Assembly: GCA_016182045.1 (NCBI GenBank) | Contig: JACOYE010000011.1 | Location: forward strand, 39 to 64,038 | Direction of reading: 5' to 3' | From: Candidatus Microgenomates bacterium | Lineage (GTDB): Bacteria; Patescibacteriota; Microgenomatia; Daviesbacterales; UBA10151 | Length of the DNA stretch: 64,000 nt | Shown here: positions 1 through 64,000 of the stretch, piece by piece | Numbering within the stretch: position 1 is the stretch's first letter | Layout of the letters: each line of letters starts with the position of its first letter | Position numbers and translations under genes: made by a program | The notes under the pieces: generated by a model | Told to the model about the DNA's origin: nothing | The model's input: only the letters and a program-made list of their open reading frames with translations | The model's database searches: none

Positions 1-67
1 ATTCGGATTTTCTCATGATTCAATGATTCAATTTCATTCGGATTTTAGATGAGTCATATCGAATCCT

Positions 68-97
68 TGACAAATAGTGCTAATATTTGGTATAACT
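68..97 (+). promoter_or_regulatory. Candidate sigma70-like promoter upstream of groES (TTGACA-18nt-TATAAC) with a CIRCE-like half site (TAGTGCTAA) in the spacer
   Basis: Read directly: ttgaca at 68-73, tataac at 92-97. tagtgctaa at 76-84 matches the 3-prime CIRCE half 8/9. The 5-prime half matches poorly (about 4/9). Confidence 0.35.
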
Positions 98-126
98 TCC
101 TCCAGAATTCCTGCCTCATTGATTCC

Positions 127-2077
<1,951 letters not shown>

Positions 2078-2117
2078 GTATGGCAACTGAAAGAGACACT
2101 TTTCCAACAGAGAGCCA

Positions 2118-2420
2118 GTGCAAGTTAGACTAGAAGAGTGGCTTGCCCCTTTTTCCAGGATAAAAACCCTTGAAGATTTGCAACCAGGTGAAACTCCTGA
2201 CGTACTTTTAGTTGCAGATACTTTTTATCTTGAAGGTATTGGACATGGTAGGATTCAGATTGCTAAGTTAGATGTTAGTGAAGGAAGTCTTTTATTAGAT
2301 TTATCAGGCGATGAGCCAGTTCTTAATCCCATGGTAAGGCAGTTCGGACGAATAGATGTTTTATTTAAGGATTTAGATAAAACAATGCTGACTAAACTTA
2401 AGTCTCTAATTTTATGGTAA
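2118..2420 (+). CDS. Hypothetical protein (GTG start), function unknown
   Basis: 100-aa ORF directly downstream of groEL. No family recognised by eye. Confidence 0.3.
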   Translation: MQVRLEEWLAPFSRIKTLEDLQPGETPDVLLVADTFYLEGIGHGRIQIAKLDVSEGSLLLDLSGDEPVLNPMVRQFGRIDVLFKDLDKTMLTKLKSLILW

Positions 2421-2423
2421 AAT

Positions 2424-2678
2424 ATGTTTATTATGCAAACTATTCCTTGGCAAAAAATTAAAGCTTTAGAAGATGAAATAAAGGTTTTAAAAAACCTAGG
2501 TAAAAAGCAGGTTAAAAAGACTACTAAGAAAGATAGTCTTAAAGGTATATTAAAGGCTAAACCCAGTAGTATTGAAGGTATTCTAAAAGGAGTTAATGTT
2601 AGCTGGAAGGATTTTCAAGAGGTAAAACAAATGTGGCTTGATGAAGATCACATACTGCACCAGAAGCACAAAAAGTGA
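2424..2678 (+). CDS. Small lysine-rich protein, putative antitoxin-like partner of the downstream PIN remnant
   Basis: 84-aa ORF. Its stop overlaps by 4 nt (GTGA) the start of a PIN-domain remnant, the classic TA arrangement. The C-terminal GILKGVNVSWKDFQEVKQMW resembles VapB-type antitoxin tails. This is inference. Confidence 0.35.
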   Translation: MFIMQTIPWQKIKALEDEIKVLKNLGKKQVKKTTKKDSLKGILKAKPSSIEGILKGVNVSWKDFQEVKQMWLDEDHILHQKHKK

Positions 2679-2770
2679 ATATTTTATTAGATACAAATGC
2701 TCTCTTCTGGTATTTAGAAGATTCTCCTGTATTAAGTAAGGATGATCAAACTTATAATCAAAACAAATAA
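2675..2770 (+). pseudogene. Truncated PIN-domain (VapC-like) toxin remnant, only ~31 codons
   Basis: Translation from GTG is VNILLDTNALFWYLEDSPVLSKDDQTYNQNK*. This matches the N-terminus of the (M)xILLDTHALLWFL...P.LS VapC subfamily and then stops. Compare the intact PIN protein at 55057-55497, which starts MYLLDSNILIY. Confidence 0.5.
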
Positions 2771-3140
2771 AGCGAAGCAAGCTTTGGATATTACGGATAT
2801 TATAAATCAAGAAATCAAAAAATTAGAAATTAAGGACGGGGTTTGTAATTTGTTTGTTACTCATACAACAGCTTCCATAACTACTGCTGATTTGGATCCT
2901 GGGACAGATCAGGATTATTTGGGTGCTTTTGAAAAACTTATTCCCAAATTGGATTTTCACCATCCCCATGATCCGCAACACACCCCTGATCACATTTTAT
3001 CTTCTTTAATAGGTACCTCAATTACTCTGCCGGTGGAGAATGGGAAATTGGTGTTAGGAATTTGGCAGAGAGTAGTTTTAATGGAATTTAATGGGCCAAG
3101 AGAACGAAATATTGTAGTTTCTATGGTAAGTTCTCGCTAA
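2742..3140 (+). CDS. YjbQ/UPF0047 family protein (secondary thiamine-phosphate synthase-like)
   Basis: FVTHTTASITTADLDPG...ENGKLVLGIWQRVVLMEFNGPRERNIVV matches the YjbQ signature. Confidence 0.8.
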   Translation: MIKLIIKTNKAKQALDITDIINQEIKKLEIKDGVCNLFVTHTTASITTADLDPGTDQDYLGAFEKLIPKLDFHHPHDPQHTPDHILSSLIGTSITLPVENGKLVLGIWQRVVLMEFNGPRERNIVVSMVSSR

Positions 3141-3180
3141 TCGCTCGAACAATAATAACCTATCTGTTACAATTTATATA

Positions 3181-3774
3181 ATGGCCAAGTTTCATTACCG
3201 AGAATCTCCCACACTAAAACAAAGAAAAGCTTTTGCTCCCTATCTTTCTGAAGATGAGGAATTGATTTTAGTGACAGGTTTTTCCAAAGCCTATACACGT
3301 TCCATGTTTACTTTATTCTTAGTTTTTCCTGGTTTAATTTTTGCTCTGGCAGGAGTAGGTATAGCTTGGCTTTTAGGACTTTCTAAACAAATGGCCATAA
3401 TTTTGGCAATTTCTTTGATGATATTTTCAGCACTGCTTAGAATCCTACATGTATACCATGCCAATCGCTATCTGCTTACCACCAGGCGGGTAATCATCAA
3501 AAAAGGTTTATTCTCTGTCAAACTAACCGCAGCTTTATATGATAAGATCACTCATTTAGAAGTAATTCAAGGTCTGATTGATAGATTTTTACTTCATCAC
3601 GGCACCATCATGGTCAATACTGCAGGTTTAAATAAGGGAGAAATTGTTTTAAAGTTTGTTGACTATCCAATGGAAATCAAAAATCTAATGGAGCGGCTTA
3701 TCAATAGGGAGCGGGAACAGTTTGGTTTAAGAGGAGCAACCATCACCGAAGTTGAAGGTGAAATCATTTCTTAG
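3181..3774 (+). CDS. Membrane-anchored bacterial PH domain protein (bPH_2/YdbT-like)
   Basis: Two TM helices followed by RRVIIKKGLFSVKLTAALYDKITHLEVIQGLIDRF..GTIMVNTAG, typical of DUF304/bPH_2. Confidence 0.55.
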   Translation: MAKFHYRESPTLKQRKAFAPYLSEDEELILVTGFSKAYTRSMFTLFLVFPGLIFALAGVGIAWLLGLSKQMAIILAISLMIFSALLRILHVYHANRYLLTTRRVIIKKGLFSVKLTAALYDKITHLEVIQGLIDRFLLHHGTIMVNTAGLNKGEIVLKFVDYPMEIKNLMERLINREREQFGLRGATITEVEGEIIS

Positions 3775-4399
3775 CCAAGTTCTCGTTGGGCATATCAGGA
3801 ATTTCCGGTAAGATTGTTAAGGGATTAATGTAGTTGCCATCTTTGGTAATTTCCAAATGGGTATGAGGACCGGAGGTGAATCCAGACAAACCAACCTCTC
3901 CGATGATGTTTTCAGATCTAACTTCTTGACCTTTCTTGATATAAATTCTTCCCATATGTCCATATAAAGACTTGAATCCTTCAGTATGAGAGATAATCAA
4001 ATGATTACCATAGCCCCAAAAGCTGAAATTGACCTGCTCCACAGTTCCGGCGGTAATGGGATGGATGGGCATTCCCAAGCCGGCGGCAATATCGACACCA
4101 GGGTGAGATCTGGAGAAAGATGTTGAGAGGTAACCGGGATGAGGTAAAACAACCGGTTGAGGAAAAGAAGAGGCAATGATGCCATCTTGCACCTGATTTT
4201 GAGCAAAAGAGGTGGAGAGTCTGACAGGTGGAAATGTCAAAGCCGGATAGTAGCCGAAAAAGAAAAGAAGCAAGGTGATAATTATGGTAAGTCGTTGAAA
4301 CCTTTTTGGAACCCTTGACTTGATGTTAAAAAATCTTTGAGTTAGGGCGACCCCTTCAAAAACTTTTCTAGGCAGAAGGTTTTGAATTTTCTCTTTCAA
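3764..4399 (-). CDS. M23 family metallopeptidase (LytM-like)
   Basis: HPGVDIAAGLGMPIHPITAGTV...GYGNHLIISHTEGFKSLYGHM...GLSGFTSGPHTHLEI contains the HxxxD and HxH M23 motifs. Confidence 0.8.
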   Translation of the reverse strand: MKEKIQNLLPRKVFEGVALTQRFFNIKSRVPKRFQRLTIIITLLLFFFGYYPALTFPPVRLSTSFAQNQVQDGIIASSFPQPVVLPHPGYLSTSFSRSHPGVDIAAGLGMPIHPITAGTVEQVNFSFWGYGNHLIISHTEGFKSLYGHMGRIYIKKGQEVRSENIIGEVGLSGFTSGPHTHLEITKDGNYINPLTILPEIPDMPNENLAKK

Positions 4400-4494
4400 A
4401 AGAAAGCCAAGCTTTTTAAGGGCTTGGTAAGGAGGAATACTAACAAATTTTTCTTAAGATGTAAAGCTTACTGTGGTATATTATACTTTAGCTT

Positions 4495-5310
4495 GTGCCA
4501 AAACTTATGAAAAAGACTCTGCTTTTGGTTTTAGTAAGCATCAGCATTGCTTTGCTGATTGTTCGTTTCAGTTCAAAAGGCTTGGAGATTTTTTTGGGCA
4601 TCAAAGAAAAGAGTGGCCTGTCTATTTTATCCCAACCTTCCGATGCCACTGTTTTTCTTGATGGTCAAGAGGTGGGTAAAACTCCATATGAAGATAAGAA
4701 CTTACTTGTTAAAGACTATGTTGTTAAAATCGAAAAAGATCAATCCTTTTGGGAAGGAAAGGTTAGTTTAATAGCAGGAACACTGGTCGTTGTAAATAGG
4801 GAATTATCTAAAGAATTAACCACCTCTGCAGGTGAGATTTTAACTCTAAGAAAAGGTAGAGGTTTAACTGTCATATCAAATCCCAATAGTGCAGATGTAG
4901 AAGTAGACAATAAACCATCTGGTAAGACTCCTTTGTCAGTTAATGTATCAAGCGGTGAGCATAATGTTTCAGTTTCTCACCCGGGTTATCTAAAAAGGAA
5001 TATCAGAGCGATGTTGCCGTCTGAATATAACCTGGTTGTTTCTGTTGATTTGGCTATTGCTGAGGCCGATCTTACCACCATAACTACTCCTCCTATAACT
5101 CAAACTCCCCAAGTTTTGGTAAAGGACACCCCCACGGGATTTTTAAGAGTTAGAGATAAGCCTTCTTTATCAGGAAAAGAAATTGCTCAAGTTAAACCTG
5201 GTGATACCCTGATACTTTTGGAAGAGCTTCCTTCTTGGGACAGAGTTAGATTACCTGATGGGACTGAGGGTTATGTTTCCTCAGTTTATGTAGAGAAAAA
5301 GAATCCCTAA
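4495..5310 (+). CDS. Secreted/membrane-anchored PEGA-domain protein with C-terminal SH3b-like domain
   Basis: N-terminal TM segment. Repeated PEGA-like segments (DGQEVGKTP, VDNKPSGKTP). C-terminal GFLRVRDKPSLSGKEIAQVKPGDTLILLEE..WDRVRLPDGTEGYV is SH3b-like. Confidence 0.55.
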   Translation: MPKLMKKTLLLVLVSISIALLIVRFSSKGLEIFLGIKEKSGLSILSQPSDATVFLDGQEVGKTPYEDKNLLVKDYVVKIEKDQSFWEGKVSLIAGTLVVVNRELSKELTTSAGEILTLRKGRGLTVISNPNSADVEVDNKPSGKTPLSVNVSSGEHNVSVSHPGYLKRNIRAMLPSEYNLVVSVDLAIAEADLTTITTPPITQTPQVLVKDTPTGFLRVRDKPSLSGKEIAQVKPGDTLILLEELPSWDRVRLPDGTEGYVSSVYVEKKNP

Positions 5311-5343
5311 CCTGTGGTTTGCCAGTAAAATAAAAATAGTGCT

Positions 5344-5372
5344 TGACAAATTGCCCATAAAATGTTAAATTT
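5344..5372 (+). promoter_or_regulatory. Candidate promoter for the marR-like gene (TTGACA-17nt-TAAATT)
   Basis: ttgaca at 5344-5349 and taaatt at 5367-5372, read directly. Confidence 0.35.
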
Positions 5373-5385
5373 TTAATTGTTTGCC

Positions 5386-5400
5386 TTCTAATAATTAGAA
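5386..5400. promoter_or_regulatory. 15-bp perfect palindrome ttctaataattagaa between the promoter and the marR start (candidate MarR operator)
   Basis: Perfect dyad symmetry read directly. MarR regulators bind palindromes overlapping their own promoters. Confidence 0.35.
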
Positions 5401-5427
5401 AACTAAAGAAAGGGTGGCAAGACTTTC

Positions 5428-5862
5428 TTGAGGCATACATTAATCTTTCACACTATAAATATCGCCAGAAAACTCCAACAGAGAGTAAGTTTTCGAGATA
5501 CCCACTTACCTTTATCATATTCCCAAGCTTTAACTTTAATCACCCTTCGTTTGAAAAAAAGCTTAAGTCAAAATGAGTTAGCTTTAATACTTTATCTTAG
5601 CCCAGCTTCCGTGGTCACTCTGATTGATGAACTGGAGAAACTCGGCTTAGTCAAAAGAGAGATACCGAGCGATGATCGTAGAAGGTATAGCATTGTATTA
5701 ACCAAAAAAGGGCAAAGGAAAGCTATAGCCATAAGAGATCTAACTTATAAATTGGACGATTTCCTCAAAGATAAACTTCAAGCAAGACATAACCGTTCTT
5801 TTCATTTGAATCTGAATAAAATAGATCATTATTTAGACCAATGGAAAGGAGGTGAAAAGTGA
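5428..5862 (+). CDS. MarR family transcriptional regulator
   Basis: The wHTH LSQNELALILYLSPASVVTLIDELEKLGLVKREIPSDDRRRYSIVLTKKGQ is typical MarR. Confidence 0.75.
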   Translation: MRHTLIFHTINIARKLQQRVSFRDTHLPLSYSQALTLITLRLKKSLSQNELALILYLSPASVVTLIDELEKLGLVKREIPSDDRRRYSIVLTKKGQRKAIAIRDLTYKLDDFLKDKLQARHNRSFHLNLNKIDHYLDQWKGGEK

Positions 5863-6311
5863 AGTATCTTGCTCAAAGTGAAATTTGGCAACTTGATCAG
5901 GTAACAGGTGTGCAAGCGTTAAATGGTCAGCCTCCCTCAAGGGTACTGGCTCGTTTTAAACAGATTTTCCCCTTGACGTTGTTTCGTGACGAGTTGATCA
6001 TCGAAGAATTGAGAATGGTTTGGGTCAGAAGAGACGGACCATGGGCCGAGGAGGTGATTTCTATTATGGCCACCGATATTGCCTGCGTTGATGCCTCATC
6101 CGGACCATTTTTTGGACATGTACATATCAAAAGCCTAACTGGTGGTTTAGATATTTTTGTAGACAAATTACAAAGAGGTCATGTCTATCAGATTAGAGCA
6201 TTGGTTGAAACTATTGCCTTAGCCTCCAGAGCAGGTAAAATAATTAATGGTTCTCTTCAAGCAGGTGGACACTCTCATTTTCCGAGTCAAGGTCATATTG
6301 AGATGAACTAA
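5859..6311 (+). CDS. Hypothetical protein, translationally coupled to marR (4-nt overlap)
   Basis: 150-aa ORF, no family recognised. Its start overlaps the marR stop. Confidence 0.3.
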   Translation: MKYLAQSEIWQLDQVTGVQALNGQPPSRVLARFKQIFPLTLFRDELIIEELRMVWVRRDGPWAEEVISIMATDIACVDASSGPFFGHVHIKSLTGGLDIFVDKLQRGHVYQIRALVETIALASRAGKIINGSLQAGGHSHFPSQGHIEMN

Positions 6312-6385
6312 CCATCTGCTTGTATCAAAAAACTATCCAATCTTCTTAAGAGGAGATAGAATCTTTAATAAACTTTAGCGGCTTT

Positions 6386-7318
6386 TCAAGCCCCCAGATA
6401 ATAAATTATTCCAACTACCACAACAAGCCAGAGAAGAACTGCTATAAGAAGCGGTCTGTCGGTGAGTAAGACTCTTTCAGGAGACTCTCCCTCCTTTTTT
6501 TCATAAATTATATACAGATACCTCATAACTCCATAGATTACTAAAGGAACTGTTGCCATCAGATATTTTGCTTCAGCAAAAGGTAGCTCCAAACCCCCTA
6601 AAAAGTTAGATAGAGCACTTCTGGCGTTGATAGGTGGTTGTAAGAAAGCAAAGAAAGCATAAGTTAACCAGGTAGAGTTGGCAAACATAGAAGTTAAGAT
6701 ATCCAACAAGTTTTCAGAATAATGCAAAAGAGTTTCTCTATGGCGAGCAGCCTGGCTTTCCATCAAAGTTCGCTCAGACCGCCTCTTTCCAATTGCCAAA
6801 AATAAAGCAAAAGATATAACAGAAAGTAAAAACCAAACATTAAGATGAGCATCTATTGCCCAAACTCCCGCGTATACTCTTAAAACAAATCCAGTAGCAA
6901 TCACCATCACATCAATTAAAATGACCTGTTTTAGATAAGCTGAATAAAAAAGTTGCAAAACTAGATAGGTTAATGCAGCAAAGAAAAAGGCAGGGGAGAG
7001 TTTGTAGGATAAGGGGAGAAGCAGACCGATTATAGCCAGTGCCACTGCAGTGGCAACCGATACAGGGACTGATCCTTCGGCAATAGGACGCTTCTTTTTA
7101 AAAGGGTGAAGTTTATCTCTTTCAATATCGAAAACATCGTTTAAAAGATAGGTGGCAGATGAGAAAGCGCAAAAAAACAAAAACGCTTGGAGTGTCTTAA
7201 TTTGACTTATGGGGTCAAATAATGAGCCGGAAAAAATAAGAGCAGCAAATATGCTTAAGTTTTTTATCCACTGTCTGGGACGCGACGCTTTGATAAGTCC
7301 CCAAAGAAGTTTAACCAT
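6386..7318 (-). CDS. UbiA-family prenyltransferase, decaprenyl-phosphate phosphoribosyltransferase-like
   Basis: N-terminal RPRQWIKN, NDVFDIERDKLHP (NDxxDxxxD motif) and multiple TM helices. Confidence 0.7.
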   Translation of the reverse strand: MVKLLWGLIKASRPRQWIKNLSIFAALIFSGSLFDPISQIKTLQAFLFFCAFSSATYLLNDVFDIERDKLHPFKKKRPIAEGSVPVSVATAVALAIIGLLLPLSYKLSPAFFFAALTYLVLQLFYSAYLKQVILIDVMVIATGFVLRVYAGVWAIDAHLNVWFLLSVISFALFLAIGKRRSERTLMESQAARHRETLLHYSENLLDILTSMFANSTWLTYAFFAFLQPPINARSALSNFLGGLELPFAEAKYLMATVPLVIYGVMRYLYIIYEKKEGESPERVLLTDRPLLIAVLLWLVVVVGIIYYLGA

Positions 7319-8307
7319 AGTATACCACCTAATATTAGTATTGCCACCAAGATGGTCGCAAACAGTTTGCCGGATGATGACAAACCCAGGGCGATAAGCC
7401 CTAAGATAACAGATCCCAAAAGGTAAAACAAGGAGATTCTCTGATGTGTCAGACCTATCTCTAAAAGTTTATGGTGCAGATGTCCTCTGTCTCCCCAAAC
7501 AGGGGATTTCTTTTGAAAAATTCTTCTTAGGAATGTGTAGGCAAAATCTGTGGCGGGAATCAAAAGCACCAGCGTGGCAGTTGCTAGTTTTGCTCCCGAT
7601 AAAATTGCCAAAGTGGCAATCATAAATCCCAAAATTGTTGAACCTGAAAATGCGGGGAAAATCTTTGCCGGATACCAATTAAAGACCAAAAGCCCCAAAG
7701 ATGCGCCGGCTGTGATAAAGGCAATTTTGGCCACATCTGCTTGATTAGGATCTCCCAATAGAGTAAGTTTAATAGAGAGCAGTCCTAAAACTGCCGCGGC
7801 TACAGTAACAATTGAGGGCATTTGGCCATCTACCCCCTTTGACCAATTAATCATATTCATTACCCATACAATCCAAATTAAGGCCAAAAGATAAGAGATA
7901 AAGGGAGAGAAATGAATGATCCCTCCCAGGGGATTGGTGATAAAATTTATCCCTACTCCACTCCAAACCACTACTAAGGCAGCAATGAATTGAGAAAAAA
8001 GCCTAAAATAGGGAGATAAATTTTGATATTTATCATCCAAAAGTCCAATAAATAAAAGAATTAAAAGAGCTAAGAAAATAGCAATGATAACTTTACTTAG
8101 AGGAATAAAGATAAATATAGTAAAGATAATTCCTAAAAATGGTGCCAATCCGCCTGCCCGAGGGACTGTCCTTTTTTGTATATGTGCAGGATGAGGTCTA
8201 ATCCTTGGGTTGTCTATCAGATTAAATTTTTTTGCTATTTTAATCGCGGGATACATGGCAATGGTAGTTGTGAAAAAGGATATAATGGCAGGCAAAAGAA
8301 ATTGCAT
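7264..8307 (-). CDS. Glycosyltransferase family 4 polyprenyl-phosphate sugar-1-phosphate transferase (MraY/WecA family)
   Basis: The N-terminus (KKFNLIDNPRIRPHPAHIQKRTVPRAGGLAPFLGI), DDKYQNLSPYFRL and ~10 TM helices match MraY/WecA topology. The 3-prime end overlaps the UbiA-family gene by ~55 nt, so one of the two starts may be misplaced. Confidence 0.8.
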   Translation of the reverse strand: MQFLLPAIISFFTTTIAMYPAIKIAKKFNLIDNPRIRPHPAHIQKRTVPRAGGLAPFLGIIFTIFIFIPLSKVIIAIFLALLILLFIGLLDDKYQNLSPYFRLFSQFIAALVVVWSGVGINFITNPLGGIIHFSPFISYLLALIWIVWVMNMINWSKGVDGQMPSIVTVAAAVLGLLSIKLTLLGDPNQADVAKIAFITAGASLGLLVFNWYPAKIFPAFSGSTILGFMIATLAILSGAKLATATLVLLIPATDFAYTFLRRIFQKKSPVWGDRGHLHHKLLEIGLTHQRISLFYLLGSVILGLIALGLSSSGKLFATILVAILILGGILWLNFFGDLSKRRVPDSG

Positions 8308-8313
8308 ATAAAT

Positions 8314-8655
8314 TTAAATAAATATAAAGATTATTTTTAGATAGGTCAGGCTCAGAATGAGGGTATTGATTAAAGATGAGATCATTAATATTTTTTTAAA
8401 AAAAGTCTGACTTAAATGTAGGTGCCAGGAGATTGCTAAATTGCCTAAGGCGATTAGCATAATGATAGCGGGAATGATGAAAAATTGCTGATGGGTTGCC
8501 AGCTGATTATCACCCCAGGGTAGAGAATAAAATAATGGTAATTTATTTGGTAAATTTTTTGAAAGAAGTAAGATAGATAGCCCGATGAAAGCAGCTATCA
8601 ATATAGATAAAGCTTGGAGCCAAAGATAAAATTTATTGTTTTTTAAGACAAACAT
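8314..8655 (-). CDS. Small integral membrane protein, unknown
   Basis: Hydrophobic 113-aa ORF embedded in the glycosyltransferase cluster. Confidence 0.3.
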   Translation of the reverse strand: MFVLKNNKFYLWLQALSILIAAFIGLSILLLSKNLPNKLPLFYSLPWGDNQLATHQQFFIIPAIIMLIALGNLAISWHLHLSQTFFKKILMISSLINTLILSLTYLKIIFIFI

Positions 8656-8656
8656 T

Positions 8657-10465
8657 TTAATAATTTAAATTTTTCTCAAGAAGTCTAGCTTTATTGGTGA
8701 CCCTAAATTCCAATTTCTTACCAAACATGAGAGAAGTTTGGGCATCGATTGCCGGTAGGGATGAGATGGTAATTAAAATAATTGGCACCAAAAGCCACTG
8801 GATATATGACCAGATTACTTTAAAAATAGACCAACCCTTTGGCCTTTTGGGGACGGTTTTTTCGTGGACTAAAATGGTTGCAAAAAGCCCCAAAAAAGCC
8901 GTAGTTAAAATCCAGGAAGAGATAATGGGTAAGTTAACCGATAAAACAGAAAGTTTGTAGCTTGGGTTAACCAATGGAATCAAAAGACTACCGAAGGTGA
9001 CGAATATCGCCAAAAACCCCCATTTCAAATCCCCCCAAATTTTAAATAGTAACTTGTCGGTTTTATCCCAAAAGTCAACTTCTTTTTTAAAATATTGTTT
9101 TACTATAAAAGGTATATGTTCAACCCCATAAGCCCAACGTTTAATTTGTAAATATTGATTTTGGAAGGTCTTAAGAAGTGTGGTATCTTGGACAGCATCT
9201 CCGGAAATTGGCAGGAAATGGGGAATAACTTTGTAGTCGCCATTAAAGTGGAAGTAAGCTTTCCAGTAAAAACCGGAGTCGTCATTAACCTTATCCGGTA
9301 TCCACAAACCAACATCCAACAACGCTTTAAGAGAAATGGACATAGATGAATAGTTAATATATTTATCAGAGCCAACCATTTCCGCCAGTTGCCAAAATGA
9401 AGTTCCGGTGGCCATCAATCTCATGGGAGTGGGAGTCTGCCAATAATTGTTGTGATATAAGAATACCCCGGTAAATGAACGTTTATCTCTTTTTGACTGC
9501 GGCTGTGATAAGTATTTATGCAAGCTGCCTGCCAGAAATTGAGGATTAATACAAAAATCTGCATCCAAGGTAGTGACAAAAACATCTTCAATTTTGATGC
9601 CTCTTTTTTTAAACTCGGTAAGGATATTATTGATCATCCAGTTTTTGTTTGAACCTTGACCCGGGACTTCTCCCGGCAGACCATAAGGGTGAATGGTGGT
9701 GAATACTCCAGCAATTTTTGACTCGATCTTTTTAAGAATATTTTTAGTTTCGGTAATTTTTTTTGGATCATCTCTTTCTTCAAAGCCAACAGCTAAAAAC
9801 ATTTTATCTTTAGAGTAGTTTGAATTTAATATTGCTTCAAAAGTAGAAGTCAAAATATAGGGAGGCTCTTTATAGGTAGGGATCAGTATTAAATGATAGT
9901 ATTTTTGCCAATTTTGGGGGAAATCTTTTTGCAAAAGATTTAACCAATCCTTACTTTTGGCAACCTCCATTTTTCTATATCCAATCAAAATAAGTACACC
10001 AATTTTTAAAGCACTAAGTAACCAGTAAACATCAGCAATTAAAATTAAGTAAGCCACAACATAAGGTAAGGTGAAGGAAAGCCAAACAGGGGAGGTGAGA
10101 GCAAGCCAGGTGATTGCCCCAGGCAAAATTTCCAAGATTCTTTCAACTAAATTTTCATGTTTTAAAACAAAGTCTTTTTCTATCCTTTCAGACAAAATAT
10201 AACGACGAGAAAGAAGATGATGTAGCACCAGTCCAATACCAGAACCAATTAAAAATAGACCTGATAAAATATTAAGCCCACTACCTAAAAAAGATTGTCC
10301 AAAAATGCTTAAAAAAATTCCCACCGCAATAAAGATTATCCCAACCAAACTATGGGTTATAGGAATAACCTCTAAGGCAGGATATTTTCTGCCCAATCTC
10401 TGAAAAAGTTCTGCCAAATAAAAAAATGATACTAAACCTATAAAAAATGATAAGATTAAACGCAT
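8657..10465 (-). CDS. Membrane-embedded family 2 glycosyltransferase (cellulose-synthase-like topology)
   Basis: N-terminal TM block, cytoplasmic GT-A domain with TTLDADF (D,D,D) and QxxRW-like KRWAYG, then C-terminal TM helices. Confidence 0.6.
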   Translation of the reverse strand: MRLILSFFIGLVSFFYLAELFQRLGRKYPALEVIPITHSLVGIIFIAVGIFLSIFGQSFLGSGLNILSGLFLIGSGIGLVLHHLLSRRYILSERIEKDFVLKHENLVERILEILPGAITWLALTSPVWLSFTLPYVVAYLILIADVYWLLSALKIGVLILIGYRKMEVAKSKDWLNLLQKDFPQNWQKYYHLILIPTYKEPPYILTSTFEAILNSNYSKDKMFLAVGFEERDDPKKITETKNILKKIESKIAGVFTTIHPYGLPGEVPGQGSNKNWMINNILTEFKKRGIKIEDVFVTTLDADFCINPQFLAGSLHKYLSQPQSKRDKRSFTGVFLYHNNYWQTPTPMRLMATGTSFWQLAEMVGSDKYINYSSMSISLKALLDVGLWIPDKVNDDSGFYWKAYFHFNGDYKVIPHFLPISGDAVQDTTLLKTFQNQYLQIKRWAYGVEHIPFIVKQYFKKEVDFWDKTDKLLFKIWGDLKWGFLAIFVTFGSLLIPLVNPSYKLSVLSVNLPIISSWILTTAFLGLFATILVHEKTVPKRPKGWSIFKVIWSYIQWLLVPIILITISSLPAIDAQTSLMFGKKLEFRVTNKARLLEKNLNY

Positions 10466-10516
10466 AATTTTGAGGACAGTAAGCTTAGTTTAATGAATTT
10501 GATAGGTGAAATCAAA

Positions 10517-10537
10517 TGATCCGCCTTTGGCGGATCA
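10517..10537 (-). terminator. Hairpin tgatccgcc-tttg-gcggatca overlapping the tatD stop codon. Candidate terminator for tatD (minus strand).
   Basis: Perfect 8-9 bp stem read directly. Downstream RNA on the minus strand is only moderately U-rich. Confidence 0.3.
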
Positions 10538-11413
10538 TCCTGAGTGGAGTCGAAGGATCTGTTTTACATTGGCACTGGTTTGATTGGCAACATCTTCTAA
10601 AGAAATCTCTTTTAGCTGGGCAATCAGTTGAGCAATCTCTAAAACATTGGCTGGTTCATTTCTTTGGCCTCTTTTTGATTGAGGAGGCAAAAATGGGCAG
10701 TCTGTTTCCAAACAGATTTTTTCTAAAGGCAACAATTTAGCAGCTTCCCTTAAATATTCATTTTTAGGATAAGTAATGGTGGCTGCAAAGGATATTAGTA
10801 TACTCGGTTTCTCGAATACTCGTTTCGTCGTTTGTAGCAAGCCACTGTAACAGTGGAGTATAGTTGGGTGGTTACCAACCATCTTCAGTACTTCATCCCA
10901 TGCTTCGCTGTTTTGTGGATTGTGTGATCTATCATCCCTGCAGTGAACAATTAAAGGTAAATTTAGTTTCTTAGCTAAATCAATCTGGGCTTGAAACAAC
11001 TGGCGTTGCAGTTGTTTTATCTTGGAAACAGATAGGGTAGGCGGAGTAAATTCTGGATCAGAATAATAATCTAGTCCACATTCTCCAACAGCTACCACTT
11101 TTTTAGGATTATCACTATAGATTTTTCCCAATAGATCTATATCTTCTTGGACAAACCTTGTACGATCGGATAATGTTTGTCCATTTTTGGCATATTTTAT
11201 GGCCTCATGGGGATGGATACCAATGGTGGAATACCCTTCGACTCCGCTCAGGGCAAGTTTATCCGAAACTTGAGCAGCCTCCCTAGATTTCTCCACATCA
11301 ACACCAACATTTATGATAATGCCAACTCCAGCATCCTTGGCTCTTTGAATAACCTCATCAAGATCCTGCTTATAATCTTTCCAGTAAAGATGAGCATGAG
11401 TATCTACCAGCAT
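10535..11413 (-). CDS. TatD family metal-dependent hydrolase (start moved to internal Met, MLVDTHAHL)
   Basis: MLVDTHAHL..., HCRDD and ILHCYSG TatD motifs. The longer ORF-track start would overlap the divergent gene at 11496. Confidence 0.8.
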   Translation of the reverse strand: MLVDTHAHLYWKDYKQDLDEVIQRAKDAGVGIIINVGVDVEKSREAAQVSDKLALSGVEGYSTIGIHPHEAIKYAKNGQTLSDRTRFVQEDIDLLGKIYSDNPKKVVAVGECGLDYYSDPEFTPPTLSVSKIKQLQRQLFQAQIDLAKKLNLPLIVHCRDDRSHNPQNSEAWDEVLKMVGNHPTILHCYSGLLQTTKRVFEKPSILISFAATITYPKNEYLREAAKLLPLEKICLETDCPFLPPQSKRGQRNEPANVLEIAQLIAQLKEISLEDVANQTSANVKQILRLHSG

Positions 11414-11495
11414 ACCCCTGATTTTATCAGAAATAACAATCCTCTTTAATCTCTTGCTAAAAGATGTTATAAGATAGGGAGATAAATAATCCTTT

Positions 11496-12830
11496 ATGAG
11501 CATAACTACAGTTGAAAAAATTGAGAGGTTTCCTGCTGATCGACCAGTAGCTATTGTTTTGGGTAGCTCCAGAGGTATCGGGGGTGCTGCAGCAGAAGCT
11601 TTAGGAAAAGCAGGAATTAGTGTTCTTGGTACTCATGCTCATGAGCAGTTTAATAAAAGGCAATCTCAAGTAGAAACAAGAGTTCATCAAAGTGGAGGGT
11701 ATATGCATTCAATTGTGGCTGATATGACCAAAGGAGTAGGTCATCAGGCCCTACTTGAAACTTCTCGCATAGTGGCTCCTGATGGGTTTGATTACATAGT
11801 TATCAACTTTGCAGTGGGATTAGAAGAGAATGCCGATGATGCGTACGCGGAAAAAGGTAATATTGCTGCTCCGATAAGAATACTGGAGATGTTCTTGCCC
11901 ATGATGCATCGAGGAGGCAAAGCGCTATACGTAACCAGCCTTTGGGCAGATAGGTATGGAGAGTTGGAACAGCCACCAGGATATGAGAAAAGAGTTGCTC
12001 GACCTAAAAAAATTACTCAGCAATTACTGATTAATAGAATTCCCTATCTTTCTTCATTAGGGATAAATCTTGGTTTTGTGCGAGGACATGTCATCAAAGA
12101 TACTGGTTTTTACACCATAGCTCAGCGTAAATATCCTGATTTATTAGAGAAATTAAAGTTGACGGCTGAAGATGGAGATTTTGCAACTGCTGCAGATATG
12201 GGCACTGCCATAAGAGATATGATAATAGGTGGATTTGAGACAGGCGATATGATGAGTGTAGGAGGCACAGAAGCATATCCTTATACAGGAGTTCAGCCCG
12301 CACCGTTCGTACTAAATAGAATGCAAATTTCTGAAAACTGGTTGCCGATGTATGGGGATGATAAGTTGCTAATTGATCTATTTGTCTCCCACAAAGATAA
12401 AAACACAGGGCAGGCTCGTTTTGATGTAATGCAAAGAAATGTAGAAGGTCATTTTAAAGAAGGCTATGCGGGCGGAATTCAGGTATTTCGAGGGGTGGAG
12501 ATTCTAGAAGCTGAGGTTCAAACGGTAGGGGCTATTGTGCGGGCACGCGATCCTAATATGATTATAGTCCCAGCTGGCGAAGGAAAAATCCCACTTTTCC
12601 GTAAGGCACAAGTTGCGTGGGATGGAATGGTATTCCCAGGTGATCAAATTATTATGGATGGGGAGATTATATCTGTAGAAAAGAATTATGTTACAGCTGT
12701 ATGCAAGGCCTGGATTAGGGGTGTAGGGATTATTTCTCAGAGTGAGGTAGGGTTTAACCTTGCATCGCCAAAGGTTGCTCAAAGACTAATTAAGGAACAA
12801 AAGGCTTTAAGAGATAAATACTGGGATTAG
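11496..12830 (+). CDS. Fusion protein: N-terminal Rossmann/SDR-like domain plus C-terminal FabZ/FabA-like hotdog dehydratase domain
   Basis: The N-terminus VAIVLGSSRGIGGAAAEALGKAG is glycine-rich TGxxxGxG. The C-terminus NVEGHFKEGYAGGIQVFRGVEILEAEVQ...FPGDQIIMDGEII matches the hotdog HF..PG..ILEA.AQ core. GC looks somewhat higher than neighbouring genes by eye. Confidence 0.5.
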   Translation: MSITTVEKIERFPADRPVAIVLGSSRGIGGAAAEALGKAGISVLGTHAHEQFNKRQSQVETRVHQSGGYMHSIVADMTKGVGHQALLETSRIVAPDGFDYIVINFAVGLEENADDAYAEKGNIAAPIRILEMFLPMMHRGGKALYVTSLWADRYGELEQPPGYEKRVARPKKITQQLLINRIPYLSSLGINLGFVRGHVIKDTGFYTIAQRKYPDLLEKLKLTAEDGDFATAADMGTAIRDMIIGGFETGDMMSVGGTEAYPYTGVQPAPFVLNRMQISENWLPMYGDDKLLIDLFVSHKDKNTGQARFDVMQRNVEGHFKEGYAGGIQVFRGVEILEAEVQTVGAIVRARDPNMIIVPAGEGKIPLFRKAQVAWDGMVFPGDQIIMDGEIISVEKNYVTAVCKAWIRGVGIISQSEVGFNLASPKVAQRLIKEQKALRDKYWD

Positions 12831-12851
12831 TTAAATTAAAAGCATTAATAG

Positions 12852-13475
12852 TTAACTGTTTCTTAAATTTATTCCTAATGTTGTAATGAATCTATAATCT
12901 TCTTTTAAGTTTTCAACAACAGATCTTCTATGAGAGAAATAATCCTTACTTTCATAAGTACAAATTTTTGGATTGTCTATATTTTTCTTTAAGACACTAA
13001 GCTTTTGCAGTTGATCTTCTGCTAATTGCCAAAGATTTAGTCTGTAATGACACGGCCCAATAGATGGACCGAATTTTACAATTAAATCTTTAGGATTTGT
13101 ATTAAAATTTTTCTTCATACTTTTAACTACATTTTTTATTATGTCCTTTTCTAATCCTCTCCATCCTACATGAATTAAACCAATAGCATTATGCTTTGGG
13201 TCATAAAGACCGATGGGAATGCAATCGGCAATTTTCACCATTAAATATATTCCTGTTTCATTGGTAATTAGTCCATCTGCTTTAGTATCTGAACTTGGTA
13301 GGCGGTTGGTAACACTGATTATCTTATTACTATGTATTTGTTTGACTTCAGCAACAGAGTTTGGATTAATCCCCAGTCTTTTTAGAAATTTTTTTCTATT
13401 TTCTAAGACTGTCTTTTTATCTTCTCTGAAAAAAGACATGTTTCCATCTGAAACTTTTGAAGATACAAAAATCAT
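12852..13475 (-). CDS. PgeF/YfiH family (laccase-domain, DUF152) protein
   Basis: N-terminal DGNMSF, ADCIPIGLYDP and LIHVGWRGL motifs. Confidence 0.8.
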   Translation of the reverse strand: MIFVSSKVSDGNMSFFREDKKTVLENRKKFLKRLGINPNSVAEVKQIHSNKIISVTNRLPSSDTKADGLITNETGIYLMVKIADCIPIGLYDPKHNAIGLIHVGWRGLEKDIIKNVVKSMKKNFNTNPKDLIVKFGPSIGPCHYRLNLWQLAEDQLQKLSVLKKNIDNPKICTYESKDYFSHRRSVVENLKEDYRFITTLGINLRNS

Positions 13476-14890
13476 ATACGTGGGAACAACGGTAGTGCTG
13501 ATTTAATTGCTCCCAAGAATTGTTTTTCTATTTTTTGGGCAGTTTCGGGGAGAAATGGTCTAAGATTGTAGGCTATAGCCTGAATTCTTTTAACGTAATC
13601 TTCTAAAATTTTCTTTAATTCTTGCCCGGACAATTCCCAAGGTTTGTCCTGATTAATTTTTTTATCTGCCTCAGTAATAAGTTGCCAAATTACAGATAAG
13701 GCCTCATTAAATTTAAACTCCCCCATATATTTTTCCAAATCAGCACACCAAACATTAGATCTTGTGGTAGCCTCTATATTATTTTGTTCACAAAGTTTAG
13801 CCACTCTGGCCACCAAATTCCCCAATCCATTTGCCAAATCTGCATTATAGCTTTCTTTAAATTTTTCCTCTGAAAAATCCCCGTCTTGAAATGGCGAGAG
13901 TTTGGCCAGTAGGTAATACCGCAACGGGTCAGCACCATATTTTTCCACCAAGGGTATTGGATCTAAAACATTGCCCAAAGTTTTGGACATCTTTTGACCT
14001 TCCACAGTAATATATTCATGGACCAACAACTTTTTTGGTAAAGGTAATCCTGCAGACAATAAAATGGCTGGCCAATAAACAGCATGGAATCTAATAATCC
14101 CTTTGCCAATGACATGTATGTCAGCCGGCCACCATTTTTGATATTTTTTATCATCCCAGCCAAAACCTATACCCGACTGATAAATATTTAAAGCATCAAA
14201 CCAGACATAGATTCGCTGAGTTGGGTCATTTGGGACAGTCACACCCCAATTCTTTGCTCTCTCATTGGTCCTTGAAACACTAAAATCCTGTAAGCCCTTT
14301 TTTATGAAGGACAGGACTTCGTTTTTTCGAAATTGCGGGACAATTTGGTATTCATCTGATTCAATGATTTGAATCAATTGATCTTGATACTTTGATAGCT
14401 TGAAGAAATAATTTTCTTCGCTGACCTCTTCTAATTTTTTACCCGGATGCTCAAAGCATTCACCGTTTTCATTAAGTTCCTCTTTTGCATAAAAGGTTTC
14501 ACAACCTACACAATAAAGACCTGAATATGATTTTTTGTAGATATCACCTGATTTAGCACATAGTTGCCATAATTTTTGGGCGGATGGATAATGATGTTTT
14601 TGATCGCTGCCTTTTTGGAAGACATCAAATTGGATATTAAGTTTTTGAGCCAGGTTTTCAAAAAGCCTGGCATTTTGATCAACAAGAGTTTGTGTGTCTA
14701 GGCCTGCTTCCTCAGCAGCTTGGACATTTTTTAAGGCATTTTCATCAGCCCCAGACAGCAGCAAAACTTGCTTATCCAGCAACCTGTGAAAACGGGCAAT
14801 TGTATCTGCCTGGATAAACTCCAGCGCATGACCTATGTGGGGTTTAGCATTAACATATGGAATTGCTGTTGTGATATAGAACTTGCTCAT
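13472..14890 (-). CDS. metG: Methionyl-tRNA synthetase (short form without C-terminal tRNA-binding domain)
   Basis: PYVNAKPHIGHA (HIGH) and KMSKTLGNV (KMSKS), 472 aa. Confidence 0.9.
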   Translation of the reverse strand: MSKFYITTAIPYVNAKPHIGHALEFIQADTIARFHRLLDKQVLLLSGADENALKNVQAAEEAGLDTQTLVDQNARLFENLAQKLNIQFDVFQKGSDQKHHYPSAQKLWQLCAKSGDIYKKSYSGLYCVGCETFYAKEELNENGECFEHPGKKLEEVSEENYFFKLSKYQDQLIQIIESDEYQIVPQFRKNEVLSFIKKGLQDFSVSRTNERAKNWGVTVPNDPTQRIYVWFDALNIYQSGIGFGWDDKKYQKWWPADIHVIGKGIIRFHAVYWPAILLSAGLPLPKKLLVHEYITVEGQKMSKTLGNVLDPIPLVEKYGADPLRYYLLAKLSPFQDGDFSEEKFKESYNADLANGLGNLVARVAKLCEQNNIEATTRSNVWCADLEKYMGEFKFNEALSVIWQLITEADKKINQDKPWELSGQELKKILEDYVKRIQAIAYNLRPFLPETAQKIEKQFLGAIKSALPLFPRI

Positions 14891-14894
14891 AAAT

Positions 14895-15266
14895 CTAAAT
14901 ACCCTTTCTTAGTCTGGTTATTCTAGGAATTCTTGGCAGTTTAGTCAAATTAATTTTTCTAAAATAACTGGCCAATAGCCCTACTGCTATTGCTGTCAAA
15001 ATTCCTGTGACTAAATTTAGAGAGTCTAGTGATTTGAGGATCATTAGAAAGATTAAGCCCAAAGAGAGAGAAGTTGAGATAAAAATATTTTTTAAGAAGA
15101 TGTTTAAAGTTAAAGTTATAGCCAAAAACAGGGGGATAAAAAATGATAAAAGCTGGATTATATTTGCCTGAGTGATACTTTCCGGATAGGGAATCTGTAA
15201 AACTACATATCCAAAAATCCCCCATAAAAAGAGGGAGGGAATAATCTTTGGGATAATTTTGACCAT
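14895..15266 (-). CDS. Small integral membrane protein, unknown
   Basis: Hydrophobic 123-aa ORF between metG and sbcC. Confidence 0.3.
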   Translation of the reverse strand: MVKIIPKIIPSLFLWGIFGYVVLQIPYPESITQANIIQLLSFFIPLFLAITLTLNIFLKNIFISTSLSLGLIFLMILKSLDSLNLVTGILTAIAVGLLASYFRKINLTKLPRIPRITRLRKGI

Positions 15267-15280
15267 AAATCCATTGTAAC

Positions 15281-17440
15281 CTAAACGCCCACTACCTCAA
15301 AGGTAGAACCTGCTGCATTTTTGGAAACTTCAATCCGCACAGGAAATTCTTCTTTTAGTTCTTCCAAATGAGTTATTACCAAGATTTTTTCAAAATCATT
15401 CTTGATAGCATCTAAAACTTCCACAATCCTTGTTCTCCCCTCCACATCTTGCGTTCCAAATCCTTCATCTATCACCAAAAATTGTAATTTTGCCCCGGCT
15501 CTTCTTGTTAGAAGTTTTGATATAGCCAAGCGGATGGCAAAATTAACTCTGAACTGCTCACCACCACTATAGGCTTCATAGGATCTTTCACCCATCTCAT
15601 CAGAGATAATAATATCTAATGTTTCAATAATGCCTTTTTCTCCGCTTTCCAGTTTAGTCTTGGTTTCTCTTTGAGTAAGCAGAGAAATTTTCATCCGGCC
15701 ATCAGTCAGTTTGTCTAATAAACTGTTAGCTTCATCCTCAATTTCCGGTATGGCAGATTCAATGATCATGGCCTGAATACCTTTTTTTCCAAAAGCAAAT
15801 TGCAACTCATCCAAAATTTCTTTTTCTTTTTGTAAATTACTTTTATCTTTTTGTTTCTCTTCTTGTAATTTCTCTAACTGTTTAGATCTGGAGATTAATT
15901 CTTCTGCCCTTCCCAAAAGGCCTCTTACCTGCTTTTCTTCTAAGCGCAAGTTGGTAATCCTATTTTCTTTTTGTTCCAATATAATTTTTACTTTTCCTAA
16001 GTCTTGGTCTATTTGGGGAAGTTTTTCAGCCTCCTTTTCCAATACCTTGACTTGTTCTTCTTTATTTTTATAAAGAGCGCGCAGATCCTCAACAGTTTTT
16101 CTTTCTGTTTCTAAAGCTGCTTTATTTTGTAAGGCATTTTCTTTCTGCTTTTGTAAATCTTCCAGTTGCTTTAACTCAGTCTGAATATTTTCAAGCTTTT
16201 TTTCATCAAAAGTAACTTCTTTTAAATTGCTTACTAATTTATTAAGTATATTTTCTTCATCTTGTGTCTTAATTTTTGAAAGTTCGTTTTGTTTTTGTTG
16301 CAATTTATTGGCAATCTCTAACTTGATTTGATGTTTTTGGTCTTTGTTAATTAATTGCCCACAAGTGGGACATTTTGCCCCTTTTTGTTCTAGCGTAGTA
16401 ACCTGCTTTTTTAACTGGTCAATTTCCTGCCCCAAAAGGTTCCTCTGTTGATCCTTAAGCTTGATTTGGTAGGAAACTTCACTAATTTGTTTTTCTATCT
16501 CCAATTTTTTTTGATTTTGGATTATCAATTTATCAGCCTCTTTCTTAAGGAACTTTAACCTTAAAAGTTCCTTTTCCATGTTTTCTAAATTTGAGATTGA
16601 TTGTTCTAACTCCTTTATACGATCTGCTCTTTGTTTTCCTTGAGAAACAATTTGTTCCAACTCTTGTCTTTGAAAGTTTAAATTTTGTTCCATTTTTTGA
16701 CGTTGCTCCAAAACAATATTTAGTGTTTCTTTCTCCTTTTGCAAGATGTTGATTTCTTGTTCTAATATCTTGATCTCACTTTCTACTTTGCTTACTTTTT
16801 GTTTGGTTTGATCAAGTTCTTTTTCTCTTTCATCTTTTTGGGATAATTCTGCCTCAATTTCCAAAAGCTGATATTCCAAAAGTTGCAGTTTGGCTTGGAT
16901 TTCTTTAACTTTATCTTTGGCTTTTTCCTCTAAAATATCATAATCAGATAAACCCAAAATATCAGAAAGAATTCTTTTTCTATCAGTTGGACCTTTGGTG
17001 GTAAACTCATCAGCATGCCCTTGCCTTAAAAATGCAGAGTTGGTGAAAGTCTCAAAACTGAGATGCAGAAGATTGATAATTTTCTCCTGGGTTGCTTTGA
17101 TAGTTCCTTCAGTTAGATTATAACTGCCAGACCAAAGTTCCAAGGAGGTTGAACCGCCGCCCTTTTTTGATCTTTGTCTTTTGATGGTAAATTCCCCTCC
17201 ATCTAATTTAAAAGAAAATTCTACCCACATGTCATTTTTGCCAAGATGAACTAATGAGTCTGAAGAATCCCCAGTTCGAGATTGCCCCCAAAGACACCAG
17301 GTGATGGCATCTAAAAGTGAAGATTTACCGGCCCCGTTTGGGCCGGAAATGGCTGCCAAATGAAATTTTCTAAAATCCAACTCCTTTGGCCCATCAGAAT
17401 AGGAAGTGAAATTTGATAATTTAAGAGAAACAGGTATCAT
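15281..17440 (-). CDS. sbcC: SbcC/Rad50-like SMC-type ATPase with zinc hook
   Basis: Walker A GPNGAGKSS, long coiled coil with central CPTCGQ hook, C-terminal signature SGGEQFRVNFAIRLA and Walker B FLVIDEGFG. Overlaps sbcD by 4 nt. Confidence 0.85.
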   Translation of the reverse strand: MIPVSLKLSNFTSYSDGPKELDFRKFHLAAISGPNGAGKSSLLDAITWCLWGQSRTGDSSDSLVHLGKNDMWVEFSFKLDGGEFTIKRQRSKKGGGSTSLELWSGSYNLTEGTIKATQEKIINLLHLSFETFTNSAFLRQGHADEFTTKGPTDRKRILSDILGLSDYDILEEKAKDKVKEIQAKLQLLEYQLLEIEAELSQKDEREKELDQTKQKVSKVESEIKILEQEINILQKEKETLNIVLEQRQKMEQNLNFQRQELEQIVSQGKQRADRIKELEQSISNLENMEKELLRLKFLKKEADKLIIQNQKKLEIEKQISEVSYQIKLKDQQRNLLGQEIDQLKKQVTTLEQKGAKCPTCGQLINKDQKHQIKLEIANKLQQKQNELSKIKTQDEENILNKLVSNLKEVTFDEKKLENIQTELKQLEDLQKQKENALQNKAALETERKTVEDLRALYKNKEEQVKVLEKEAEKLPQIDQDLGKVKIILEQKENRITNLRLEEKQVRGLLGRAEELISRSKQLEKLQEEKQKDKSNLQKEKEILDELQFAFGKKGIQAMIIESAIPEIEDEANSLLDKLTDGRMKISLLTQRETKTKLESGEKGIIETLDIIISDEMGERSYEAYSGGEQFRVNFAIRLAISKLLTRRAGAKLQFLVIDEGFGTQDVEGRTRIVEVLDAIKNDFEKILVITHLEELKEEFPVRIEVSKNAAGSTFEVVGV

Positions 17441-18621
17441 TCTAATAGCTGGGCAGCGTATTTTTCCATGATCTTTTGTTTTTCCAAAGGTATTTTTTTG
17501 GCTTGAAAATACATCCTTAAGGCCTCAACCGGTGTTAAGCTTTCAACCTCTATTTCACTACTTACTCTTACTCTATCTATCCTCTCTACATTTTTTGAGA
17601 TACCAGCTAAAAAGTGAGCATCTTTTAAAGCCTTTTTAACTTGATCAATTAGAATTTCGCTGTTTAAGTCAGCAGGAATATTAATATTTATTCGGACTAT
17701 TTTATTCTCTATATCATGCTTTTTTATTTCATCTAAAATTGTTTGGGTAGGATCCGGGTCATCAGATTTTAAATCAATAATGATGGTTAAAAATTGTCTG
17801 GCATTAGTGGGGATGAATTGGATGGTGGATGGTGGATGGTGGATGGTGGACTTTATTTCCACCAAACATATTCCTTTTTCTTCTTTTTCCTCCCCAAAAT
17901 CAATTCTTTGGGGTGATCCGGAATAAACAATTAAAGGGTCTTTTCCTAAAATCTGGTGTTTATGAATGTGTCCTAAAGCAACATAAGAGAGTCGTTTATC
18001 TTGTAAAAGTGGCAAGGGAATTGTCACATCATTTCCAATAGCCATGCCTTTTTCGCTGCCATATTGGGCCCCGACAACCTCAGCGTGAGATAACAAAATA
18101 GCAGGTCCATCTGATGTGATTTTGTCATACAAAAGATTGAGTTTTTCACCAACAGTTTTGTAATCATTTTTATGAAGCCAGGGTAGAGTGATAACTTGTA
18201 AATCACCACTTTTGGTGGGAATTTTTAAAAGTTCTGGTTTTCTGGAAACATAAACGTTGTCAATCTCCAAAGCAGAGTAAATATCTAAAGTATTGGCTTT
18301 TCCTTGAGCATTTGGAGTATCATGATTGCCCACCACTAAAACTACTGGTAATTGTCTGGCCAGTTTTCTTATTCTTTCACCAAAGCCTCTTTGCTGAGTA
18401 GGATTTGGATCGCGGGTTTTGTAAGCGTCTCCTGCAAAAACTACACAATCAACATCTTCCTTAAAAGCTGTATCAATAATAAAATCAAAAGTCTGGAAAA
18501 AGTCTAAAAGTCTGGTGGAAAGCCCAGTTTGGGGATCCAACTTTGCATAATTTTCCATACCGATGTGAATATCAGAAAAATGCAGGAGTTTCATGGCACT
18601 CGCGATTTTATCATAGTCCAT
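17437..18621 (-). CDS. sbcD: SbcD/Mre11-family nuclease
   Basis: The calcineurin-like phosphoesterase motifs HFSDIHIG, GDAYK, GNHD and GHIH are present. It lies in an operon with sbcC. Confidence 0.85.
   Translation of the reverse strand: MDYDKIASAMKLLHFSDIHIGMENYAKLDPQTGLSTRLLDFFQTFDFIIDTAFKEDVDCVVFAGDAYKTRDPNPTQQRGFGERIRKLARQLPVVLVVGNHDTPNAQGKANTLDIYSALEIDNVYVSRKPELLKIPTKSGDLQVITLPWLHKNDYKTVGEKLNLLYDKITSDGPAILLSHAEVVGAQYGSEKGMAIGNDVTIPLPLLQDKRLSYVALGHIHKHQILGKDPLIVYSGSPQRIDFGEEKEEKGICLVEIKSTIHHPPSTIQFIPTNARQFLTIIIDLKSDDPDPTQTILDEIKKHDIENKIVRININIPADLNSEILIDQVKKALKDAHFLAGISKNVERIDRVRVSSEIEVESLTPVEALRMYFQAKKIPLEKQKIMEKYAAQLLE
17821..17848. repeat. Perfect tandem repeat (gatggtg)x4 inside the sbcD coding region (encodes STIHHPPSTI on the minus strand)
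   Basis: Read directly: gatggtggatggtggatggtggatggtg. The unit length of 7 is not a multiple of 3. Confidence 0.9.
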
Positions 18622-18627
18622 GCTACA

Positions 18628-19770
18628 ATGTCAGCCATGTTTGAGCGAAGAATAAAAATATTAAAGCAACATTTAAAAAGAGAAAAATTGGATGGAGTTT
18701 TAATCTCATCTGTTCCTAATATTACATATCTGACCGGCTATTCCAATTTTTTTAAAGAGGAAAGAGATGGTTATCTTTTAATAACCAAAGATAGAAATTA
18801 TATTTTAACTCACTCTATTTACAGTAAGGCTATAAATATCTCAAATTTTAAAGTAGTTGAAATAAGTCGTAGGGAACCGCCTGCAAAAGTAATGCAGAAA
18901 ATCTTAAAAAATAATGATGCATATATTGGAATTGAAGAACATGATTTAAGGGTTTATGAGTATAAGAAATTAGTTTTTGTTTTTAAAAATCTGAAAAACT
19001 TTGACCTAAAAATAAAAAGATCTATTAAGGATAAAGATGAGATTGAATTAATTTCCAAAGCATGTCAGATTGGTGATAAAGTTTTTAAAAAAGCAGTAAC
19101 AAAAATTAAATTAGGAATTTCTGAAAAGAAACTTGCTTTTGCAATAGATAATGTAATTAAAAAATTGGGTTATGAACCTTCCTTTAAAATTATTATTGCA
19201 TTTGGTAAAAATGCAGCATATCCTCATCATGAATCAGGAAAAGATAGGTTAAGAAAAAATCAGTTTGTTTTAATGGACTTTGGTGTAAAGTTTGAAAATT
19301 ATTGTTCTGATATGACTAGAACTGTCTTTTTTGGTAAACCTAATAAGAAACAAATAAAAATGTATGAGACAGTACTGAGGGCCCAACAAAAGAGTGTAGA
19401 TTCCATAAATGAAAGCATTAAAAAAGGCAAGAAAATTTTGGCTAGAGATATTGATAATGTGGCAAGAGAGTACATAGAGTCAAAAGGTTTTCCAACTATT
19501 CCACATTCCTTGGGCCATGGGATTGGACTTGAGGTACATGAGCATCCGAGCCTTTCTTCAAAAAGCAAAGATTTCTTAAAAGAGGGGATGGTTTTTTCTA
19601 TAGAACCAGGAATTTATATTCCAGGTTTTGGCTCGCCTCGCTCGACTCGTCTCGCGACGAAGCGGACGCGAGTCGAAGCGGGCGGAGTAAGGATTGAGGA
19701 TTTATATTTATTTACAAATAAGGGTTTAAAACAAATTACCACTTCCCCTAAAAGTCTAATCGAGTTATAA
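18628..19770 (+). CDS. M24 family Xaa-Pro aminopeptidase/prolidase (start moved to internal Met)
   Basis: The metal-ligand motifs DFGVKFENYCSDMTRT, HGIGLEVHE and GVRIEDLYLFT are present. The earlier ORF-track start would overlap sbcD. The gene contains an in-frame GC-rich palindromic insert (SPRSTRLATKRTRVEA). Confidence 0.8.
   Translation: MSAMFERRIKILKQHLKREKLDGVLISSVPNITYLTGYSNFFKEERDGYLLITKDRNYILTHSIYSKAINISNFKVVEISRREPPAKVMQKILKNNDAYIGIEEHDLRVYEYKKLVFVFKNLKNFDLKIKRSIKDKDEIELISKACQIGDKVFKKAVTKIKLGISEKKLAFAIDNVIKKLGYEPSFKIIIAFGKNAAYPHHESGKDRLRKNQFVLMDFGVKFENYCSDMTRTVFFGKPNKKQIKMYETVLRAQQKSVDSINESIKKGKKILARDIDNVAREYIESKGFPTIPHSLGHGIGLEVHEHPSLSSKSKDFLKEGMVFSIEPGIYIPGFGSPRSTRLATKRTRVEAGGVRIEDLYLFTNKGLKQITTSPKSLIEL
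19630..19686. repeat. GC-rich palindromic element (family 1: ctcgcctcgct...gcgggcgg), inserted in-frame in the M24 peptidase gene
   Basis: ggctcgcctcgctcgactcgtctcgcgacgaagcggacgcgagtcgaagcgggcggag. It interrupts the conserved PG-GGVRIED block. Internal inverted repeats tcgactcg/cgagtcga. Confidence 0.6.
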
Positions 19771-19774
19771 TATT

Positions 19775-20401
19775 TTGTTTCTTGCTATGGATAAATGGAC
19801 GAAGTTAACAACTAAAGAAACTATCAATAAAACCATAGAGGCCTTAAAGGCCAATGGGATAGAGGCACATTTTGTAGAAAATGGTAAGAAGGCCAAAGAG
19901 TTGGCTTTAGAATTAATTCCTGAGGGTAGTGAGGTGATGACGATGAGTTCAACTACCTTAGACACCATCAATTTGTCTGAAGAGGTAAATAAAGAGGGAA
20001 GCAAATTTAAACCAGTCAGAGACAAACTTTATTCCATGGATCCAACCACTCAATTGCAGGAAATGAATCGTTTGGGGGCAGCACCCCAATATACTTTGGG
20101 AAGTGTTCATGCAGTCACAGAAGAGGGACAAGTTTTAATTGCCTCAAATTCCGGCAGCCAGCTACCTGCTTATGCATATGGTGCATTGCATGTAATTTGG
20201 GTAGTAGGGGCACAAAAAATTGTGAAAAATATTTCGGAGGGAATAAAGAGGATTTATGAACACTCCTTTCCTTTAGAAGATGAAAGAGCCAGTAAGGCTT
20301 ATGGAATTGGCAGTGGAGTCAATAAAATTTTAATTATTAATAAGGAAAAACAAATAGGAAGAATTACTTTGATTTTTGTTAATGAAAAATTAGGTTTTTA
20401 A
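19775..20401 (+). CDS. LUD-domain protein (LutC/YkgG-like)
   Basis: MDKWTKL...IEAHFVENGKKA...QVLIASNSGSQLP resembles the LUD/DUF162 fold. Moderate confidence. Confidence 0.5.
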   Translation: MFLAMDKWTKLTTKETINKTIEALKANGIEAHFVENGKKAKELALELIPEGSEVMTMSSTTLDTINLSEEVNKEGSKFKPVRDKLYSMDPTTQLQEMNRLGAAPQYTLGSVHAVTEEGQVLIASNSGSQLPAYAYGALHVIWVVGAQKIVKNISEGIKRIYEHSFPLEDERASKAYGIGSGVNKILIINKEKQIGRITLIFVNEKLGF

Positions 20402-20952
20402 CGACGGTAAATTCGGAAATTGCCAGCCCCTTTAATATCCTTTGAAAAATCAATTTCTTTTGATAAATCTATCTTTTTAAAAGGCCTCCAATGAGAGAAA
20501 TGATAAGTTTGTGTAATAACAATAGAGCCCTTTTTTAATTCTTTTCTTAATCTCCCTTCCAGCTTATTAACCCCTTTTTGCAAAAGAAAAACATAAACAA
20601 TGTCGGCATCCGCGTATGACTTCTTAAAAAGATCGCCGTGATAAAATTGACAATTTAATCCTCGAGGACTATTTTGTCTGCTAGCTTTCCATCTGGAATA
20701 TAAAACTCTAATCCAAGATTGTTCTATGCCGACTGTATCTGCTCCGAGTTTGGCAGCTTCAATGACTACCCTGCCATCCCCAGATCCTAACTCGTAAAAT
20801 TTCTTACCCTTTTTAATTCCTGCCAGTTTTAAAATTTTTCTAATTTGATCCATTTTGGTGGGAACATAAGGAGCATCAGATCCGGCAAACCAGGATAGAG
20901 CAATAATACAGCCAATTAGAATACCTCCAGAGATAATCAGTGTGATATCCAT
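20398..20952 (-). CDS. Class I SAM-dependent methyltransferase
   Basis: Motif I FYELGSGDGRVVIEAAKLGADTVGIE. Confidence 0.7.
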   Translation of the reverse strand: MDITLIISGGILIGCIIALSWFAGSDAPYVPTKMDQIRKILKLAGIKKGKKFYELGSGDGRVVIEAAKLGADTVGIEQSWIRVLYSRWKASRQNSPRGLNCQFYHGDLFKKSYADADIVYVFLLQKGVNKLEGRLRKELKKGSIVITQTYHFSHWRPFKKIDLSKEIDFSKDIKGAGNFRIYRR

Positions 20953-20982
20953 TTGTTAAATATTAGCTTAATTTTCAAGTAC

Positions 20983-21011
20983 CAATTTACAATTTCCAAT
21001 CAAATATCAAT
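20983..21011. repeat. AT-rich intergenic repeat, copy 1 (aatttacaatttccaatcaaatatcaatg)
   Basis: 27/29 identical to 61846-61874. Both are followed by cattg/caatg/ttgaaaat-rich low-complexity sequence. Confidence 0.5.
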
Positions 21012-21079
21012 GATTAAATTTTCAAAACATTGATAAATTGAAAATTCATTGAAAATTGAGAATTAAAAATTGAAAAATT

Positions 21080-22132
21080 TCATTTTCCGAATAATCTTAA
21101 CAGAAAAACCTTTAGTGGAGTCAATTTGTCTATGGCAGTAAAAGCCAAATATAGTGGCCAATTAAAAACCAAATCATATGTTCCGATATATTCCACAAGT
21201 TCCCCACCATATCCCTGTTTAAACTTATGAAATCCATACCAGGGATCAGATTCTTTGGCATCGGGCCCTAATGCTCCCCACACGTCAAATTTCTTAAGGC
21301 CTAATTTTTTACCAAGTTTGATTGCTTGCCAAGCCACTAAATTTGAAGCCATCACATTTTTATATTCTAAAGATGAGCCGCCATAAGGATAATAAAGAGT
21401 ATCTTTGAAATTTAAAAGCATCCAGGCAGTGATCGGATGTCGGATGTCAGAGTTCGGAAGTCGGTAGAAAGCAATCAACAGCCTCGCCATGTTAACCTTC
21501 TTTAATGTTTCCCAGACCTTTTGATGATACTCTTTATTATGTCCATGATAACCTTGGCGTTTGGTGGTTTCAAAATAAAGTTTTAGATAAATTTCAAAAG
21601 CCTCATCATCTGTTCTTTCTTGAATTTCCACCCCATTTCTTTGGGCAATTTTAATGTTATATCTGGTTTTTGGGTGCATATTTTTTAAAAGTTCTTCTTC
21701 GGATTTGGTTAGATCAATTATGAAATTATATTTGGTGAATAAAGGCTTGGGAGAGGGTAAAAGATCTCTGGCCATTTTTTTTAATTGGATCCCTGCTCGC
21801 TTCGCGAAGCGAGCCTTCGCAGGGACGACGTCTGGTTCTACTTTTATGAAAGCACAATTATATTCTTTGCCAAGTTTTTTCAAAGCCTCTGCTAAATCCT
21901 TATTTGGAAAAGGACCTTTTGGTAAATAGCCAACATACTGACTGGTGAAAGGAATCTTGTGCAGAGTTAGTTGGAAGGCTTTTTGTAGTTTTCCATTTTT
22001 GTAAAGACCATAGCGCAAAAGTGGAATCCCCAAGGATTTTCGAAACTTCCCCCATTCCCAGGATTGAATGACATGGGTAACTAATTTGTCATATTGAGAT
22101 CTTTGTTTATCTGTAATTGGTCGAAGGTCCAC
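21080..22132 (-). CDS. FemAB-family peptidoglycan interpeptide-bridge aminoacyltransferase-like protein
   Basis: Its length, the N-terminal WEWGKFRKSLG and the C-terminal NLVAWQAIKLGKKLGLKKFDVWG resemble the FemABX family. It contains an in-frame GC-rich palindrome. Confidence 0.6.
   Translation of the reverse strand: MDLRPITDKQRSQYDKLVTHVIQSWEWGKFRKSLGIPLLRYGLYKNGKLQKAFQLTLHKIPFTSQYVGYLPKGPFPNKDLAEALKKLGKEYNCAFIKVEPDVVPAKARFAKRAGIQLKKMARDLLPSPKPLFTKYNFIIDLTKSEEELLKNMHPKTRYNIKIAQRNGVEIQERTDDEAFEIYLKLYFETTKRQGYHGHNKEYHQKVWETLKKVNMARLLIAFYRLPNSDIRHPITAWMLLNFKDTLYYPYGGSSLEYKNVMASNLVAWQAIKLGKKLGLKKFDVWGALGPDAKESDPWYGFHKFKQGYGGELVEYIGTYDLVFNWPLYLAFTAIDKLTPLKVFLLRLFGK
21791..21826. repeat. GC-rich palindromic element inserted in-frame in the FemAB-like gene (ccctgctcgcttcgcgaagcgagccttcgcaggg)
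   Basis: Contains the 20-bp perfect palindrome gctcgcttcgcgaagcgagc flanked by ccctgc/gcaggg. Confidence 0.6.
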
Positions 22133-22144
22133 CCGACCATTGTA

Positions 22145-22837
22145 TCAGAAGATTTGGATTTTGGCTTTTTGTCTAAGTTCTTGGAATTTTTGATTGAAGA
22201 TTTGAGAAAGCTTTTGTTGTTTTAATATATTTTCAACTTCCTTTATTTGGCCGGCAGAATCAGTAGCTTGGAGTTGATCTTTATTATTTGATAAGAATTG
22301 TTCAACTTCTTGGGCAGAGATAGTTGCCTCGTTAAGATAAAGTTTTTCTATGGAGAGTTGAACTTTAATTTGTGATCTTATGGAATCACGGTTTTGTCCT
22401 TGTTGGGAAAGTAAACTATCAAATACTTGAGTGCCACCCACACTTTTTTCTAATTCGGAGATTTTATTGTTAATCTCAGCTTCAGTTGGAGTTGCATTAT
22501 TTTTGGCTGCCTCATCCAAAATTATTTTTTCATTGATCATCTGGTTTAAAGTTTGGGTTCTAAATTGCTGATTAAGTTTCATTTGTAATTCTAAGTTGGT
22601 AATAGGAGAGCCATTAACCAAAGCAGCAATAAACCAATCTTTTTTAAGCATTGCCAGAAGCAATACCCCCACAATTAAAAGAATGACATAAAATTTTTTT
22701 GAGGATTTAAAATTTTGTAAATTAGGTATTTTATCCAGAACATTGTTTATTAAAGGAAACGGTTTTTCTTTTAAATTTTTCGACGTGGACTTTTTGACCA
22801 TTTCTGGATAGTAACAGAAGCCGTTGTCTTTTGGCAA
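22145..22837 (-). CDS. SurA N-terminal-domain-like periplasmic chaperone
   Basis: TM anchor, then VNGSPITNLELQMKLNQQF... helical chaperone-like domain. No PPIase domain. Confidence 0.45.
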   Translation of the reverse strand: MPKDNGFCYYPEMVKKSTSKNLKEKPFPLINNVLDKIPNLQNFKSSKKFYVILLIVGVLLLAMLKKDWFIAALVNGSPITNLELQMKLNQQFRTQTLNQMINEKIILDEAAKNNATPTEAEINNKISELEKSVGGTQVFDSLLSQQGQNRDSIRSQIKVQLSIEKLYLNEATISAQEVEQFLSNNKDQLQATDSAGQIKEVENILKQQKLSQIFNQKFQELRQKAKIQIF

Positions 22838-22858
22838 GACCTAAATTATGATTAATGT

Positions 22859-23728
22859 ATGCAAAAGGGATCTGCCTTAATACCCTTTCTTTTGGTTAGT
22901 TTGTTAGCAATTGTTGGTGGTATTTATTTTTACTTTAATCAATTGGGCAAAACTCCAACATTAACACCCACACCAGGTTTATCTTCAAAACAGCCATCTC
23001 AAAAGAACGAGCTAAAAACCTATACAAATGAGTATTTAGGTTTTGAATTTAACTATGATGATAAAAAATTAACTGTTAAAGAAGATTCCGAGCAGGAATT
23101 TAATAAAAGAGGAAATGGTGATTTTAGGACAAACTTTACAAGTTATGTAACTTATCCTCCCGCAGAGTTTATGGACGGGATAGTAGTTTTGGATGAAACT
23201 TCCTCATATGATAAAAACCCCCTAACAATTTGGGTTTTTAACAATTCTAACAATTTAACAATAGAACAATTTTACGCAAATTACTGGTATTACCCATTTG
23301 TCTGGGGAGATTATACCGCAAGACGCAATAGTGTGGCACCGGTAAATGATGCCACAATTTCCGGACAATTGGCACTATATGGAATAGTGACTTACCAACC
23401 AGGTTCTCCCAAATTTGTTTACCTGATCTCTGGGGGGGAAATGTATCTTTTTAGAATAATCGGAGAGGAAGGAGAAAAAATCTTACAAAGTTTTAAATTA
23501 TTGGAAGAAAAGGTAGGTTGTTTTGTGGCAGGATGCTCCGGTCAACTTTGTGTGGAGGAGGCTGAAAAAGACATTATTACTACTTGTGAGTTTAGGGAAG
23601 AGTATGCTTGTTATAAAGAAGCTAAATGTGAAAGACAACCAGACGGAAAATGCGGCTGGACAAAGAGTGTAGAACTAATCAGTTGTTTGGAGGAAAAAAG
23701 AAGCAGTTCTCCCGACATTGTATTCTAA
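22859..23728 (+). CDS. Secreted/membrane-anchored hypothetical protein with an 8-cysteine C-terminal domain
   Basis: N-terminal TM helix. C-terminal CFVAGCSGQLC...TTCEF..ACYKEAKCERQPDGKCGW..SCLEE. Confidence 0.35.
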   Translation: MQKGSALIPFLLVSLLAIVGGIYFYFNQLGKTPTLTPTPGLSSKQPSQKNELKTYTNEYLGFEFNYDDKKLTVKEDSEQEFNKRGNGDFRTNFTSYVTYPPAEFMDGIVVLDETSSYDKNPLTIWVFNNSNNLTIEQFYANYWYYPFVWGDYTARRNSVAPVNDATISGQLALYGIVTYQPGSPKFVYLISGGEMYLFRIIGEEGEKILQSFKLLEEKVGCFVAGCSGQLCVEEAEKDIITTCEFREEYACYKEAKCERQPDGKCGWTKSVELISCLEEKRSSSPDIVF

Positions 23729-23833
23729 CCATTTAACCTTTTCATAAAATTTTCCCAAAAAGAAGTCATTAAACATGTGAAAAAACAAACTCATAATTTA
23801 GATTATAGATTCTGAAACAAGTTCAGAATGACA

Positions 23834-24526
23834 TTAGAGAAGGTATATATCTACAAATTTTGCCCTCCAGCCTGCTGTTTTGGCATCGTCAAAGCCTAAG
23901 TCGATGATATTTCCTTTGATGGCTCCGCCTGTATCTCCTGCTATGGCTTGTCCGTATCCTGGGATATAAAGTTTAGATCTTAATGGTATTACTTTTGGAT
24001 CTACTGCAATTACACCTTTTCCAGCTTTTAGTCCTATGGCTGTTGTTTCATTACAACCTGGACAATGGGAATCATAGTGAGTAGCATAAACTCGCATCTT
24101 TTTCCAATAGCTAATTTGTCCATCAGGAGTATCTAAAGTTTTCCAGACGATTTTGGTGCCTCTTAAAATTTTTTTATCTTTTGGCTGAGTTGTCTCAACT
24201 GACACAATCTCCCTATCATATTCTTCACCATAATGGAAAGTAATTTTAATAATCTTTACTTGTTTACCATCCTCTCCTTCGTCAATAACTTTTTCTATCC
24301 CCGCTTCTTCTTCCGGATCATCTTCATAAATTACTTTCTTTAAGATAGTTTCTATTTCTTCTTCTAATTTTTCAGTAAATGAGGACTGGGTAGTAACAGG
24401 TTGGTTAATTGGTAGTGTTTCAGTTGGAGAGGGAGTGGAGTCTCCCAGAATTGTCGGAGATTGCCAAAAATTTTTGGCAAAAAAGGTGAGCCCTATTATT
24501 AGTAAGATCCCTAAGTATCTTTCCAT
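23834..24526 (-). CDS. G5 + 3D domain cell-wall protein (YabE/MltA 3D-domain family)
   Basis: AVDPKVIPLRSKLYIPGYGQAIAGDTGGAIKGNIIDLGFDD contains the three conserved Asp of the 3D domain. G5-like KITFHYGEEYDREIVSVETTQP lies upstream. Confidence 0.7.
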   Translation of the reverse strand: MERYLGILLIIGLTFFAKNFWQSPTILGDSTPSPTETLPINQPVTTQSSFTEKLEEEIETILKKVIYEDDPEEEAGIEKVIDEGEDGKQVKIIKITFHYGEEYDREIVSVETTQPKDKKILRGTKIVWKTLDTPDGQISYWKKMRVYATHYDSHCPGCNETTAIGLKAGKGVIAVDPKVIPLRSKLYIPGYGQAIAGDTGGAIKGNIIDLGFDDAKTAGWRAKFVDIYLL

Positions 24527-24560
24527 CCTTCGACTCCCTTCGGTCGCTCAGGACAAGTGG
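24527..24560. repeat. GC-rich palindromic element, family 2 (ccttcgactcc...gtcgctcagga), intergenic between helicase stop and 3D-gene start
   Basis: ccatccttcgactcccttcggtcgctcaggacaag. Same termini as copies at 40825, 41443, 42261, 42853 and 56343. Confidence 0.5.
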
Positions 24561-26552
24561 TCATACATTTAACCATTCTTCCTCATCAACTCCAGTATCC
24601 GTATCATCCAAGAATTGATCTGAATCTTTAAAAGTAGCATTTGATGAGATTAAGTGCTCAGGGATATCAGACAAGAAACGGGAAACCAGATTATTAGATC
24701 TTGTGCCAAAATATAATCTTTGTCTGGTATATGTTAAATATAACTTTTCCTTGGCCCGAGTAATCCCCACATAACAAAGCCTTCTTTCTTCCTCCAGTTC
24801 ATTAACATCAAGCATGGATCTAGAATGAGGGAACAATCCCTCCTCCATGCCTACTATAAAAACAACAGGAAACTCTAAACCTTTGGCAGAATGTAGGGTC
24901 ATTAAGGTTACTACATCTTGAGCTTGATTATTGGGGATGTTAGGGCGGCTAGGTAAATAGCCATTTTCCACCAAAGCTACATTTTCTAAAAAGTCTACTA
25001 AATTGGGAAATTCTTCTGCCACAGATCGAAGTTCTTTGACATTTTCCACCCGTCCCTTTCCTTCTTCAGTGCCATCATCTAAATATGTCAAGTAGCCTGT
25101 GACTTGTAGGATTTTATCCAGAAGCTCCATAGTGGTGTAACCACTTTCGTCATTGCGAGGAGACGTAGTCGACGAAGCAATCTCATTAACAAGATTGCCA
25201 CGCGAACTTCGTTCGCTCGCAATGACGTTTTGCAACTCCATTATTTTTGCAAGTCTGCCCTTACCAATTTTTTCTGCCCGCTTTAAGGAAACAGAATCTT
25301 TGGGATTTTGTAAAAGTCTTAAATAGGCAAGAACATCTTTAATTTCTTTTCTTTGATAAAAACTGACTCCACCGACTAATCTGTAAGGGACGCCCGATTT
25401 TAAAAATTGTTCCTCCAAAGACCTTGATTGGGCGTTAGTACGGTAGAGGATAGCAAAATCTGATAGCGGTTTGTTGTCATTGCGAGGAGACGTAGTCGAC
25501 GTGGCAATCTTTATTTTTGAGCCAGATTGCTTCGCTTCGCTCGCAATGACGTTTAAAATGAATAAAGTTTCCGCTACCTCATTTCTTACTTCCACCACTT
25601 CTATTTTTTCTCCTCCATCTTTTTGAGTCCAAAGTTTTAAAATTGGATGAGATTTATTTTTGGAAATAACAGCATGAGCTGCATCCAGGATGTTTTGAGT
25701 AGATCTATAATTTTGTTCAAGATTAAAAATTTTGGCATTGGGATAGTCTTTTTCAAAATTGACTATATTTCTAAAATCAGCTCCTCGGAATGAATATATG
25801 GACTGGCTTGCATCACCTACTACGCAAATGTTTTTATGACGGTTAGCCAAATATTTAGAAATTAAATATTGGGCAGGATTGGTATCCTGATATTCATCGA
25901 TTAAGATATATTTAAATTGGATTTGATATCTGGTTAAAATGGCTGGTTCTGTTTGAAAAAGCTGGATCACTTTTAATAGCAGATCATCAAAATCCAAAGC
26001 ATGATTTTTTTCCAAAATTTTCTGATATTCCAGATAAATTTTGGCCACAAGTTCCTGGAAAAAACCTCTGGCATATTGAGGATATTCTAAAGAAGAAATT
26101 AATTCATTTTTGGCCCCGGAGATGGTGGCCCGAACTGCAGAAGGGGAGGTTTTTTGAGTTGGAATATTTAAATTACCCATGGCTTCTTTGATAGCATCCA
26201 AAGCATCGGATTCATCATAAATAGCAAAGCCGGGAGGAAGCCCTAGCACTTTGCCTTCACGACGCAAGATTTTGGCACAGAAAGAATGGAATGTGCCCAT
26301 CACTGGTTGGGTGGGAAGATCGCCAATTAATTTTTTAATTCGCTCAATCATCTCTCCGCTGGCCTTATTTGTAAAAGTTAATACAAGTATATTTTCAGGT
26401 GGAATTTTCTTCTCAGAAATTAAGTAAGCCACTCTGTAGGTGAGTACTCTGGTTTTTCCAGAACCAGCTCCGGCTAAAATTAAAACTGGGCCTTCAGTTT
26501 GTTTGACAGCTTTTTGTTGAGCGGGATTTAGATCATCTAGGAGAGCAGACAT
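24561..26552 (-). CDS. UvrD/PcrA/Rep-family superfamily-1 DNA helicase (start moved to ATG at 26552, MSALLDDLNPAQ)
   Basis: LLDDLNPAQQ, Walker A GAGSGKT and motifs through TLHSAKGLEFPVVF...RRLCYVGITRAK. It carries two in-frame MITE-like inserts. Confidence 0.9.
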   Translation of the reverse strand: MSALLDDLNPAQQKAVKQTEGPVLILAGAGSGKTRVLTYRVAYLISEKKIPPENILVLTFTNKASGEMIERIKKLIGDLPTQPVMGTFHSFCAKILRREGKVLGLPPGFAIYDESDALDAIKEAMGNLNIPTQKTSPSAVRATISGAKNELISSLEYPQYARGFFQELVAKIYLEYQKILEKNHALDFDDLLLKVIQLFQTEPAILTRYQIQFKYILIDEYQDTNPAQYLISKYLANRHKNICVVGDASQSIYSFRGADFRNIVNFEKDYPNAKIFNLEQNYRSTQNILDAAHAVISKNKSHPILKLWTQKDGGEKIEVVEVRNEVAETLFILNVIASEAKQSGSKIKIATSTTSPRNDNKPLSDFAILYRTNAQSRSLEEQFLKSGVPYRLVGGVSFYQRKEIKDVLAYLRLLQNPKDSVSLKRAEKIGKGRLAKIMELQNVIASERSSRGNLVNEIASSTTSPRNDESGYTTMELLDKILQVTGYLTYLDDGTEEGKGRVENVKELRSVAEEFPNLVDFLENVALVENGYLPSRPNIPNNQAQDVVTLMTLHSAKGLEFPVVFIVGMEEGLFPHSRSMLDVNELEEERRLCYVGITRAKEKLYLTYTRQRLYFGTRSNNLVSRFLSDIPEHLISSNATFKDSDQFLDDTDTGVDEEEWLNV
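25149..25226 (-). mobile_element. 78-bp MITE-like palindromic element with 12-bp terminal inverted repeats (gtcattgcgag...ctcgcaatgac), in-frame in the helicase gene
   Basis: 78 bp = 26 codons, translated as VIASERSSRGNLVNEIASSTTSPRND. A second copy lies 337 bp away. Confidence 0.5.
25486..25560 (-). mobile_element. 75-bp second copy of the MITE-like element, in-frame in the helicase gene
   Basis: 75 bp = 25 codons, translated as VIASEAKQSGSKIKIATSTTSPRND. The first 26 nt and last 13 nt are identical to copy 1, and it has the nested gcaatct/agattgc inverted repeat. Confidence 0.5.
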
Positions 26553-26588
26553 GAAGCATATATTAACATTTGCCAGCAAAGTTGACAA

Positions 26589-26619
26589 AGTTTGTAAGAT
26601 TTCAGTTAAAATTTAGGTA
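26589..26619 (+). repeat. Direct repeat DR-A copy 1 (agtttgtaagatttcagttaaaatttaggta, 31 bp)
   Basis: Perfect identity with 27602-27632. Together the copies bracket the GC-rich segment. Confidence 0.9.
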
Positions 26620-26917
26620 AATTTTCAATGTTTGGAGGCTAAAGTATTGAAAAATATGTTAAAATATCATTGAAATCTTATGCCAGAAAGGATAAGGATC
26701 GTATTTCTACCTTCAGGACTACTCCGATAGAGGTAAATTACGAGCTATCAACACGGAAACAGAAGCACCAAAGCAGCCGCCGATAGAACGTTTAAAACGA
26801 CTCTTAGTAGGGTGGGCAAGGCGTGGTCGCACAGGGACAGAAGCAAATCCAGAACAACAGATATTAACTCCTGTCCGTCTTAAAGACTATCTTCTACAAG
26901 CAGCAAAAAGCCCATCG

Positions 26918-27556
26918 TTGGCAGTTAATCCCATGCCTAAAGTTTTTGACCTTGGGGAATTTGGAAGAGAAGCAGAAAGATTATTGCACCTATCCCTGAG
27001 AGATCCTAAACACCCGGAGTATGCCTCAATAGCTTGCATTAACGATAAAGGTCGGCTCGTCATCTTAAAGGAACCCATCCGAGGTGATGAGAGGAGCGTT
27101 CCGGTTCCCGCCCCCAAGGATAAACGCAGGGTCCTTTTGCTACATACCCACGGTGACACTGATACTCCTTTCTCCGCAAGTGATTTAGAGGGCTTATTTG
27201 TGCCCTCAGCCGAGAATGGGGTTCCAGCCGTGCTTCTCGCCACTCCGAGTCTGAAAATGCTGATTCTTCGCACCAAAGATACTCCCTATCTCACGCCGCT
27301 TCAAATTGAAGATAGGACTGTGATGATGTGGCTCCACCCAGCTACGGAAGAGGAGAGAAAACTATTCGAAGCTGGTTATCAGGCAGCGGGCGGTGAAGAA
27401 GCCGATAGGCCACCAGAGCTTACTCCAGAGTATAAGCAAGCCCTTCGTCAGCTCAGCAGCAAGCGAATGTTCGTGCTCACCCGCGCTGCCCATGAGTATA
27501 ATCTCAAAGGCTACTCTTGCCCATCTAACCAGAATATTGTGTCACTTCTCAGCTAA
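26918..27556 (+). CDS. JAB/MPN (JAMM) metalloprotease-domain protein on a GC-rich foreign segment, probably 5-prime truncated
   Basis: LLLHTHGDTDTPFSASDL is a perfect HxHx7SxxD JAMM/RadC-like motif, with an upstream Glu in ILKEPIRGDE. The frame is open from 26696 (74 codons upstream of the TTG start) with no start codon. GC is roughly 50% by eye against AT-rich flanks. Confidence 0.5.
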   Translation: MAVNPMPKVFDLGEFGREAERLLHLSLRDPKHPEYASIACINDKGRLVILKEPIRGDERSVPVPAPKDKRRVLLLHTHGDTDTPFSASDLEGLFVPSAENGVPAVLLATPSLKMLILRTKDTPYLTPLQIEDRTVMMWLHPATEEERKLFEAGYQAAGGEEADRPPELTPEYKQALRQLSSKRMFVLTRAAHEYNLKGYSCPSNQNIVSLLS

Positions 27557-27601
27557 CCCGCATCTTTAGTGGCGAGCCAGAAAATGGTGGGGTCACTTCC
27601 C

Positions 27602-27632
27602 AGTTTGTAAGATTTCAGTTAAAATTTAGGTA
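27602..27632 (+). repeat. Direct repeat DR-A copy 2
   Basis: Identical 31-mer to 26589-26619. It abuts DR-B copy 1. Confidence 0.9.
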
Positions 27633-27633
27633 G

Positions 27634-27653
27634 TTTTCCCCTAGACAATTTTT
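27634..27653 (+). repeat. Direct repeat DR-B copy 1 (ttttcccctagacaattttt, 20 bp)
   Basis: Identical 20-mer at 28540-28559. The copies bracket the two-gene NTase cassette. Confidence 0.8.
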
Positions 27654-27679
27654 GGCTTTGGAAATGGTATAATTAAGGT

Positions 27680-27943
27680 ATGTATAACTGGTCTGTTGAT
27701 GAAAAAAGGTTTAAAAAGGAAAACCCTAAAGAGTATAGACTGTGGAGGTTGGTGCAGCTGATAAACTATGGACTGGATGGAGAAAAACTGGATAGGGAGG
27801 AGGTCAAAAAAGCCTGGCCGAAGATTAAAGATCAGCTTGATCCATATAAGGCTAGGGCAATAGAATATTTATTATGGGGAAAGCTATACTCACTCCCGAA
27901 CAACTTAACTTTCTGGAATTTATCCAAAAAGAACAACAAATAA
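27680..27943 (+). CDS. Small hypothetical protein upstream of and overlapping the NTase gene (candidate partner/antitoxin)
   Basis: 87-aa ORF. It overlaps the next ORF by 70 nt in another frame. No family recognised. Confidence 0.3.
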   Translation: MYNWSVDEKRFKKENPKEYRLWRLVQLINYGLDGEKLDREEVKKAWPKIKDQLDPYKARAIEYLLWGKLYSLPNNLTFWNLSKKNNK

Positions 27944-28539
27944 CCAAACGCTTTTATTGGACCGGCGGAACAGTTCTTTCTGAATTCTACCTGCAACACA
28001 GACTTTCGGAAGATATAGATTTATTCAATGAATTTGAGGAGGTAAATCAGAGTTTAATAGATGCTTTCTTAAAAAAGATTTCACCTTCACTTCAAGTAAC
28101 AGAGATTAAGAAAAGTCAGTTTTTAGGTTTAGTGAGTTATATCTTGGTTTTTAAAAATAGTCAGAAACTAAAAATAGATTTTAATTATTATCCATTTCCT
28201 AGAATTGAAAAAGGCAAGAAATATAAAAATTTAGAGATAGACAGTATTTATGATATTGCTGTAAATAAAGTGCATACTATGTTTATGCGGACAAAAGCCA
28301 GGGATTTTGTTGACATTTATTTCATCATGAAAACAATTGATTATCATTTAGATCAGCTCATCAGGGACGCGAAGGTTAAGTTTGACTGGCATATTGATAA
28401 AGTTACTTTGGCCAGTCAATTTATGAAAGTCAAAGAAATTAAAGATTTACCTAAAATGTTGTTACCATTTAATCAAAAAGATATGGAAAAATTTTATCTA
28501 AAGCTGGCTAAATCTTTAGAAGAAGAGATCTTAAAATAA
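27874..28539 (+). CDS. Pol-beta-superfamily nucleotidyltransferase, AbiEii/DUF1814-like (abortive-infection / type IV TA toxin family)
   Basis: YWTGGTVLSEFYLQHRLSEDIDLF matches the GG...S.DhD NTase motif and AbiEii N-terminal architecture. 221 aa. Confidence 0.55.
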   Translation: MGKAILTPEQLNFLEFIQKEQQITKRFYWTGGTVLSEFYLQHRLSEDIDLFNEFEEVNQSLIDAFLKKISPSLQVTEIKKSQFLGLVSYILVFKNSQKLKIDFNYYPFPRIEKGKKYKNLEIDSIYDIAVNKVHTMFMRTKARDFVDIYFIMKTIDYHLDQLIRDAKVKFDWHIDKVTLASQFMKVKEIKDLPKMLLPFNQKDMEKFYLKLAKSLEEEILK

Positions 28540-28559
28540 TTTTCCCCTAGACAATTTTT
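28540..28559 (+). repeat. Direct repeat DR-B copy 2
   Basis: Identical to 27634-27653. It lies immediately upstream of trxA. Confidence 0.8.
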
Positions 28560-28585
28560 TAAACTATTGTTATTATCTAAATCTT

Positions 28586-28846
28586 ATGGCAGTTAAACTT
28601 TTGGATTTTTGGGCTCCTTGGTGTGGACCCTGCCATGTTATGACTCCTGTTTTGGAAGAGATTAAAAAAGAAATGGGAGATAAGGTGGAAATTGAGGAAA
28701 TTAATGTAGATGAAAAACCTGAGGAAGCTTCTAAATTTGGAGTCATGAGTATTCCTACCTATATTATATTAAGGGATAATAAAGAGGTTGGAAGGAAAAT
28801 TGGGGTTACCCCAAAAGCAGAGCTAATAAAACTTCTACAAAGTTGA
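28586..28846 (+). CDS. trxA: Thioredoxin
   Basis: WAPWCGPC active site, 86 aa. Confidence 0.9.
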   Translation: MAVKLLDFWAPWCGPCHVMTPVLEEIKKEMGDKVEIEEINVDEKPEEASKFGVMSIPTYIILRDNKEVGRKIGVTPKAELIKLLQS

Positions 28847-29142
28847 ATTTCAAGGAGAAAGTCATCAATATTGTTAAGAAAATACCATATGGTCGAGTAA
28901 CCACCTACGGTACCGTGGCAATTTTGGCTGGTGTCCCTCGTGGGGCAAGATTGGTGGGTGGGGTTTTACACTTTAATATTGAGGCTGCACCATGGCATAG
29001 AGTTATTAACCGACATGGATTTATTTCTACCAAATGTTTGGAGCATCCTAAAGCTTTACAAAAGATACTTTTGGAACAGGAGGGAATTGAGGTAACTGAC
29101 GATTTCATGATAGACTTACAAAAGTATGGATGGTGGGGATAA
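28843..29142 (+). CDS. Alkyltransferase-like (ATL) protein: MGMT/Ogt DNA-binding domain with PWHRV instead of PCHRV
   Basis: VPRGARLVGGVLHFNIEAAPWHRVINRHGFIS. Trp replaces the acceptor Cys, as in ATL proteins (Atl1/YbaZ). Translationally coupled to trxA. Confidence 0.7.
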   Translation: MNFKEKVINIVKKIPYGRVTTYGTVAILAGVPRGARLVGGVLHFNIEAAPWHRVINRHGFISTKCLEHPKALQKILLEQEGIEVTDDFMIDLQKYGWWG

Positions 29143-29818
29143 AAACATCTGGCTTATTGCTAACTGGAAATCTAATAAAACCATAGCTGAGGCTTTAGAC
29201 TGGGTTTCTAAAGTTGGACCAAAAGTCCCCAAAAGAGATGATCTAAAAGTGGTGGTTTGTCCAACTTTCAGTTGTCTTTCTGAAGTTAAAAAGGCGGTTC
29301 AAGTGGGTAACTTCCCCATCATGGTTGGATCACAGGATCTGTCTCCGTTTGAGGTGGGTGCATACACTGGTGAGGAAGCGGCATCTTTATTGAAAGGTCT
29401 TGTGTTAATATCCATCCTAGGTCATTCTGAAAGAAGACAAAATTTTTCTGAGAGTGATGAGATGGTCGCTAAAAAGGTTGAACAGGCGCTCCAAAATGGG
29501 ATCATTCCTTTAGTTTGTGTCCAGGGTCCTGATACCCCTGTACCGGATGGTTGTAAGTTAGTAGCTTATGAACCTGTCTTTGCCATAGGTACAGGGAATC
29601 CTGATATTCCAGAAAATGCCAATAATGTAGCAAAAGTTTTGAAAGAAAAACACGGTCCGCCAGCTGGCGGATTGGAAGTTTTATATGGAGGAAGTGTCAC
29701 TTCTGAAAATATTAAAAATTTTATAAATATGCCCAACCTTTGTGGTTCTTTAATAGGTAATGCCTCATTAGATGCTGAGGAGTTTATCAAGATAGTTGGG
29801 GAGTGTTCAAAACTGTGA
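29126..29818 (+). CDS. tpiA: Triosephosphate isomerase
   Basis: IANWKSN, GHSERR and AYEPVFAIGTG motifs. It contains the in-frame 16-bp palindrome encoding PPAGG. Confidence 0.85.
   Translation: MDGGDKNIWLIANWKSNKTIAEALDWVSKVGPKVPKRDDLKVVVCPTFSCLSEVKKAVQVGNFPIMVGSQDLSPFEVGAYTGEEAASLLKGLVLISILGHSERRQNFSESDEMVAKKVEQALQNGIIPLVCVQGPDTPVPDGCKLVAYEPVFAIGTGNPDIPENANNVAKVLKEKHGPPAGGLEVLYGGSVTSENIKNFINMPNLCGSLIGNASLDAEEFIKIVGECSKL
29656..29671. repeat. 16-bp perfect palindrome tccgccagctggcgga, copy 2 (inside tpiA)
   Basis: Identical to 2026-2041 in groEL. Confidence 0.7.
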
Positions 29819-31044
29819 AACCAATCAAGCTGGGGGTTAGAAGAGATTCCTATCATCAAAAGAAATCAAGATTAATCATTAAAAAATTAGCACCATTTTT
29901 TTTGGTACTGGCTATTTTAACTGCATTGGCCATATTTTTAGTAACCTTATCGGGTTCATCTATGGTCAAGTTTATCCTTTCGGGTAGTAGTCTAAGGTCT
30001 TCTGGTGGAAGGGTTAATGTGTTAATTTTGGGTATGGCAGGTGGCAGGCATGAGGGAGCGACTTTGACAGATACAATTTTGGTTACTTCCTATAATTTGG
30101 ACACAAATCAACTTCATCTTATTTCCATCCCCAGAGATCTTTGGTTACCTTCTTTTTCTGCCAAGGTAAATGCTTTGTACCAGATAGGACTTTCGCAAAA
30201 TAACGGTCTGGAACTTGCAAAAATAGGCATAGGTAATATTGTCGGATTGCCCGTTCATTATGCATTAAGAGTCGATTTTCAAGGTTTTATTGATGCAATC
30301 AATATTTTGGGAGGTATTGATGTGGAAGTGGAAAAGACTTTTGATGATTATTTATATCCAATCACTGGTAAAGAAAACGATCTTTGTGGATGGGAAGAAA
30401 AAGAGATGGAATTTAATGATATGGAGGCAAAAAAGCTCAACATTGACCCGGGCAAAAGAAAAGTTTTTGTCAAAGATGATCAAATTGCCACAGATTCTGC
30501 CCAGGAGGATAAGGGAATAAAGTACTTTTCCTGCAGATTCGAGCATATTCATTTTGATAAAGGATTGGTGCGGATGGATGGAGAGGAAGCCTTAAAATTT
30601 GTCAGATCAAGACACGGAACTAATGACGAAGGGTCTGATTTCTCAAGATCTAAAAGACAGGAGAGAGTGATTGGGGCAGTCAGGAAAAAGGCTTTGTCTT
30701 TTGAAACTTTATCAACCCCCACCAAATTAGGGGAGTTAATTAACTCTTTCGGTAAAAGCATTGATACGGATATTTCCATAAAAGATGCAGTCGAGTTCTA
30801 TAAATTGTCGAAAAGATTAGCGGTGACCTATTCAATTACATTGGATGATTCAAAAAGGGCGGGCTTAGCTGAGGGGAGAACTTCACTTTTGGTTCAGCCC
30901 TCCCCTTCAGATTATGGGGGAGCATATGTCTTAATCTCTCAGGATGATGACTTTTCCATAATTCACAAATTCATACAAGATGTGTTAAAAAAAGATGAGG
31001 AGGAGCATGAGGCTACATCTTCTGCACGGACCGGCTCTGAGTAG
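29803..31044 (+). CDS. LytR-CpsA-Psr (LCP) family cell-envelope phosphotransferase
   Basis: TM anchor, then VNVLILGMAGGRHEGATLTDTILVTSYNLDTNQLHLISIPRDLW, the LCP core. Confidence 0.8.
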   Translation: MFKTVKPIKLGVRRDSYHQKKSRLIIKKLAPFFLVLAILTALAIFLVTLSGSSMVKFILSGSSLRSSGGRVNVLILGMAGGRHEGATLTDTILVTSYNLDTNQLHLISIPRDLWLPSFSAKVNALYQIGLSQNNGLELAKIGIGNIVGLPVHYALRVDFQGFIDAINILGGIDVEVEKTFDDYLYPITGKENDLCGWEEKEMEFNDMEAKKLNIDPGKRKVFVKDDQIATDSAQEDKGIKYFSCRFEHIHFDKGLVRMDGEEALKFVRSRHGTNDEGSDFSRSKRQERVIGAVRKKALSFETLSTPTKLGELINSFGKSIDTDISIKDAVEFYKLSKRLAVTYSITLDDSKRAGLAEGRTSLLVQPSPSDYGGAYVLISQDDDFSIIHKFIQDVLKKDEEEHEATSSARTGSE

Positions 31045-31663
31045 TTCCAGAGATAAGTTGGTTTCAATAAAGCAAAAATTTAATCCTAATAATGTGGTTG
31101 TGTTTGAAAAAGAGGCAAATGTGCAGGAGGTTTTAAATACCTTAATTGCACCTTCTCTTTTTGAAGAAGAACAGTTAGTTATCTGGGAGAATCCTCCTGA
31201 TAATTTTGTTTTTGACTCATCGCTGATCAGTAATCACTCATCACTCATTTTATGGTTTGACCATGAGGTATCCCCCAAACCCATCATGGAATGGGTCAAG
31301 AAAAATGAAGGAGAGATTCTCTATTTTCCGGAGAGTAAAGAAATCTCTGTTTTTCCCTTTTTAGATTATCTTGCAAATAAAGACAAGAGAGCTTATCTTG
31401 AGATGGATAAATTAAAAAAGGCAGGTTTCGATATACACTATTTAATCACAATGGTTTTTTATATGCTGAGAAGTTTAGTAGCAACTCCCAAAAATGCCCC
31501 TGCCTTTGTTAAAGATAAACTACAAAGACAAAGAAAAAGGTTTGCTTTAGAAGATGTAGAAAATTGTTACAAAGAAATTATAAAGATAGATTTTAAAATC
31601 AAATCCGGTCTGCTGGAAAAAGAACAAGCAGAGTTTTTACTGGTTAATAAATTTGTAAATTAA
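30995..31663 (+). CDS. Possible DNA polymerase III delta subunit (HolA-like). Low confidence.
   Basis: Leucine-rich N-terminus LHLLHGPALSS and overall helical composition resemble HolA. Start uncertain (overlaps the LCP gene). Confidence 0.35.
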   Translation: MRRSMRLHLLHGPALSSSRDKLVSIKQKFNPNNVVVFEKEANVQEVLNTLIAPSLFEEEQLVIWENPPDNFVFDSSLISNHSSLILWFDHEVSPKPIMEWVKKNEGEILYFPESKEISVFPFLDYLANKDKRAYLEMDKLKKAGFDIHYLITMVFYMLRSLVATPKNAPAFVKDKLQRQRKRFALEDVENCYKEIIKIDFKIKSGLLEKEQAEFLLVNKFVN

Positions 31664-31677
31664 TTTTGAGTTGGAAC

Positions 31678-32679
31678 TTACAATTGAGGAAGGATGCCAC
31701 CCCGTCTTTCAATCTCTTGGGCTATCAGATCTAAATCTTTCTGATCAACTACTCCGTCAGAGTTTATATCAGCCCTTTTTTCTTGAGGATTTTTACTCGC
31801 CTCGCTGCCAGCCTCGCGGCTAGGCGGGCGAAGCGGGCCAAAATTTTTAAGTACTATGGCGTGATCATTAGCATTAATCTGTCCATCATTGTTTAGATCG
31901 AACTTATTTAAATCCTCAGCAGTCACCGGTTCAGTTAGATCTAAGTTTTGTCCTAATTTCAAGGGTGGTAAGATCTGGCCTGAAATTGTCAGTTTAAAAA
32001 TAGCGCTGGCCTCACCTTTATCAGAGACAACAGTTAATTTGCCGATTTCTTCTCCGTTAGGTTGATAAGTTCCTGATAAATCCGATTTGTTTATTTTAGA
32101 GAGTGGTATCAAAAAATTACCTCCAGTTTTGACCAGAGCGGATTGAGGAGAAGTACCTGAGATGGTCAGATAAACAATGCCATCATCCAAGGGAATTTCT
32201 CCATCCAAGACAGTTCCGATCACTGGGTTAAGGTTAACAAGAGAGGTGGCAGATTTGGCAGTATTAAACTGGAAAGTTTCAGACTTATGCTTGCCTGAGA
32301 CAATTTTTAAAACATACCTAGTTTGGGGTTGGAGATTTTTGAGGGTGACATAATGAGTCGGACGGGCTTTTGGTCCCGCACCATCTGGTGCGGGATTGCT
32401 GTCTCTGTCATCTAAAACTGCCTGCTCATTAGGCGATGTCAGGCCAAATGTGATAAAAGAGGGTGCGGCTTGAGATGTTTGCCAAGACACTACTACCGAT
32501 TGATCCTCAATGTTGGTAAAAATAACATCGTCTTTTTTAGGAACAATTTGTGGCGATGCTTGAGTGGAAAAAATTGCCTCCTCCTTCGCTACCAAATATA
32601 CACCCGCTACTGTTCCTGCAATAATGATGCCTAATCCTAAAAGAGTTGGTATCTTAAATTTATTAAAAAATGAAGTCAT
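31678..32679 (-). CDS. Secreted protein with Ig/Fn3-like beta-rich region and two C-terminal dockerin-type Ca-binding repeats
   Basis: DLNNDGQINANDHAIVL and DINSDGVVDQKDLDLIA match the dockerin DxNxDGxIn motif. TM/signal anchor. It contains an in-frame GC-rich element (PLRPPSREAGSEAS). Confidence 0.5.
   Translation of the reverse strand: MTSFFNKFKIPTLLGLGIIIAGTVAGVYLVAKEEAIFSTQASPQIVPKKDDVIFTNIEDQSVVVSWQTSQAAPSFITFGLTSPNEQAVLDDRDSNPAPDGAGPKARPTHYVTLKNLQPQTRYVLKIVSGKHKSETFQFNTAKSATSLVNLNPVIGTVLDGEIPLDDGIVYLTISGTSPQSALVKTGGNFLIPLSKINKSDLSGTYQPNGEEIGKLTVVSDKGEASAIFKLTISGQILPPLKLGQNLDLTEPVTAEDLNKFDLNNDGQINANDHAIVLKNFGPLRPPSREAGSEASKNPQEKRADINSDGVVDQKDLDLIAQEIERRGGILPQL
31795..31839. repeat. GC-rich palindromic element, family 1, in-frame in the dockerin-protein gene
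   Basis: actcgcctcgctgccagcctcgcggctaggcgggcgaagcgggcc. Shares termini ctcgcctcgct / gcgggcgaagcggg with the copies at 19630, 46431 and 60549. Confidence 0.55.
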
Positions 32680-32848
32680 GGTGTAGAATCTAACACTGAT
32701 GTGTCAAGATTAGGATTCAATGGTTCAATCAGCTGTTGAATGTCGGTAGGAATTTCCACCTGAGAGCTGGTATGAATTATATCAAAAGCTACCCATGCTA
32801 TTATTGTAATAAAAGTGAATATGACGGCAATCAACCATTCTTTACGTG

Positions 32849-33454
32849 TCATTTAATAAAATATGCCTTTCCGGAAAGAGACATAATCAATCCCTCTCCC
32901 TCACCGACTTTACTGATATTTAAGCTGTCAATTGAGATTAACCTAACCGAAGTGTTAAGCTCTTGCAATAGAGAAACCAGTCTCGGATATGAATTTTCAA
33001 TATTGAAAGTAAACTCTATCTCTCCCAAAGTACCGATAGTATCTTCCTTTTTGACTTCCAAGACAAGTGGTTGAACTTGTAAGGCAGAGATGGAAGCCTC
33101 ATTTTTGCTTGCCATAAGTTCCAAAGTTTGGATCAGGGATTTTAATTCTACCGTATCCGGGATGGCTGTTTGAATTCTAGTTTTTATATTTGGATTAAGA
33201 TTCTCATAATTTTGTTTACCCAATGTTAAATCGGTAGCTTTTTTCTTAAGTTGATCTAAAATTTGGTTGGCATTCTCTAACTTTTTTTGTAAGACAACAA
33301 TTGTCTCTATAGTAGGTTTAATTGCAAAGAGTATGAAGACAATCATAACTAAGATGGTAAAGATGGCTGTACCATAGGTTCTGACAATTGGTAGTTTGAC
33401 TACCGGTTTTATATGGGTAAAATATCTAAAATAACGTTCCGATTCCAGTCTCAT
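32849..33454 (-). CDS. Type IV pilus assembly PilO-like protein
   Basis: N-terminal TM, coiled coil, C-terminal beta-rich domain. Overlaps the upstream PilN-like gene by 4 nt. Confidence 0.45.
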   Translation of the reverse strand: MRLESERYFRYFTHIKPVVKLPIVRTYGTAIFTILVMIVFILFAIKPTIETIVVLQKKLENANQILDQLKKKATDLTLGKQNYENLNPNIKTRIQTAIPDTVELKSLIQTLELMASKNEASISALQVQPLVLEVKKEDTIGTLGEIEFTFNIENSYPRLVSLLQELNTSVRLISIDSLNISKVGEGEGLIMSLSGKAYFIK

Positions 33455-34035
33455 GTGCTTTTCTCCCCTTTCCGAGAAACCTTGGCAGAGGCATTAAGAA
33501 TGAAACGGATAATACCTTGCTCAAGTCCGACACTTACTAGGCTGACATCGGTAAAATATTGGTCCTCTCTCATACCGAGAAGAAAGGTTAGCAGATCATT
33601 ATTACTTTGTGCTTGAGCGTTGATTCGGATGGTGATTTTACCGACATCTTTTTGTAAGCCCATGGTGTTTATCTTGATTCCACTCGGTACTTGGTCAGAG
33701 ATTCTTTTTAAGATTTCAGGATAATCAGCATAGTTTTGATTAAAAGCTCCAATTGTTGACAGTTTAAGCTGAATTTGTTTTATCAAGATTTCATAATTTC
33801 TTAAGCTTTCAACATAAGGAATCTGCTCATCGATCTTCTCTTTGGTAGAAGCTATGTCGGCATCCAATTTAAATCTAAAAATGAAAGCCAGTAAAACCAC
33901 GGCTTCTACCAGAACAAAAATAAAGCGTCCGGTGGAAAGAAGCCAGCGTAGGAATTTTTCCGGCAGTTTCTGTGGACTTCCTTGAGGTTTTAAAAGATCC
34001 AAGTGAATGTCAAGCTTAGGGCCAGATTTGAGCAT
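33451..34035 (-). CDS. Type IV pilus assembly PilN-like protein
   Basis: LDLLKPQ, then TM helix and periplasmic domain of PilN-like size (194 aa). Confidence 0.45.
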   Translation of the reverse strand: MLKSGPKLDIHLDLLKPQGSPQKLPEKFLRWLLSTGRFIFVLVEAVVLLAFIFRFKLDADIASTKEKIDEQIPYVESLRNYEILIKQIQLKLSTIGAFNQNYADYPEILKRISDQVPSGIKINTMGLQKDVGKITIRINAQAQSNNDLLTFLLGMREDQYFTDVSLVSVGLEQGIIRFILNASAKVSRKGEKST

Positions 34036-34049
34036 AAATACATTATATA

Positions 34050-34070
34050 CTAGGGTATAGGGTATAGGGT
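34050..34070. repeat. Tandem 7-mer (tagggta)x3 immediately upstream of the pilN-like start, between rpsT and pilN
   Basis: Read directly: tagggtatagggtatagggta. Confidence 0.8.
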
Positions 34071-34079
34071 ATAGAGAGA

Positions 34080-34364
34080 TTAAGACCTCTTTTTGGTAGA
34101 TTTCTTAACGATTCCTGTGGGGGTTGTTCTCACTCGGATTCCTTTAGATAATCGGGATTTTAATCTGGCTGCTTTGTTGGGATGGATCAGTTTGACCTTG
34201 GCTGCTTTATCCAGGGCAGAAAAGGCTGCCTGAAGATCTTTAACTGCCTTGGTAGTTCTTACCTTTTTTATTAAAGACTTTAAGGCATCTGCCCTTTTTT
34301 TATTACGAGCTGTTCTTACTTTATCTTTGCGGACCTTTTTAATAGCTGATTTGATGATAGGCAT
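34080..34364 (-). CDS. rpsT: 30S ribosomal protein S20
   Basis: MPIIKSAIKKVRKDKVRTARNKKRADALKSLIKK... Confidence 0.9.
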   Translation of the reverse strand: MPIIKSAIKKVRKDKVRTARNKKRADALKSLIKKVRTTKAVKDLQAAFSALDKAAKVKLIHPNKAARLKSRLSKGIRVRTTPTGIVKKSTKKRS

Positions 34365-34399
34365 GGCGTGTATAGTATCATAATGCTACACTAAGTTAA

Positions 34400-36043
34400 A
34401 TGGTTAAAAATATATTTTCACTGCTATATTCCAGGCAAACCTCAATCCTTTCTGGGGCAGCAATTATCATGGCCACCATGATGGTGGCTAAAATATTGGG
34501 ATTGGTGCGTGATCGGTTACTGGCCCATGTCTTTCCTCCGGATACTATCGATATATTTTGGGCTGCCTTTAGATTACCGGATTTGCTTTTTTCCATTGTC
34601 ATCTTTGGCGCTTTATCTGTAGCTTTTATTCCGGTCTTTACAGAACATTTTGAAAGTAAAGGTAAAGAGGATGCCTTTGCTTTAGCCAGATCAATCTTAA
34701 ACATCTTTCTAACAATCTTTATTTTGGCTGGTATTTTAATTTATATTTTTGCCCCCTTAATAATTTCCACCGTGATCTCCCCGGGTTTTTCTCAAGAAAA
34801 GCAAGCACAGGTGGTATCTTTAGTAAGAATTATTGTTTTTGGTCAGGCCATACTGGTTTTGGGATCCTTCTTTATTGGTATTTTGCAATCATTTCAAAGA
34901 TTTATTATTCCTGCTTTAGCTCCCGTCTTTTATAATTTGGGAATTATTTTAGGCATTATCATGTTTTCAAAGGAGTGGGGAATTACAGGAGCAGCTTATG
35001 GAGTGATTATCGGTGCACTGATGCATGCTTCCATACAGCTGCCGCTAGTTTGGTCTTTAGGTTTTAGATTTAAATTCCCTTTCAAGTTTTTTCACCCAGG
35101 AGTTAAAGAAATCATTAGTTTGGTTAGTGTGAGAACTGTGGGGCTGGCTGCTGAGCAGATCAATGAAACTGTGGGATTGGCTTTGGCATCTTTGACATCA
35201 ATTGGATCAGTTACTTATTTGACCTTTGCCCAACATTTGCAAGTGGTGCCGATTGGTCTTTTTGGGGCAACTTTGGCACAAGCAGCTTTACCGGTTTTAT
35301 CATCTGAGAGAGCCAGAGGTAGAATTGAAGAGTTTAAGATTACACTTCTTACCACTACCCATCAAATATTATTTCTGACTCTTCCTGCAACAGCCATTTT
35401 GATTGTAATAAGAATTCCAGTGGTGAGATTAATTTTTGGTGCTTCTCAATTTGATTGGGAGGCAACCGTTTTAACAGGTTTAACAGTAGCTTACTTAGCA
35501 ATAGGACTGGTCGCACAATCGGTATCTTTGCTTTTTGTTAGAGGTTTTTATGCTATGAAGGATACTAAAACTCCAGTATTTGTATCTTTTATTGTGGTTA
35601 GTATAAATATAGCATTAAGCTTTTACTTTATTAAATTTTTAAAATTAGATGTTTGGAGTATTGGAGCAGCCAATTCAATATCTGCCATACTCTCCGGGAT
35701 TTTACTTTTTTGGACACTACATTTTAAAGTTGGGAAATTTAATTTGGATCAAGTGTTTATCCCTTTGGGGAAAATGCTGATGGCCACCATTATTATGGGA
35801 GTGGCACTTTATGTTCCCATCAAGCTTTTGGACCAGGTAATTTTTGATACTACCAGGACCATCAATTTGCTGATATTAACATCTTCTTCAGCAATTTTTG
35901 CTCTGTCTGTATATGTCGGATTGGTTTGGTTTTTGAAAGTGAGAGAACTACTTACCTTTGCGGATTTAATCAGAAGGGCTACTAAATTCCAAACAAAGCT
36001 TAAATCACAAGAGATAATTACTCCTGAAACAGGTACTGTTTAG
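34400..36043 (+). CDS. murJ: Lipid II flippase MurJ/MviN
   Basis: 547 aa, 14 TM helices, MurJ-like conserved Arg/Asp positions. Confidence 0.85.
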   Translation: MVKNIFSLLYSRQTSILSGAAIIMATMMVAKILGLVRDRLLAHVFPPDTIDIFWAAFRLPDLLFSIVIFGALSVAFIPVFTEHFESKGKEDAFALARSILNIFLTIFILAGILIYIFAPLIISTVISPGFSQEKQAQVVSLVRIIVFGQAILVLGSFFIGILQSFQRFIIPALAPVFYNLGIILGIIMFSKEWGITGAAYGVIIGALMHASIQLPLVWSLGFRFKFPFKFFHPGVKEIISLVSVRTVGLAAEQINETVGLALASLTSIGSVTYLTFAQHLQVVPIGLFGATLAQAALPVLSSERARGRIEEFKITLLTTTHQILFLTLPATAILIVIRIPVVRLIFGASQFDWEATVLTGLTVAYLAIGLVAQSVSLLFVRGFYAMKDTKTPVFVSFIVVSINIALSFYFIKFLKLDVWSIGAANSISAILSGILLFWTLHFKVGKFNLDQVFIPLGKMLMATIIMGVALYVPIKLLDQVIFDTTRTINLLILTSSSAIFALSVYVGLVWFLKVRELLTFADLIRRATKFQTKLKSQEIITPETGTV

Positions 36044-36058
36044 TTATATAATTGCCTC

Positions 36059-37870
36059 ATGAATATTCGTAACTTTAGTATAATTGCCCATATTGATCAT
36101 GGTAAATCTACCCTGGCTGATAGGTTTTTGGAAATTACAGGAACCGTGCCAAAGGAAAAGCTTAAACCACAACTTCTGGATTCTTTGGCTTTGGAGCGAG
36201 AACGTGGGATCACAATAAAACTTGCTCCAGTCAGGCTGAAATATGTCATTGGTGGAGTGGAGTATATCCTTAACTTGATAGACACACCAGGACATGTTGA
36301 TTTTTCCTATGAAGTCTCACGGGCTCTGGTAGCTGTTGAAGGAGCAATACTTTTGGTTGATGCCACTCAAGGAATACAAGCGCAAACTTTGGCACATGGC
36401 CTGGCTGCTTTAGAACAAAATCTTACCTTAATACCAGTTATCAACAAAATAGATCTTCCTAATGCGGATATAGTTGGAACAAAAAAACAACTTGGGGAGA
36501 CATTTGGTTTTGATGATAGGGAGATACTTTTAGTCTCGGCTAAGACTGGGCAAGGTGCAGAAGAACTTTTAAAAGCCATAGTCGAACGTATTCCTCCCCC
36601 AAAATCCGCCACAGTCGAACGTGGCAGGGACGTTCGACGTCCCGTAGGTGTAAACCTATTCCACCCCAAGGGTGGAAATATATTTAGAGCTTTGATATTT
36701 GATTCTTTTTTTGATTCTTATAAAGGAGTGATTGCAGAAATTAGGGTGATGGATGGGGAGATTCCAAAGATAGGATCATCCATTAAGTTTTTGGGAACTA
36801 AAGCCGAAGGTCAAGTTTTGGAGATGGGATATTTTGCTCCCCAGCTGACACCTACAGTTCAGTTGCAAGCTGGGGAGATAGGTTACATTGCAACAGGTGT
36901 GAAACAACCGGATTTAGTTAGAGTGGGTGATACCATCTCGACTGATTTAGGGGTTGAACCACTTCCTGGTTATAAACAAGTAAAACCTATGGTATATGTG
37001 GGTCTTTATCCAATTAATCAGGATGAGTATCATGAAATTAAGGAAGCACTGGAGAAGTTCAGGCTTAATGATCCGGCTTTTATCTACGAGTTGGAACATT
37101 CGAAAGCTTTAGGGGCAGGTTTTAGGTGTGGTTTTTTGGGGCTTTTGCATGCAGAAATTGTTCAGGAAAGATTGTCAGAGGAATTTGGAGCAGATTTAAT
37201 TGCTACTACTCCTTCGGTGCAGTATTTGGTGGATGATGTAATTTTGACTAATCCCTCTTCCCTTACCACTTTTCACTCTATTAAAGAACCATGGGTGAAA
37301 TTAAAGATATTTGTACCTCAGGAATATATTGGTAGTGTGATGGAATTAGTGTCAGAGAAAAGGGGTGGATTTTTAAATATGCAGCATTTTGGGATTCAAG
37401 TAGAACTAACTTATGAGATGCCTCTTTCAGAAATGGTGACGGACTTTTATGATAGGTTGAAATCTGTATCTTCCGGGTTTGCCTCTTTAGATTGGGAGTT
37501 TTTAGATTTTAGGGGAGTTGATGCAATCAGGGTAGATATTTTGGTTGCTGGGGAAAAAGTGGATGCGCTATCACAAATAGTGGTTAGGGAAAAGGCAGAA
37601 AGTTTGGGGAGAAGGATGGTGGAAAAATTAAAAGAGGTTTTACCCAGGCAAAATTTTGAGGTGGCAATCCAAGCATCAATTGGAGGAAAAATTATTGCCA
37701 GGGAAACTTTGCCTGCATATAGAAAAGATGTAACAGCTAAACTTTATGGAGGAGACAGAACCAGAAAAGATAAGCTTTTAGAAAAACAAAAAAAGGGAAA
37801 GAAAAAAATGAAAATGATAGGTCGGGTGGAGATACCACAGGAGGCTTTTTTAAGCATCCTGAAATCATAA
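36059..37870 (+). CDS. lepA: Elongation factor 4 (LepA)
   Basis: IRNFSIIAHIDHGKSTLADR, DTPGHVDF, NKIDL and the LepA-specific C-terminal domain. It carries an in-frame GC-rich insert after IPPPK. Confidence 0.95.
   Translation: MNIRNFSIIAHIDHGKSTLADRFLEITGTVPKEKLKPQLLDSLALERERGITIKLAPVRLKYVIGGVEYILNLIDTPGHVDFSYEVSRALVAVEGAILLVDATQGIQAQTLAHGLAALEQNLTLIPVINKIDLPNADIVGTKKQLGETFGFDDREILLVSAKTGQGAEELLKAIVERIPPPKSATVERGRDVRRPVGVNLFHPKGGNIFRALIFDSFFDSYKGVIAEIRVMDGEIPKIGSSIKFLGTKAEGQVLEMGYFAPQLTPTVQLQAGEIGYIATGVKQPDLVRVGDTISTDLGVEPLPGYKQVKPMVYVGLYPINQDEYHEIKEALEKFRLNDPAFIYELEHSKALGAGFRCGFLGLLHAEIVQERLSEEFGADLIATTPSVQYLVDDVILTNPSSLTTFHSIKEPWVKLKIFVPQEYIGSVMELVSEKRGGFLNMQHFGIQVELTYEMPLSEMVTDFYDRLKSVSSGFASLDWEFLDFRGVDAIRVDILVAGEKVDALSQIVVREKAESLGRRMVEKLKEVLPRQNFEVAIQASIGGKIIARETLPAYRKDVTAKLYGGDRTRKDKLLEKQKKGKKKMKMIGRVEIPQEAFLSILKS
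36606..36650. repeat. GC-rich palindromic insert in lepA (gtcgaacgt...acgttcgac / gggacgt-tcg-acgtccc alternative hairpins)
   Basis: ccgccacagtcgaacgtggcagggacgttcgacgtcccgtaggtg. It interrupts the conserved IPPP(K)GD region and encodes SATVERGRDVRRPVG. Confidence 0.55.
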
Positions 37871-37916
37871 TTTTGACAAATTGCCTCTTTGGAGCAGTTA
37901 TGATTACAATAATTAA

Positions 37917-39143
37917 GTGAGACATTTAGTTTGGATATTTAATGAACAAGTTCTTTCCTCTGGAAATAAAATTCTTTCCCAAGTGTTTAAACACAAATAT
38001 ATACTGTCTGCTTTATTTGGGGGATTAATTATCCTACTTGCTTTCAATTTCCGGCAAATCTTTGATCAGAATCTGCAGATTACCATTTTACAAAGTAATG
38101 AAACAAGACTGAAAAATGAATTATTAGCAGTTGGCAAACAATTGGAGGATTTAAAAAATGAGGATCAGGTAAAAATAAATCAGGATCTAAAAAAAGAAAT
38201 AGATAATATCCAAAAAACATACAATTCTGCTGTAACTGTTTATGAAAAACTGGTGGATTTTAATGGAGACAAGAAAAAGAAATCAGAGTTTGAGAAAAAT
38301 TTTGCTAAATCTTTAAAGCTTTTGGCTGATAAAAACTATACTGAGGCAGGAAAAATATTATCAGAAGTGTCATCTGGGATAGATACTGAAAATCAAAAGG
38401 TTATCGCTTCTTTTAAAATTCCTGAAAATGTTACCCAATCTAATACTCCTCCTGACTCAGGTTTTTCCAGACAAAAAGTGTCAATTGATATCGGTGATTA
38501 TTTAGTGGATGTAGTTTCGGCTGATTTAAATTCTACTAAAGTGATTGTGGATACGGCCTCAGATTCCGACTGCAAAGATAACTGTCCCACTTTACCCTTA
38601 GCCACGTATGTTTCCAGAAATGGAGCCTTTGCCGGAATTAATGGTTCATACTTTTGTCCGGCAGAGTATCCATCTTGTGCTGGTAAAACAAACTCTTTTG
38701 ACACACTTTTGATGAATAAAAATAAAACTTACTTTAATTCTGATAATAACGTTTATTCCACTGTTCCTGCTGTGATTTTTTCGGGTAACTCTGTTAGATT
38801 TGTAGGTCAATCCCTTGAGTGGGGTAGGGACAGTGGGGTAGATGCAGTTTTAGCAAATCAGCCGCTACTGGTTTCAGGGTCAAATGTGGTTTTTGGGGGG
38901 AATTCTGATCCTAAACAAGGTTTGAAAGGATCAAGAAGTTTTGTGGGAAATAAAGACTCAACAGTTTATATAGGGGTTGTACATAATGCCACTGTTGCAG
39001 AAGTTGCCAGAGTATTACAAAAAATGGGAATGCATAATGCGCTAAATTTAGATTCAGGAGGATCAACAGCTTTGTGGTCTGGAGGGTACAAAGTGGGACC
39101 AGGACGTAACATCCCCAATGCGCTTCTATTTATCAGAAAATAA
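37917..39143 (+). CDS. Phosphodiester glycosidase family protein (NAGPA/DUF2233-like), secreted
   Basis: TM anchor plus coiled coil, then GINGSYFCP...NALNLDSGGSTALW. Confidence 0.65.
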   Translation: MRHLVWIFNEQVLSSGNKILSQVFKHKYILSALFGGLIILLAFNFRQIFDQNLQITILQSNETRLKNELLAVGKQLEDLKNEDQVKINQDLKKEIDNIQKTYNSAVTVYEKLVDFNGDKKKKSEFEKNFAKSLKLLADKNYTEAGKILSEVSSGIDTENQKVIASFKIPENVTQSNTPPDSGFSRQKVSIDIGDYLVDVVSADLNSTKVIVDTASDSDCKDNCPTLPLATYVSRNGAFAGINGSYFCPAEYPSCAGKTNSFDTLLMNKNKTYFNSDNNVYSTVPAVIFSGNSVRFVGQSLEWGRDSGVDAVLANQPLLVSGSNVVFGGNSDPKQGLKGSRSFVGNKDSTVYIGVVHNATVAEVARVLQKMGMHNALNLDSGGSTALWSGGYKVGPGRNIPNALLFIRK

Positions 39144-39232
39144 GCCACTTGATTAAATTTTTTATTTGTGCTTACACTAAACTAGTATCTAGATTCTAGC
39201 AACTAGTCTCTAGTATGAAAGGGGGTGATTAA

Positions 39233-39442
39233 ATGAAAGCTTTACATATGGTGGCCTTCACCCTTTTGGTGGTAGGTGGTTTAAACTGGGGCCTTTGGGC
39301 ACTGTTTAATTTTAACTTGGTTAATACCATAGTAGGTAGCTGGCCCACACTTGAAAAATTAGTTTATATTTTGGTGGGAGTATCAGCAGTATATATTGGT
39401 GCAACTCATATGCAAGATTGCAAGATCTGCAGCGCCAAATAG
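39233..39442 (+). CDS. DUF378 family small membrane protein
   Basis: LLVVGGLNWGLWALFNFNLV....LVGVSAVY. Confidence 0.65.
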   Translation: MKALHMVAFTLLVVGGLNWGLWALFNFNLVNTIVGSWPTLEKLVYILVGVSAVYIGATHMQDCKICSAK

Positions 39443-39480
39443 CGGTAATTATTTCCTAAATATTTTTAGGAATATATTAA

Positions 39481-39510
39481 ATCTCGCTCCTCTTTGGGGC
39501 GAGATTTTTT
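39481..39510 (+). terminator. Rho-independent terminator after the DUF378 gene
   Basis: atctcgc-tcctctttggg-gcgagat followed by tttttt. Confidence 0.7.
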
Positions 39511-39524
39511 GATACAATGCTTTC

Positions 39525-40499
39525 ATGAAAATTGTTAAGCCGCCTAAGTTAAATAAAGGAGATACTATTGGGATTGTGGCCTCATCTTTGCCGGTTTTAC
39601 CCTCATTTAGAGAAAACTATGAAAGAGGTAAGAAGGTGATTTATGATTTAGGATTTAAGATTTATGAAGGGGAAACAATTGGTAAGACTCGCTGGTGGAT
39701 GGCTGGTACACCAAAAGAAGTAGCTGACGATATTAATGCCATGTTTGCTAATAAAGATATTAGAGCCATCATGGCTCAAACTGGTGGATATTCAGCAATT
39801 TCTGTTTTAGAACATTTAGACTATGAACTAATAAGAAATAACCCAAAACCCTTCATAGGAATGTCTGATATGACTGCTTATCATTTGGCAATATTTTCAA
39901 AAACAGGCATGGTAGGATTTCATATGGATGATGTGACGTTTGGATTTGGTAGAGTTCCAAAAGAAGGGAAGGAAGACTGGGTAGAAATGGATAAGCAGTT
40001 TTTCTTAAAGTTTCTAACAAAAAATGAAGCCCCTGGAATCATAAAGCCAATTTCTGAGTGGGAAGAGTGGAAAAAAGGCAAAGCAGAGGGACATTTAATT
40101 GGAGGTATATTAGAATACCATCGGATTTTATCCGGTACAGAATATTTTCCAGAAGCGGGAGCTTTTGATGAAGCTGTATTTTTTTGGGAAGAAGTAGGAG
40201 TAACTTTGCATCATATAGCCACAACTTTATATAAGTTAAAATATATGGGAATTTTAGATAAAATTTCTGGAATGCTTATTGGTAAAATCAAATATATGAA
40301 GCCACCAAGAGAGGAAGAAATAAAAGAGCCAACAGCAAAAGAGATGGTTTTAGATATCTTAAAAGAATATGATTTTCCCATTATGGCCAATTTGGATTTT
40401 GGTCACTTTACAGTTAATATTCCTATGCCCATAGGTATAAAAGTTTCCTTTGATACCTCTAAAAAAGAGCTAAACTTCCTAGAATCAGCTGTAATTTAA
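39525..40499 (+). CDS. LD-carboxypeptidase (peptidase S66 family)
   Basis: IGIVASS..., GMSDMTAYH nucleophile motif, and C-terminal Glu/His region. Confidence 0.75.
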   Translation: MKIVKPPKLNKGDTIGIVASSLPVLPSFRENYERGKKVIYDLGFKIYEGETIGKTRWWMAGTPKEVADDINAMFANKDIRAIMAQTGGYSAISVLEHLDYELIRNNPKPFIGMSDMTAYHLAIFSKTGMVGFHMDDVTFGFGRVPKEGKEDWVEMDKQFFLKFLTKNEAPGIIKPISEWEEWKKGKAEGHLIGGILEYHRILSGTEYFPEAGAFDEAVFFWEEVGVTLHHIATTLYKLKYMGILDKISGMLIGKIKYMKPPREEEIKEPTAKEMVLDILKEYDFPIMANLDFGHFTVNIPMPIGIKVSFDTSKKELNFLESAVI

Positions 40500-41239
40500 C
40501 CTCTAATCACTTGGCAGTTGGGACATCTTAGGGAACCTGCCTCATAAATTTTGGCTTTTTGCAAGGATTGTTTAAAGGTCAATTTAGCGCCTTCCTTGAT
40601 TGCATATTGGCTATGACTGTTATCATGGGTTAATGTTCCATGGCCACGAATCAATTTGAATGTTATTTCTTCATCATCTTTAAAGATAATGGGCTCAATT
40701 TTTTGGGTAGTGTTATTAAAAGCCAGCCCAAAATCATCCTGGAAAGTTTGTCCTGTGATACTTTTAAAATAGCCTGTGGAGCCAAAAGGAGTTGCTAAAA
40801 CTACCCCATCTCCAATAAGTATAGATCCTTCGACTCCTCCGACGTGACGTCGGAGTCGCTCAGGATGACTGGGAACAGTCACCTGAAACCTGATAGCATG
40901 GACAGCCTCTTTATTTCTGATGACAAAATCATTTAATGCTAAAATAGTTTGATTTTCTACTTTAGTTTCCAATTTGGCATATTCTTTAACTTGTAATTTA
41001 TTTTGAGAAAGAGTTTTTAGTAGAACTTCTTCTTTATGCTCTGGACATTTTTTGTAAATTAAACTGTTTCTTATGGGAAGTTTGGGTATTCCTGGATAGT
41101 GTCTTTCTGAGGACAAAAGAGTACCATCACCTCCATAACTTATTACCACCTCAGGGTTAGAGGTGACTACCTCAAAGCCCAAGCTTTTTACCAAGGGCTC
41201 TATATTTTTTGAATACTTGCCATGTAATAATACTTTCAT
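40496..41239 (-). CDS. nadK: NAD kinase
   Basis: GGDGTLLS, NDFVIRN and ATPFGSTGY motifs. It contains an in-frame GC-rich palindrome (encodes RLRRHVGGVEGS). Confidence 0.85.
   Translation of the reverse strand: MKVLLHGKYSKNIEPLVKSLGFEVVTSNPEVVISYGGDGTLLSSERHYPGIPKLPIRNSLIYKKCPEHKEEVLLKTLSQNKLQVKEYAKLETKVENQTILALNDFVIRNKEAVHAIRFQVTVPSHPERLRRHVGGVEGSILIGDGVVLATPFGSTGYFKSITGQTFQDDFGLAFNNTTQKIEPIIFKDDEEITFKLIRGHGTLTHDNSHSQYAIKEGAKLTFKQSLQKAKIYEAGSLRCPNCQVIRG
40825..40868. repeat. GC-rich palindromic element, family 2, in-frame in nadK
   Basis: gatccttcgactcctccgacgtgacgtcggagtcgctcaggatgac. Nested palindromes: cgactcc/ggagtcg and the 17-bp perfect palindrome tccgacgtgacgtcgga. Confidence 0.6.
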
Positions 41240-41406
41240 CTCAGGCTATCATACTACAATCTATAGTTGCTTGGAAAAGTAACAGTTTAAGGCAGTACCG
41301 CGGTAAAGACCTGGCAGTATAAATTTTAAATAAATTTTAAAGAACATATTCCAAACATTGAACGATCGTACAATGTATGGCAACAATTTAGGTCGAAAAT
41401 CAGACC

Positions 41407-41435
41407 TTGACAAACATTAGCACTCGTGGTATCTT
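41407..41435 (+). promoter_or_regulatory. Candidate sigma70-like promoter of the hrcA-grpE-dnaK operon (TTGACA-17nt-TATCTT)
   Basis: Read directly. It overlaps a CIRCE-like element. Confidence 0.4.
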
Positions 41436-41443
41436 ACTGCTAG
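41417..41443. promoter_or_regulatory. Degenerate CIRCE-like element (TTAGCACTC-N9-TACTGCTAG)
   Basis: The left half is a perfect CIRCE half site. The right half matches 6/9 of GAGTGCTAA. Confidence 0.4.
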
Positions 41444-41474
41444 TCCTCCGACTCCCTGCAGTCGCTCAGGATTG
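41443..41474. repeat. GC-rich palindromic element, family 2, in the hrcA leader
   Basis: gtcctccgactccctgcagtcgctcaggattg. Confidence 0.55.
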
Positions 41475-41478
41475 TAAT

Positions 41479-42225
41479 ATGACAGAATTATCTGACAGAC
41501 AAAAAGCACTTTTAAAAGCAATTGTGGAAGAGTATATAGAGTCAGCAGATCCGGTGGGTTCGGAGGTGATTGAGAGAAAGTATGATCTGGGGGTGTCCCC
41601 TGCCACTATCAGGATTGAGATGGGGAAATTAACTGAGATGGGATATCTTAGACAGATTCATACATCAGCCGGAAGAACTCCTACCTCTATGGGAATGCGG
41701 GTTTATATAAATGAGCTGATGAAGGAAAAACAGCTGCCTGTTACAGCTGAGGTTTCTATTAAAGAAAAGCTTATGTCAAATAGAGCTAAGGAAGAAAGGC
41801 TTTTGAAGGAAGCTGTTACAGCTTTGGCCAGTCGCCTTGACATGTTAGGTCTTGTCAGGGATGACAATGGACAGGTTTATTATGCCGGAGCTGCCAATAT
41901 TTTGGACTGGCCGGAGTTTTATGATATTGATGTTGCCAGATTTGTGCTGTCTTTGTTTGATGAAAACCCGATGTTGTCTGAGATTATAGGTAAGGCAGTT
42001 GGACCGGATCCAATACATATCCTTTTTGGTGAAGAGTTAGGGTATGAGGATTTGCTACCAACCGGATTTGTTTTTACCAGATATGAGTTTGTACCTGTAA
42101 ATCCTGGGGTTGCCGGGAAAGGTGGAGTAATTGGAGTGATTGGTCCTGCCAGGATGAATTTTGCTCTGGTTTTACCATATGTTAAATATGTCAGGAATTT
42201 GGTTTGTGAAGCTATGAGAGTGTGA
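41479..42225 (+). CDS. hrcA: Heat-inducible transcription repressor HrcA (short form). Start at ATG MTELSDRQKALL.
   Basis: The N-terminal wHTH LSDRQKALLKAIVEEYIESADPVGSEV and its position upstream of grpE-dnaK identify HrcA. Confidence 0.85.
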   Translation: MTELSDRQKALLKAIVEEYIESADPVGSEVIERKYDLGVSPATIRIEMGKLTEMGYLRQIHTSAGRTPTSMGMRVYINELMKEKQLPVTAEVSIKEKLMSNRAKEERLLKEAVTALASRLDMLGLVRDDNGQVYYAGAANILDWPEFYDIDVARFVLSLFDENPMLSEIIGKAVGPDPIHILFGEELGYEDLLPTGFVFTRYEFVPVNPGVAGKGGVIGVIGPARMNFALVLPYVKYVRNLVCEAMRV

Positions 42226-42260
42226 TGGGGTTAAATGGAGTGAGCGGATAATCCGAAGGA

Positions 42261-42297
42261 GATCCCTCGACTCGCTTCGCTCGCTCGGGATGACAAA
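42261..42297. repeat. GC-rich palindromic element, family 2 variant, intergenic hrcA-grpE
   Basis: gatccctcgactcgcttcgctcgctcgggatgacaaa. Confidence 0.55.
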
Positions 42298-42326
42298 ATG
42301 CGTTAGGAAATTGTACGCATTTTGTC
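42292..42326. promoter_or_regulatory. Perfect 11-bp inverted repeat gacaaaatgcg-N13-cgcattttgtc, 14 nt upstream of the grpE ATG
   Basis: Read directly. No U-tract follows, so it is not a canonical terminator. Confidence 0.5.
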
Positions 42327-42339
42327 AAATCGGCTTAAT

Positions 42340-42891
42340 ATGGCTAAGAAAGAAAACAAGGTTGAACAATTAGAGCAAAGAGTGGTTGAGCTGGAGAATC
42401 AGCTAAAAAGAGCAGTGGCTGATTATCATAATTTGGAGAAAAGAGTCAGTGAGGGAAGGTCTGAGTTAACAAATTATGTTGGAGCAGAGCTTTTAAGAAG
42501 GTTGATTCCTACTTTGGATCATTTGGAACAGGCTTTAGCTGGAGCAAGCGAGACAGATAAGCAGTCTGGATGGTTTAAGGGTATAGAGCTGGCTGTTAAA
42601 GAGTTTAAATATGTTTTACAATCTGAAGGGTTGGATGAAATTGCAGCAGACGGTCAATTTGATCCGGCCCTTCATGAGGCAGTTGACGTGAGGGTAATGC
42701 CGCCTTCGCTTGACAGCTCCGGCGAGCCAAAGGATAATATTATTTTGGAGGTAGTCAGGAAAGGTTACAGCTTAAATGGAAAAGTTTTAAGGCCGGCAGC
42801 AGTTGTAGTCGGCAGAAAGGATATAAATGAGCGGGGCGGACAATCTGAAATAGATCCTTCGCTAATCGCTCAGGATGACAAACAAATTTAA
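42340..42891 (+). CDS. grpE: Nucleotide exchange factor GrpE (start at ATG MAKKEN)
   Basis: Coiled-coil N-terminus. ...DHLEQAL..., ...FDPALHEAV... and the C-terminal beta domain. Confidence 0.9.
   Translation: MAKKENKVEQLEQRVVELENQLKRAVADYHNLEKRVSEGRSELTNYVGAELLRRLIPTLDHLEQALAGASETDKQSGWFKGIELAVKEFKYVLQSEGLDEIAADGQFDPALHEAVDVRVMPPSLDSSGEPKDNIILEVVRKGYSLNGKVLRPAAVVVGRKDINERGGQSEIDPSLIAQDDKQI
42853..42882. repeat. GC-rich element, family 2-like, forming the 3-prime end of grpE (encodes EIDPSLIAQDDKQI)
   Basis: gatccttcgctaatcgctcaggatgacaaa. Confidence 0.5.
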
Positions 42892-42924
42892 AAAATTGTA
42901 ATTTGTTTGTCAAATAGCAAATAT

Positions 42925-44847
42925 ATGGCTAAGATTGTAGGAATTGATTTAGGAACAACTAATAGCGCAGTGGCGGTGATGGAGGGCGGGAAGCCCAAGG
43001 TTATACATTCAGCTGAGGGGGAAAATATTATCCCTTCTGTGGTTAATCCTCTGAAAAATATTGTAGGAAGGGTTGCTAAACGTCAGGCTGTGGTTAATCC
43101 CAAAGAGACCATTTTTTCCATTAAAAGATTAATGGGTAGGAAATTTAAAGACCCAGAGGTTCAACGTGATATCAAGTGGCTTCCCTATACCATCAAAGAA
43201 GGTAAAAACGGCATGGCTGTTGTTGAAGTAGAAGGCCATGAATATACTCCTCAGGAAATTTCTGCCCAGATTTTACAAAAAATTAAAGCTGATGCTGAAT
43301 CTTATTTAGGTGAAAAAGTGACAGATGCTGTGATTACTGTCCCAGCTTATTTTGATGATGCTCAAAGGCAAGCCACCAAACAAGCAGGAGAGATTGCCGG
43401 ATTAAATGTCCAAAGAATTATTAATGAACCAACTGCGGCAGCTTTAGCCTATGGTTTGGAAAAAAGCCATGCTCACACCATTGCTGTTTATGATCTTGGG
43501 GGAGGCACTTTTGATATCTCTGTTTTAGAACTGGGTGAGGGAGTATTTGAGGTCAAATCCACCAACGGTGATACACACTTGGGCGGAGATGATTTTGATC
43601 AAGTTGTTTTAGATCATCTGGCAGAAGAGTTTAAAAAAGAACAGGGTGTGGATTTAAAAAATGACAGGCAAGCCCTGCAAAGACTGCGAGACGCTGCGGA
43701 AAAAGCTAAGATTGAGTTATCTTCCACCCAAGAGGCTTCAGTTTCTATTCCATTTGTGACTGCTGACTCAAGCGGCCCCAAGCATTTGGAGATGAAATTA
43801 TCCAGGGCCAAGCTTGAAGCTATGGTCAAATCTTTAATTGATAAAACTTTTGAGGCTGTGAAAGCTGCTTTAAAAGATGCCAAGATAGAGGCCAAAGATA
43901 TTGAGGAGGTAATTTTGGTTGGTGGCATGACCAGAATGCCTGCAGTGCAAAAGTCGGTCCAAGATTTTTTTGGCAAAGAACCACACAAGGGTATTAATCC
44001 TGATGAGGTGGTGGCAGTGGGGGCTGCTATTCAGGGAGGAGTTTTAGGTGGAGAGGTTAAGGATGTACTTTTGCTCGATGTGACGCCCTTAACTTTGGGA
44101 ATTGAGACATTAGGTGGAGTACGAACACCTTTGATACCCAGAAACACTACTATTCCTTCTTCTAAATCAGAAATATTCTCAACAGCTGCAGATAATCAAA
44201 CATCTGTGGAAATAAATGTGCTGCAAGGTGAGCGAGAGATGGCAGCTGACAATAAATCTCTGGGCAGATTTATTTTAGATGGTATTCCACCAGCACCCCG
44301 TGGAGTTCCTCAAGTTGAGGTCACTTTTGATATTGATGCCAATGGCATTTTAAATGTTTCTGCCAAGGATAAAGCCACTTCAAAAGAGCAAAAAATAACT
44401 ATTACCGGTTCAACAGGTCTTTCCAAAGATGAAGTGGAGAAAATGACCAAAGAAGCAGAGGCTCATGCTGAGGAGGATAAAAAGAGAAAAGAAGAAATTG
44501 AGATTAAAAATCAAGCAGATACTTTAGTTTATACAGCAGAAAGAAGCTTAAAAGATGCCGGGGATAAAGTTTCAGCTGAGGTAAGAACTGATGTTGAGCA
44601 AAAATTAAATGACTTAAAAGGGGTGATTCAAACTGCTTCTGCCGAAGATTTAAAACCCAAAATGGATGCATTATCTGAGGCTTTACAGAAAGTAGGAGCT
44701 GCCATGTACCAACAGCCGGGGGGAGAAGGTCAACCAGCCGGAGAACAACCACAAGCAGGTGAAGCTGAAGAGCCCTCTTCCGCCAAGGCTTCGGAGGGTG
44801 AAACAGTTGAAGGTGAAGTGGTGGAGGAAGAGAAAAAGGAAGAATAA
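42925..44847 (+). CDS. dnaK: Chaperone DnaK (Hsp70)
   Basis: [18 protein letters not shown] and the full Hsp70 architecture with an acidic EEVD-like tail. Confidence 0.97.
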
Positions 44848-44984
44848 TCCCCCTTGCCAACTGGAAAAGTTGTTTTAACCTCATTTTCATTATTTTTATT
44901 TATCCCACGGCCGTAGTAAAAGTGTATTTTTAATGGTGGAATTATGATTGGAAGTTAGATGTTGGAAACTGGAAGCTGGAAATT

Positions 44985-45527
44985 ATGAAAGGTGCTATGC
45001 TTAAGGATATGATTGGATTTCGGTTGAGGTTAAAGGGTAAAGCTGCTGTGTTTGTAGATTGGGCTAATGTTTATGGTTGGAAAAAATCTTTAAAAGAGGA
45101 AGTTAATCCTAGAAAACTCTATAAGTATTTAAAATCTTATAAAGAGATAAAAGATATTAGTTTGTATCATGGTACTGATCAAAATGAACACTCCAGAAAA
45201 TTCCTAAGAATTGCTAGAAATATTGGTTATAAAGTTATCACCAAACCTGTTAAATATGTTTTAGTTGCCGAAGTTGCAGGACAGAAAATCCGTCGAAGGA
45301 AATGTGACTTTGATATAGAAATCTCCCTGGATTGCTTTGAAAATTTAGATAAATATGATAGCTTCATTTTCCTTTCTGGAGACGGTGATTTCGCCACCCT
45401 TTATAAAAGATTAATTAATCAGAAGAAACAGGTAATTGTTATTTACGCACCTGGGCATATTGGTAGAGAGATTTGGGAAATAAAAAAAGGCTTATTTAAG
45501 GTTAGTATTGAAAATATGGGTTTTTAA
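44985..45527 (+). CDS. NYN/LabA-like (PIN-related) domain protein inserted between dnaK and dnaJ
   Basis: VFVDWANVYGW...CDFDIEISLD...FIFLSGDGDFATLYKRL..KQVIVI matches NYN/DUF88. Confidence 0.65.
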   Translation: MKGAMLKDMIGFRLRLKGKAAVFVDWANVYGWKKSLKEEVNPRKLYKYLKSYKEIKDISLYHGTDQNEHSRKFLRIARNIGYKVITKPVKYVLVAEVAGQKIRRRKCDFDIEISLDCFENLDKYDSFIFLSGDGDFATLYKRLINQKKQVIVIYAPGHIGREIWEIKKGLFKVSIENMGF

Positions 45528-45530
45528 AAA

Positions 45531-45565
45531 TCGTCCCCCGATTACTCGGGGGCGTGATTGTTTTT
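45531..45565 (+). terminator. Candidate Rho-independent terminator after the NYN gene
   Basis: cgtcccccg-attact-cgggggcg stem-loop followed by tgattgtttttattt. Confidence 0.5.
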
Positions 45566-45622
45566 ATTTAATCACAAGCTGGCACTTTTGTCAAGAGAGC
45601 GCTATAATACACAAATAAAAAT

Positions 45623-46600
45623 ATGACAAAGCGTGATTATTATGAAATTTTAGGCGTTAATAAATCCGCATCTGCTGATGAAATAAAATCAGCTTACAGG
45701 AAACTGGCTAGAAAACATCACCCTGATGTAGATAAATCTGCCGGGGCTGCAGAAAGATTTAAAGAAGTGGGTGAGGCTTATCAAGTTTTATCTGATCCTC
45801 AGAAAAAAGGAGCTTATGATCAGTTTGGCCATTCCGCCTTCGCCCCTGGAGGGGGCTTTGGCGGACAAGGCTGGCCAGGTGGTGGACCATTCGGTGGCCA
45901 AGGGGGTTGGAAAACATATAGTTGGTCCTCGGGTGGTGAAAACCCAAATATCCAGTTTGATTTTGGAGGGTTTGAGGATCCATTTGAGCTGTTTGAACAA
46001 ATTTTTGGTAGTGCCGGATTTGGCGGTTTCACCAGAAGAAGACCAACTTATCAGATGGAGCTAAGTTTTGACGAATCCATACATGGGGTGACCAAAGATA
46101 TTGAGGTGGAATCAAGAAATCAACAAGGAACATTAGTTAGGAAAAGAATGAGAATTAAAGTTCCACCGGGAGTGGATAATGGGACTAAGATGAGATTTGG
46201 TCCGTCAGCTGACGGATTGGATATTGTTTTTAGAATTTCTCGTCATCCCCAATTTTTAAGAGAAGGAGCAGATATTTTTTCGGAAATAACCATCAATATT
46301 CCCCAGTTAGTCTTGGGAGATGTGTTTGAAGTGGAAACTGTGGGAGGGAAAGTAAAAGTTAAGGTGCCGCCAGGCACCCAACCTGGTTCTTTGGTTAAAC
46401 TAAAAGGCAAAGGCGCTCCCAAATTAGGTGGCCACGGCCCGCTTCGCCCGCGAAGCGAGGCGAGCCACGGTGATCATTATGTCAGGGTTAACCTAGAAAT
46501 CCCCAAAAATCCTTCTAAGCAAGAGAAACAACTATATGAGGAGTTATATAATTTATCTTTCCCGCCTGGCGGGGCAAGCAAGAAAAAAGGCTGGTTTTAA
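45623..46600 (+). CDS. dnaJ: DnaJ-family co-chaperone without zinc-finger domain (class B-like)
   Basis: J domain [11 protein letters not shown], Gly/Phe-rich linker, C-terminal substrate-binding domains. No CxxCxGxG repeats. It contains an in-frame GC-rich element ([14 protein letters not shown]). Confidence 0.9.
46431..46471. repeat. GC-rich palindromic element, family 1 (reverse orientation), in-frame in dnaJ
   Basis: gccacggcccgcttcgcccgcgaagcgaggcgagccacgg. Its reverse complement ggctcgcctcgcttcgcgggcgaagcggg nearly equals the copy in pnp at 60549. Confidence 0.55.
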
Positions 46601-46614
46601 GATATCATAATTTT

Positions 46615-46977
46615 ATGAAATATGCTGGATTTTGGAGGAGGTTTGCTGGGGCTTTTATAGATGGGCTGATTGTGGGTGTAATTCCCGGTATGCTTTTGAA
46701 AGATGGCACAGGTAATATCTTAAGTTTTCTATTGGGTTTGGCTTATTCTATTTGGATGCTGTCAACTTATAGTGCTACGGTGGGCATGATGATTTTAAAA
46801 ATAAAAATTTTGAAGGAAAACGGTGGTAAAGTGACCTACCAGGATGCCATACTTAGGTATTTTGCCAGTATTTTATCTGCCATTGCCCTATTTTTAGGAT
46901 ACCTTTGGATGATTTGGGATCCCAAGAAACAAACTTGGCATGACAAATTGGCCAAAACTGTGGTAGTAAAAACCTAA
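46615..46977 (+). CDS. RDD family membrane protein
   Basis: GFWRRFAGAFIDGLIV...WHDKLAKTVVV. Confidence 0.65.
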   Translation: MKYAGFWRRFAGAFIDGLIVGVIPGMLLKDGTGNILSFLLGLAYSIWMLSTYSATVGMMILKIKILKENGGKVTYQDAILRYFASILSAIALFLGYLWMIWDPKKQTWHDKLAKTVVVKT

Positions 46978-47757
46978 TTATTTTAGAAGTTTTTTAAGTC
47001 CTGATAGGACTTCTGTGGGGAGGGTGAAGATGACAGTATTGCCGGCTTTGGTGGTGGTGGATTCTATGGTCTGTAGAGTTCTTAAGGAGATAGCCCCAGA
47101 TGAGGCCATATTCTGCATGGCTTTTTTCAGATTTTCTGATGCAGATAGTTCTCCCTGAGCCCTGATAATGGCTGCCCTTCTTTCCCTTTCAGCCTGTGCC
47201 TGTTTGGCCATAACAAGTTTCATATCAGCTGGGAGTTCAATATCCTGCATCTTAATGGCAGTGACATTAGCTCCCCATTCGGCGGTTTCCTTATCAACCA
47301 AAGTTTTAATCTGCTCGGCGATTTTCTCCCTTTCTGTTAAAAGCGCATCCAGCTCTATGCCACCAATCACATCTCTTAAGGCTGTTTGAGCATATTGAGT
47401 AACAGCATAGTAATAATCCTGGATTTTTAAGACCGCATCATCCGGTTTTTCAACCTGGAAATAAACCACAGCATTAATTCCCACCGGAACATTATCTTTG
47501 GTGATGACCTCCTGTTTGGGAATGTCGGCGGTGGTTATTCTAAGATCAACTCTGATCAGTCTTTGGATAAGGGGAATGACAATCTTTAAACCAGGGCTTA
47601 GAATTCCGCTAAATGTTCCTAAAGTTAACACTACCCCTCTTTCATATTGATCAATAATCTTTATGCCAGACAGAATGATAAGAAGTAAGAATACTAAAAT
47701 TGGCCAAAAGATCCAGTCCATTATTGGGAATATATCACCTACAAACCCATATTGCAA
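46978..47757 (-). CDS. SPFH/band 7 (stomatin-like) family protein
   Basis: TM anchor plus a conserved SPFH domain and EA-rich coiled coil. Confidence 0.85.
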   Translation of the reverse strand: MQYGFVGDIFPIMDWIFWPILVFLLLIILSGIKIIDQYERGVVLTLGTFSGILSPGLKIVIPLIQRLIRVDLRITTADIPKQEVITKDNVPVGINAVVYFQVEKPDDAVLKIQDYYYAVTQYAQTALRDVIGGIELDALLTEREKIAEQIKTLVDKETAEWGANVTAIKMQDIELPADMKLVMAKQAQAERERRAAIIRAQGELSASENLKKAMQNMASSGAISLRTLQTIESTTTKAGNTVIFTLPTEVLSGLKKLLK

Positions 47758-47808
47758 TTTTTTTAAAAGAATGTTATTTTAATTCAATTATTCTGTCCCC
47801 AAAAATAA

Positions 47809-49146
47809 ATGCCAGAAGCCAGAAGAGGTTCTTATATCCCCAACTCAGACACTGATAGTGAGGACATGCTAAGAGCTATTGAGGTTGATGATTTAGACGA
47901 TCTATTTAAAGACATTCCCCCACAACATCGTAATCCACCTTTAAACTTACCTCCTCCACTTTCAGAACTGGAACTTAGGCGTGAAATGGAAGATATTGCC
48001 AGCCGTAATATCTCTTTAGATGGTAAAATGCCCAGTTTTTTGGGAGGAGGTAGGTATAGACACTATATACCTGCTGCAGTTGATCATATTGTCGGAAATC
48101 CCAGTATTTACACAAGTTATACTCCTTATCAAGCTGAGGTAAGTCAGGGTAATCTTTGGGCTACTTTTGAACTTCAATCCATATTACATAATCTTTTAGG
48201 CAATCTACCTGTTGTTACTGCAGGTCATTATAGTGGAGCTACAGCTGCAGCAGAGGGTGTTCTAATGACTCACAGGATGAAAAGAGATCGAAATGTAGTT
48301 ATGATGTTTGATGATGTCAGTCCAGAGATTCAAGGAGTGATTGAAACCTATTGTTATAGTGCTGGCATTGAAATTAGTACTGTTTCTGCAAATAATCCTC
48401 CAGAGGTAAAAGATAATGTGGCCAGTGTAGTTATTCAAAATCCTAACTTTTTTGGTTATTTTAGGGAAAATTTGGCAGAGTGGGTAGAAACTGCACATCA
48501 AGCAGGTGCTTATGTGATTGCCTCTCAAGATCCAATGGCTTGTGGTTTATTTAAACCTGCTTTTGAGTATGGGGTAGATGTAGTGGTAGGTGATGGACAA
48601 CCTTTGGGCATACCATTAAACTTTGGTGGACCATCGTATGGTATTTTTGCCTGCACTGAGGAGTTTTTACATGCCAGGCAGGTACCTGGTCGACTTGTAG
48701 GCAGAACTAAAGATAGTAAAGGACGCGATTGTGTTGTTTTAATAATGACTACTCGAGAACAGCATATTAAAAGAGCACGGGCCACATCCAATATCACTAC
48801 CAATTCAGCACATAATGGTTTTAGGATGGCTGCTTACTTGGCCCTGATGGGATCATATGGGCTCAATAAGGCAGCAGAGCTATCTTTTCAGAAGGCACAT
48901 TATGCTGCAAGGCAAATAGATGGATTGGAAGATTATAGTGTGTTGCCTGGGCGTTTCTTTAAAGAATTCGTAGTGCAGTGTCCTATTGAACCCGTCCAAG
49001 TAAACCAGAAATTATATGAAGCAGGAATCATTGGCGGGATAGATGTGAGCGATCGGATACCCAACGGTTTACTTATTTGCGTAACTGAGATGAATACCAA
49101 GGAAGAGATTGATTGGTTGGTTCAAGAATTAGCCAAGATAAGGTAA
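47809..49146 (+). CDS. gcvPA: Glycine dehydrogenase (decarboxylating) subunit 1
   Basis: 445 aa N-terminal P-protein subunit. Followed by subunit 2. Confidence 0.9.
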   Translation: MPEARRGSYIPNSDTDSEDMLRAIEVDDLDDLFKDIPPQHRNPPLNLPPPLSELELRREMEDIASRNISLDGKMPSFLGGGRYRHYIPAAVDHIVGNPSIYTSYTPYQAEVSQGNLWATFELQSILHNLLGNLPVVTAGHYSGATAAAEGVLMTHRMKRDRNVVMMFDDVSPEIQGVIETYCYSAGIEISTVSANNPPEVKDNVASVVIQNPNFFGYFRENLAEWVETAHQAGAYVIASQDPMACGLFKPAFEYGVDVVVGDGQPLGIPLNFGGPSYGIFACTEEFLHARQVPGRLVGRTKDSKGRDCVVLIMTTREQHIKRARATSNITTNSAHNGFRMAAYLALMGSYGLNKAAELSFQKAHYAARQIDGLEDYSVLPGRFFKEFVVQCPIEPVQVNQKLYEAGIIGGIDVSDRIPNGLLICVTEMNTKEEIDWLVQELAKIR

Positions 49147-49154
49147 TTGAAACT

Positions 49155-50609
49155 ATGCCAGTTGAAACAAAGTTGCTGATTGAGATGAGTGTTCCTGGAA
49201 GAGGGAGAAGAGATTATCTTCCAGAATCCGACGTTCCTGAAACATCGCTTGATGAATATCAAGATCTAATTAGAAATAAAGATAGTTTAATTTTGCCAGA
49301 TGTAGCAGAGAGTGATGCTATTCGCCACTTTGAATATTTAGGCAGCTTAAACTACAGCATAGACAGAGGAGTATATCCTTTGGGTAGTTGTACCATGAAG
49401 TACAACCCAAGAGTCAATGAAACATTAGCCAATTTACCTGGATTTACTCATCTTCATCCAAATCAACCCATGGAAACTGTTCAGGGTGCTCTTCAAGTAA
49501 TGTATGAGCTTCAGAGATATCTTGCCGAAATTACTGGTATGTACGCAGTTTCACTGGATCCAAAAGCTGGAGCTCATGGGGAGTTAACAGGCATACTAAT
49601 GATCAAGAAATATCACGAAAGTCGAGGTGAAGGTGCTAAACGACGTAAGATATTAATACCTGATTCGGCCCACGGGACTAATCCTGCAACTGCAGCCATG
49701 GCAGATTATGAGGAAGTGACCTTACCATCAGATATTAATGGTAATGTGAATCTTGATGAGTTAAGAAAGCTTATGACTGAGAAAGTGGCTGGGATAATGA
49801 TGACGTTACCCAGCACATTAGGACTTTTTGACCCCAATATTTTAGAGATTACTCAGATAGTGCACGAAAAAGGAGGCCTCGTTTATGGAGACGGTGCTAA
49901 CCAGAATGCAACTATGGGTAAGGCTAAATTTGGTGAATTGGGTTTTGATGTAGTCCATTTAAATCTACATAAAACATTTAGTACACCGCATGGAGGTGGG
50001 GGGCCTGGTGCTGGACCAGTAGCCTGTAAGGAACATTTAGCGCCGTTCCTCCCATCTCCAATTGTAGAAAAAATGGATGATTCTTACCTTTTTATAAAAC
50101 CAGACAACACCATAGGAAAGATAGGTGAATATTATGGTAATTTTGCAATGGTTGTTAGAGCCTATGCTTATATTCGTGCTCATGGCGAAGAAGGTTTGCG
50201 ATCAGTAAGCGAGTATGCAGTACTGAATGCCAATTATTTATTAAGCCTACTTCAAGATGATTATTACCTTAAGTTTAAGAGACGCTGTATGCATGAGTTT
50301 GTACTTTCAGGTATCCGCCAAAAGGCCAAAAATGTCAGCACTATGGATATTGTGAAGAGACTTATGGATTATGGTTTCCACCCCCCAACTGTCTATTTTC
50401 CTCAGAAGCAGATAGTACCAGAGGCGCTGATGATTGAGCCAACAGAAACAGAATCTAAAGACAGCTTGGATGCTTTTGCAAAAGCGCTGATAGCAATTAA
50501 CAAAGAGGTTGATGAAAATCCAGAGATAGTGCGAACAGCACCTCATACTACCCAGATAGGTCGGCCTGATGAAAGTTCTGCCAGTCGTAATCCTGATATT
50601 CATTGGTAA
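49155..50609 (+). CDS. gcvPB: Glycine dehydrogenase (decarboxylating) subunit 2 (start at MPVETKLL)
   Basis: PLP-lysine region NLHKTFSTPHGGGGPG. Confidence 0.9.
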   Translation: MPVETKLLIEMSVPGRGRRDYLPESDVPETSLDEYQDLIRNKDSLILPDVAESDAIRHFEYLGSLNYSIDRGVYPLGSCTMKYNPRVNETLANLPGFTHLHPNQPMETVQGALQVMYELQRYLAEITGMYAVSLDPKAGAHGELTGILMIKKYHESRGEGAKRRKILIPDSAHGTNPATAAMADYEEVTLPSDINGNVNLDELRKLMTEKVAGIMMTLPSTLGLFDPNILEITQIVHEKGGLVYGDGANQNATMGKAKFGELGFDVVHLNLHKTFSTPHGGGGPGAGPVACKEHLAPFLPSPIVEKMDDSYLFIKPDNTIGKIGEYYGNFAMVVRAYAYIRAHGEEGLRSVSEYAVLNANYLLSLLQDDYYLKFKRRCMHEFVLSGIRQKAKNVSTMDIVKRLMDYGFHPPTVYFPQKQIVPEALMIEPTETESKDSLDAFAKALIAINKEVDENPEIVRTAPHTTQIGRPDESSASRNPDIHW

Positions 50610-50700
50610 TTTCCTCAAACTTAATGCTGGGTAGGGCGGCCTTGACTTCAAGTTAGTAAAAAGGTTAAAATACAATCTGTTAATATTCAAAGGACCGGAA

Positions 50701-50727
50701 AGGTGGGCTAGTCCCACCTTTTTAATT
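50701..50727 (+). terminator. Rho-independent terminator after gcvPB
   Basis: aggtggg-ctagt-cccacct followed by ttttaatt. Confidence 0.6.
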
Positions 50728-50730
50728 ATT

Positions 50731-51981
50731 ATGGCTCAGGCACGAACAGAGTTCGCAGCTGCTTTAAATCAAATAGCCTCTGAAAAAGGGGTGGATGTGG
50801 AGGTGGTTTTGGATGCCATCCGTCAGGCTGCCTTGGCTGCCTATAAAAAAGATCTAGTATTAAGAAATGAAATTGTGCCTGATGATTTTGAAGAATTTAC
50901 CTCTGAAGTTAACCCTGTCAGTGGGGAAATAACCATCTTACATAAAGATAAAAATGTCACCCCTTCGGGTTTCGCCAGAATAGCCGCCTCAATTGCCAAA
51001 CAAGTGATTATGCAACGGCTTAATGAGGCTGAAAGAGGTGCTATACTCTCAGAATACTCAAATAAAGTTGGCACAGTGATATCCGGGTCTATCCAAAGAC
51101 AGGAAGGTTCAACCTTCTTTGTTGATTTGGGAAGAGCCGAGGGAGTATTACCTCCTTCCGAACAAGTTCACACAGAAATTTACAGCCAAAATCAAAGGAT
51201 GAAATTTTATGTCAAAGAAATAAGAGAAGGCGGGCGGGGTTCGGAGGTGATTGTTTCCAGGTCTGATCCAAATTTGGTTAAGGCTCTATTTGCTTTAGAA
51301 GTGCCGGAAATTCAATCAGGAGCAGTTGAAGTGAAAGTGATTGCCAGAGAGGCTGGTTCAAGAACTAAAATTGCAGCTGTCTCAACCCAAGAAGGTGTTG
51401 ATCCTGTTGGGTCTCTGGTTGGACAAAAAGGAGTCAGGGTTCAAGCTGTAATGAGTGAGTTGGGGGAGGAAAAGATTGATATTATCAGCTATTCGGATGA
51501 TCCAGCCAGATTTATAGCTGCAGCGCTATCTCCTGCCAAAGATATTCAGGTTAAATTAAATGAGGCTGACAAGGTGGTAACCGTGATCGTTCCTTCATCT
51601 CAATTATCTCTGGCCATTGGGAAAGGTGGACAAAATGTCAGATTGGCTGCCAAATTGACTGGATGGAAAATAGATATAGTGGGAGCTGAGGAACCCGCCT
51701 CCGCTGACTCGGCCTCCGTAGCCACTTCGGCGAAGGAAGCAGCTACGGCGGGCAAGCCAGCAGCTGAAGCTGTGGAAGAAAAAGCTGAGGGTGAAATTGA
51801 GACTGTGGGTACTGGAGAAAGGAAAGAGAGGCCTGGTACTGCGCCAGCTCCAGCTCAGGCTACATCAGATGATCCAAAAGCTGCTCAAGATATTGAAAAA
51901 GATAAGAAATCCGCCGACGCTAAAGCTATGGCGGACAAGAAAGCTGATAAAAAGAGTAAAGCCAGTAAAGAATCTAAGTAA
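50731..51981 (+). CDS. nusA: Transcription termination/antitermination factor NusA with long Ala/Lys/Glu-rich C-terminal tail
   Basis: NusA N-terminal domain, S1 and two KH domains (LAIGKGGQNVRLAAKLTGWKIDI). Confidence 0.9.
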   Translation: MAQARTEFAAALNQIASEKGVDVEVVLDAIRQAALAAYKKDLVLRNEIVPDDFEEFTSEVNPVSGEITILHKDKNVTPSGFARIAASIAKQVIMQRLNEAERGAILSEYSNKVGTVISGSIQRQEGSTFFVDLGRAEGVLPPSEQVHTEIYSQNQRMKFYVKEIREGGRGSEVIVSRSDPNLVKALFALEVPEIQSGAVEVKVIAREAGSRTKIAAVSTQEGVDPVGSLVGQKGVRVQAVMSELGEEKIDIISYSDDPARFIAAALSPAKDIQVKLNEADKVVTVIVPSSQLSLAIGKGGQNVRLAAKLTGWKIDIVGAEEPASADSASVATSAKEAATAGKPAAEAVEEKAEGEIETVGTGERKERPGTAPAPAQATSDDPKAAQDIEKDKKSADAKAMADKKADKKSKASKESK

Positions 51982-52001
51982 TATGGAAAGGGTTTTTTAT
52001 T

Positions 52002-53456
52002 ATGGAACAAACACGACCACCTATTGTAACTATCCTTGGCCATGTTGATCATGGTAAAACCACATTGCTTGACTTTATAAGAAAATCCTCTGTTGCATCT
52101 CGTGAACATGGAGGTATAACCCAACATATTGGGGCATATCAGCTTGAACATGATGGTAAATTGATTACTTTTATTGATACCCCTGGCCATGCTGCCTTTG
52201 AAAAAATGCGCTCCCGAGGTGCCCAGGTAGCAGACATTGCTGTTTTGGTGGTGGCAGTAGATGATGGAATCATGCCTCAGACAGTTGAGGCCATCAAGCA
52301 TATTCAAGAAGCTAAGGTATCAATGATAGTGGCTGTTAACAAAATTGATCTGCCGGGCATAGATATTAAAGTCTCCTTAGAAAAAATTAAAAAACAATTA
52401 TCTGATAGAGATATAAATATTGAAGAATATGGTGGAGATGTTCCATTAGTTTCTTTATCTGCCAAAACTGGCGAGGGGGTAGATAAGCTTTTAGAGGTGA
52501 TACTTTTGGTGGCAGAATTGCATGAGCTAAAAGGAGATCCACAAACTCAACCTGTTGGTGTGGTGATTGAATCAAATTTGGATAAGTTTAAAGGGTCTGT
52601 GGCAACACTACTTATCAGAAATGGAACCCTTAAAAAGGGTGATCAGATCATGGTTGGTGGAGTTAAGGGAAAAGTGAGAGGGATGTTTGATTGGGATGGT
52701 AAAAGTGTGGAATCTGCTGGACCATCTATGCCTGTTGAGGTATTAGGTTTGGAGGCAGTTTTAGAGGTGGGAGCAGTGTTGGGAGAAGAAGTGAAAAGTG
52801 GTCAGGGAAAAGGGAAAAGTGAAACACAAAATCTGGTGGATAGATTGAGAGAGGGTGGAAAGAAAACTCTCAAGGTTATCATTAAAGCTGACAAGCAGGG
52901 GTCTTTGGAGGCTATCAAGACCTCTTTAGAAAAATATAACGAGGAGAGAGAAGTTGTCAACTTTATCTTTACAGGCACAGGAGAGATTGGCGAGGAAAAT
53001 GTCAAGCTGGCAGCAACTGTTGGGGCAATTGTGGTGGGTTTTAATGTGAAAGTAGCTCCTCAAACTCAAAGACTAGCTGAGAATGAGCATGTGCTGATTC
53101 GAACCTACAATATTATATATGAGTTGTTAGAAGATATAGAGGAAGTAGTTAATACTTTGCTTGAGGTAGGACAATTGGAGGAAGTTTTAGGGAAAGCCAA
53201 TATTATTGCCGAATTTCCCTATGGAAAAGCAGAGAGAGTTGCTGGATGTAGGATTTTGGAGGGAACAATTGCCAAGGGACAAAGGATTAGAGTCGTTCGT
53301 GATGGCACAACTATTGGTGAAACCAAACTTAAATCCTTAAGAAAAGTTAAAGAAGAGGTTAATAAGGTAGAGAAAGGTTCTGATTGCGGAATATTATTTG
53401 ATCCCCAAATAGATTTTCAAATTGGGGATATAGTGGAAAGCTTTAGGGTAATTTAA
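52002..53456 (+). CDS. infB: Translation initiation factor IF-2 (short form lacking N-terminal extension)
   Basis: [27 protein letters not shown] and NKIDL. 484 aa. Confidence 0.9.
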
Positions 53457-54591
53457 GAGATGGAGCTCTCCATAATGGTCTACAAAGTGATAGCCACTCT
53501 GAGCTAAAAGGGCCTATGTTTGATCTCCATGAAAATACTCCACTGCCTTGATGTACCAATAAACCTTTATTTTTTGCTGCTTCGAAGATGCTATCATTAA
53601 TATCAAATATTGCTAAATCTTCAGGTGATAAAAGGTTTCTATATTTCATTGTTCCAAATGCAGGTGCAGTATGCCAATGTCCGCTACAATCGAGATCATC
53701 ACCAACCTTAGCGAATGCCTCTAGTTGGTCTATAGGAGGAACAGTTGAATTGGTGAAATACACAGCATTTGCACTGAAATATAAATGTGGTGCTATATCT
53801 TGAATGTTGGGTGCCATGATTTCATATCTATCTAAGACTGCCTCTGCCAGTGTCTTTTGATGTTCTCTTATATATAGTAGGTGAGAAAATTCTTTAGCTA
53901 GTATCAATTTTTTGGCTATATTGGAGGCATAGATGAAACTATTATCCAACCTTACTTCTTCAATTAATGCTTCATCCACTCTGGCTATAACAGTTTTTGT
54001 TTCTTCTCCAGTATGCCTGTCAACTACTGTGGTTTCTACTCCAACTCCTTGTCCACCTATATCTATTGAGCCAAGAGCACGAGTAGTATTTAATAAATTT
54101 GTTAATCTTACCTTCATAGGTTCTGATCCATTATATAAAGGTATAAATCTTTGTAACTGATCAGGATTAGTTTGAGAAAGTACAATAAGTTCGCCTACCT
54201 CTGAAAACCCAGGTAAATCAGAAGATTGCGAGATATCATGACCCATTGCGATAACTAACTCTTTTGGAAAATATCTATCTTTGTATCTACCCCAATCTCT
54301 ATATGGATTATCACTTTGGGCACTTAATTTATCAAGTAGGATTTTGCCGCTAATCCCTAAGGCTGAAGCTGCAGCTGCTCCTCCTATAACCCTTCCTAAA
54401 AGCAACAAAAACTTTCTTCTGCCTGGATCTTTTGGATGATCGTTCCTGTTTTGTACTGAGCTGATTCTATCTCTTTGCTCCCTCTGTTTGCGAGCCCTAG
54501 AAAATTCCAGAATAGAACTATCTAAGGGGTTTATAAATCCGCCGGTTTCAATCATGAAGAGTATTATAATATGTACCCTATAATAAATCAA
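53443..54591 (-). CDS. Hypothetical exported protein with twin-arginine-like signal (RRKFLLLLGRVIGGAAAASALG)
   Basis: Tat-like N-terminus. No catalytic family recognised. Convergent 14-nt overlap with the infB end. Confidence 0.35.
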   Translation of the reverse strand: MIYYRVHIIILFMIETGGFINPLDSSILEFSRARKQREQRDRISSVQNRNDHPKDPGRRKFLLLLGRVIGGAAAASALGISGKILLDKLSAQSDNPYRDWGRYKDRYFPKELVIAMGHDISQSSDLPGFSEVGELIVLSQTNPDQLQRFIPLYNGSEPMKVRLTNLLNTTRALGSIDIGGQGVGVETTVVDRHTGEETKTVIARVDEALIEEVRLDNSFIYASNIAKKLILAKEFSHLLYIREHQKTLAEAVLDRYEIMAPNIQDIAPHLYFSANAVYFTNSTVPPIDQLEAFAKVGDDLDCSGHWHTAPAFGTMKYRNLLSPEDLAIFDINDSIFEAAKNKGLLVHQGSGVFSWRSNIGPFSSEWLSLCRPLWRAPSLKLP

Positions 54592-54789
54592 ATGACTAAT
54601 TTGTTGAGGCTACACACCCGGTGTGTAAAGCTAATTATACCGGGTTTGTAATTTATCCAATCAAGGTGTTTTGAGCACAAAATATTCTAAAAATCCCGAG
54701 GTGTAGCTACATTTCTACCTCCGAGGTGGAATGTTGGAGGCGTAATACTGAAATTGACATAATTATGTTTTTATGCTTCAATATAAGTA

Positions 54790-55056
54790 ATGAATTACGC
54801 AAGAACAACGCTCACTTTAGATGAGAATATTTTAAGAGAAGCTAAAAAATTGGCAGCGGATCAGAGAAAACCCCTGAAAAGAATTGTGGAAGCTGCCCTA
54901 AAAACTTATATTGAACAAAAAGGGAATACAAAGAAATTAACTCTGACTGATTTTCCTGTCTTTAATCTAGGACAGATAAATGAAAAATTAACTGGAAGAA
55001 GAAATCTATATAGCGATTATCTTAATAGTAAATTTCCTGCTGATAAAAAGTTATAA
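54790..55056 (+). CDS. VapB-like antitoxin (small DNA-binding protein) of a VapBC module
   Basis: 88 aa. Its stop abuts the PIN gene start (taaatg). Confidence 0.5.
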   Translation: MNYARTTLTLDENILREAKKLAADQRKPLKRIVEAALKTYIEQKGNTKKLTLTDFPVFNLGQINEKLTGRRNLYSDYLNSKFPADKKL

Positions 55057-55497
55057 ATGTATCTTTTGGATTCCAATATTTTAATTTATGCTCATAATTT
55101 AGCATCACCTTTCCATAAAACTGTTCGTTCATTAGTGGGCGAGGTTTTAGCTGGAAGAATTGAGGGTTGTGTATCTTTTCAAAATCTTTATGAACTTTAC
55201 TCAATAATTACAGATTCAAAAAGGGTTGAAAAACCATTATCAGTTAAAGATGCCAGAAAAATTTTACTTCTCTACTTGAAAGCAGACAATTTTCCTAAAA
55301 TTTATTCTAAAAACACAAATCTAGCTGTAACTTTAGAATTGTTGAAATCTGCTGATATTAAAAAACAGCAAATTTTTGATTTAATCCTGGTAGCGACTAT
55401 GATTGAAAATGAAGTTAAAGGAATTTATACAGCTGATGAAACATTTTTTAAAAAGTTTAAATTTTTAGAAGTGATAAATCCTTTTAAAGATAGTTAA
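55057..55497 (+). CDS. vapC: PIN-domain toxin VapC
   Basis: MYLLDSNILIYA... with conserved acidic residues (D5, E, D-ETF near the C-terminus). Confidence 0.75.
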   Translation: MYLLDSNILIYAHNLASPFHKTVRSLVGEVLAGRIEGCVSFQNLYELYSIITDSKRVEKPLSVKDARKILLLYLKADNFPKIYSKNTNLAVTLELLKSADIKKQQIFDLILVATMIENEVKGIYTADETFFKKFKFLEVINPFKDS

Positions 55498-55521
55498 GAA
55501 TTATCTAATCAAATTTTCAGA

Positions 55522-55558
55522 TAGGTGATGGAGTGGAATCTTTCAGGGTAATTTGATT
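55522..55558 (+). pseudogene. Orphan duplicate of the infB 3-prime end (encodes QIGDGVESFRVI*)
   Basis: The true infB ends [12 protein letters not shown] at 53421-53456. This 12-codon copy lies 2 kb downstream, directly before the DHH-like gene. It differs at synonymous sites, including Ser AGC vs TCT. Confidence 0.5.
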
Positions 55559-55595
55559 TGCAATTATGGGATAGTTATAGTAGAATTCAAGCACA

Positions 55596-56675
55596 GTGAA
55601 ATACGATAGTCAAATTAGTGAGCTTAAAAATTTACTGCCTACTGCTAAATCTGTTTTGATTGCCCTGCCTGTTGGAGCTGACATAGATAAATTGGCAGCA
55701 GCCCTTGCATTATTTTTAGTGCTTGAAGCGTCTGGTAAAGAAGTAACAGTTGTTTCTGATGATACCATTACCGTGGGTCAATCACATCTTTTCGGAGTAG
55801 ATCATATCTCAAAAAATCTTCCCTCTGGTCAAGGTGGTAATTTAACCTTAACTTTAGAGGGGGTAGCCTCCTCAAATGGTACCATTCCAGCCTTGGAAAA
55901 ATTGGATTGGTATGCCCAAAATAATAATTTAAATTTGGTTTTCCATGTTATTGCAGGTCAAATGTTTCGACCCTCAAGAATTGTGTCACATTATCAAGGC
56001 AGTGGTTTTAATTTAAATTTTGTGGTGGGAGCAGCCAATTTGGACAGCTTAGGCTCAATTTATAAGCAAAACTCCGACAGTTTTTCCGGTGTACATATTG
56101 TCAATATTGATAATCAAGGCAATACCGGCTTTGGTACTACCAATATTTTGGATACCAATGCCTCATCTATATCTGACATAATGGCTAATTTAATTATTGA
56201 TCTTGGTTTGAACTTGGATGCAGATGCTGCCTCAAACCTTTTAACAGGAATTTTTGATGCTACCAACAATTTATCGGATCCAAGAATTTCTGCAGATACA
56301 TATATGGTGGTGGCTAACTTATTAAGAGCAGGAGGGAAAAAGCCCTTCGACTCCAGTTCGGCTTCGCTCACTGCAGGCGCTCAGGGCAGGCCAGCCACAC
56401 CACAAGCTCCCCGGCCAGATTTATCTGCTTTGATTCCACCAGAACTTCCGTTGGTCAGTGAGATGTCAACACAACCAGTGGCTGAATTCACCCCGATCCC
56501 GATAGAATCGGGACCGATTGAATCGGGGTTCACCACCCCACCTGTGGTGTCCCAACCAGCCGGGAATAATCGACCCTCTCCTGAGGAAAGACCTGTACAG
56601 GAGGGTGTAGTCTCCGAAACCATTGAACCGGAATGGCTAACCCCCAAAATCTTTAAAGGTACATCACTGGGGTAA
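55596..56675 (+). CDS. DHH-superfamily (NrnA-like) protein with degenerate catalytic motifs and Pro-rich C-terminal tail
   Basis: NrnA-like N-terminus (SVLIALPVGADIDKLAAALAL) but DHH reduced to DHI and no GGGH. It contains an in-frame family 2 GC-rich element. Confidence 0.4.
   Translation: MKYDSQISELKNLLPTAKSVLIALPVGADIDKLAAALALFLVLEASGKEVTVVSDDTITVGQSHLFGVDHISKNLPSGQGGNLTLTLEGVASSNGTIPALEKLDWYAQNNNLNLVFHVIAGQMFRPSRIVSHYQGSGFNLNFVVGAANLDSLGSIYKQNSDSFSGVHIVNIDNQGNTGFGTTNILDTNASSISDIMANLIIDLGLNLDADAASNLLTGIFDATNNLSDPRISADTYMVVANLLRAGGKKPFDSSSASLTAGAQGRPATPQAPRPDLSALIPPELPLVSEMSTQPVAEFTPIPIESGPIESGFTTPPVVSQPAGNNRPSPEERPVQEGVVSETIEPEWLTPKIFKGTSLG
56343..56388. repeat. GC-rich palindromic element, family 2-like, in-frame in the DHH-like gene
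   Basis: cccttcgactccagttcggcttcgctcactgcaggcgctcaggg. Confidence 0.5.
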
Positions 56676-56685
56676 GATTTAGCTT

Positions 56686-57261
56686 ATGGCATTCAGGGAA
56701 CAAAAAAAATTTGGAGAAGAATTTAATCCATTTACAGGCTTAAGAAAATTAAAAGGACCAAAAACAGATGATGTAGTGGGTAGATCGAGGGGGTTTATCT
56801 TAGAAAATGCAATAGAAGGTTGTGTAGTAATTGGTAGAGAAGCACATATTTTTGATAATGATGCTGCAAGTCTACTTTCTGTAGAAGAAAAAAATGTAAT
56901 TATACGACCATTTAGTGCAGCACTCGGAACATTGTTTGTCCTCCTAGAGATTTTAAAAGAGACAACTCCCTTAGATATTACTTGTCAAATTAGAGTAGAA
57001 GATGTAGTGCTGATAGGGAGAAATGATTGGGTTTGGGACAATACAGCTGATAGGGAGCAAGGGGGGTTATTTAGTAGGTTTTTTATACCCGGCAATTATG
57101 ATATCTATACTCAGTTAGTGGTTGATACAGATCTAAAAAACCCAAACAGTACGTTGCATAGAATGCAGTTTAAATTTAATATTAAGTCCCTACCAGAAGA
57201 GTTAATAAATAGGCATAATACAACTGCATTTTCATATTACGTGTTTGTACCCTTGATGTAA
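56686..57261 (+). CDS. Hypothetical protein
   Basis: 191-aa ORF, no family recognised. Confidence 0.3.
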   Translation: MAFREQKKFGEEFNPFTGLRKLKGPKTDDVVGRSRGFILENAIEGCVVIGREAHIFDNDAASLLSVEEKNVIIRPFSAALGTLFVLLEILKETTPLDITCQIRVEDVVLIGRNDWVWDNTADREQGGLFSRFFIPGNYDIYTQLVVDTDLKNPNSTLHRMQFKFNIKSLPEELINRHNTTAFSYYVFVPLM

Positions 57262-57305
57262 ACCTGATTTGATTGTACCATTTCATTGTACGATCGCACA
57301 CCAAA

Positions 57306-57410
57306 ATGGTTAAGATGCCACTTGATCCAAAAATAAAGCAGAAGATCATTAAAGAGTTTGCTACCAAGAGCGGTGATGCTAAATACCCATGCCGGGTATG
57401 GGTTAAGTAG
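57306..57410 (+). pseudogene. Orphan 5-prime fragment paralogous to rpsO ([28 protein letters not shown]...)
   Basis: 20 of the first 22 residues are identical to the true S15 N-terminus ([21 protein letters not shown] at 58109). About 78% nt identity, with mostly synonymous differences. It then diverges and stops. Confidence 0.55.
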
Positions 57411-57440
57411 ACATGCCAGGATTATCTAAGCTGTGTTGTT

Positions 57441-57830
57441 TCACTCTTCCCCACTAATTATTGTCATTTTTCCAAATAGGGATTTTTTGGTGGATTTATT
57501 TAAAAGAGAGGTTAATTTTTTATCAATCTGATCGAGTGTTAGATTTGGAGATACACCAATTACACCAGTTGATCTACTTGTTGATACTAAAGGTTTGAAG
57601 TGTTTAATATTGAGAGTGACAAGAATTCTTTCTTCCTGTTTGGCAAGATCATAAACTTTTGTATCAGAAGATGCGCCTTGTTTATAGTCTCCAGCAACAT
57701 GTTTGACATCAAATCTGCTGTTTGTAACAGGTAAATCTTTTCTATAGTAGAACCCTTCATCAAGCAGCAACTTGTGTTTGTAAAATTTCCGGGGCATCTT
57801 TAGCAGAGCTGAGCTTTTCAACCAATTCAT
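57441..57830 (-). CDS. DUF5615 (Mut7-C/PIN-like) putative toxin
   Basis: KLLLDEGFY...DVKHVAG...ERILVTLNIKHF, paired with the upstream DUF433 gene. Confidence 0.55.
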   Translation of the reverse strand: MNWLKSSALLKMPRKFYKHKLLLDEGFYYRKDLPVTNSRFDVKHVAGDYKQGASSDTKVYDLAKQEERILVTLNIKHFKPLVSTSRSTGVIGVSPNLTLDQIDKKLTSLLNKSTKKSLFGKMTIISGEE

Positions 57831-58002
57831 TGACAGCGCCCTTTATAGTTCTTAAAGATACCCAAGGATATCCTTCTTGAATTGATTCAATAGTATGACC
57901 TTCTTTGAGGCGTGCTACGATCACTGCTATTGGTATTCTGGTACCAACTATACAAGGTGCACCACCCATAATATCAGGTTTGGAGGTGATATACTTTTTC
58001 AT
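57760..58002 (-). CDS. DUF433 putative antitoxin
   Basis: KPDIMGGAPCIVGTRIPIAVIVARLKEGHTIESIQEGYPWVSLRTIKGA matches DUF433. Confidence 0.6.
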   Translation of the reverse strand: MKKYITSKPDIMGGAPCIVGTRIPIAVIVARLKEGHTIESIQEGYPWVSLRTIKGAVNELVEKLSSAKDAPEILQTQVAA

Positions 58003-58108
58003 GCTGTCATCATAGCATAACCTTGCATATTTTAAAAGTTTCTGGTAGAATACAGCAAATGTGAATTAAGGACGACTTTGGCATCAAAGTTGTTCCAGAA
58101 AGGTTTAG

Positions 58109-58378
58109 ATGCCGTTAGATGCAAAAATTAAGCAAAAGATAATCAAGGAATTTGCCACCAAAGATGGTGATACGGGTTCCCCTGAAGTTCAAGTAGCCCT
58201 TTTAACCGAACAGATTAAAAATTTGACAGCTCATCTTAAGGAGCATCCGCATGATATTCACTCAAGGAGAGGACTTCTGTCCATGGTTAACAAAAGAAGA
58301 AGATTACTGCAATATCTGGTTAAAAAGGATGAAGAAAGGTATAAGACTGTTATTGAAAAGCTAGGTTTATCCAAATAA
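58109..58378 (+). CDS. rpsO: 30S ribosomal protein S15
   Basis: [57 protein letters not shown]... Confidence 0.95.
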
Positions 58379-58399
58379 CAGTTATCATCAAAAGCGAGT

Positions 58400-60781
58400 A
58401 TGAACAAAGTTATTACAAAAGAGATAGATCTAAATGGTCGCAAGTTGAAACTTGAAACTGGCAAATTGGCTTTGCAAGCTGATGCTTCAGTAGTGGTATC
58501 TTGGGGCGAAACAGTAATTTTGGCAACTGTGGCTACCCAGCCTCAAAAAGAAGATATTGGTTATTTTCCATTATCTGTTGAATATGTGGAAAAACACTAT
58601 GCCGGCGGAAGAATTTCCTCTTCCAGATTTATTAAAAGAGAAAGTAAACCCACTGATGAGGCTATCTTGACTGGTAGATTGATTGATCGCTCTATCCGTC
58701 CACTTTTCCCCAAAGATTTTAAAAATCAGGAAGTACAGGTGATTTTAACTGTTTTATCAGTTGATCAAAACAATGATCCTGATATTGTCGGTTTGATTGG
58801 AGCCTCTGCTGCACTTTCCATCTCCTCAGTGCCTTGGAGCGGACCAATTGCTGCTATCAGAGTGGGTGAGCGGGATGGCAATTTGGTGGTAGATCCCACC
58901 ATAGATCAGATGGAACATCTTAACATGGATCTTATAGTCGCTTCAACCAAAGACAAGGTGGTAATGATAGAAAGTGAAGCTAAACAAACTTCAGATGAGG
59001 TGATTTTTTCAGGCATCAAGGAAGCCCATGCTCAAGTCCAGCCGATCATTGAGCTGATAGAGCAGTTTAGTAACCAAGCAGGCAGAGAGAAGCAAACCTA
59101 TTCTCATTTGGTGGAAGAGGTGGAAGAGGCACTGCTTTTGGAGGTGAAAAAGATCACTAAGGAAAGAATTGAGGCTGCACTTTTTGACAATGAACATCCT
59201 TGGCATGAGGCAACTGGTGATTTGATCAAAAAAGAATTGGCTCTTCAATATGCAGAAACTTTAACTCCTCAGATAATTTCCGGAATTTTTGATAAGGTAG
59301 CCAAAGAAATCTTGCACGAGGCAGTTCTTAAAAAAGGTAAAAGAGTTGATGGCAGGGCCATGGATGAGATTAGGCATTTGGAGATGGAAGTAGGAATTTT
59401 ACCAAGAACTCATGGATCTGCTCTTTTTCAGCGGGGTGACACACAAATTTTGTCTGTGGTAACCTTAGGCGCTCCATCCTTGCAACAAACTTTGGAGGGG
59501 ATGGAAGGTGAGAGGCAAAAAAGATTTATGCATCATTACAATATGAGTATCAATCCTTTTTCTGTGGGTGAGGTTAAAAGGTTGGGTCCTCCAAATCGAC
59601 GTGATATCGGTCATGGATCTTTGGTGGAAAAAGGTTTAAATGCGGTGATTCCTTCCGAGGATAAGTTTCCCTATGCCATCAGAGTGGTATCAGAAGTCTT
59701 GGCAGCCAATGCTTCCACCTCAATGGCCGCTCTTTGTGGATCAACCTTGGCATTACTTGATGCCGGTGTACCTTTGTCAGAATCTGTGGCAGGAATTGCC
59801 TTGGGACTTTTGACTGATGGTGATAAATGGCAGGTCATTACCGATATGAGGGCTGTAGAGGACTTTTACGGTGATATGGATTTTAAGGTGGCAGGTACTA
59901 AAAATGGAGTGACAACAATTCAGATGGATACTAAACTTGACGGATTAACTTTTGAGATTATTGAGAAAGCACTGGAAATGGGTAAAAAGGCCAGGCTAGA
60001 AATCTTAGAACAGATGAATAAAGTAATAGCGGCTGCTGGTCCTTTATCTCCTCATGCTCCCAGAGTGGAGATATTACATATAAAACCAGAAGAGATTGGT
60101 TTGCTAATTGGGCCTGGAGGTAAAAATATTAATGGCATAATTTCCAAAACTGGAGCACAGATTGATATTGAGGATGATGGGACTGTGATGGTTTCTGGGA
60201 CCAACTCGGAAGGGGTGGATAAGGCAATTGCCTCAATTGAAGGCATGTTTAAACAAGTCAATGTAGGGGATGAGTTTTTAGGCAAGGTGGTCAGAATTGC
60301 TCCTTTTGGAGCTTTTGTGGAGATTGCTCCTGGAAAAGACGGATTGGTTCATATTTCCCAGATGGCTCCAGGACATGTGGAAAGACCAGAGGATGTGGTG
60401 ACTGAGGGGCAAGAAGTGAAGGTGAGGGTAACTGATGTTTCTCCAGAAGGAAAAATTGGCTTATCCATGCTTTTTGGAGCAGACGTAAAAAAGGAATCTG
60501 AAAGCAGGCCTAGAAGTAGTAGTTTTAGACCAAGACCTTCATTTGGAAACTCGCCTCGCTTCGCGGGCGGAGCGGGTAGATCAAGATCATCAGGTGGTGG
60601 GTATAGATCGGGAGGGGGCAGACGGGATTTTGGTGTAAGTGAGAGAAGAGGGCCTTTTGATAGAACCAGGGCCAGATTTGAAAGAAAACCATTTGGAGCA
60701 AGAGGTGGGGGAAGACCTGCCCGCCGAAGCGGTTTTGGCGAAGGCGGGGATAGAGGTGGACGTGGTGGCTTCAATAGATGA
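58400..60781 (+). CDS. pnp: Polynucleotide phosphorylase with Arg/Gly-rich C-terminal tail
   Basis: Two RNase PH domains, KH (LIGPGGKNINGI), S1, then an RGG-rich ~100 aa tail. Confidence 0.95.
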   Translation: MNKVITKEIDLNGRKLKLETGKLALQADASVVVSWGETVILATVATQPQKEDIGYFPLSVEYVEKHYAGGRISSSRFIKRESKPTDEAILTGRLIDRSIRPLFPKDFKNQEVQVILTVLSVDQNNDPDIVGLIGASAALSISSVPWSGPIAAIRVGERDGNLVVDPTIDQMEHLNMDLIVASTKDKVVMIESEAKQTSDEVIFSGIKEAHAQVQPIIELIEQFSNQAGREKQTYSHLVEEVEEALLLEVKKITKERIEAALFDNEHPWHEATGDLIKKELALQYAETLTPQIISGIFDKVAKEILHEAVLKKGKRVDGRAMDEIRHLEMEVGILPRTHGSALFQRGDTQILSVVTLGAPSLQQTLEGMEGERQKRFMHHYNMSINPFSVGEVKRLGPPNRRDIGHGSLVEKGLNAVIPSEDKFPYAIRVVSEVLAANASTSMAALCGSTLALLDAGVPLSESVAGIALGLLTDGDKWQVITDMRAVEDFYGDMDFKVAGTKNGVTTIQMDTKLDGLTFEIIEKALEMGKKARLEILEQMNKVIAAAGPLSPHAPRVEILHIKPEEIGLLIGPGGKNINGIISKTGAQIDIEDDGTVMVSGTNSEGVDKAIASIEGMFKQVNVGDEFLGKVVRIAPFGAFVEIAPGKDGLVHISQMAPGHVERPEDVVTEGQEVKVRVTDVSPEGKIGLSMLFGADVKKESESRPRSSSFRPRPSFGNSPRFAGGAGRSRSSGGGYRSGGGRRDFGVSERRGPFDRTRARFERKPFGARGGGRPARRSGFGEGGDRGGRGGFNR
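60549..60576. repeat. GC-rich element, family 1, within the pnp tail
   Basis: actcgcctcgcttcgcgggcggagcggg. Confidence 0.5.
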
Positions 60782-60805
60782 AAAGATTAGAGTAGAATAT
60801 TAATC

Positions 60806-61831
60806 ATGGATTCTGCCCGAGCGACAATTGATCAGCTGAAGATAAAGTTAAGCCAAGCTAGCCTACCTTCTGATATATCTGAAAAACTTTTAAATCTTCT
60901 ACAGTTTCCAGGCACGGGAGCGGAACTTGAAAAGTTGATTGCTTACATTGATTTTGTAGTTTCCCTGCCTTTTAACAAATTAAGCCAAGATATTTTGGAC
61001 CTTCCCAGAGCCAAAGAAATTTTGGATAAAAATCATTATGGTTTGCAATCTGTTAAAGATAGAATCCTGGAATATTTGGCAGTTTTAATCTTAAACAAAA
61101 GAAAAAGCTACGCTCAAGCCTTTGGACATGCTCCGATTTTGGCCTTTATTGGTTTGGCGGGTAGCGGTAAGACATCTTTGGCTTATTCTATTGCAGAATC
61201 TTTGGGAAGACCACTTCAGAGAATTCCTTTTGGAGGTTTGGGTGATCCTTTAATGCTTCGTGGTCAATCCCGTGTTCATCTGGATTCTGAACCAGGTCAA
61301 ATTATCAAAGCTATAAAATCTGCAGGAGTTAATAATCCGGTCATACTTTTGGATGAGATTGACCGGGTGGAACAAGATAGAAGGGTGGATATTATGGGCG
61401 TTTTGGTGGAACTTTTGGATCCTGCCCAAAACCAAGCTTTTTTGGATCATTATCTGGATTTCCCTTATGATTTATCACAAGTTTTATTTATTGCCACAGC
61501 CAATAATACCTCAAATATAGCCACAGCTGTTTTGGATAGATTAGAGCCAATTCAGATGCCGTCTTATTCAGACGAGGAAAAAATCACTATTGGTAAAAAT
61601 TATCTTTTGCCAAAAATTATTGAGGAAAATGGTTTGGGATCTGATATGCTGATGATAGATGAGATGGCCTGGCCGCAAATCATCAGACCACTGGGATATG
61701 ATGGGGGGATAAGATCTTTACAAAGAAGTTTGCAAAGTATCTGCAGAAAAGTGGCACGGGGGGTGGTGGAAGGGGAGATAGGGCCTTTTAAGGTGGGAGT
61801 GGAGAATGTGGGAGAATACTTAGGAGGATGA
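60806..61831 (+). CDS. Lon-type AAA+ ATPase module lacking both the N-terminal substrate domain and the C-terminal protease domain
   Basis: NHYGLQSVKDRILEYLAVL, Walker A GLAGSGKTS, Walker B ILLDEIDR, sensor FIATANN...LDRLEP. It ends at the ...GEYLGG boundary where the Lon protease domain would begin. Confidence 0.6.
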   Translation: MDSARATIDQLKIKLSQASLPSDISEKLLNLLQFPGTGAELEKLIAYIDFVVSLPFNKLSQDILDLPRAKEILDKNHYGLQSVKDRILEYLAVLILNKRKSYAQAFGHAPILAFIGLAGSGKTSLAYSIAESLGRPLQRIPFGGLGDPLMLRGQSRVHLDSEPGQIIKAIKSAGVNNPVILLDEIDRVEQDRRVDIMGVLVELLDPAQNQAFLDHYLDFPYDLSQVLFIATANNTSNIATAVLDRLEPIQMPSYSDEEKITIGKNYLLPKIIEENGLGSDMLMIDEMAWPQIIRPLGYDGGIRSLQRSLQSICRKVARGVVEGEIGPFKVGVENVGEYLGG

Positions 61832-61845
61832 AATTTTCAATTTTT

Positions 61846-61874
61846 AATTTACAATTTTTAATCAAATATCAATG
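61846..61874. repeat. AT-rich intergenic repeat, copy 2
   Basis: aatttacaatttttaatcaaatatcaatg. 27/29 identical to 20983-21011. Confidence 0.5.
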
Positions 61875-61893
61875 TTTTAATGTTTGAAAATTT

Positions 61894-63585
61894 ATGAAAA
61901 TGTTTAAACCAAAACAATTTATACCAGATCAAGGCCCAGGCCTGAAATTAATTCCATTGGGGGGAGTAGGGGATGTGACCAAAAATATGTATGTTTATGA
62001 GATGGGTAATGACATCATCATTATTGATTGTGGAGTGGGTTTTCCCGATGAGGCCATGCCGGGAGTAGACCTGGTTATTCCCGACATCTCTTATTTGAGA
62101 GGAAAACAAGATAAAATCAGAGCAATTTTAATTACCCACGGACATGAAGATCATATCGGCGGACTGCCCTATATTTGGCCCCAGCTTCAGGTTCCCATTT
62201 ATACCCAAAGATTAACAGCCGGATTTATCAGAGCCAAATTCTCAGAACATAATTTGCCAAAAAATAAAATTATAGAGGTAAAGCCAGATCAAAAATTAGA
62301 TTTGGGTATATTTAAAGTTTCTTTTTATCTGGTGTCACACTCTGTGCCAGATTCTACCGGAATAGTTTTAAAAACACCCCTTGGTACAATTATCCATCAG
62401 GCTGATTTTAAGATTGATTGGACACCGGTATCAGGACAGGTGACTGATGTGGGAACAATTGCCAACTTGGGGAAGGAAGGGGTTTTGCTTTTACTGATAG
62501 ATTGTCTAAGAGTAGAAAAGCCCGGTTTTAACAGATCGGAAAAATCAATAGAAGCTTCTTTTGAGAAAGCGGCCTTGGAAACGAAGGGCAAGCTTTTAAT
62601 AACCATGACCTCATCGAATGTGTCCAGGATGCAACAAGCCGTCAGCGTGGCCCAACGTTTAGGCAGGAAGGTGGCTGTGGTTGGCCGTTCCTTTGAAAAT
62701 AATGTTCAGGTCTCCCGGGATTTAGGGTACTTGCATGTTCCTTCCTCAGTTATGATTACCCCGGATGCCATATCCTCCTTTGATCCCAACAAAATTTTGG
62801 TACTGATCGCCGGTGCTCAAGGTCAGCCTGATTCATCCTTAGTACGAGCTGCCAATGATGAGCACAAACAGGTTAAACTAAGGGAAGGTGATAGTGTATT
62901 ATTTTCAGCCGATCCCATACCTTCCACAGAATCAGCTCAAAATGCCCTGATTGATGATTTAACCTCCAGAGGGGTTGATGTTTATTATTCAGCCATAGCC
63001 TCTGATTTGCATGTATCCGGTCATGCAGCCTTGGAGGAATTGAGATTGGTGGTCAATTTAATAAAACCCAACTTTTTGATACCGATCGGTGGAACCTTTA
63101 GACATATGAAGGCTTTCTCAAATATGGTTTATGAAATGGGTTATCAAAAAAAACAGGTTTTGGAAATAGAGGAAGGGGAGGTGGTAGAGGTGAGAAAAGA
63201 TAGTATAAAACCTTCAGGTAGAGTAGATGTGCAAAATGTCTATGTTGATGGACTGGGGGTGGGTGATGTAGGTCATATAGTTTTAAGAGACAGAAGAGTG
63301 ATGAGTGAGGAGGGAGTGGTGGTAGTGGTGGTGCCCATTGATCAACGTACGGGAAAATTGATAGGTGAGCCGGATATCATCTCAAGAGGATTTGTATTTG
63401 AAGAATTTGCCTCGGACCTTTTGGAGGAGGCCAAAATAGAGCTTAAAAATACTTTGATTGAACATACCAAAAGAATGCCAGATTGGCGGTTTATCCGTAA
63501 GATGATTGAAGATGATTTGGGAAATTTCTTTTATTCTACGACACAAAGAAGACCACTGATTTTACCGGTGGTAGTGGAGGTATAG
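61894..63585 (+). CDS. rnj: Ribonuclease J (metallo-beta-lactamase/beta-CASP)
   Basis: HGHEDHIGG motif, beta-CASP region and overall 563-aa architecture. Confidence 0.9.
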   Translation: MKMFKPKQFIPDQGPGLKLIPLGGVGDVTKNMYVYEMGNDIIIIDCGVGFPDEAMPGVDLVIPDISYLRGKQDKIRAILITHGHEDHIGGLPYIWPQLQVPIYTQRLTAGFIRAKFSEHNLPKNKIIEVKPDQKLDLGIFKVSFYLVSHSVPDSTGIVLKTPLGTIIHQADFKIDWTPVSGQVTDVGTIANLGKEGVLLLLIDCLRVEKPGFNRSEKSIEASFEKAALETKGKLLITMTSSNVSRMQQAVSVAQRLGRKVAVVGRSFENNVQVSRDLGYLHVPSSVMITPDAISSFDPNKILVLIAGAQGQPDSSLVRAANDEHKQVKLREGDSVLFSADPIPSTESAQNALIDDLTSRGVDVYYSAIASDLHVSGHAALEELRLVVNLIKPNFLIPIGGTFRHMKAFSNMVYEMGYQKKQVLEIEEGEVVEVRKDSIKPSGRVDVQNVYVDGLGVGDVGHIVLRDRRVMSEEGVVVVVVPIDQRTGKLIGEPDIISRGFVFEEFASDLLEEAKIELKNTLIEHTKRMPDWRFIRKMIEDDLGNFFYSTTQRRPLILPVVVEV

Positions 63586-63619
63586 GGTACCCCATAGTGT
63601 ATGGTATAATTAATAATAT

Positions 63620-64000
63620 ATGGCAAGAAGACGTTCTATTTATAGACTACCCAGATTAAAATTAAGACATCGGACCATTACTGCCATAGGTTCTTTGGTG
63701 GCTTTGATCTTGGCTGTTTTATCTGCCGTATCTTTGGTAACTCAATCAGCTGCTTTGGCATTTTGGAGCGACTTTTTGAAAGATTTACTTGGCTGGACTT
63801 ATATTTTTTCTCCGCTGGTCTTTTTATTATCCGGTTTAGTGTTATCAAGAGTTCGCTGGCGTTTTGCCCAAGTTAATGTTTTACTGGGGTTAATTTTACT
63901 TATATTGTCTTTGGTAGGATTAACAGCCGCCTTTTGGCCAGAAAGGGGAGGTTCCATAGGATTGACACTTTGGATACAGTTATCTTCTTTTGTGACTCCT
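63620..64000 (+). CDS. Partial ORF (runs off the window): basic N-terminus then multiple TM helices. Possibly the FtsK/SpoIIIE N-terminal domain.
   Basis: MARRRSIYRLPRLK...TM segments. Truncated by the window end. Confidence 0.3.
   Translation, partial: MARRRSIYRLPRLKLRHRTITAIGSLVALILAVLSAVSLVTQSAALAFWSDFLKDLLGWTYIFSPLVFLLSGLVLSRVRWRFAQVNVLLGLILLILSLVGLTAAFWPERGGSIGLTLWIQLSSFVTP

Follow-up and report, generated by a model that had tools for sequence, protein, structure and literature searches.

How the gap between a helicase gene and trxA came to hold two consecutive pairs of perfect direct repeats is the question raised by this locus, which lies in the window (the whole stretch of 64,000 nucleotides that was analysed). 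An earlier note had described the gap as two consecutive, repeat-delimited inserts at a candidate cassette-capture hotspot. Both repeat pairs are real and exact, and they are not due to chance. The 31-mer AGTTTGTAAGATTTCAGTTAAAATTTAGGTA occurs exactly twice in the window, with 0 copies expected from shuffled sequences, and a third copy is not found in the window even when three mismatches are allowed. The 20-mer TTTTCCCCTAGACAATTTTT also occurs exactly twice (0.02 expected), and its repeat lengthens to 23 nt when one mismatch is accepted. The high GC content that had been noticed for the first insert is also confirmed: the value is 47.6% between the 31-mers (26620-27601), whereas the window as a whole has 38.3% and the second segment 32%. 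The two pairs are not equivalent, however, as the 20-mer is the -35 region of the trxA promoter, fused in its upstream copy to the tail of a left arm of a larger element (Table 1). It is possible that the locus is a small, decayed and transposase-less copy of a gene-capture locus that has not been described before.

Table 1. Features of the helicase-trxA gap and its two anchoring genes, in coordinates of the window
Feature	Position	Strand	Basis
UvrD/PcrA-type helicase, left anchor of the hotspot	24561..26552	-	Pfam UvrD-helicase 1.5e-90, UvrD_C 1.9e-66; synteny in all related loci
Helicase promoter-like TTGTCA-17-TAATAT	26588-26560	-	promoter scan
31-mer copy 1: AGTT and first 27 nt of E_1 left arm	26589..26619	+	
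E_1, full 90-bp palindromic element	26593..26682	+	nhmmer E 1.7e-18 against element profile; alignment A1
E_1 left arm, ends ...TTTTCA	26593-26627	+	
E_1 20-nt spacer ATGTTTGGAGGCTAAAGTAT	26628-26647	+	
E_1 right arm, starts TGAAAAAT, ends ...TTGAAATCTTATG	26648-26682	+	
Cargo 1, ~48% GC, DUF4329-family gene	26683..27605	+	
31-mer copy 2: AGTT and first 27 nt of LEFT_2 (left-arm-only copy)	27602..27632	+	
LEFT_2, left arm of E alone, without spacer or right arm	27606..27638	+	nhmmer, profile positions 1-37
20-mer copy 1: last 5 nt of LEFT_2 and copy of trxA -35 region (TAGACA 27642-27647)	27634..27653	+	
AbiE module extended -10 TGGTATAAT	from 27665	+	
AbiE-type module, 32% GC	27666..28539	+	Pfam, PADLOC
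87-aa partner ORF	27680-27943	+	no Pfam or PADLOC match
AbiEii nucleotidyltransferase	27874-28539	+	Pfam PF08843 1.1e-15; PADLOC AbiEii 1.2e-12
20-mer copy 2 and native trxA promoter/leader	28540..28585	+	
trxA promoter: TAGACA, 17-nt spacer, TATTAT	28548-28553, 28571-28576		promoter scan, 10/12 with TG
trxA (thioredoxin, 86 aa), right anchor of the hotspot	28586..28846	+	Pfam Thioredoxin 6.9e-23; synteny

Element E and the two repeats of the window

The earlier note had likened the repeats to att-site or cassette boundaries. The 31-mer is not a self-contained att core, and consists of AGTT followed by 27 nt that begin the left arm of a longer sequence, a conserved 90-bp near-palindrome (TGTAAGATTTCA…TGAAATCTTACA), referred to here as E, which starts with TGTAAGATTTCA and ends with TGAAATCTTACA in all copies and is present once even in empty sites. 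The full copy of the window (E_1) is 81-84% identical to the elements of relatives, is mutated in its final 2 nt and in the -35 of the transposase promoter when compared with the family consensus, and has predicted stems of 10 bp (outer) and 8 bp (inner). The internal loops of E are long and near-invariant in sequence, and its right half has a -10-like TATAAT and a leader resembling the trxA leader (repeat family D4); conversely, the trxA leader (CTAAATCTT-ATG) resembles the end of the E right arm. When the halves of E are inspected by eye, TGAAA(A/G)AT... is seen at the inner tip of each, with TGAAATCTTACA at a distance of about 23 nt, and the two tips have the form TG...CA. Each arm may be read as a pair of direct repeats of TGAAA type (8/12 matches), spaced by about 23 bp and with a terminal ...CA. 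Covariation for an RNA or DNA hairpin is too weak, as the outer stem is invariant and one inner-stem pair is T-A or G-C, with three of the eight sequences mismatched. A known RNA family was also considered, and Rfam has no match for the window (gathering thresholds) or for the E copies of L094, L103 and L096 (E<=1).

The second 31-mer belongs to LEFT_2. In all, the window has a single complete E, a single block of GC-rich cargo and a lone left arm. LEFT_2 stops at ...GTTTTC, at the same position as the half-elements of L092 and L003 (two junctions in the latter). Left-arm-only copies thus have one shared break, ...GATTTT(G)C, at four independent junctions, each joined to different DNA; a degenerate left-arm copy in L122 ends one base earlier. 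The two left arms of the window have T15 and A27 in common.

In sequence searches, E is found at two sites only, being the helicase-trxA gap of one Daviesbacteria subclade and the neighbourhood of an IS21-like istA-istB pair. When metagenomes were scanned for a 20-nt motif taken from the 31-mer, 32 loci were obtained; 12 of them have the full element context, and all 12 are the helicase-trxA locus or adjoin istA. Further copies were not detected by a profile search of the 64-kb window and of about 80 additional helicase loci. The 31-mer marks a specific recombination-prone element, in support of the earlier note. The suggestion that the repeats are promoter modules occurring genome-wide fails for the 31-mer, an arm of a confined element. 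A phage or plasmid attP was rejected, the motif having 0 matches in 2.9 million viral contigs, and so was a MITE, as the true copies of the metagenome scan all lie at one locus or beside istAB rather than dispersed. In the opposite reading, a right arm, its cargo and a left arm form a TG...CA unit whose inverted ends measure about 35 nt and which encodes no transposase, as in mobile insertion cassettes and MITEs, where IS ends enclose passenger DNA that is mobilised in trans; unlike MITEs, these units stand head to tail at one locus, with a conserved spacer and without flanking target duplications. A dif/Xer site (the 31-mer has merely a weak 11-6-11 dyad symmetry) and a replication origin or terminus were also rejected; in the latter case the genes diverge here, yet the GC skew across the window tracks the gene strand, with no switch at the locus. 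The trxA, helicase and TIM proteins of the window have no identical protein on record (exact-protein look-ups).

The ORF of the first cassette had been assigned to JAB/MPN. The Prok-JAB match is below threshold (E 0.08, 13.3 bits versus a cut-off of 25), and the significant family is DUF4329 (ORF 26918-27556, E 5e-7, 30.1 bits versus a Pfam cut-off of 28.6). The open frame 26696-27556 can be aligned over its full length with DUF4329 homologues of 267-289 aa. Its first in-frame start is a TTG at 26918, with none before codon 75, and the ATG at 26680 within E_1 is out of frame with the gene. The conserved N-terminal part has no in-frame start, and the gene is therefore probably decaying. Its homologues in L115 and L116 are located in ordinary chromosomal neighbourhoods of 36-45% GC, without E.

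The AbiEii-like assignment of the second cassette is supported by Pfam and PADLOC (Table 1). The overlapping operon arrangement of the nucleotidyltransferase with a small upstream partner is as in AbiE type IV toxin-antitoxin (abortive infection) systems. Unlike in AbiE, the partner matches neither AbiEi nor another family, and an AbiEi-type winged-helix antitoxin is not present upstream of AbiEii; a short partner of the 87-aa type is conserved in L122 and L123. More than 1500 homologues of this variant are found, and, unlike for AbiE elsewhere, every one with a source name is from Patescibacteria/CPR. The module recurs with the same leader in L122 and L123, being in L123 at a different locus, where it is also flanked by a direct repeat of about 20 nt. 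In L122 it lies at the same place, with the downstream 20-mer copy only; the upstream copy falls in a 28-nt stretch (27638-27665) that is missing there. Insertion of the AbiE module therefore does not need the duplication. The 20-bp repeat is a separate small duplication of the -35 region of the trxA promoter, which is also present in L094, L101, L122 and L003. The AbiE module appears to be a resident of the hotspot and not E-flanked cargo.

Graded arrays and the istA-istB pair in related lineages

The proposal of a cassette-capture hotspot is in agreement with the comparison of relatives: the helicase-trxA gap is a hypervariable insertion site in about a dozen related lineages, with different cargo (PIN/Phd, PIN/MazE, HTH/PIN, Fic, AbiE, NrtR-like and GC-rich unknowns). 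Empty sites are found in L094 and L118, which have one E and no cargo. In L119, L120 and L121, two E copies enclose a 449-nt cargo (55% GC), and in L117 two E copies enclose a 452-nt cargo at a second locus. The largest array, in L103 and L101, has five E copies and four cargo blocks of 671-2695 nt, with 54-58% GC versus 32-35% for the host, and the GC switch coincides exactly with the ends of E.

The E copies inside one genome are 99-100% identical and have lineage-specific changes, as also seen for the three copies of L117 (at two loci) and the two copies of L119. In L103, four copies are identical and the fifth, trxA-proximal copy is 88% identical to those four. This identity, combined with the lineage-specific changes, fits local copying and not import. 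A short target duplication is seen at only one of seven cargo blocks, the second cassette of L103, where the 7-bp direct repeat CATACAG directly abuts the flanking E copies; the target duplications of IS21 range from 4 to 8 bp. The orientation of the cargo is mixed and several cargo ORFs end within E, which suggests that some blocks are fragments and not neat cassettes of one gene each. BLASTN and TBLASTX comparisons among 11 loci find no cargo that is used again in another array, only E being shared, and the cassette boundaries are therefore not definable from re-used cargo.

The earlier note had suggested looking for a cognate recombinase elsewhere. A candidate is the IS21-like istA-istB pair, which is separated from E by 39-45 nt in L103, L092, L083, L117, L118 and L119. 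It heads the array, is single-copy and reads away from the array. As in IS21, the IstA gene (DDE transposase; rve fold and Mu-transposase C domain in Pfam) is followed by the IstB gene (AAA+ ATPase; IstB_IS21). IstA aligns to the IstA of IS5376 (PDB) with E 9e-47 and with the DDE motifs conserved, query residue 3 aligning to residue 53. The first of the two N-terminal HTH domains of full-length IstA is thus absent, and DNA recognition may therefore differ. The proteins of this clade have 386-398 aa and no HTH family match; several distant CPR IstA proteins (413-464 aa) carry one. The istA promoter (TTGACT-17-TATAAT, scoring 11/12) has its -35 inside the E left arm, just as the transposase promoter of IS21 lies partly inside the left end. 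The assembly of E, 39-nt leader and istAB occurs at two different loci, the second being FemAB|DOT1, and the junction between leader and E is at the same position across lineages in which IstA is 69-81% identical.

The ends of IS21 are known to be composed of two repeats that have a terminal CA each; abutted (tandem) ends are acted on by IstA, which generates replicon fusions from them (PMC10122671). To the eye, the E ends may likewise be read as two direct repeats with terminal CA, abutted tip to tip as in the reactive junction of the (IS21)2 tandem. Unlike IS21, the istAB pair is not enclosed by inverted repeats: at no locus does istB have a right-end repeat within its 3' end or beyond it, nor is there an arm-like sequence downstream. 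Even the DNA sequence of this 3' end lacks conservation, and the istB stop (CTAA-ATG) directly adjoins the first codon of the helicase or of a DOT1-like methyltransferase. The pair is therefore not a canonical IS. It also differs from IS21 in being syntenic and diverging at about the rate of a core gene (73-84%, similar to 71-84% for the helicase). Further differences are the conserved 20-bp spacer, the occurrence of as many as five copies of the abutted-end unit, separated by unrelated foreign DNA, and the confinement of E to one or two loci.

Possible origins of the arrays

We consider it on balance probable that the window is the fossil of an IS21-type, transposase-linked and locus-specific cassette array, in which IstAB acted on E. 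E itself, its arrays, its confinement to this locus, its linkage to istAB and the breakpoints are observed, and we infer both that IstAB makes the arrays and the following route. E would be two IS21-type transposon ends, tip to tip over a 20-bp spacer, and IstAB acting on these ends would fuse foreign circular DNA into the locus. Capture of the cointegrate type would leave one E on each side of the cargo, and the same end chemistry could cause adjacent deletions, generating left-arm-only copies joined to arbitrary DNA. The unit of the window would then be E_1, the DUF4329 cargo and LEFT_2, with the 31-bp repeat as the shared left arm, followed by the AbiE module and the trxA promoter. This copy of the array is most likely inactive, a fossil rather than an active hotspot, as no istA-istB pair is near (tblastn finds no IstA or IstB homologue in the window) and E_1 has lost the transposase-promoter -35 and the terminal CA. 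A more specific version, in which a domesticated platform of IstA without HTH-1 and IstB uses E as a fixed end pair, fuses foreign circles and copies E each time, is possible although we regard it as rather unlikely.

Several observations count against IstAB acting on E. The right end after istB that is predicted by the mechanism is absent, and the target duplication predicted by the cointegrate model is seen at the single cargo block mentioned above. IS21 tandem junctions have 2-3 bp between the ends, and the 20-bp spacer of E is far above this length. The breakpoints are after C and not after the CA that is expected for a DDE 3' end. The two-repeat structure of each arm is a reading by eye, the IstA of relatives lacks HTH-1, the window has no istAB, the duplication of the 20-mer is left unexplained, and RecA-dependent exchange among identical E copies could explain part of the pattern.

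Exchange by RecA could also be the whole explanation, with no dedicated enzyme: circles from related cells carrying E or the trxA promoter would integrate by single crossover (Campbell type), and homologous recombination in the core genes on either side would drive the turnover of the hotspot. This is unlikely, although several points are in its favour: perfect repeats are found within conserved intergenic DNA, the use of two different flanking sequences (31-mer and 20-mer) in one locus is more readily explained by homology than by a single specific site, the AbiE module of L123 has its own direct repeat, and wholly different cargo is found between syntenic flanks. GC-rich cargo could not have brought a host-type, AT-rich E, yet it abuts complete E copies with lineage-specific changes that are identical within a genome; homology-driven exchange does not predict the same half-element break at four independent junctions; and E is repeatedly and tightly linked to istAB, moving with it to the second locus. 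The same linkage bears on a rather less probable possibility, in which E would be a palindrome native to the divergent helicase and trxA promoter region, with a role in regulation. In this case istAB would be an ordinary IS favouring the palindrome as target, and the duplications would be by-products of insertions that need to restore trxA expression. The TATAAT and trxA-like leader in the right half of E agree with such a role, as does the identity of the 20-mer, and relatives of IS21 are reported to insert near palindromic or end-like sequences. It is at odds with the fixed junction of the 39-nt istA leader, with an istA promoter that is split across this junction, with the travel of E to the FemAB|DOT1 locus and with a single-copy istAB whose helicase-like divergence is unlike that of a hopping IS.

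If E were an attC-like folded site of a tyrosine recombinase encoded elsewhere, the arrays would resemble integrons or, more precisely, CALINs, in which attC sites are clustered without an integrase. Imperfect palindromes of 90 nt (the known range is about 57-141 nt), folding as stem, internal loop, stem and loop, separate the cargo units, with up to five copies per array. The recombination gene at the head is transcribed away, toxin-antitoxin cargo is present, several cargo ORFs terminate inside the repeat, and the repeats are near-identical within one genome as in sedentary chromosomal integrons. We nevertheless think this very improbable. The ends of E are TGTAAGA.../...TCTTACA and not the R'' (RYYYAAC) and R' (GTTRRRY) boxes of attC, no GTTRRRY is found at the E boundaries, and the long, almost invariant internal loops are unlike attC. 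The array-head gene encodes a DDE transposase with an AAA+ ATPase and not IntI, and no Phage_integrase or resolvase family member is among the genes called in the 7-20 kb around the locus in L117-L122. The cargo blocks are also larger than those of integrons and of mixed orientation, with ORFs running into the next E, and AT-rich host-type repeats stand beside GC-rich foreign cargo. Least credible of all is an assembly artefact, in which a k-mer in common would have led to the joining of strain variants or of an unrelated contig with high GC content. In its favour, the repeat length of exactly 31 nt is one often used for k-mers, the Logan contigs break exactly at the 31-mer, and the GC content jumps at the junction. 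However, the same architecture is seen in more than 12 assemblies from different projects and assemblers (JGI, ENA, NCBI MAGs, Logan), and cassettes 2-4 have the same order in the separately deposited contigs L103 and L101. Concerning the chimerism that the earlier note wished to see checked, all four junctions of the window are recovered in independent k=31 Logan contigs, one with 31-mer, cassette 1 and 31-mer (L114, present in four samples) and one with 31-mer, 20-mer, cassette 2, 20-mer and trxA (L001), and the junction k-mers are in the reads of four samples.

Significance of a possible IS21-type capture locus

Among bacterial platforms that accumulate foreign genes at a single chromosomal site, only integrons are well understood, and these require a tyrosine recombinase. 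If IstAB does build the arrays, this would be a second such platform, based on a DDE transposase of IS21 type together with its ATPase, and would represent a new way of acquiring genes as well as a new case of transposase domestication. It would be a DDE-transposase analogue of the integron, growing by repeat, cargo and repeat in a manner reminiscent of CRISPR arrays, and the window would represent its decayed state. No description of such a locus is found in the literature searched (Patescibacteria integrons and cassette arrays, CPR IS21, Daviesbacteria toxin-antitoxin). The ultra-small bacteria of the candidate phyla radiation (CPR) are thought to be dependent on other cells and on DNA uptake, and a capture platform could explain how they sample foreign DNA, partly GC-rich. 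Even when considered conservatively, the locus is a hotspot with precise boundaries, in which empty, single and multiple states are clearly distinguished, and is useful for studying genome flux in uncultured lineages, and the 90-bp E is a specific marker for such arrays in metagenomes. Toxin-antitoxin modules gather at the helicase-trxA site.

Repeat pairs of the window and the element E

Both direct repeats described in the earlier note are present in exactly two copies, the 31-mer at 26589-26619 and 27602-27632 and the 20-mer at 27634-27653 and 28540-28559, the latter pair being extendable to 23 nt with one mismatch. No further copy of the 31-mer is found in the whole window when up to three mismatches are allowed, and by chance no copy would be expected. 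GC content is indeed high in the first bracketed segment (47.6%, when compared with 38.3% window-wide), and that of the second is 32%. Concerning the gene content, the AbiEii assignment stands, its partner being an 87-aa protein without a family match, but a JAB/MPN gene in cassette 1 is not retained: the match is to DUF4329, just above threshold, and Prok-JAB is matched below threshold only. The junctions, for which misassembly had been considered, are all reproduced in independent k=31 Logan contigs: L114, present in four samples, is a loop of the 31-mer, cassette 1 and the 31-mer, and in L001 the 31-mer is followed in order by the 20-mer, cassette 2, the 20-mer and trxA.

Scanning genomes with the helicase gave two relatives of 75% identity, one Patescibacteria MAG and one Ca. 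Daviesbacteria MAG, both of which keep the helicase/trxA synteny with different intervening genes; in one of them (locus L003), a GC-rich insert is flanked by a homologous repeat pair. In metagenomes, a scan for the 20-nt motif common to the window and L003 gave 32 loci, 12 of which share a wider sequence context. In these 12 loci, a conserved 90-bp near-palindrome, E, is seen, consisting of TGTAAGATTTCAGTCAAAATTTAGGTGATTTTTCA, a 20-nt spacer and TGAAAGATAGGGTATATAAACATTGAAATCTTACA; the 31-mer corresponds to AGTT followed by the initial 27 nt of its left arm. All 12 loci are at the UvrD/PcrA helicase-trxA gap or end in an adjacent istA, a profile search finds no extra copy of E in the window or in ~80 unrelated helicase loci, the 20-nt motif is absent from viral contigs, and nothing was found when searching Rfam for an E-like family. 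This restriction in the scans rules out that E is a dispersed MITE, and it also disposes of the previous suggestion that the 31-mer is a genome-wide promoter module. The spacer core reads GAGGCT/GAAGCT in the window (26628-26647), L094, L103, L091 and L117, and is inverted (AGCCTC/AGCTTC) in L092, L096, L118 and L119.

Since E_1 and LEFT_2 (Table) each carry a left arm, the 31-bp perfect direct repeat is the part common to two left arms. In E_1, the -35 of the transposase promoter is mutated (AGTTAA vs AGTCAA), and the final two bases are altered (CTTATG). Over its entire length, the DUF4329 open frame (26696-27556) can be aligned with homologues of 267-289 aa, one of them labelled Dehalococcoidia; their identity to it in the multiple alignment is 42-54%. 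Its first in-frame start is a TTG at 26918, such that the first ~75 conserved codons are without a start, and the ATG inside the E_1 right arm (26680) is one base out of frame with it; the cargo gene has probably undergone a frameshift or is decaying. The istA-istB pair is absent from the window, and the locus is read as a decayed array with one cargo block.

Table. Components of the window array, and arrangement or cargo of the related loci
Feature or locus	Position in window	Description
E_1	26593-26682	full element
Cargo 1	26683-27605	DUF4329-family gene inside
LEFT_2	27606-27638	left arm only
L094		empty site; helicase and 59 nt, then a single E, followed by the trxA promoter and trxA
L118		trxA, promoter, one E, 45 nt, istA-istB-helicase
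L119/120/121		449-nt block, 55% GC, between two identical E copies
L103		helicase, istB, istA, 39 nt, then five E copies around four blocks
L092		cargo Phd/PIN
L003		cargo HTH/PIN and Fic-MerR
L096		cargo Fic + aspartyl-protease-like gene
L091		cargo PIN
L085		cargo AbiEii-like gene
L117		cargo PIN/MazE
L002		cargo NrtR-like gene

Related loci, the transposase pair and the AbiE module

The empty site with a single repeat copy, as anticipated for relatives, is seen in L094. In L103 (L101, L090 and L098 are from the same organism), four of the E copies are identical and the fifth is 88% identical; the cargo blocks (1095, 2695, 671 and 991 nt) have 54-58% GC, the host DNA has 32-35%, and the composition changes exactly at the E ends. 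In other lineages, AT-rich toxin-antitoxin or Fic cargo adjoins E or half-elements. Apart from E, no sequence is common to the inserts of different lineages. Cassettes 2 and 4 of L103 (L101 465-1283 and 3985-4677) encode, in opposite orientation, paralogous proteins with the motif NWQxYK..FGF..KYPSG, which hints at a common donor type.

A candidate for the cognate recombinase, which the earlier note proposed to look for elsewhere, is the istA-istB pair that adjoins E in several relatives, where it is always 39-45 nt from the left arm and directed away from the array. Its promoter (TTGACT-17-TATAAT, near-consensus, 11/12) has the -35 within E and the -10 outside. IstA has rve and Mu-transposase C domains and matches IS5376 IstA (PDB entries 8B4H and 8Q4D) with an E-value of 9e-47 and conserved DDE motifs. 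The alignment begins at residue 53 of IS5376 IstA (L103 7637-8815 and homologues P0013-P0052), and therefore the first HTH domain is missing from the IstA of this clade. Several more distant CPR IstA proteins (413-464 aa) have an N-terminal HTH family match. Members of this clade, which are 68-81% identical, are nearly always found on a single contig, and their between-genome divergence (73-84%) is similar to that of the neighbouring helicase (71-84%), an uncommon finding for an active IS. No right-end repeat is found 3' of istB in the loci of the relatives, and the next gene begins directly at the istB stop codon (CTAA-ATG). The E/istAB unit has a second locus upstream of a DOT1-like methyltransferase gene in L117 and L083: in L117, the FemAB/DOT1 gap holds E, cargo, E, a 39-nt leader and istAB, and the L083 contig terminates inside the first E; the same gap in L119 has no insert.

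The two repeat pairs are not equivalent. Unlike the 31-mer, the 20-mer joins 5 nt from the end of LEFT_2 to CCCTAGACAATTTTT, the -35 region of the trxA promoter (TAGACA-17-TATTAT), a motif conserved upstream of trxA in L094, L101, L122 and L003. The AbiE module is found again, at the corresponding position, in L122 (helicase 79% and AbiEii 87% identical to the window), and is therefore older than the split of these lineages. In L122, a degenerate left arm is fused straight to the extended -10 of the module (TGGTATAAT) and only the downstream motif copy is present, so the 20-mers are not a needed bracket. The window has 28 extra nt (27638-27665) when compared with L122, and the upstream 20-mer copy is either a gain in the window lineage or a loss in L122. 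The trxA promoter motif is also duplicated around inserts in L003. In L123 (1-20, 956-975), an AbiEi-like/AbiEii module in unrelated context has a different ~20-nt direct repeat (TGAGATACAYCGGTTACMCC) at both sides, much as the AbiE module of the window has the 20-mers. It may thus be a recurring feature that insertions are flanked by repeats of ~20 bp.

Possible mechanism of array formation

The E copies of one genome, including the two left arms of the window, are 99-100% identical and have common lineage-specific substitutions, which argues for local copying or homogenisation over import of E with cargo. In the window (27638), L092 and L003 (two junctions), the left-arm-only copies have one endpoint in common, ...GATTTT(G)C, and the DNA joined to it differs in each case; the degenerate L122 copy stops one base earlier, and L096 has a right-arm-only copy. 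These precise breakpoints suggest enzyme-made ends. A possible reading of each half of E is a pair of direct TGAAA-type repeats, ~23 nt apart, with a terminal CA. Such an architecture is reported for IS21 ends, and IstA processes these ends singly and abutted in tandem (PMC10122671). On this reading, E would resemble two ends that meet tip to tip over a conserved 20-nt spacer. In L103, cassette 2 has the 7-bp direct repeat CATACAG at both sides, directly abutting the E copies; short direct repeats flank none of the six other cargo blocks.

We are inclined, somewhat beyond even chances, to consider the locus in the window and its relatives as an IS21-type, IstAB-linked array, in which E would be duplicated whenever foreign DNA is captured, and the half-elements would result from end-mediated deletions of adjacent DNA. 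This reading is weakened by four points: a right end is missing, the spacer is long, IstA is without HTH-1, and target duplications are nearly absent. As the sole process, homologous recombination is unlikely, as it leaves unexplained both the host-type E beside GC-rich foreign DNA and the common half-element breakpoint. That E is a regulatory palindrome targeted by an IS is less probable still, being contradicted by the movement of E together with istAB, and an integron-like tyrosine-recombinase system is very improbable, as it passes neither the attC nor the IntI test. An assembly artefact is excluded in practice, because the architecture recurs across projects and assemblers.

For the IstAB-linked array, each part is familiar by itself (proteins and ends of the IS21 type, cargo of toxin-antitoxin genes, a core-gene hotspot), and their combination appears to be undescribed: a single-copy, syntenic istAB without HTH-1, an istB without a right end 3' of it, foreign DNA blocks alternating with a repeated abutted-end element, and only one chromosomal site. 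Full-text literature searches gave nothing relevant on integron-like arrays in Patescibacteria, IS21 in CPR or Daviesbacteria toxin-antitoxin. That the locus is a functional DDE-based gene-capture platform is a tentative proposal, and rather doubtful.

Flanking genes

The helicase gene of the window (minus strand) has two in-frame palindromic insertions of ~78 nt (25149-25226 and 25476-25550; GTCATTGCGAG...CTCGCAATGAC), which fall on the two gap regions of the alignment with the L122 helicase and whose four arms have no other copies in the window. Neither this gene nor the window trxA has an intein. In several relatives, trxA has an intein between WC and GPC of the active site (L101 4793-6484, L096 2172-3863, L091 3354-5132, L118 6105-7802), the products being 563-592 aa, with a Pfam Intein_splicing match in L118. 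The helicase is much longer in L117 (1054-4350), L091 (1-1711) and L085 (9289-12309; 1006 aa); in L117 and L091, an intein is in the P-loop, between GSGK and C, and the L117 product (1098 aa) has Intein_splicing and LAGLIDADG_3. Overlapping the trxA stop codon of the window, 28843-29142 encodes a 99-aa protein with only the DNA-binding domain of O6-methylguanine methyltransferase; this gene, between trxA and tpiA, is missing in L002 and L003 and present in L094, L096, L101 and L122. A sub-threshold Rfam match in L094 (4815-4913, minus strand) to n00280 (54 bits, cut-off 65), an sRNA of Clostridioides difficile whose annotation lies within a helicase gene,, probably reflects conserved helicase coding sequence.

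Follow-up and report, generated by a model that had tools for sequence, protein, structure and literature searches.

Origin of the GC-rich island

The question raised by this locus is whether the sole marked GC peak in the 64,000 nucleotides of Candidatus Microgenomates DNA analysed here (the window) holds a complete gene or a remnant of one, and how it came to lie between a helicase and a thioredoxin gene. The peak covers positions 26696-27601, with a GC content of 0.494 against 0.383 for the whole window, and the GC3 of the gene that it carries is 0.44 against 0.27-0.37 for the neighbouring host genes; the first-pass annotation, which had put GC at about 50% and unlike the host, was right in this respect. 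The island occupies a cassette of 923 nt (26683-27605, forward strand, GC 0.49) between two copies of a short element, E1 and E2, and CCAG is found at the start of the cassette and again 2 nt from its end (offset by 2 nt). A Logan contig recovered from 4 samples, SRR12113430 and three others (L003), an independent assembly, is 100% identical to 26590-27631.

The open frame of the cassette (26696-27556, forward strand) comprises 286 codons and a TAA stop and is directly preceded by a TAA at 26693-26695; its earliest in-frame canonical starts are TTG 26918 and then ATG 26933, and re-reading agrees with the earlier description of a frame open back to 26693-26695 with no ATG, GTG or TTG before 26918. 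The resulting start-less stretch of 74 codons is stop-free in 1.5% of shuffles, and both stop-free and start-free in 0.1%; it had been called protein-like, and it does align with the N-termini of full-length homologues and hold a confidently modelled helix. A short ORF (MPERIRIVFLPSGLLR and a stop, 26680-26730, forward strand), whose ATG is made at the right tip of E1, runs in a frame different from that of the long one.

A predicted JAMM/MPN+ hydrolase

The window gene is predicted to code for a standalone JAMM/MPN+ metal-dependent hydrolase. The motif LLLHTHGDTDTPFSASDL reads H150-x-H152-x7-S160-x2-D163 in the 286-aa translation, which is the exact H-x-H-x7-S-x2-D signature reported at first, at residues 150-163. 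Across 36 diverse family members there is no variation at E108, H150, H152 and D163 and almost none at S160; the window copy retains all five of these predicted catalytic residues (E108 at 27017-27019, H150 at 27143-27145, H152 at 27149-27151, S160 at 27173-27175 and D163 at 27182-27184, forward strand). The conserved glutamate is thus E108, in HPEYAS, and not one of those in LKEPIRGDE, previously proposed as candidate, since the latter are not conserved in the family. The JAB/MPN core extends over 26942-27271 (forward strand; residues 83-192) and is followed by family-specific C-terminal helices and a beta-hairpin (27272-27553, forward strand), with the conserved pattern ...KRMF.L....Y.L..YSCP..N.

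In Pfam the protein matches DUF4329 (PF14220) marginally, with 29.4 bits for a cutoff of 28.6, and Prok-JAB weakly over the same residues, and 6 of its 36 relatives match DUF4329 at E<=0.01; together with the catalytic motif, these matches uphold the earlier assignment to the JAB/MPN (JAMM) domain. The predicted structure has the MPN fold, with JAMM/MPN+ deconjugases and RadC as the best structural matches, and the likeness to RadC is structural only, as no RadC family match was obtained in Pfam at E<=1. PADLOC, PHROGs and NCBIfam gave no match for the protein, and a profile search of PDB sequences returned chance matches only. Among 198 family representatives nearly all are standalone, mostly of ~200-290 aa; full-length homologues have 240-290 aa, a length that the window frame spans entirely, and no conserved neighbour gene was seen in 8 loci. 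Taken together, the alignments delineate an uncharacterised and currently unannotated family of ~200 clusters, distant kin of Tox-JAB-2/DUF4329. Its members may act as isopeptidases or peptidases, or as nucleases, as proposed for Tox-JAB.

Start codon and completeness of the gene

Comparison with homologues indicates that the gene is not truncated and makes ACG 26753-26755 its most probable start, giving a product of 267 aa (26753-27556, forward strand). This is also the length of the closest homologue (P0002), whose start aligns exactly with the position of the ACG, and homologues of 267-289 aa align across the start-less stretch. The ACG-GAA of the window is found in three further homologues (L121, L122 and L124) and aligns with ATG-GAA in two others (L001 and L002); in none of the four ACG-bearing copies does a canonical start occur after the upstream stop and before the conserved helix, and in L122 the stop lies only 2 codons upstream of the ACG. 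Among themselves, L121, L122 and L124 show dS of 0.55-0.77 and dN/dS of 0.18-0.24 with their 247-aa frames intact, values that indicate purifying selection. Since ACG-GAA recurs in these three intact and selected homologues, a conserved ACG start with a 267-aa product is the best reading; since the missing canonical start is common to them, truncation is not the preferred explanation, and plain decay becomes less probable. To our knowledge, ACG is not among the accepted start codons of bacteria, and table 11 does not list it as a start.

A near-cognate ACG start would be expected to keep expression of the JAB protein very low. A TTGACA-17/18-TAnAnT promoter is located just upstream of the ACG in L122 and L124; no such clear promoter precedes it in the window copy, which may therefore be silent, and neither a convincing promoter nor a Shine-Dalgarno sequence was found before the ACG there. 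The latter, the absence of a canonical start over 26696-26917 and the recent arrival of the cassette, suggested by its unameliorated GC, could also be explained by an incipient pseudogene, in which the ATG of a captured gene has since become ACG and the frame is still intact merely because it was acquired recently. This explanation is unlikely, given that the same ACG-GAA is carried by three homologues as far apart as dS 0.55-0.77, with intact 247-aa frames and dN/dS of ~0.2, and that the window copy retains every catalytic residue.

Less probable still is a true product of 212 or 207 aa from TTG 26918 or ATG 26933, as predicted by gene callers (P0001, 207 aa), even if these are the first canonical starts and the catalytic motif lies downstream of both. 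Such a product would lose the helix LKDYLLQAAKS (residues 62-71), modelled with pLDDT >90 upstream of both starts and kept in essentially all full-length family members; neither start is preceded by a Shine-Dalgarno sequence, and the analogous called starts in L121 and L122 would remove the catalytic Glu. The possibility, raised at the outset, that the 212-aa ORF is itself the complete gene fails for the same loss of a conserved and well-packed N-terminal helix. A +1 frameshift from ATG 26680 into the JAB frame was considered separately and rejected, as the homologues start at the ACG position and that ATG belongs to the tip of E.

Element E and the uvrD-trx slot

The cassette is flanked by a perfect 31-nt direct repeat, AGTTTGTAAGATTTCAGTTAAAATTTAGGTA, at 26589-26619 and 27602-27632 (forward strand), of which none is expected in shuffles. 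From the alignment with related loci, this repeat corresponds to the left end of a 90-nt element, E: the first copy consists of AGTT and the first 27 nt of E, and the second contains E2 and is followed by a trx-type promoter sequence. E1 (26593-26682, forward strand) is complete, with terminal inverted repeats TGTAAGATTTCA ... TGAAATCTTA(TG), an inner hairpin, a DNA fold z-score of -3.6 and a -10-like TAAAAT close to its right end, and E2 (27606-27632, forward strand) comprises the left 27 nt only. At least 8 related contigs have at this locus a 90-nt element that can be aligned with E1, with termini TGTAAGATTTCA / TGAAATCTTACA and, in 7 of 8 aligned copies, perfect 12-nt inverted repeats of the form TG...CA; the terminal CA is replaced by TG in the window E1, and L098 has one mismatch in the right repeat. 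A search of 26400-28700 against Rfam at E<=1 gave no match, which sets E apart from the known RNA families. A dif/Xer-type site was also considered for the 31-mer and discarded, as two-arm symmetry is lacking by eye.

The slot is delimited by conserved flanks, a uvrD/pcrA helicase gene on the left (24561-26552, reverse strand; no exact-protein match of this UvrD is on record) and a thioredoxin gene on the right (28586-28846, forward strand), and relatives keep the order G5/3D-uvrD-[variable]-trx-TIM-lytR. In L101, whose UvrD is 80.5% identical, uvrD and trx are separated by a single 90-nt E, which represents the empty site. In L110, an organism independently assembled as L097 and L108, five copies of E separate four cassettes with GC of 0.54-0.58 in a host of 0.31-0.35; their ORFs gave no match in PADLOC, PHROGs or NCBIfam, and several open frames of at least 40 codons reach the cassette edges. 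Joining the two ends of cassette 2 of L110 restores an ORF of 294 aa, but neither observation is decisive, as GC-rich DNA is open in many frames. A GC-rich cassette with an HTH and a VapC gene lies between E variants in L010, and the named relatives of this VapC are mostly from Chloroflexota, with identities of up to 74%. Foreign GC-rich DNA is located between E copies in 4 of the 5 cassette-bearing genomes examined, and at the uvrD-trx gap of Daviesbacteria-like relatives E occurs either solo or in arrays with up to four GC-rich cassettes. These comparisons characterize the gap as a lineage-specific insertion slot marked by E; in the literature, nothing relevant on a CPR cassette system of this kind was found.

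The recurrence of this arrangement also bears on the possibility of an assembly artefact, in which the shared 31-mer led to the placement in the chromosome of a 1013-bp unit that in reality forms its own circular or tandem molecule or comes from another strain. Logan contigs, built with k=31, do break exactly at the repeats (L003 covers 26590-27631, and L004 begins at 27603), so short k-mers cannot tell the inserted from the circular form. Nevertheless, an artefact is very improbable, as other genomes, assembled independently, show E-cassette-E at this locus too (L010; L110 against L097 and L108; L098), and the AT-rich E1 and the GC-rich cassette are contiguous within one contig.

The first-pass annotation had taken the frame for the 3-prime remainder of a longer foreign gene that was cut at capture, and it is indeed start-less and open as far as a stop codon lying 10 nt into the cassette, and frames reaching cassette edges exist in L110; this idea can be practically dismissed, as the family is standalone, with homologues of 240-290 aa fully covered by the window frame, the closest of them begins at the ACG position, and the in-frame TAA at 26693, inside the cassette, excludes a longer upstream continuation.

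The neighbouring abiE module

Next to the cassette, and separate from the JAB gene, lies a module composed of an 87-aa ORF, of which no exact-protein match is on record, and a gene identified by Pfam and PADLOC as an AbiEii toxin (27680-28539, forward strand). The nucleotidyltransferase toxin itself (27874-28539, forward strand) matches PF08843 with E=1e-15 and 16 PADLOC AbiEii models, and the AT-rich module is bracketed by a 23-nt direct repeat, TAGTTTTCCCCTAGACAATTTTT, at 27631-27653 and 28537-28559 (forward strand). The adjacency of an NTase had suggested a CBASS system with a Cap3-like protease; this analogy does not hold, since AbiEii lies beyond the second 31-nt repeat in a separate module and no NTase adjoins JAB homologues elsewhere. 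A Cap3-like or ubiquitin-like-system JAB protease partnered with this NTase is accordingly among the least credible of the explanations, as the NTase belongs to a type IV toxin-antitoxin pair and is not a CD-NTase, it resides in AT-rich, host-like DNA, a Cap2/E1-E2 gene is absent and the JAB protein has no PADLOC match.

Donor and significance

On compositional grounds (GC and GC3 off-host), the cassette is best regarded as horizontally acquired DNA, in line with the foreign segment between 31-nt repeats first proposed. JAB homologues in L005 and L007, with GC of 0.55-0.60, adjoin Replic_Relax and TrwB-like or HerA-like ATPases, and single-gene GC-rich JAB islands also occur in the AT-rich contigs L008 and L124; flanking repeats were found at none of the islands of L001, L002, L008, L121, L122 and L124. 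In mobile elements of the Chloroflexota type, GC-rich relatives of the gene have a relaxase (Replic_Relax) and a coupling-protein-like ATPase as neighbours, which makes an element of this type the likely source. A close-family alignment against GTDB genome contigs, JGI metagenome contigs and IMG/VR yielded no confirmed loci of JAB relatives, and tblastn against PLSDB plasmids and INPHARED phages yielded no match. The proximity to relaxases in mobile elements makes the family a candidate for a conjugation-establishment or anti-defence enzyme.

In summary, the locus is probably a 923-bp foreign cassette with a complete, ACG-started JAMM gene, inserted in an E-marked uvrD-trx slot of a Daviesbacteria-like CPR chromosome. 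CPR bacteria (Patescibacteria) have tiny genomes and are thought to be host-dependent, and their acquisition of genes is poorly known; the uvrD-trx locus provides a concrete and repeatable acquisition site, with L101 as the empty-site control, and since GC-rich insertions recur between defined 90-nt elements, the mechanism and the donors, apparently Chloroflexota, are directly testable. An ACG kept across divergence and purifying selection where relatives have ATG would represent a natural non-canonical bacterial start, and genes with such a start would be systematically cut short by gene callers.

Comparison with known systems

Regarding the start codon, initiation at ACG in E. coli reaches ~0.1-1% of that at AUG (bioRxiv 10.1101/063800). 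The proposed start resembles the near-cognate starts described in that species (Hecht et al.), ACG being one base off AUG and allowing low-level initiation with Met; it differs in that ACG would here be the native start, conserved across a bacterial gene family.

Regarding the protein, DUF4329 is the Pfam equivalent of Tox-JAB-2, a JAB-superfamily domain that acts as the toxin in polymorphic toxins (Zhang et al. 2012, PMC3482391). The E, H[ST]H, S, D signature of this domain recurs in the window family, and DUF4329 is the sole Pfam family above threshold; however, Tox-JAB-2 forms the C-terminal tip of RHS, PAAR or secreted proteins and is accompanied by an adjacent immunity gene. Proteins of the window family, in contrast, stand alone and lack any secretion or RHS part; their neighbouring genes are not conserved, and they possess a C-terminal region of their own of ~90 aa, so that the polymorphic-toxin architecture (C-terminal domain and downstream immunity gene) is not seen. 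PfJAMM1, CBASS Cap3, BilC and RadC share the catalytic motif and are the best structural matches, although the identity to the JAB protein is 7-16% and ubiquitin-like, E1/E2 or CD-NTase partner genes are lacking beside it.

As to the slot, cassettes could have entered by recombination or by transposase action at E; candidate routes would be recombination of the Campbell type or driven by homology, or a reaction of an IS21-type IstA/IstB pair that resembles cointegrate formation by tandem IS21. The different 23-nt repeat around the AT-rich abiE module is easier to reconcile with homology-driven recombination than with a site-specific enzyme. In favour of the IS21 comparison, which includes the tandem (IS21)2 junction, MITEs and mobile insertion cassettes, E has TG...CA termini, as found at DDE-transposon ends, and IS21 requires a terminal CA (PMC10122671). 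IS21 istA and istB, recognized at NCBIfam equivalog level, lie directly beside E, 39-43 nt away, in L110, L099 and L090, and the outward-facing TTGACT of E, together with the sequence that precedes istA, makes up a TTGACT-17-TATAAT promoter. One of ~9 cassettes, in L110, has matching ends, an identical 7-nt CATACAG, as would be expected if two element ends attacked circular DNA. Unlike in IS21, target-site duplications were not detected, no matching flanks being present at the solo E of L101 or at the E copies of L110 and the window; the adjacent istAB abuts uvrD, with no right inverted repeat and no recognizable E-like right end after istB; and the window has no istA or istB by tblastn, nor any cassette-insertion enzyme.

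Integron cassettes are bounded by attC sites and arrayed next to intI. The uvrD-trx arrays differ from these in that IntI was not seen among the array-flanking genes (uvrD, or istA/istB and uvrD; trx), E has no RYYYAAC/GTTRRRY cores by eye, and the cassettes carry 1-3 genes that may point either way, several open frames extending to the edges. They resemble integrons in the arraying of unrelated foreign cassettes at one chromosomal site, and E resembles attC as an imperfect palindrome of ~90 nt that can fold as a hairpin and whose site-proximal copies are near-identical. It is thus conceivable, though on balance doubtful as a whole, that the gap is an undescribed integron-like capture platform, maybe run by IstA/IstB, with a JAMM cargo that has a conserved, low-expression ACG start; as part of this joint proposal, the platform may be an expandable array bounded by E, with istAB fixed beside uvrD and cassettes drawn largely from GC-rich neighbours or hosts of the Chloroflexota type.

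A foreign JAB/MPN+ gene in a host of low GC content

The open frame at 26696-27556 (+) lies within the sole pronounced GC peak of the 64 kb (26696-27601; GC 0.494 vs. 0.383 for the whole window), and its GC3 is 0.44 vs. 0.27-0.37 in the neighbouring host genes, in agreement with the first-pass annotation of a GC-rich segment unlike its host. The frame begins at 26696, just after a TAA (26693-26695), and ends with the TAA at 27554-27556; its earliest in-frame ATG, GTG or TTG is the TTG at 26918, followed by the ATG at 26933, and the 74 codons upstream of this TTG, correctly described as open and start-less, are stop-free in only 1.5% of shuffles. The exact H-x-H-x7-S-x2-D motif (LLLHTHGDTDTPFSASDL) and the flanking 31-nt repeats were also confirmed, the latter (AGTTTGTAAGATTTCAGTTAAAATTTAGGTA) as two perfect copies (26589-26619 and 27602-27632) where none is expected by chance. 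A Logan contig present in four samples matches 26590-27631 at 100% identity.

The protein matches DUF4329 in Pfam (29.4 bits, cutoff 28.6) and, weakly, Prok-JAB across the HxH..S..D stretch; Tox-JAB-2, a toxin domain of the JAB superfamily in which E, H[ST]H, S and D are conserved, overlaps DUF4329 (PMC3482391). A profile search covering 1.84 billion representatives yielded 198 relatives, nearly all standalone and mostly ~200-290 aa long, and among 36 diverse members, aligned at a mean column identity of 18%, L86, E108, H150, H152 and D163 are invariant and S160 nearly so. The Pfam matches and the conserved E/H/H/S/D residues uphold the JAB/MPN assignment; this conservation places the catalytic Glu at E108, in HPEYAS, and not at the candidate proposed in LKEPIRGDE. 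DUF4329 is matched by just six of the 36 members, no JAB match was found in PADLOC, PHROGs, NCBIfam, PDB sequences, plasmids or phages, and the family is in practice unannotated.

A complete gene with a probable ACG start

The nearest relatives, complete at 267-289 aa, have N-termini that align to the start-less stretch, and an in-frame TAA lying 10 nt into the cassette excludes a longer N-terminal continuation; the idea that the ORF is the 3' portion of a larger gene is thus abandoned. The helix PVRLKDYLLQAAKS (residues 62-71), conserved family-wide and modelled with pLDDT >90, precedes both TTG 26918 and ATG 26933, and a product of 212 or 207 aa would thus be missing part of the fold.

At the start position, the closest relative (P0002, from locus L001) reads AAC ATG GAA and L002 reads TAT ATG GAA; the window reads AAC ACG GAA (ACG at 26753-26755), L121 CAT ACG GAA, L122 and L123 TAG TAA CCG CAT ACG GAA, and L124 CGG CAT ACG GAA. 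None of the four ACG genes contains an ATG, GTG or TTG from the upstream stop to the conserved helix, which explains the truncated 169-207-aa products given by gene callers; all four called products lack the N-terminal helix, and those of L122 (P0011) and L121 (P0012) also lack the catalytic Glu. Counted from the ACG, the window product matches P0002 exactly in length (267 aa), and the other three have 247 aa each. The L121, L122 and L124 genes show among themselves dS of 0.55-0.77 with dN/dS of 0.18-0.24, and genes with an ACG have thus stayed functional while diverging substantially. TTGACA-17/18-TA(T/G)A(G/A)T boxes end 8 nt upstream of the ACG in L122 and L124, and a like arrangement lies 9 nt upstream of the ATG in L005, which suggests leaderless or near-leaderless mRNAs. 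Simple pseudogenisation of the window copy is possible, since it has no clear TTGACA-type promoter of the kind found in L122 and L124. In E. coli, ACG initiation reaches ~0.1-1% of that of AUG, with an N-terminal Met (10.1101/063800). A conserved ACG start is the best reading for the JAB gene, and its probable conservation across the subfamily is an unexpected result that raises the interest of the locus.

An element-bounded slot between uvrD and trx

The window host is Daviesbacteria-like, its UvrD (24561-26552, -) being 75% identical to those of a Ca. Daviesbacteria MAG and a Patescibacteria MAG, and the gene order in relatives is G5/3D, uvrD, variable slot, trx (28586-28846, +, in the window), (MGMT), TIM and lytR. 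In the Daviesbacteria MAG L010, the slot holds an insert of GC 0.46-0.59 with an HTH and VapC pair, between 31-nt repeats that are homologous, once reverse-complemented, to the window repeat. Scanning metagenomes with ATTTCAGTYAAAATTTARGT recovered 32 loci, 10 of them with the full motif, and all full-motif loci long enough for testing were at the same uvrD-trx locus. The repeat belongs to an element, E, of 90 nt with perfect 12-nt terminal inverted repeats (TGTAAGATTTCA ... TGAAATCTTACA), an inner hairpin and a TATAAT box close to the right end, which matches no known Rfam family. The empty site of the closest relative (L101, UvrD 80.5% identical) reads uvrD, 53 nt, one E, 53 nt and trx; L110, an organism assembled independently as L097, L105 and L108, carries five copies (four 98-100% identical, the trx-proximal one 87%) separating four cassettes of 1095, 2695, 671 and 991 nt, with GC of 0.54-0.58 vs. 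0.31-0.35 in the host. In the window, a complete E1 (26593-26682) is followed by the cassette (26683-27605) and by E2, the left 27 nt only (27606-27632); left-end-only terminal copies also occur in L010 and L099. Cassettes are GC-rich in four of the five cassette-bearing genomes, that of L103 being AT-rich, and contain between one and three genes, oriented either way; several open frames of at least 40 codons reach cassette edges, which in GC-rich DNA is not decisive alone. This repeat-bounded slot, common to related CPR genomes and of which no description was found in the literature searched, is a second unexpected result that adds to the interest.

Several details of the copies deserve mention. 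The window repeat extends 4 nt (AGTT) past the E end on both copies (26589-26592 and 27602-27605), and CCAG, a microhomology, occurs at the cassette start (26683-26686) and 2 nt before its end (27600-27603). The central loop of E, GTTTTGAGGCTAAA in the window, L101 and L110, is reverse-complemented (TTTAGCCTCAAAAC) in L103 (1688-1777) and L099 (1107-1196), the stretch between the inner inverted repeats having undergone a flip/flop inversion. A 36-nt GC-rich stretch in L099 (1071-1106; GGATGTAGGGCCGGGCGTGGAAATAGGTCCGCATGC), between a full and a left-end-only E, resembles what a deleted cassette would leave behind. In L098 (1583-1681 and 1740-2205), a duplicated uvrD N-terminal fragment (aa 4-36) precedes the right half of E, a 325-nt cassette (GC 0.56) with a ~115-aa ORF from a boundary ATGCC, and a full E; the window cassette likewise follows ATGCC at the E1 tip (26680-26684).

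The flanking genes carry features of their own. Within the uvrD coding sequence, 25148-25554 (-) contains a 35-nt palindromic unit (GTCATTGCGAGGAGACGTAGTCGACGAAGCAATCT / AGATTGCC...GCAATGAC) in two direct and two inverted copies, all in frame; UvrD has 663 aa in the window vs. 642 and 613 in L009 and L010, and the GCAATGAC / GAAGCAATCT motif also flanks the JAB homologue in L122 (1-120). The unit may be a MITE-like repeat tolerated within coding sequence. The thioredoxin gene is apparently split in L108 (4793-6481), L103 (2175-3860) and L110 (1-1653), residues 1-44 (ending in WAPWC) and 13-86 matching ~1.3 kb apart with IDPQTPVLTENGYF after the Cys, a pattern suggestive of an intein or a partial trx duplication at the active site.

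Origin, neighbourhood and role of the JAB gene

Relatives at 45-51% identity lie on contigs of GC 0.55-0.60, one of them from a Dehalococcoidia MAG, adjoining Replic_Relax and a coupling-protein-like or HerA-like ATPase, a conjugative or mobilisable element context; these settings and the GC/GC3 contrast sustain the proposed foreign origin. The VapC of L010, whose named relatives are mostly from Chloroflexota (74% identity to a Chloroflexi MAG), matches this Dehalococcoidia affinity. In AT-rich CPR-like contigs, the gene forms a single-gene island. In the window, L008 and L124 this island is clearly GC-rich, in L001 and L002 it is closer to host GC, and no neighbour is conserved across the JAB loci compared. 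The CBASS-like link drawn from the adjacent NTase proved wrong: the NTase gene (27874-28539) is AbiEii (PF08843, E=1e-15; 16 PADLOC AbiEii models), overlapped by an upstream 87-aa ORF, in a separate AT-rich module past the second 31-nt repeat, bracketed by its own 23-nt direct repeat TA[G/A]TTTTCCCCTAGACAATTTTT (27631-27653 and 28537-28559). This repeat is a duplicated trx-type promoter -35 region. The module is a second insertion, with duplicated sequence from the same intergenic region at its borders. A role as a lone secreted toxin is unlikely because delivery domain and immunity gene are both absent; the most economical reading is a cytoplasmic hydrolase of mobile-element origin, maintained at low expression.

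Possible capture of cassettes at E

In L110, L099 and L090, genes for istA/istB (IS21 family, NCBIfam equivalog level) are found 39-43 nt from E, with IstA proteins 69-81% identical; istAB sits between E and uvrD, co-oriented with the latter (L110 7637-9629; also L097, L105, L099 and L090), and the istB stop directly abuts the uvrD ATG. The IstA match begins at position 50 of the NCBIfam profile (residue 6), so this protein may be missing the N-terminal portion usual in IstA. Cassette 2 of L110 (3628-6322) has the same 7 nt, CATACAG, at both ends, right against the E copies; of ~9 cassettes, no other shows a clear signature of the target-site-duplication type. Attack of two element ends on circular DNA would generate such matching 7-nt ends, as in IS21 cointegrate formation. 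Against this route stand the solo E copies without target duplication, the absence of matching ends from the other cassettes, the lack of a recognisable right end or right inverted repeat for istAB, and the lack of istAB in the window. Homology-driven recombination, either Campbell-type or transformation-associated, is favoured in turn by the abiE module, bracketed as it is by a different local repeat. Integron attC cores are absent from E by eye, and the E arrays have no flanking IntI gene.

An IS21-type IstA/IstB capture at E is one candidate route, with which the adjacent istAB, the CATACAG ends and the element termini would fit. E ends in TG...CA, like the ends of IS21 (PMC10122671), and its outward TTGACT forms, with the sequence upstream of istA, a TTGACT-17-TATAAT promoter; both features point to transposon-type ends, and the promoter resembles the hybrid promoter of tandem IS21 junctions.

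Follow-up and report, generated by a model that had tools for sequence, protein, structure and literature searches.

What does a gene pair do in which the end of a small reading frame is also, in another frame, the beginning of a nucleotidyltransferase gene? The question is raised by two genes on the forward strand of the 64,000-nucleotide stretch of Candidatus Microgenomates DNA analysed here, which is referred to as the window. The small frame, ORF87, is a putative antitoxin gene of 87 codons at 27680-27943, and the gene that follows it at 27874-28539 encodes a putative toxin, a 221-aa AbiEii/DUF1814 nucleotidyltransferase (AbiEii below). Both genes start with ATG. They share a dual-coding overlap of 70 nt (27874-27943, + strand), which specifies aa 66-87 of ORF87 and aa 1-23 of AbiEii; the AbiEii ATG lies 194 nt inside ORF87 and its reading frame is -1 relative to that of the smaller gene. 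Together with their promoter, the two genes form a cassette of approximately 0.9 kb.

A preliminary description of this DNA had reported the 87-aa and 221-aa ORFs and their 70-nt out-of-frame overlap, which the ORF coordinates confirm, and had considered a novel antitoxin-toxin pairing, a frameshift, and a combination of nucleotidyltransferase (NTase) and JAB-domain genes reminiscent of CBASS. The best reading is the novel pairing, with the upstream ORF as a genuine partner that lacks a winged helix-turn-helix (wHTH). As such, the cassette is interpreted here, with moderate confidence, as an AbiE/MenAT-class toxin-antitoxin module in which a small partner takes the place of the wHTH protein AbiEi. 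An Rfam search of positions 26400-29000 returned no known RNA element at E<=1.

The nucleotidyltransferase and its small partner

The larger protein had been assigned to the AbiEii/DUF1814 nucleotidyltransferases from the motifs YWTGGTVLSEFY and RLSEDIDLF, both of which are present in it, and the assignment is upheld by the Pfam AbiEii profile PF08843 with a score of 58.7 bits (cut-off 22.5). This is the sole Pfam match of the protein, and 17 PADLOC AbiEii models also match it. Because aa 25-190 align to profile positions 13-209 of 238, the AbiEii domain of the 221-aa ORF is complete from its own N-terminus. All four NTase motifs (hGG[ST]; [ST]xDxD; hDh; and the C-terminal K...RD..D) are found, the key residues being G31-G32-T33 of motif I, S45-x-D47-x-D49 (reading S45-E-D47-I-D49, with the S45 codon at 28006-28008), K100-x-D102 (reading K100-I-D102), K132, R143-D144 and D147. 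Among these, G31, G32, S45, D47, D49, K100, D102, K132, R143, D144 and D147 are invariant or near-invariant, being kept in 126-127 of 127 intact relatives, and the enzyme looks catalytically intact.

The AlphaFold2 model of AbiEii (pLDDT 85.7, pTM 0.80) was compared with solved structures using Foldseek, where the best match was JHP933 (4o8s, E=1e-7), followed by MenT1 (8an4, E=2e-4); similarity to CD-NTases was weak (E at least 1.4e-3, TM about 0.3). The distance from K132 to D147 is 15 residues, the same span as from K137 to D152 in MenT1. Judged by motif and spacing alone, Ser45 would be equivalent to the phospho-acceptors MenT1 T39, MenT3 S78 and AbiEii T65. A second AbiEii-like match in the window, at 59961-60125, is spurious, as it lies antisense to the PNPase (polynucleotide phosphorylase) gene.

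For the small partner, searches of Pfam, PADLOC, NCBIfam and PHROGs gave no match at E<=1, in agreement with the earlier remark that no wHTH AbiEi domain is recognisable in the 87-aa ORF. Similarly, neither the single sequence nor a profile matched any PDB sequence, 8AN5 included, at E<=10, and a fold search against solved structures found none. Among 5.8 billion proteins searched, 724 ORF87 homologues were recovered. Of the best 120, almost all have 83-96 aa and an identity of 75-93%; they belong to Daviesbacteria, Levybacteria, Beckwithbacteria, Gottesmanbacteria and related lineages, and are called 'hypothetical' wherever a name is given. In addition, 172 clusters at 50% identity (E<=1e-3) were recovered when a profile was run against 1.84 billion cluster representatives, and no ORF87 relative was found on IMG/VR viral contigs. 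In the part of the gene that is ORF87 only, the codon-position entropies (0.73, 0.47 and 1.26 across 54 non-redundant loci) follow the pattern typical of coding sequence, which indicates that ORF87 is translated. Judged from its sequence, ORF87 is a real gene of a previously unannotated family.

The AlphaFold2 model of ORF87, built from a 27-sequence alignment (pLDDT 73), places helices at residues 8-14, 16-30, 39-52 and 55-66. These form a four-helix core (aa 8-66), and the C-terminal tail (aa 67-87) is modelled as disordered and is coded inside the AbiEii gene. Distant members of the family are 65-70 aa long and end just past the conserved Trp66, so the core appears to comprise approximately 65 residues and the tail to be peculiar to the subfamily found in the window. 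The core is basic, with a median pI of 9.4.

ORF87 is also the better-conserved partner in 75% of comparisons, with a mean pairwise identity of 68% versus 60% for AbiEii. Its identity is 0.68 within and 0.67 between AbiEii clades, whereas that of AbiEii itself drops from 0.64 to 0.52. For example, the ORF87 proteins of the window and of locus L006 share 94% of their amino acids and the corresponding AbiEii proteins 57%; as the third-codon identity of the two ORF87 genes is 0.58, this points to strong purifying selection on ORF87 and not to recent transfer. An antitoxin is usually acidic and fast-evolving and diversifies together with its toxin, and a basic, highly conserved protein that is uncoupled from the AbiEii clades is the opposite of this. 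The unusual conservation of ORF87 hints at an extra or different role.

Arrangement, expression and mobility of the cassette

The arrangement of the two genes was surveyed from both sides. A genome scan with one genome per GTDB species gave 131 loci, 80 of which, selected through ORF87, were kept; in about 70 of these 80, an AbiEii homologue in the -1 frame begins at +194 or +197 relative to the start of ORF87. Reverse selection through AbiEii provided 80 metagenome loci, and an ORF87-family gene is found at the canonical offset upstream of AbiEii in all 70 of those with enough upstream sequence. Such a pair arrangement is far beyond chance. The hosts of the cassette are mainly Microgenomates, together with other Patescibacteria.

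The two genes are not lost symmetrically. About eight of the 80 ORF87-selected loci (L012, L015, L025, L041, L044, L076, L067 and L082) retain an intact ORF87 beside an AbiEii gene that is truncated, frameshifted, internally deleted or absent, and the converse, AbiEii without ORF87, was seen in none of the 70 AbiEii-selected loci. A toxin that is never alone and a partner that sometimes is show the asymmetry expected of a toxin-antitoxin module in the generic, type II-like sense.

Of the 127 non-redundant intact pairs, 86 have an overlap of 70 nt; the extremes are 19 and 88 nt. Two distant ORF87 relatives of 67-69 aa are each immediately followed by a Pfam AbiEii gene, which they overlap by 19 nt. 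Over the first 45 nt of the overlap (nucleotides 196-240), entropy is low at all codon positions (0.45, 0.55 and 0.72), compared with ordinary third-position values of 1.26 in ORF87 and 1.61 in AbiEii, and it follows that both reading frames constrain the sequence.

Transcription would start from an extended -10 promoter, TGgTATAAT (27665-27673, + strand), which ends 6 nt before the ORF87 ATG. The motif TGnTATAAT is present at -15..-7 in nearly all of 75 non-redundant aligned upstream regions, and in the same loci upstream homology fades beyond about -20. No Shine-Dalgarno sequence precedes the ORF87 ATG, and the window copy has no canonical Shine-Dalgarno sequence upstream of the AbiEii start. 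With the -10 element so close to the ATG and a Shine-Dalgarno sequence missing, promoter geometry predicts a leaderless mRNA that begins at the ATG. With its start buried in a leaderless, efficiently translated ORF87, the toxin would be made at a low ratio to its partner. The leaderless mRNA and the 70-nt dual-coding overlap would then be a natural example of a toxin:antitoxin ratio that is fixed without a Shine-Dalgarno sequence.

The cassette is horizontally mobile and accessory. Its neighbours vary between genomes, and a single genome can hold as many as three copies (loci L012, L031 and L046). In the window it is placed in a variable spacer between the genes for UvrD helicase and thioredoxin (trx). 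Relatives with a UvrD about 80% identical keep the gene order G5/3D - UvrD <-> spacer - thioredoxin - MGMT-like - TIM - LytR, and the spacer of each holds different small ORFs, with ORF87, AbiEii and the DUF4329 gene discussed below all absent; this empty-site comparison is one of gene-level synteny, because at a protein identity of about 80% the DNA of the spacers has diverged too far for a precise one.

A direct repeat flanks the window copy of the cassette. The left copy is 23 nt long (27631-27653, with a 20-nt exact core, TTTTCCCCTAGACAATTTTT, at 27634-27653) and ends 26 nt before the ORF87 ATG. The right copy (28537-28559, core at 28540-28559) starts at the stop codon of AbiEii, and within it lies the -35-like TAGACA of the promoter of the thioredoxin gene downstream. 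Two exact copies of the core occur in 64 kb, compared to 0.02 expected. Similarly, among 107 loci with 300-nt flanks, exact direct repeats of at least 14 nt from flank to flank were detected in 15, compared to 0.2 expected with permuted partners. These flanking repeats are locus-specific and 14-87 nt long, and often the promoter begins just past the upstream copy, whose end is then 22-36 nt from the ATG; a tRNA is involved in one case only. There is no recombinase gene in the cassette.

Readings of the gene pair

By analogy with characterised DUF1814 systems, ORF87 is probably the antidote of AbiEii. The enzyme would poison translation by adding nucleotides to the 3' ends of tRNA, like MenT1, MenT3 and the AbiEii of S. 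agalactiae. ORF87 would replace the wHTH protein AbiEi/COG5340 and neutralise the toxin by direct binding, possibly also inducing auto-phosphorylation of AbiEii at Ser45 in the manner of the 7.4-kDa MenA1.

Other readings of the locus have to be weighed against this module. It is very improbable that ORF87 and AbiEii are one fusion protein made by programmed -1 frameshifting, or that the window copy is a frameshifted pseudogene. A slippery -1 heptamer of canonical appearance, G_GGA_AAG, does lie in the ORF87 frame at 27876-27882, coinciding with the AbiEii ATG, and G GGA AAA is present in about half of the loci. However, many loci have lost the heptamer (TGG GAC AAA, TGG CAA AAA, TGG AGA AAA), the overlap has no significant RNA structure (z = -0.86), and the AbiEii ATG is kept in all loci but one, which has TTG, although in ORF87 its A falls on the third position of a Leu/Ile codon, where a change would be synonymous. 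Moreover, both ORFs and their out-of-frame overlap, constrained in both frames, are kept in 127 non-redundant loci, and the AbiEii domain needs nothing from ORF87 to be complete, both of which tell against the frameshift proposed in the preliminary description. A few ORF87-AbiEii fusions in the databases (P0287, P0129 and P0209) would favour a fusion protein. P0209 is an artefact on one 1.4-kb contig, composed of a TGA read-through and a frameshifted AbiEii, and P0287 and P0129 stem from one short contig each, with indels that shift the frame just upstream of the AbiEii ATG. Little is left, too, of a CBASS-related signalling defence formed by the NTase and a JAB (Cap3-like) protein, which is effectively refuted. 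The supposed JAB gene (212 aa, 26918-27556) adjoins the cassette on its upstream side, and its product carries a JAMM-like HxH-x7-S-xx-D string, HTHGDTDTPFSASD, and a weak Prok-JAB match; at 13.3 bits, however, this match is below the cut-off of 25, and the Pfam family that the protein matches is DUF4329 (30.1 bits, cut-off 28.6). The DUF4329 gene is absent from 165 of 165 related loci tested. It also has a distinct GC content (0.52, compared to about 0.37 in the surroundings and 0.28-0.33 in the cassette) and is bracketed by its own exact repeat of 31 nt (26589-26619 and 27602-27632). It is a separate insertion, unrelated to the cassette. Furthermore, the NTase is of the AbiEii type according to Pfam and Foldseek and not a cGAS/DncV-like CD-NTase, and the neighbourhood contains no effector gene and, as had already been pointed out, no E1/E2 (Cap2) gene.

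It is also conceivable, if rather unlikely, that ORF87 is not an antitoxin but an accessory subunit that the NTase cannot do without; it might adapt the enzyme to a tRNA/RNA substrate, activate it, sense a trigger or regulate the operon. The version in which the pair is a two-subunit enzyme or a defence sensor, and not a poison and its antidote, is regarded with the same doubt. An accessory role would suit a protein that is basic, is under stronger purifying selection than the enzyme and diverges without regard to the AbiEii clades (0.68 vs 0.67), and the strict co-occurrence of the two genes fits an obligate subunit equally well. However, the loci with an intact ORF87 and a degraded AbiEii, and never the reverse, are better explained by antidote logic; a small gene in first position and a gene overlap are typical of toxin-antitoxin modules, and all characterised partners of DUF1814 proteins are antitoxins (PMC11375011; bioRxiv 10.64898/2026.01.19.700257).

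That the divergence of ORF87 is independent of the AbiEii clades suggests contact with something invariant. ORF87 may read some conserved part of the cell or of a phage (tRNA, ribosome or phage protein) and thereby gate the NTase. In addition, both the cassette and its unrelated neighbour, the DUF4329 gene, may insert without a recombinase, in a process not yet described that leaves long target duplications of variable length (14-87 nt). A joint reading, with ORF87 as sensor or adaptor and recombinase-free insertion of both the cassette and the DUF4329 gene, is speculative and distinctly unlikely; if true, the DUF1814 defence enzymes of Patescibacteria would have in ORF87 a sensor or adaptor of a new class.

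Comparison with known systems

As a toxin-antitoxin module, which is the preferred reading, the cassette can be set beside AbiE of Lactococcus and Streptococcus agalactiae, a system originally assigned to type IV, for which a type VII classification has lately been advocated. The two are alike in their PF08843/DUF1814 NTase in downstream position, with its four catalytic motifs and S/T-x-D phospho-acceptor position, and in their bicistronic layout with the partner gene first and the genes overlapping. However, AbiEi is a protein of ~200-300 aa (COG5340) with an N-terminal wHTH and a C-terminal antitoxicity domain, whereas ORF87 has 87 aa and is all-helical, and a cognate AbiEi (COG5340; Pfam AbiEi_1-4) was not found in the cassette. 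The 70-nt out-of-frame dual-coding overlap, the predicted leaderless mRNA and the Patescibacteria hosts are further differences. AbiE is among the most abundant phage-defence and toxin-antitoxin systems, and Patescibacteria are considered defence-poor. Defence-finding tools demand AbiEi, and so cassettes of this kind are scored as 'orphan' AbiEii and missed in Patescibacteria.

A small partner is also known from MenA1-MenT1 of Mycobacterium tuberculosis (Rv0078B/Rv0078A), where a DUF1814 toxin is combined with a very small, helical, non-wHTH antitoxin that has a disordered tail. MenA1 (7.4 kDa) binds MenT1 and induces its auto-phosphorylation at T39 (PMC11375011). In contrast to this likeness in design, MenA1 has no sequence or fold similarity to ORF87, which is four-helix, basic and highly conserved, and the identity of MenT1 to AbiEii is only about 14%. 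Both AbiEi and the tiny MenA1 have been argued to neutralise their toxins by inducing auto-phosphorylation (PMC11375011; bioRxiv 10.64898/2026.01.19.700257). The MenA antitoxins, including MenA4, constitute three independent protein families (PMC11375011), COG5340 AbiEi/MenA3 consists of a wHTH and a C-terminal domain, and DUF1814 toxins are also paired with the antitoxins SanaA and RlegA (PMC11375011; bioRxiv 10.64898/2026.01.19.700257). ORF87 lies outside all of these antitoxin families by sequence and by fold.

Another small helical protein upstream of AbiEii is the uncharacterised DUF6922 (PF21956), which has ~100 aa and an overlap of 52 nt with the enzyme gene in a locus of the same lineage (L172, 6554-7446). 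When 66 ORF87-family members were aligned with four DUF6922 proteins by hhalign, a collinear match of 61 columns was obtained (P=6.7e-4, probability only 27%), in which NWSvD of the ORF87 family is paired with FWDVD of DUF6922. PF21956 is weakly matched by two of the 66 ORF87-family members (best E=0.026, below cut-off), and the ORF87 of the window and the other 64 do not match it. Only two Pfam families are matched by two or more ORF87-family members, and of these DUF6922 alone is known to pair with AbiEii; its proteins differ from ORF87 in an extra C-terminal segment, CLQxxYLKxRxxxWPY. The comparison is suggestive of a remote kinship between the two families. No mention of DUF6922 was found in the literature searched. 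For AbiEii itself, the closest solved structure is JHP933 from the plasticity zone of Helicobacter pylori (PDB 4O8S/4OK0), which resembles it in fold (E=1e-7, TM 0.56) and in sequence (E about 1e-3); however, its identity to AbiEii is about 20%, and its partner protein and biology are not comparable.

With the ORF87 family defined, and perhaps linked to DUF6922, DUF1814 toxins would have a fourth or fifth kind of antitoxin unrelated to the others, and the family's core of ~65 residues would be a minimal system in which to test whether antitoxins generally act by inducing auto-phosphorylation, as has been proposed. Compared with the systems above, the AbiEii toxin class of the cassette is already known, and its new features are the small helical partner from an unannotated family, the conserved 70-nt dual-coding overlap and the predicted leaderless design.

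Direct repeats around the ORF87-AbiEii cassettes

Cassettes that pair the 87-aa small partner, ORF87, with an AbiEii/DUF1814 nucleotidyltransferase are frequently flanked by direct repeats, which are locus-specific and range from 14 to 87 nt in length. Exact flanking repeats of at least 14 nt are present at 15 of the 107 cassette loci, compared to an expectation of 0.2. In the window, the two copies lie at 27631-27653 and 28537-28559, and further examples include the related loci L051, L147, L141, L071, L011, L030, L013, L155 and L048, among others. Typically, the distance from the end of the upstream copy to the ATG is 22-36 nt. The cassettes contain no recombinase, and a tRNA is involved at L013 only. 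This pattern suggests insertion that leaves long target duplications of variable length.

The DUF4329 gene in the same spacer

The spacer between the UvrD and thioredoxin genes also contains a DUF4329 gene (26918-27556, within the region 26589-27637), the product of which carries a JAMM-like motif, HTHGDTDTPFSASD. At 0.52, its GC content differs from the background (about 0.37), and it is preceded by approximately 290 nt of non-coding DNA. Furthermore, the gene is bracketed by two exact copies of a 31-nt direct repeat, at 26589-26619 and 27602-27632. It has the appearance of an independent second insertion bearing the repeat signature also seen at the cassette.

Promoters and related small-partner modules

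Both ORF87 and the thioredoxin gene have a TG-extended -10 element 6-9 nt 5' of the ATG (regions 27665-27679 and 28548-28585, respectively), with no Shine-Dalgarno sequence ahead of either gene. It may be that this genome commonly uses leaderless transcripts. In one relative (L171, 2083-3693), the gene call in the syntenic thioredoxin position is for a protein of 536 aa with a thioredoxin domain, which represents a fusion or else another gene altogether.

Related Daviesbacteria carry a second type of small-partner AbiEii module, in which DUF6922 (PF21956) overlaps AbiEii by 52 nt (for example, L172 6554-7446, minus strand). At L033, L063 and L078 this module lies no more than a few kb from an ORF87-AbiEii cassette. 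The literature library that was searched holds no paper on DUF6922.

Palindromic elements within the UvrD gene

The UvrD/PcrA helicase gene (24561-26588, minus strand) contains two copies of a palindromic element of about 80 nt (GTCATTGCGAGG...CTCGCAATGAC; 25148-25227 and 25476-25554), both in frame. The encoded protein is 675 aa long compared to approximately 620 aa in relatives, and the additional length is probably due to these two in-frame elements. Both copies are reminiscent of MITE/REP-like elements tolerated within coding sequence.
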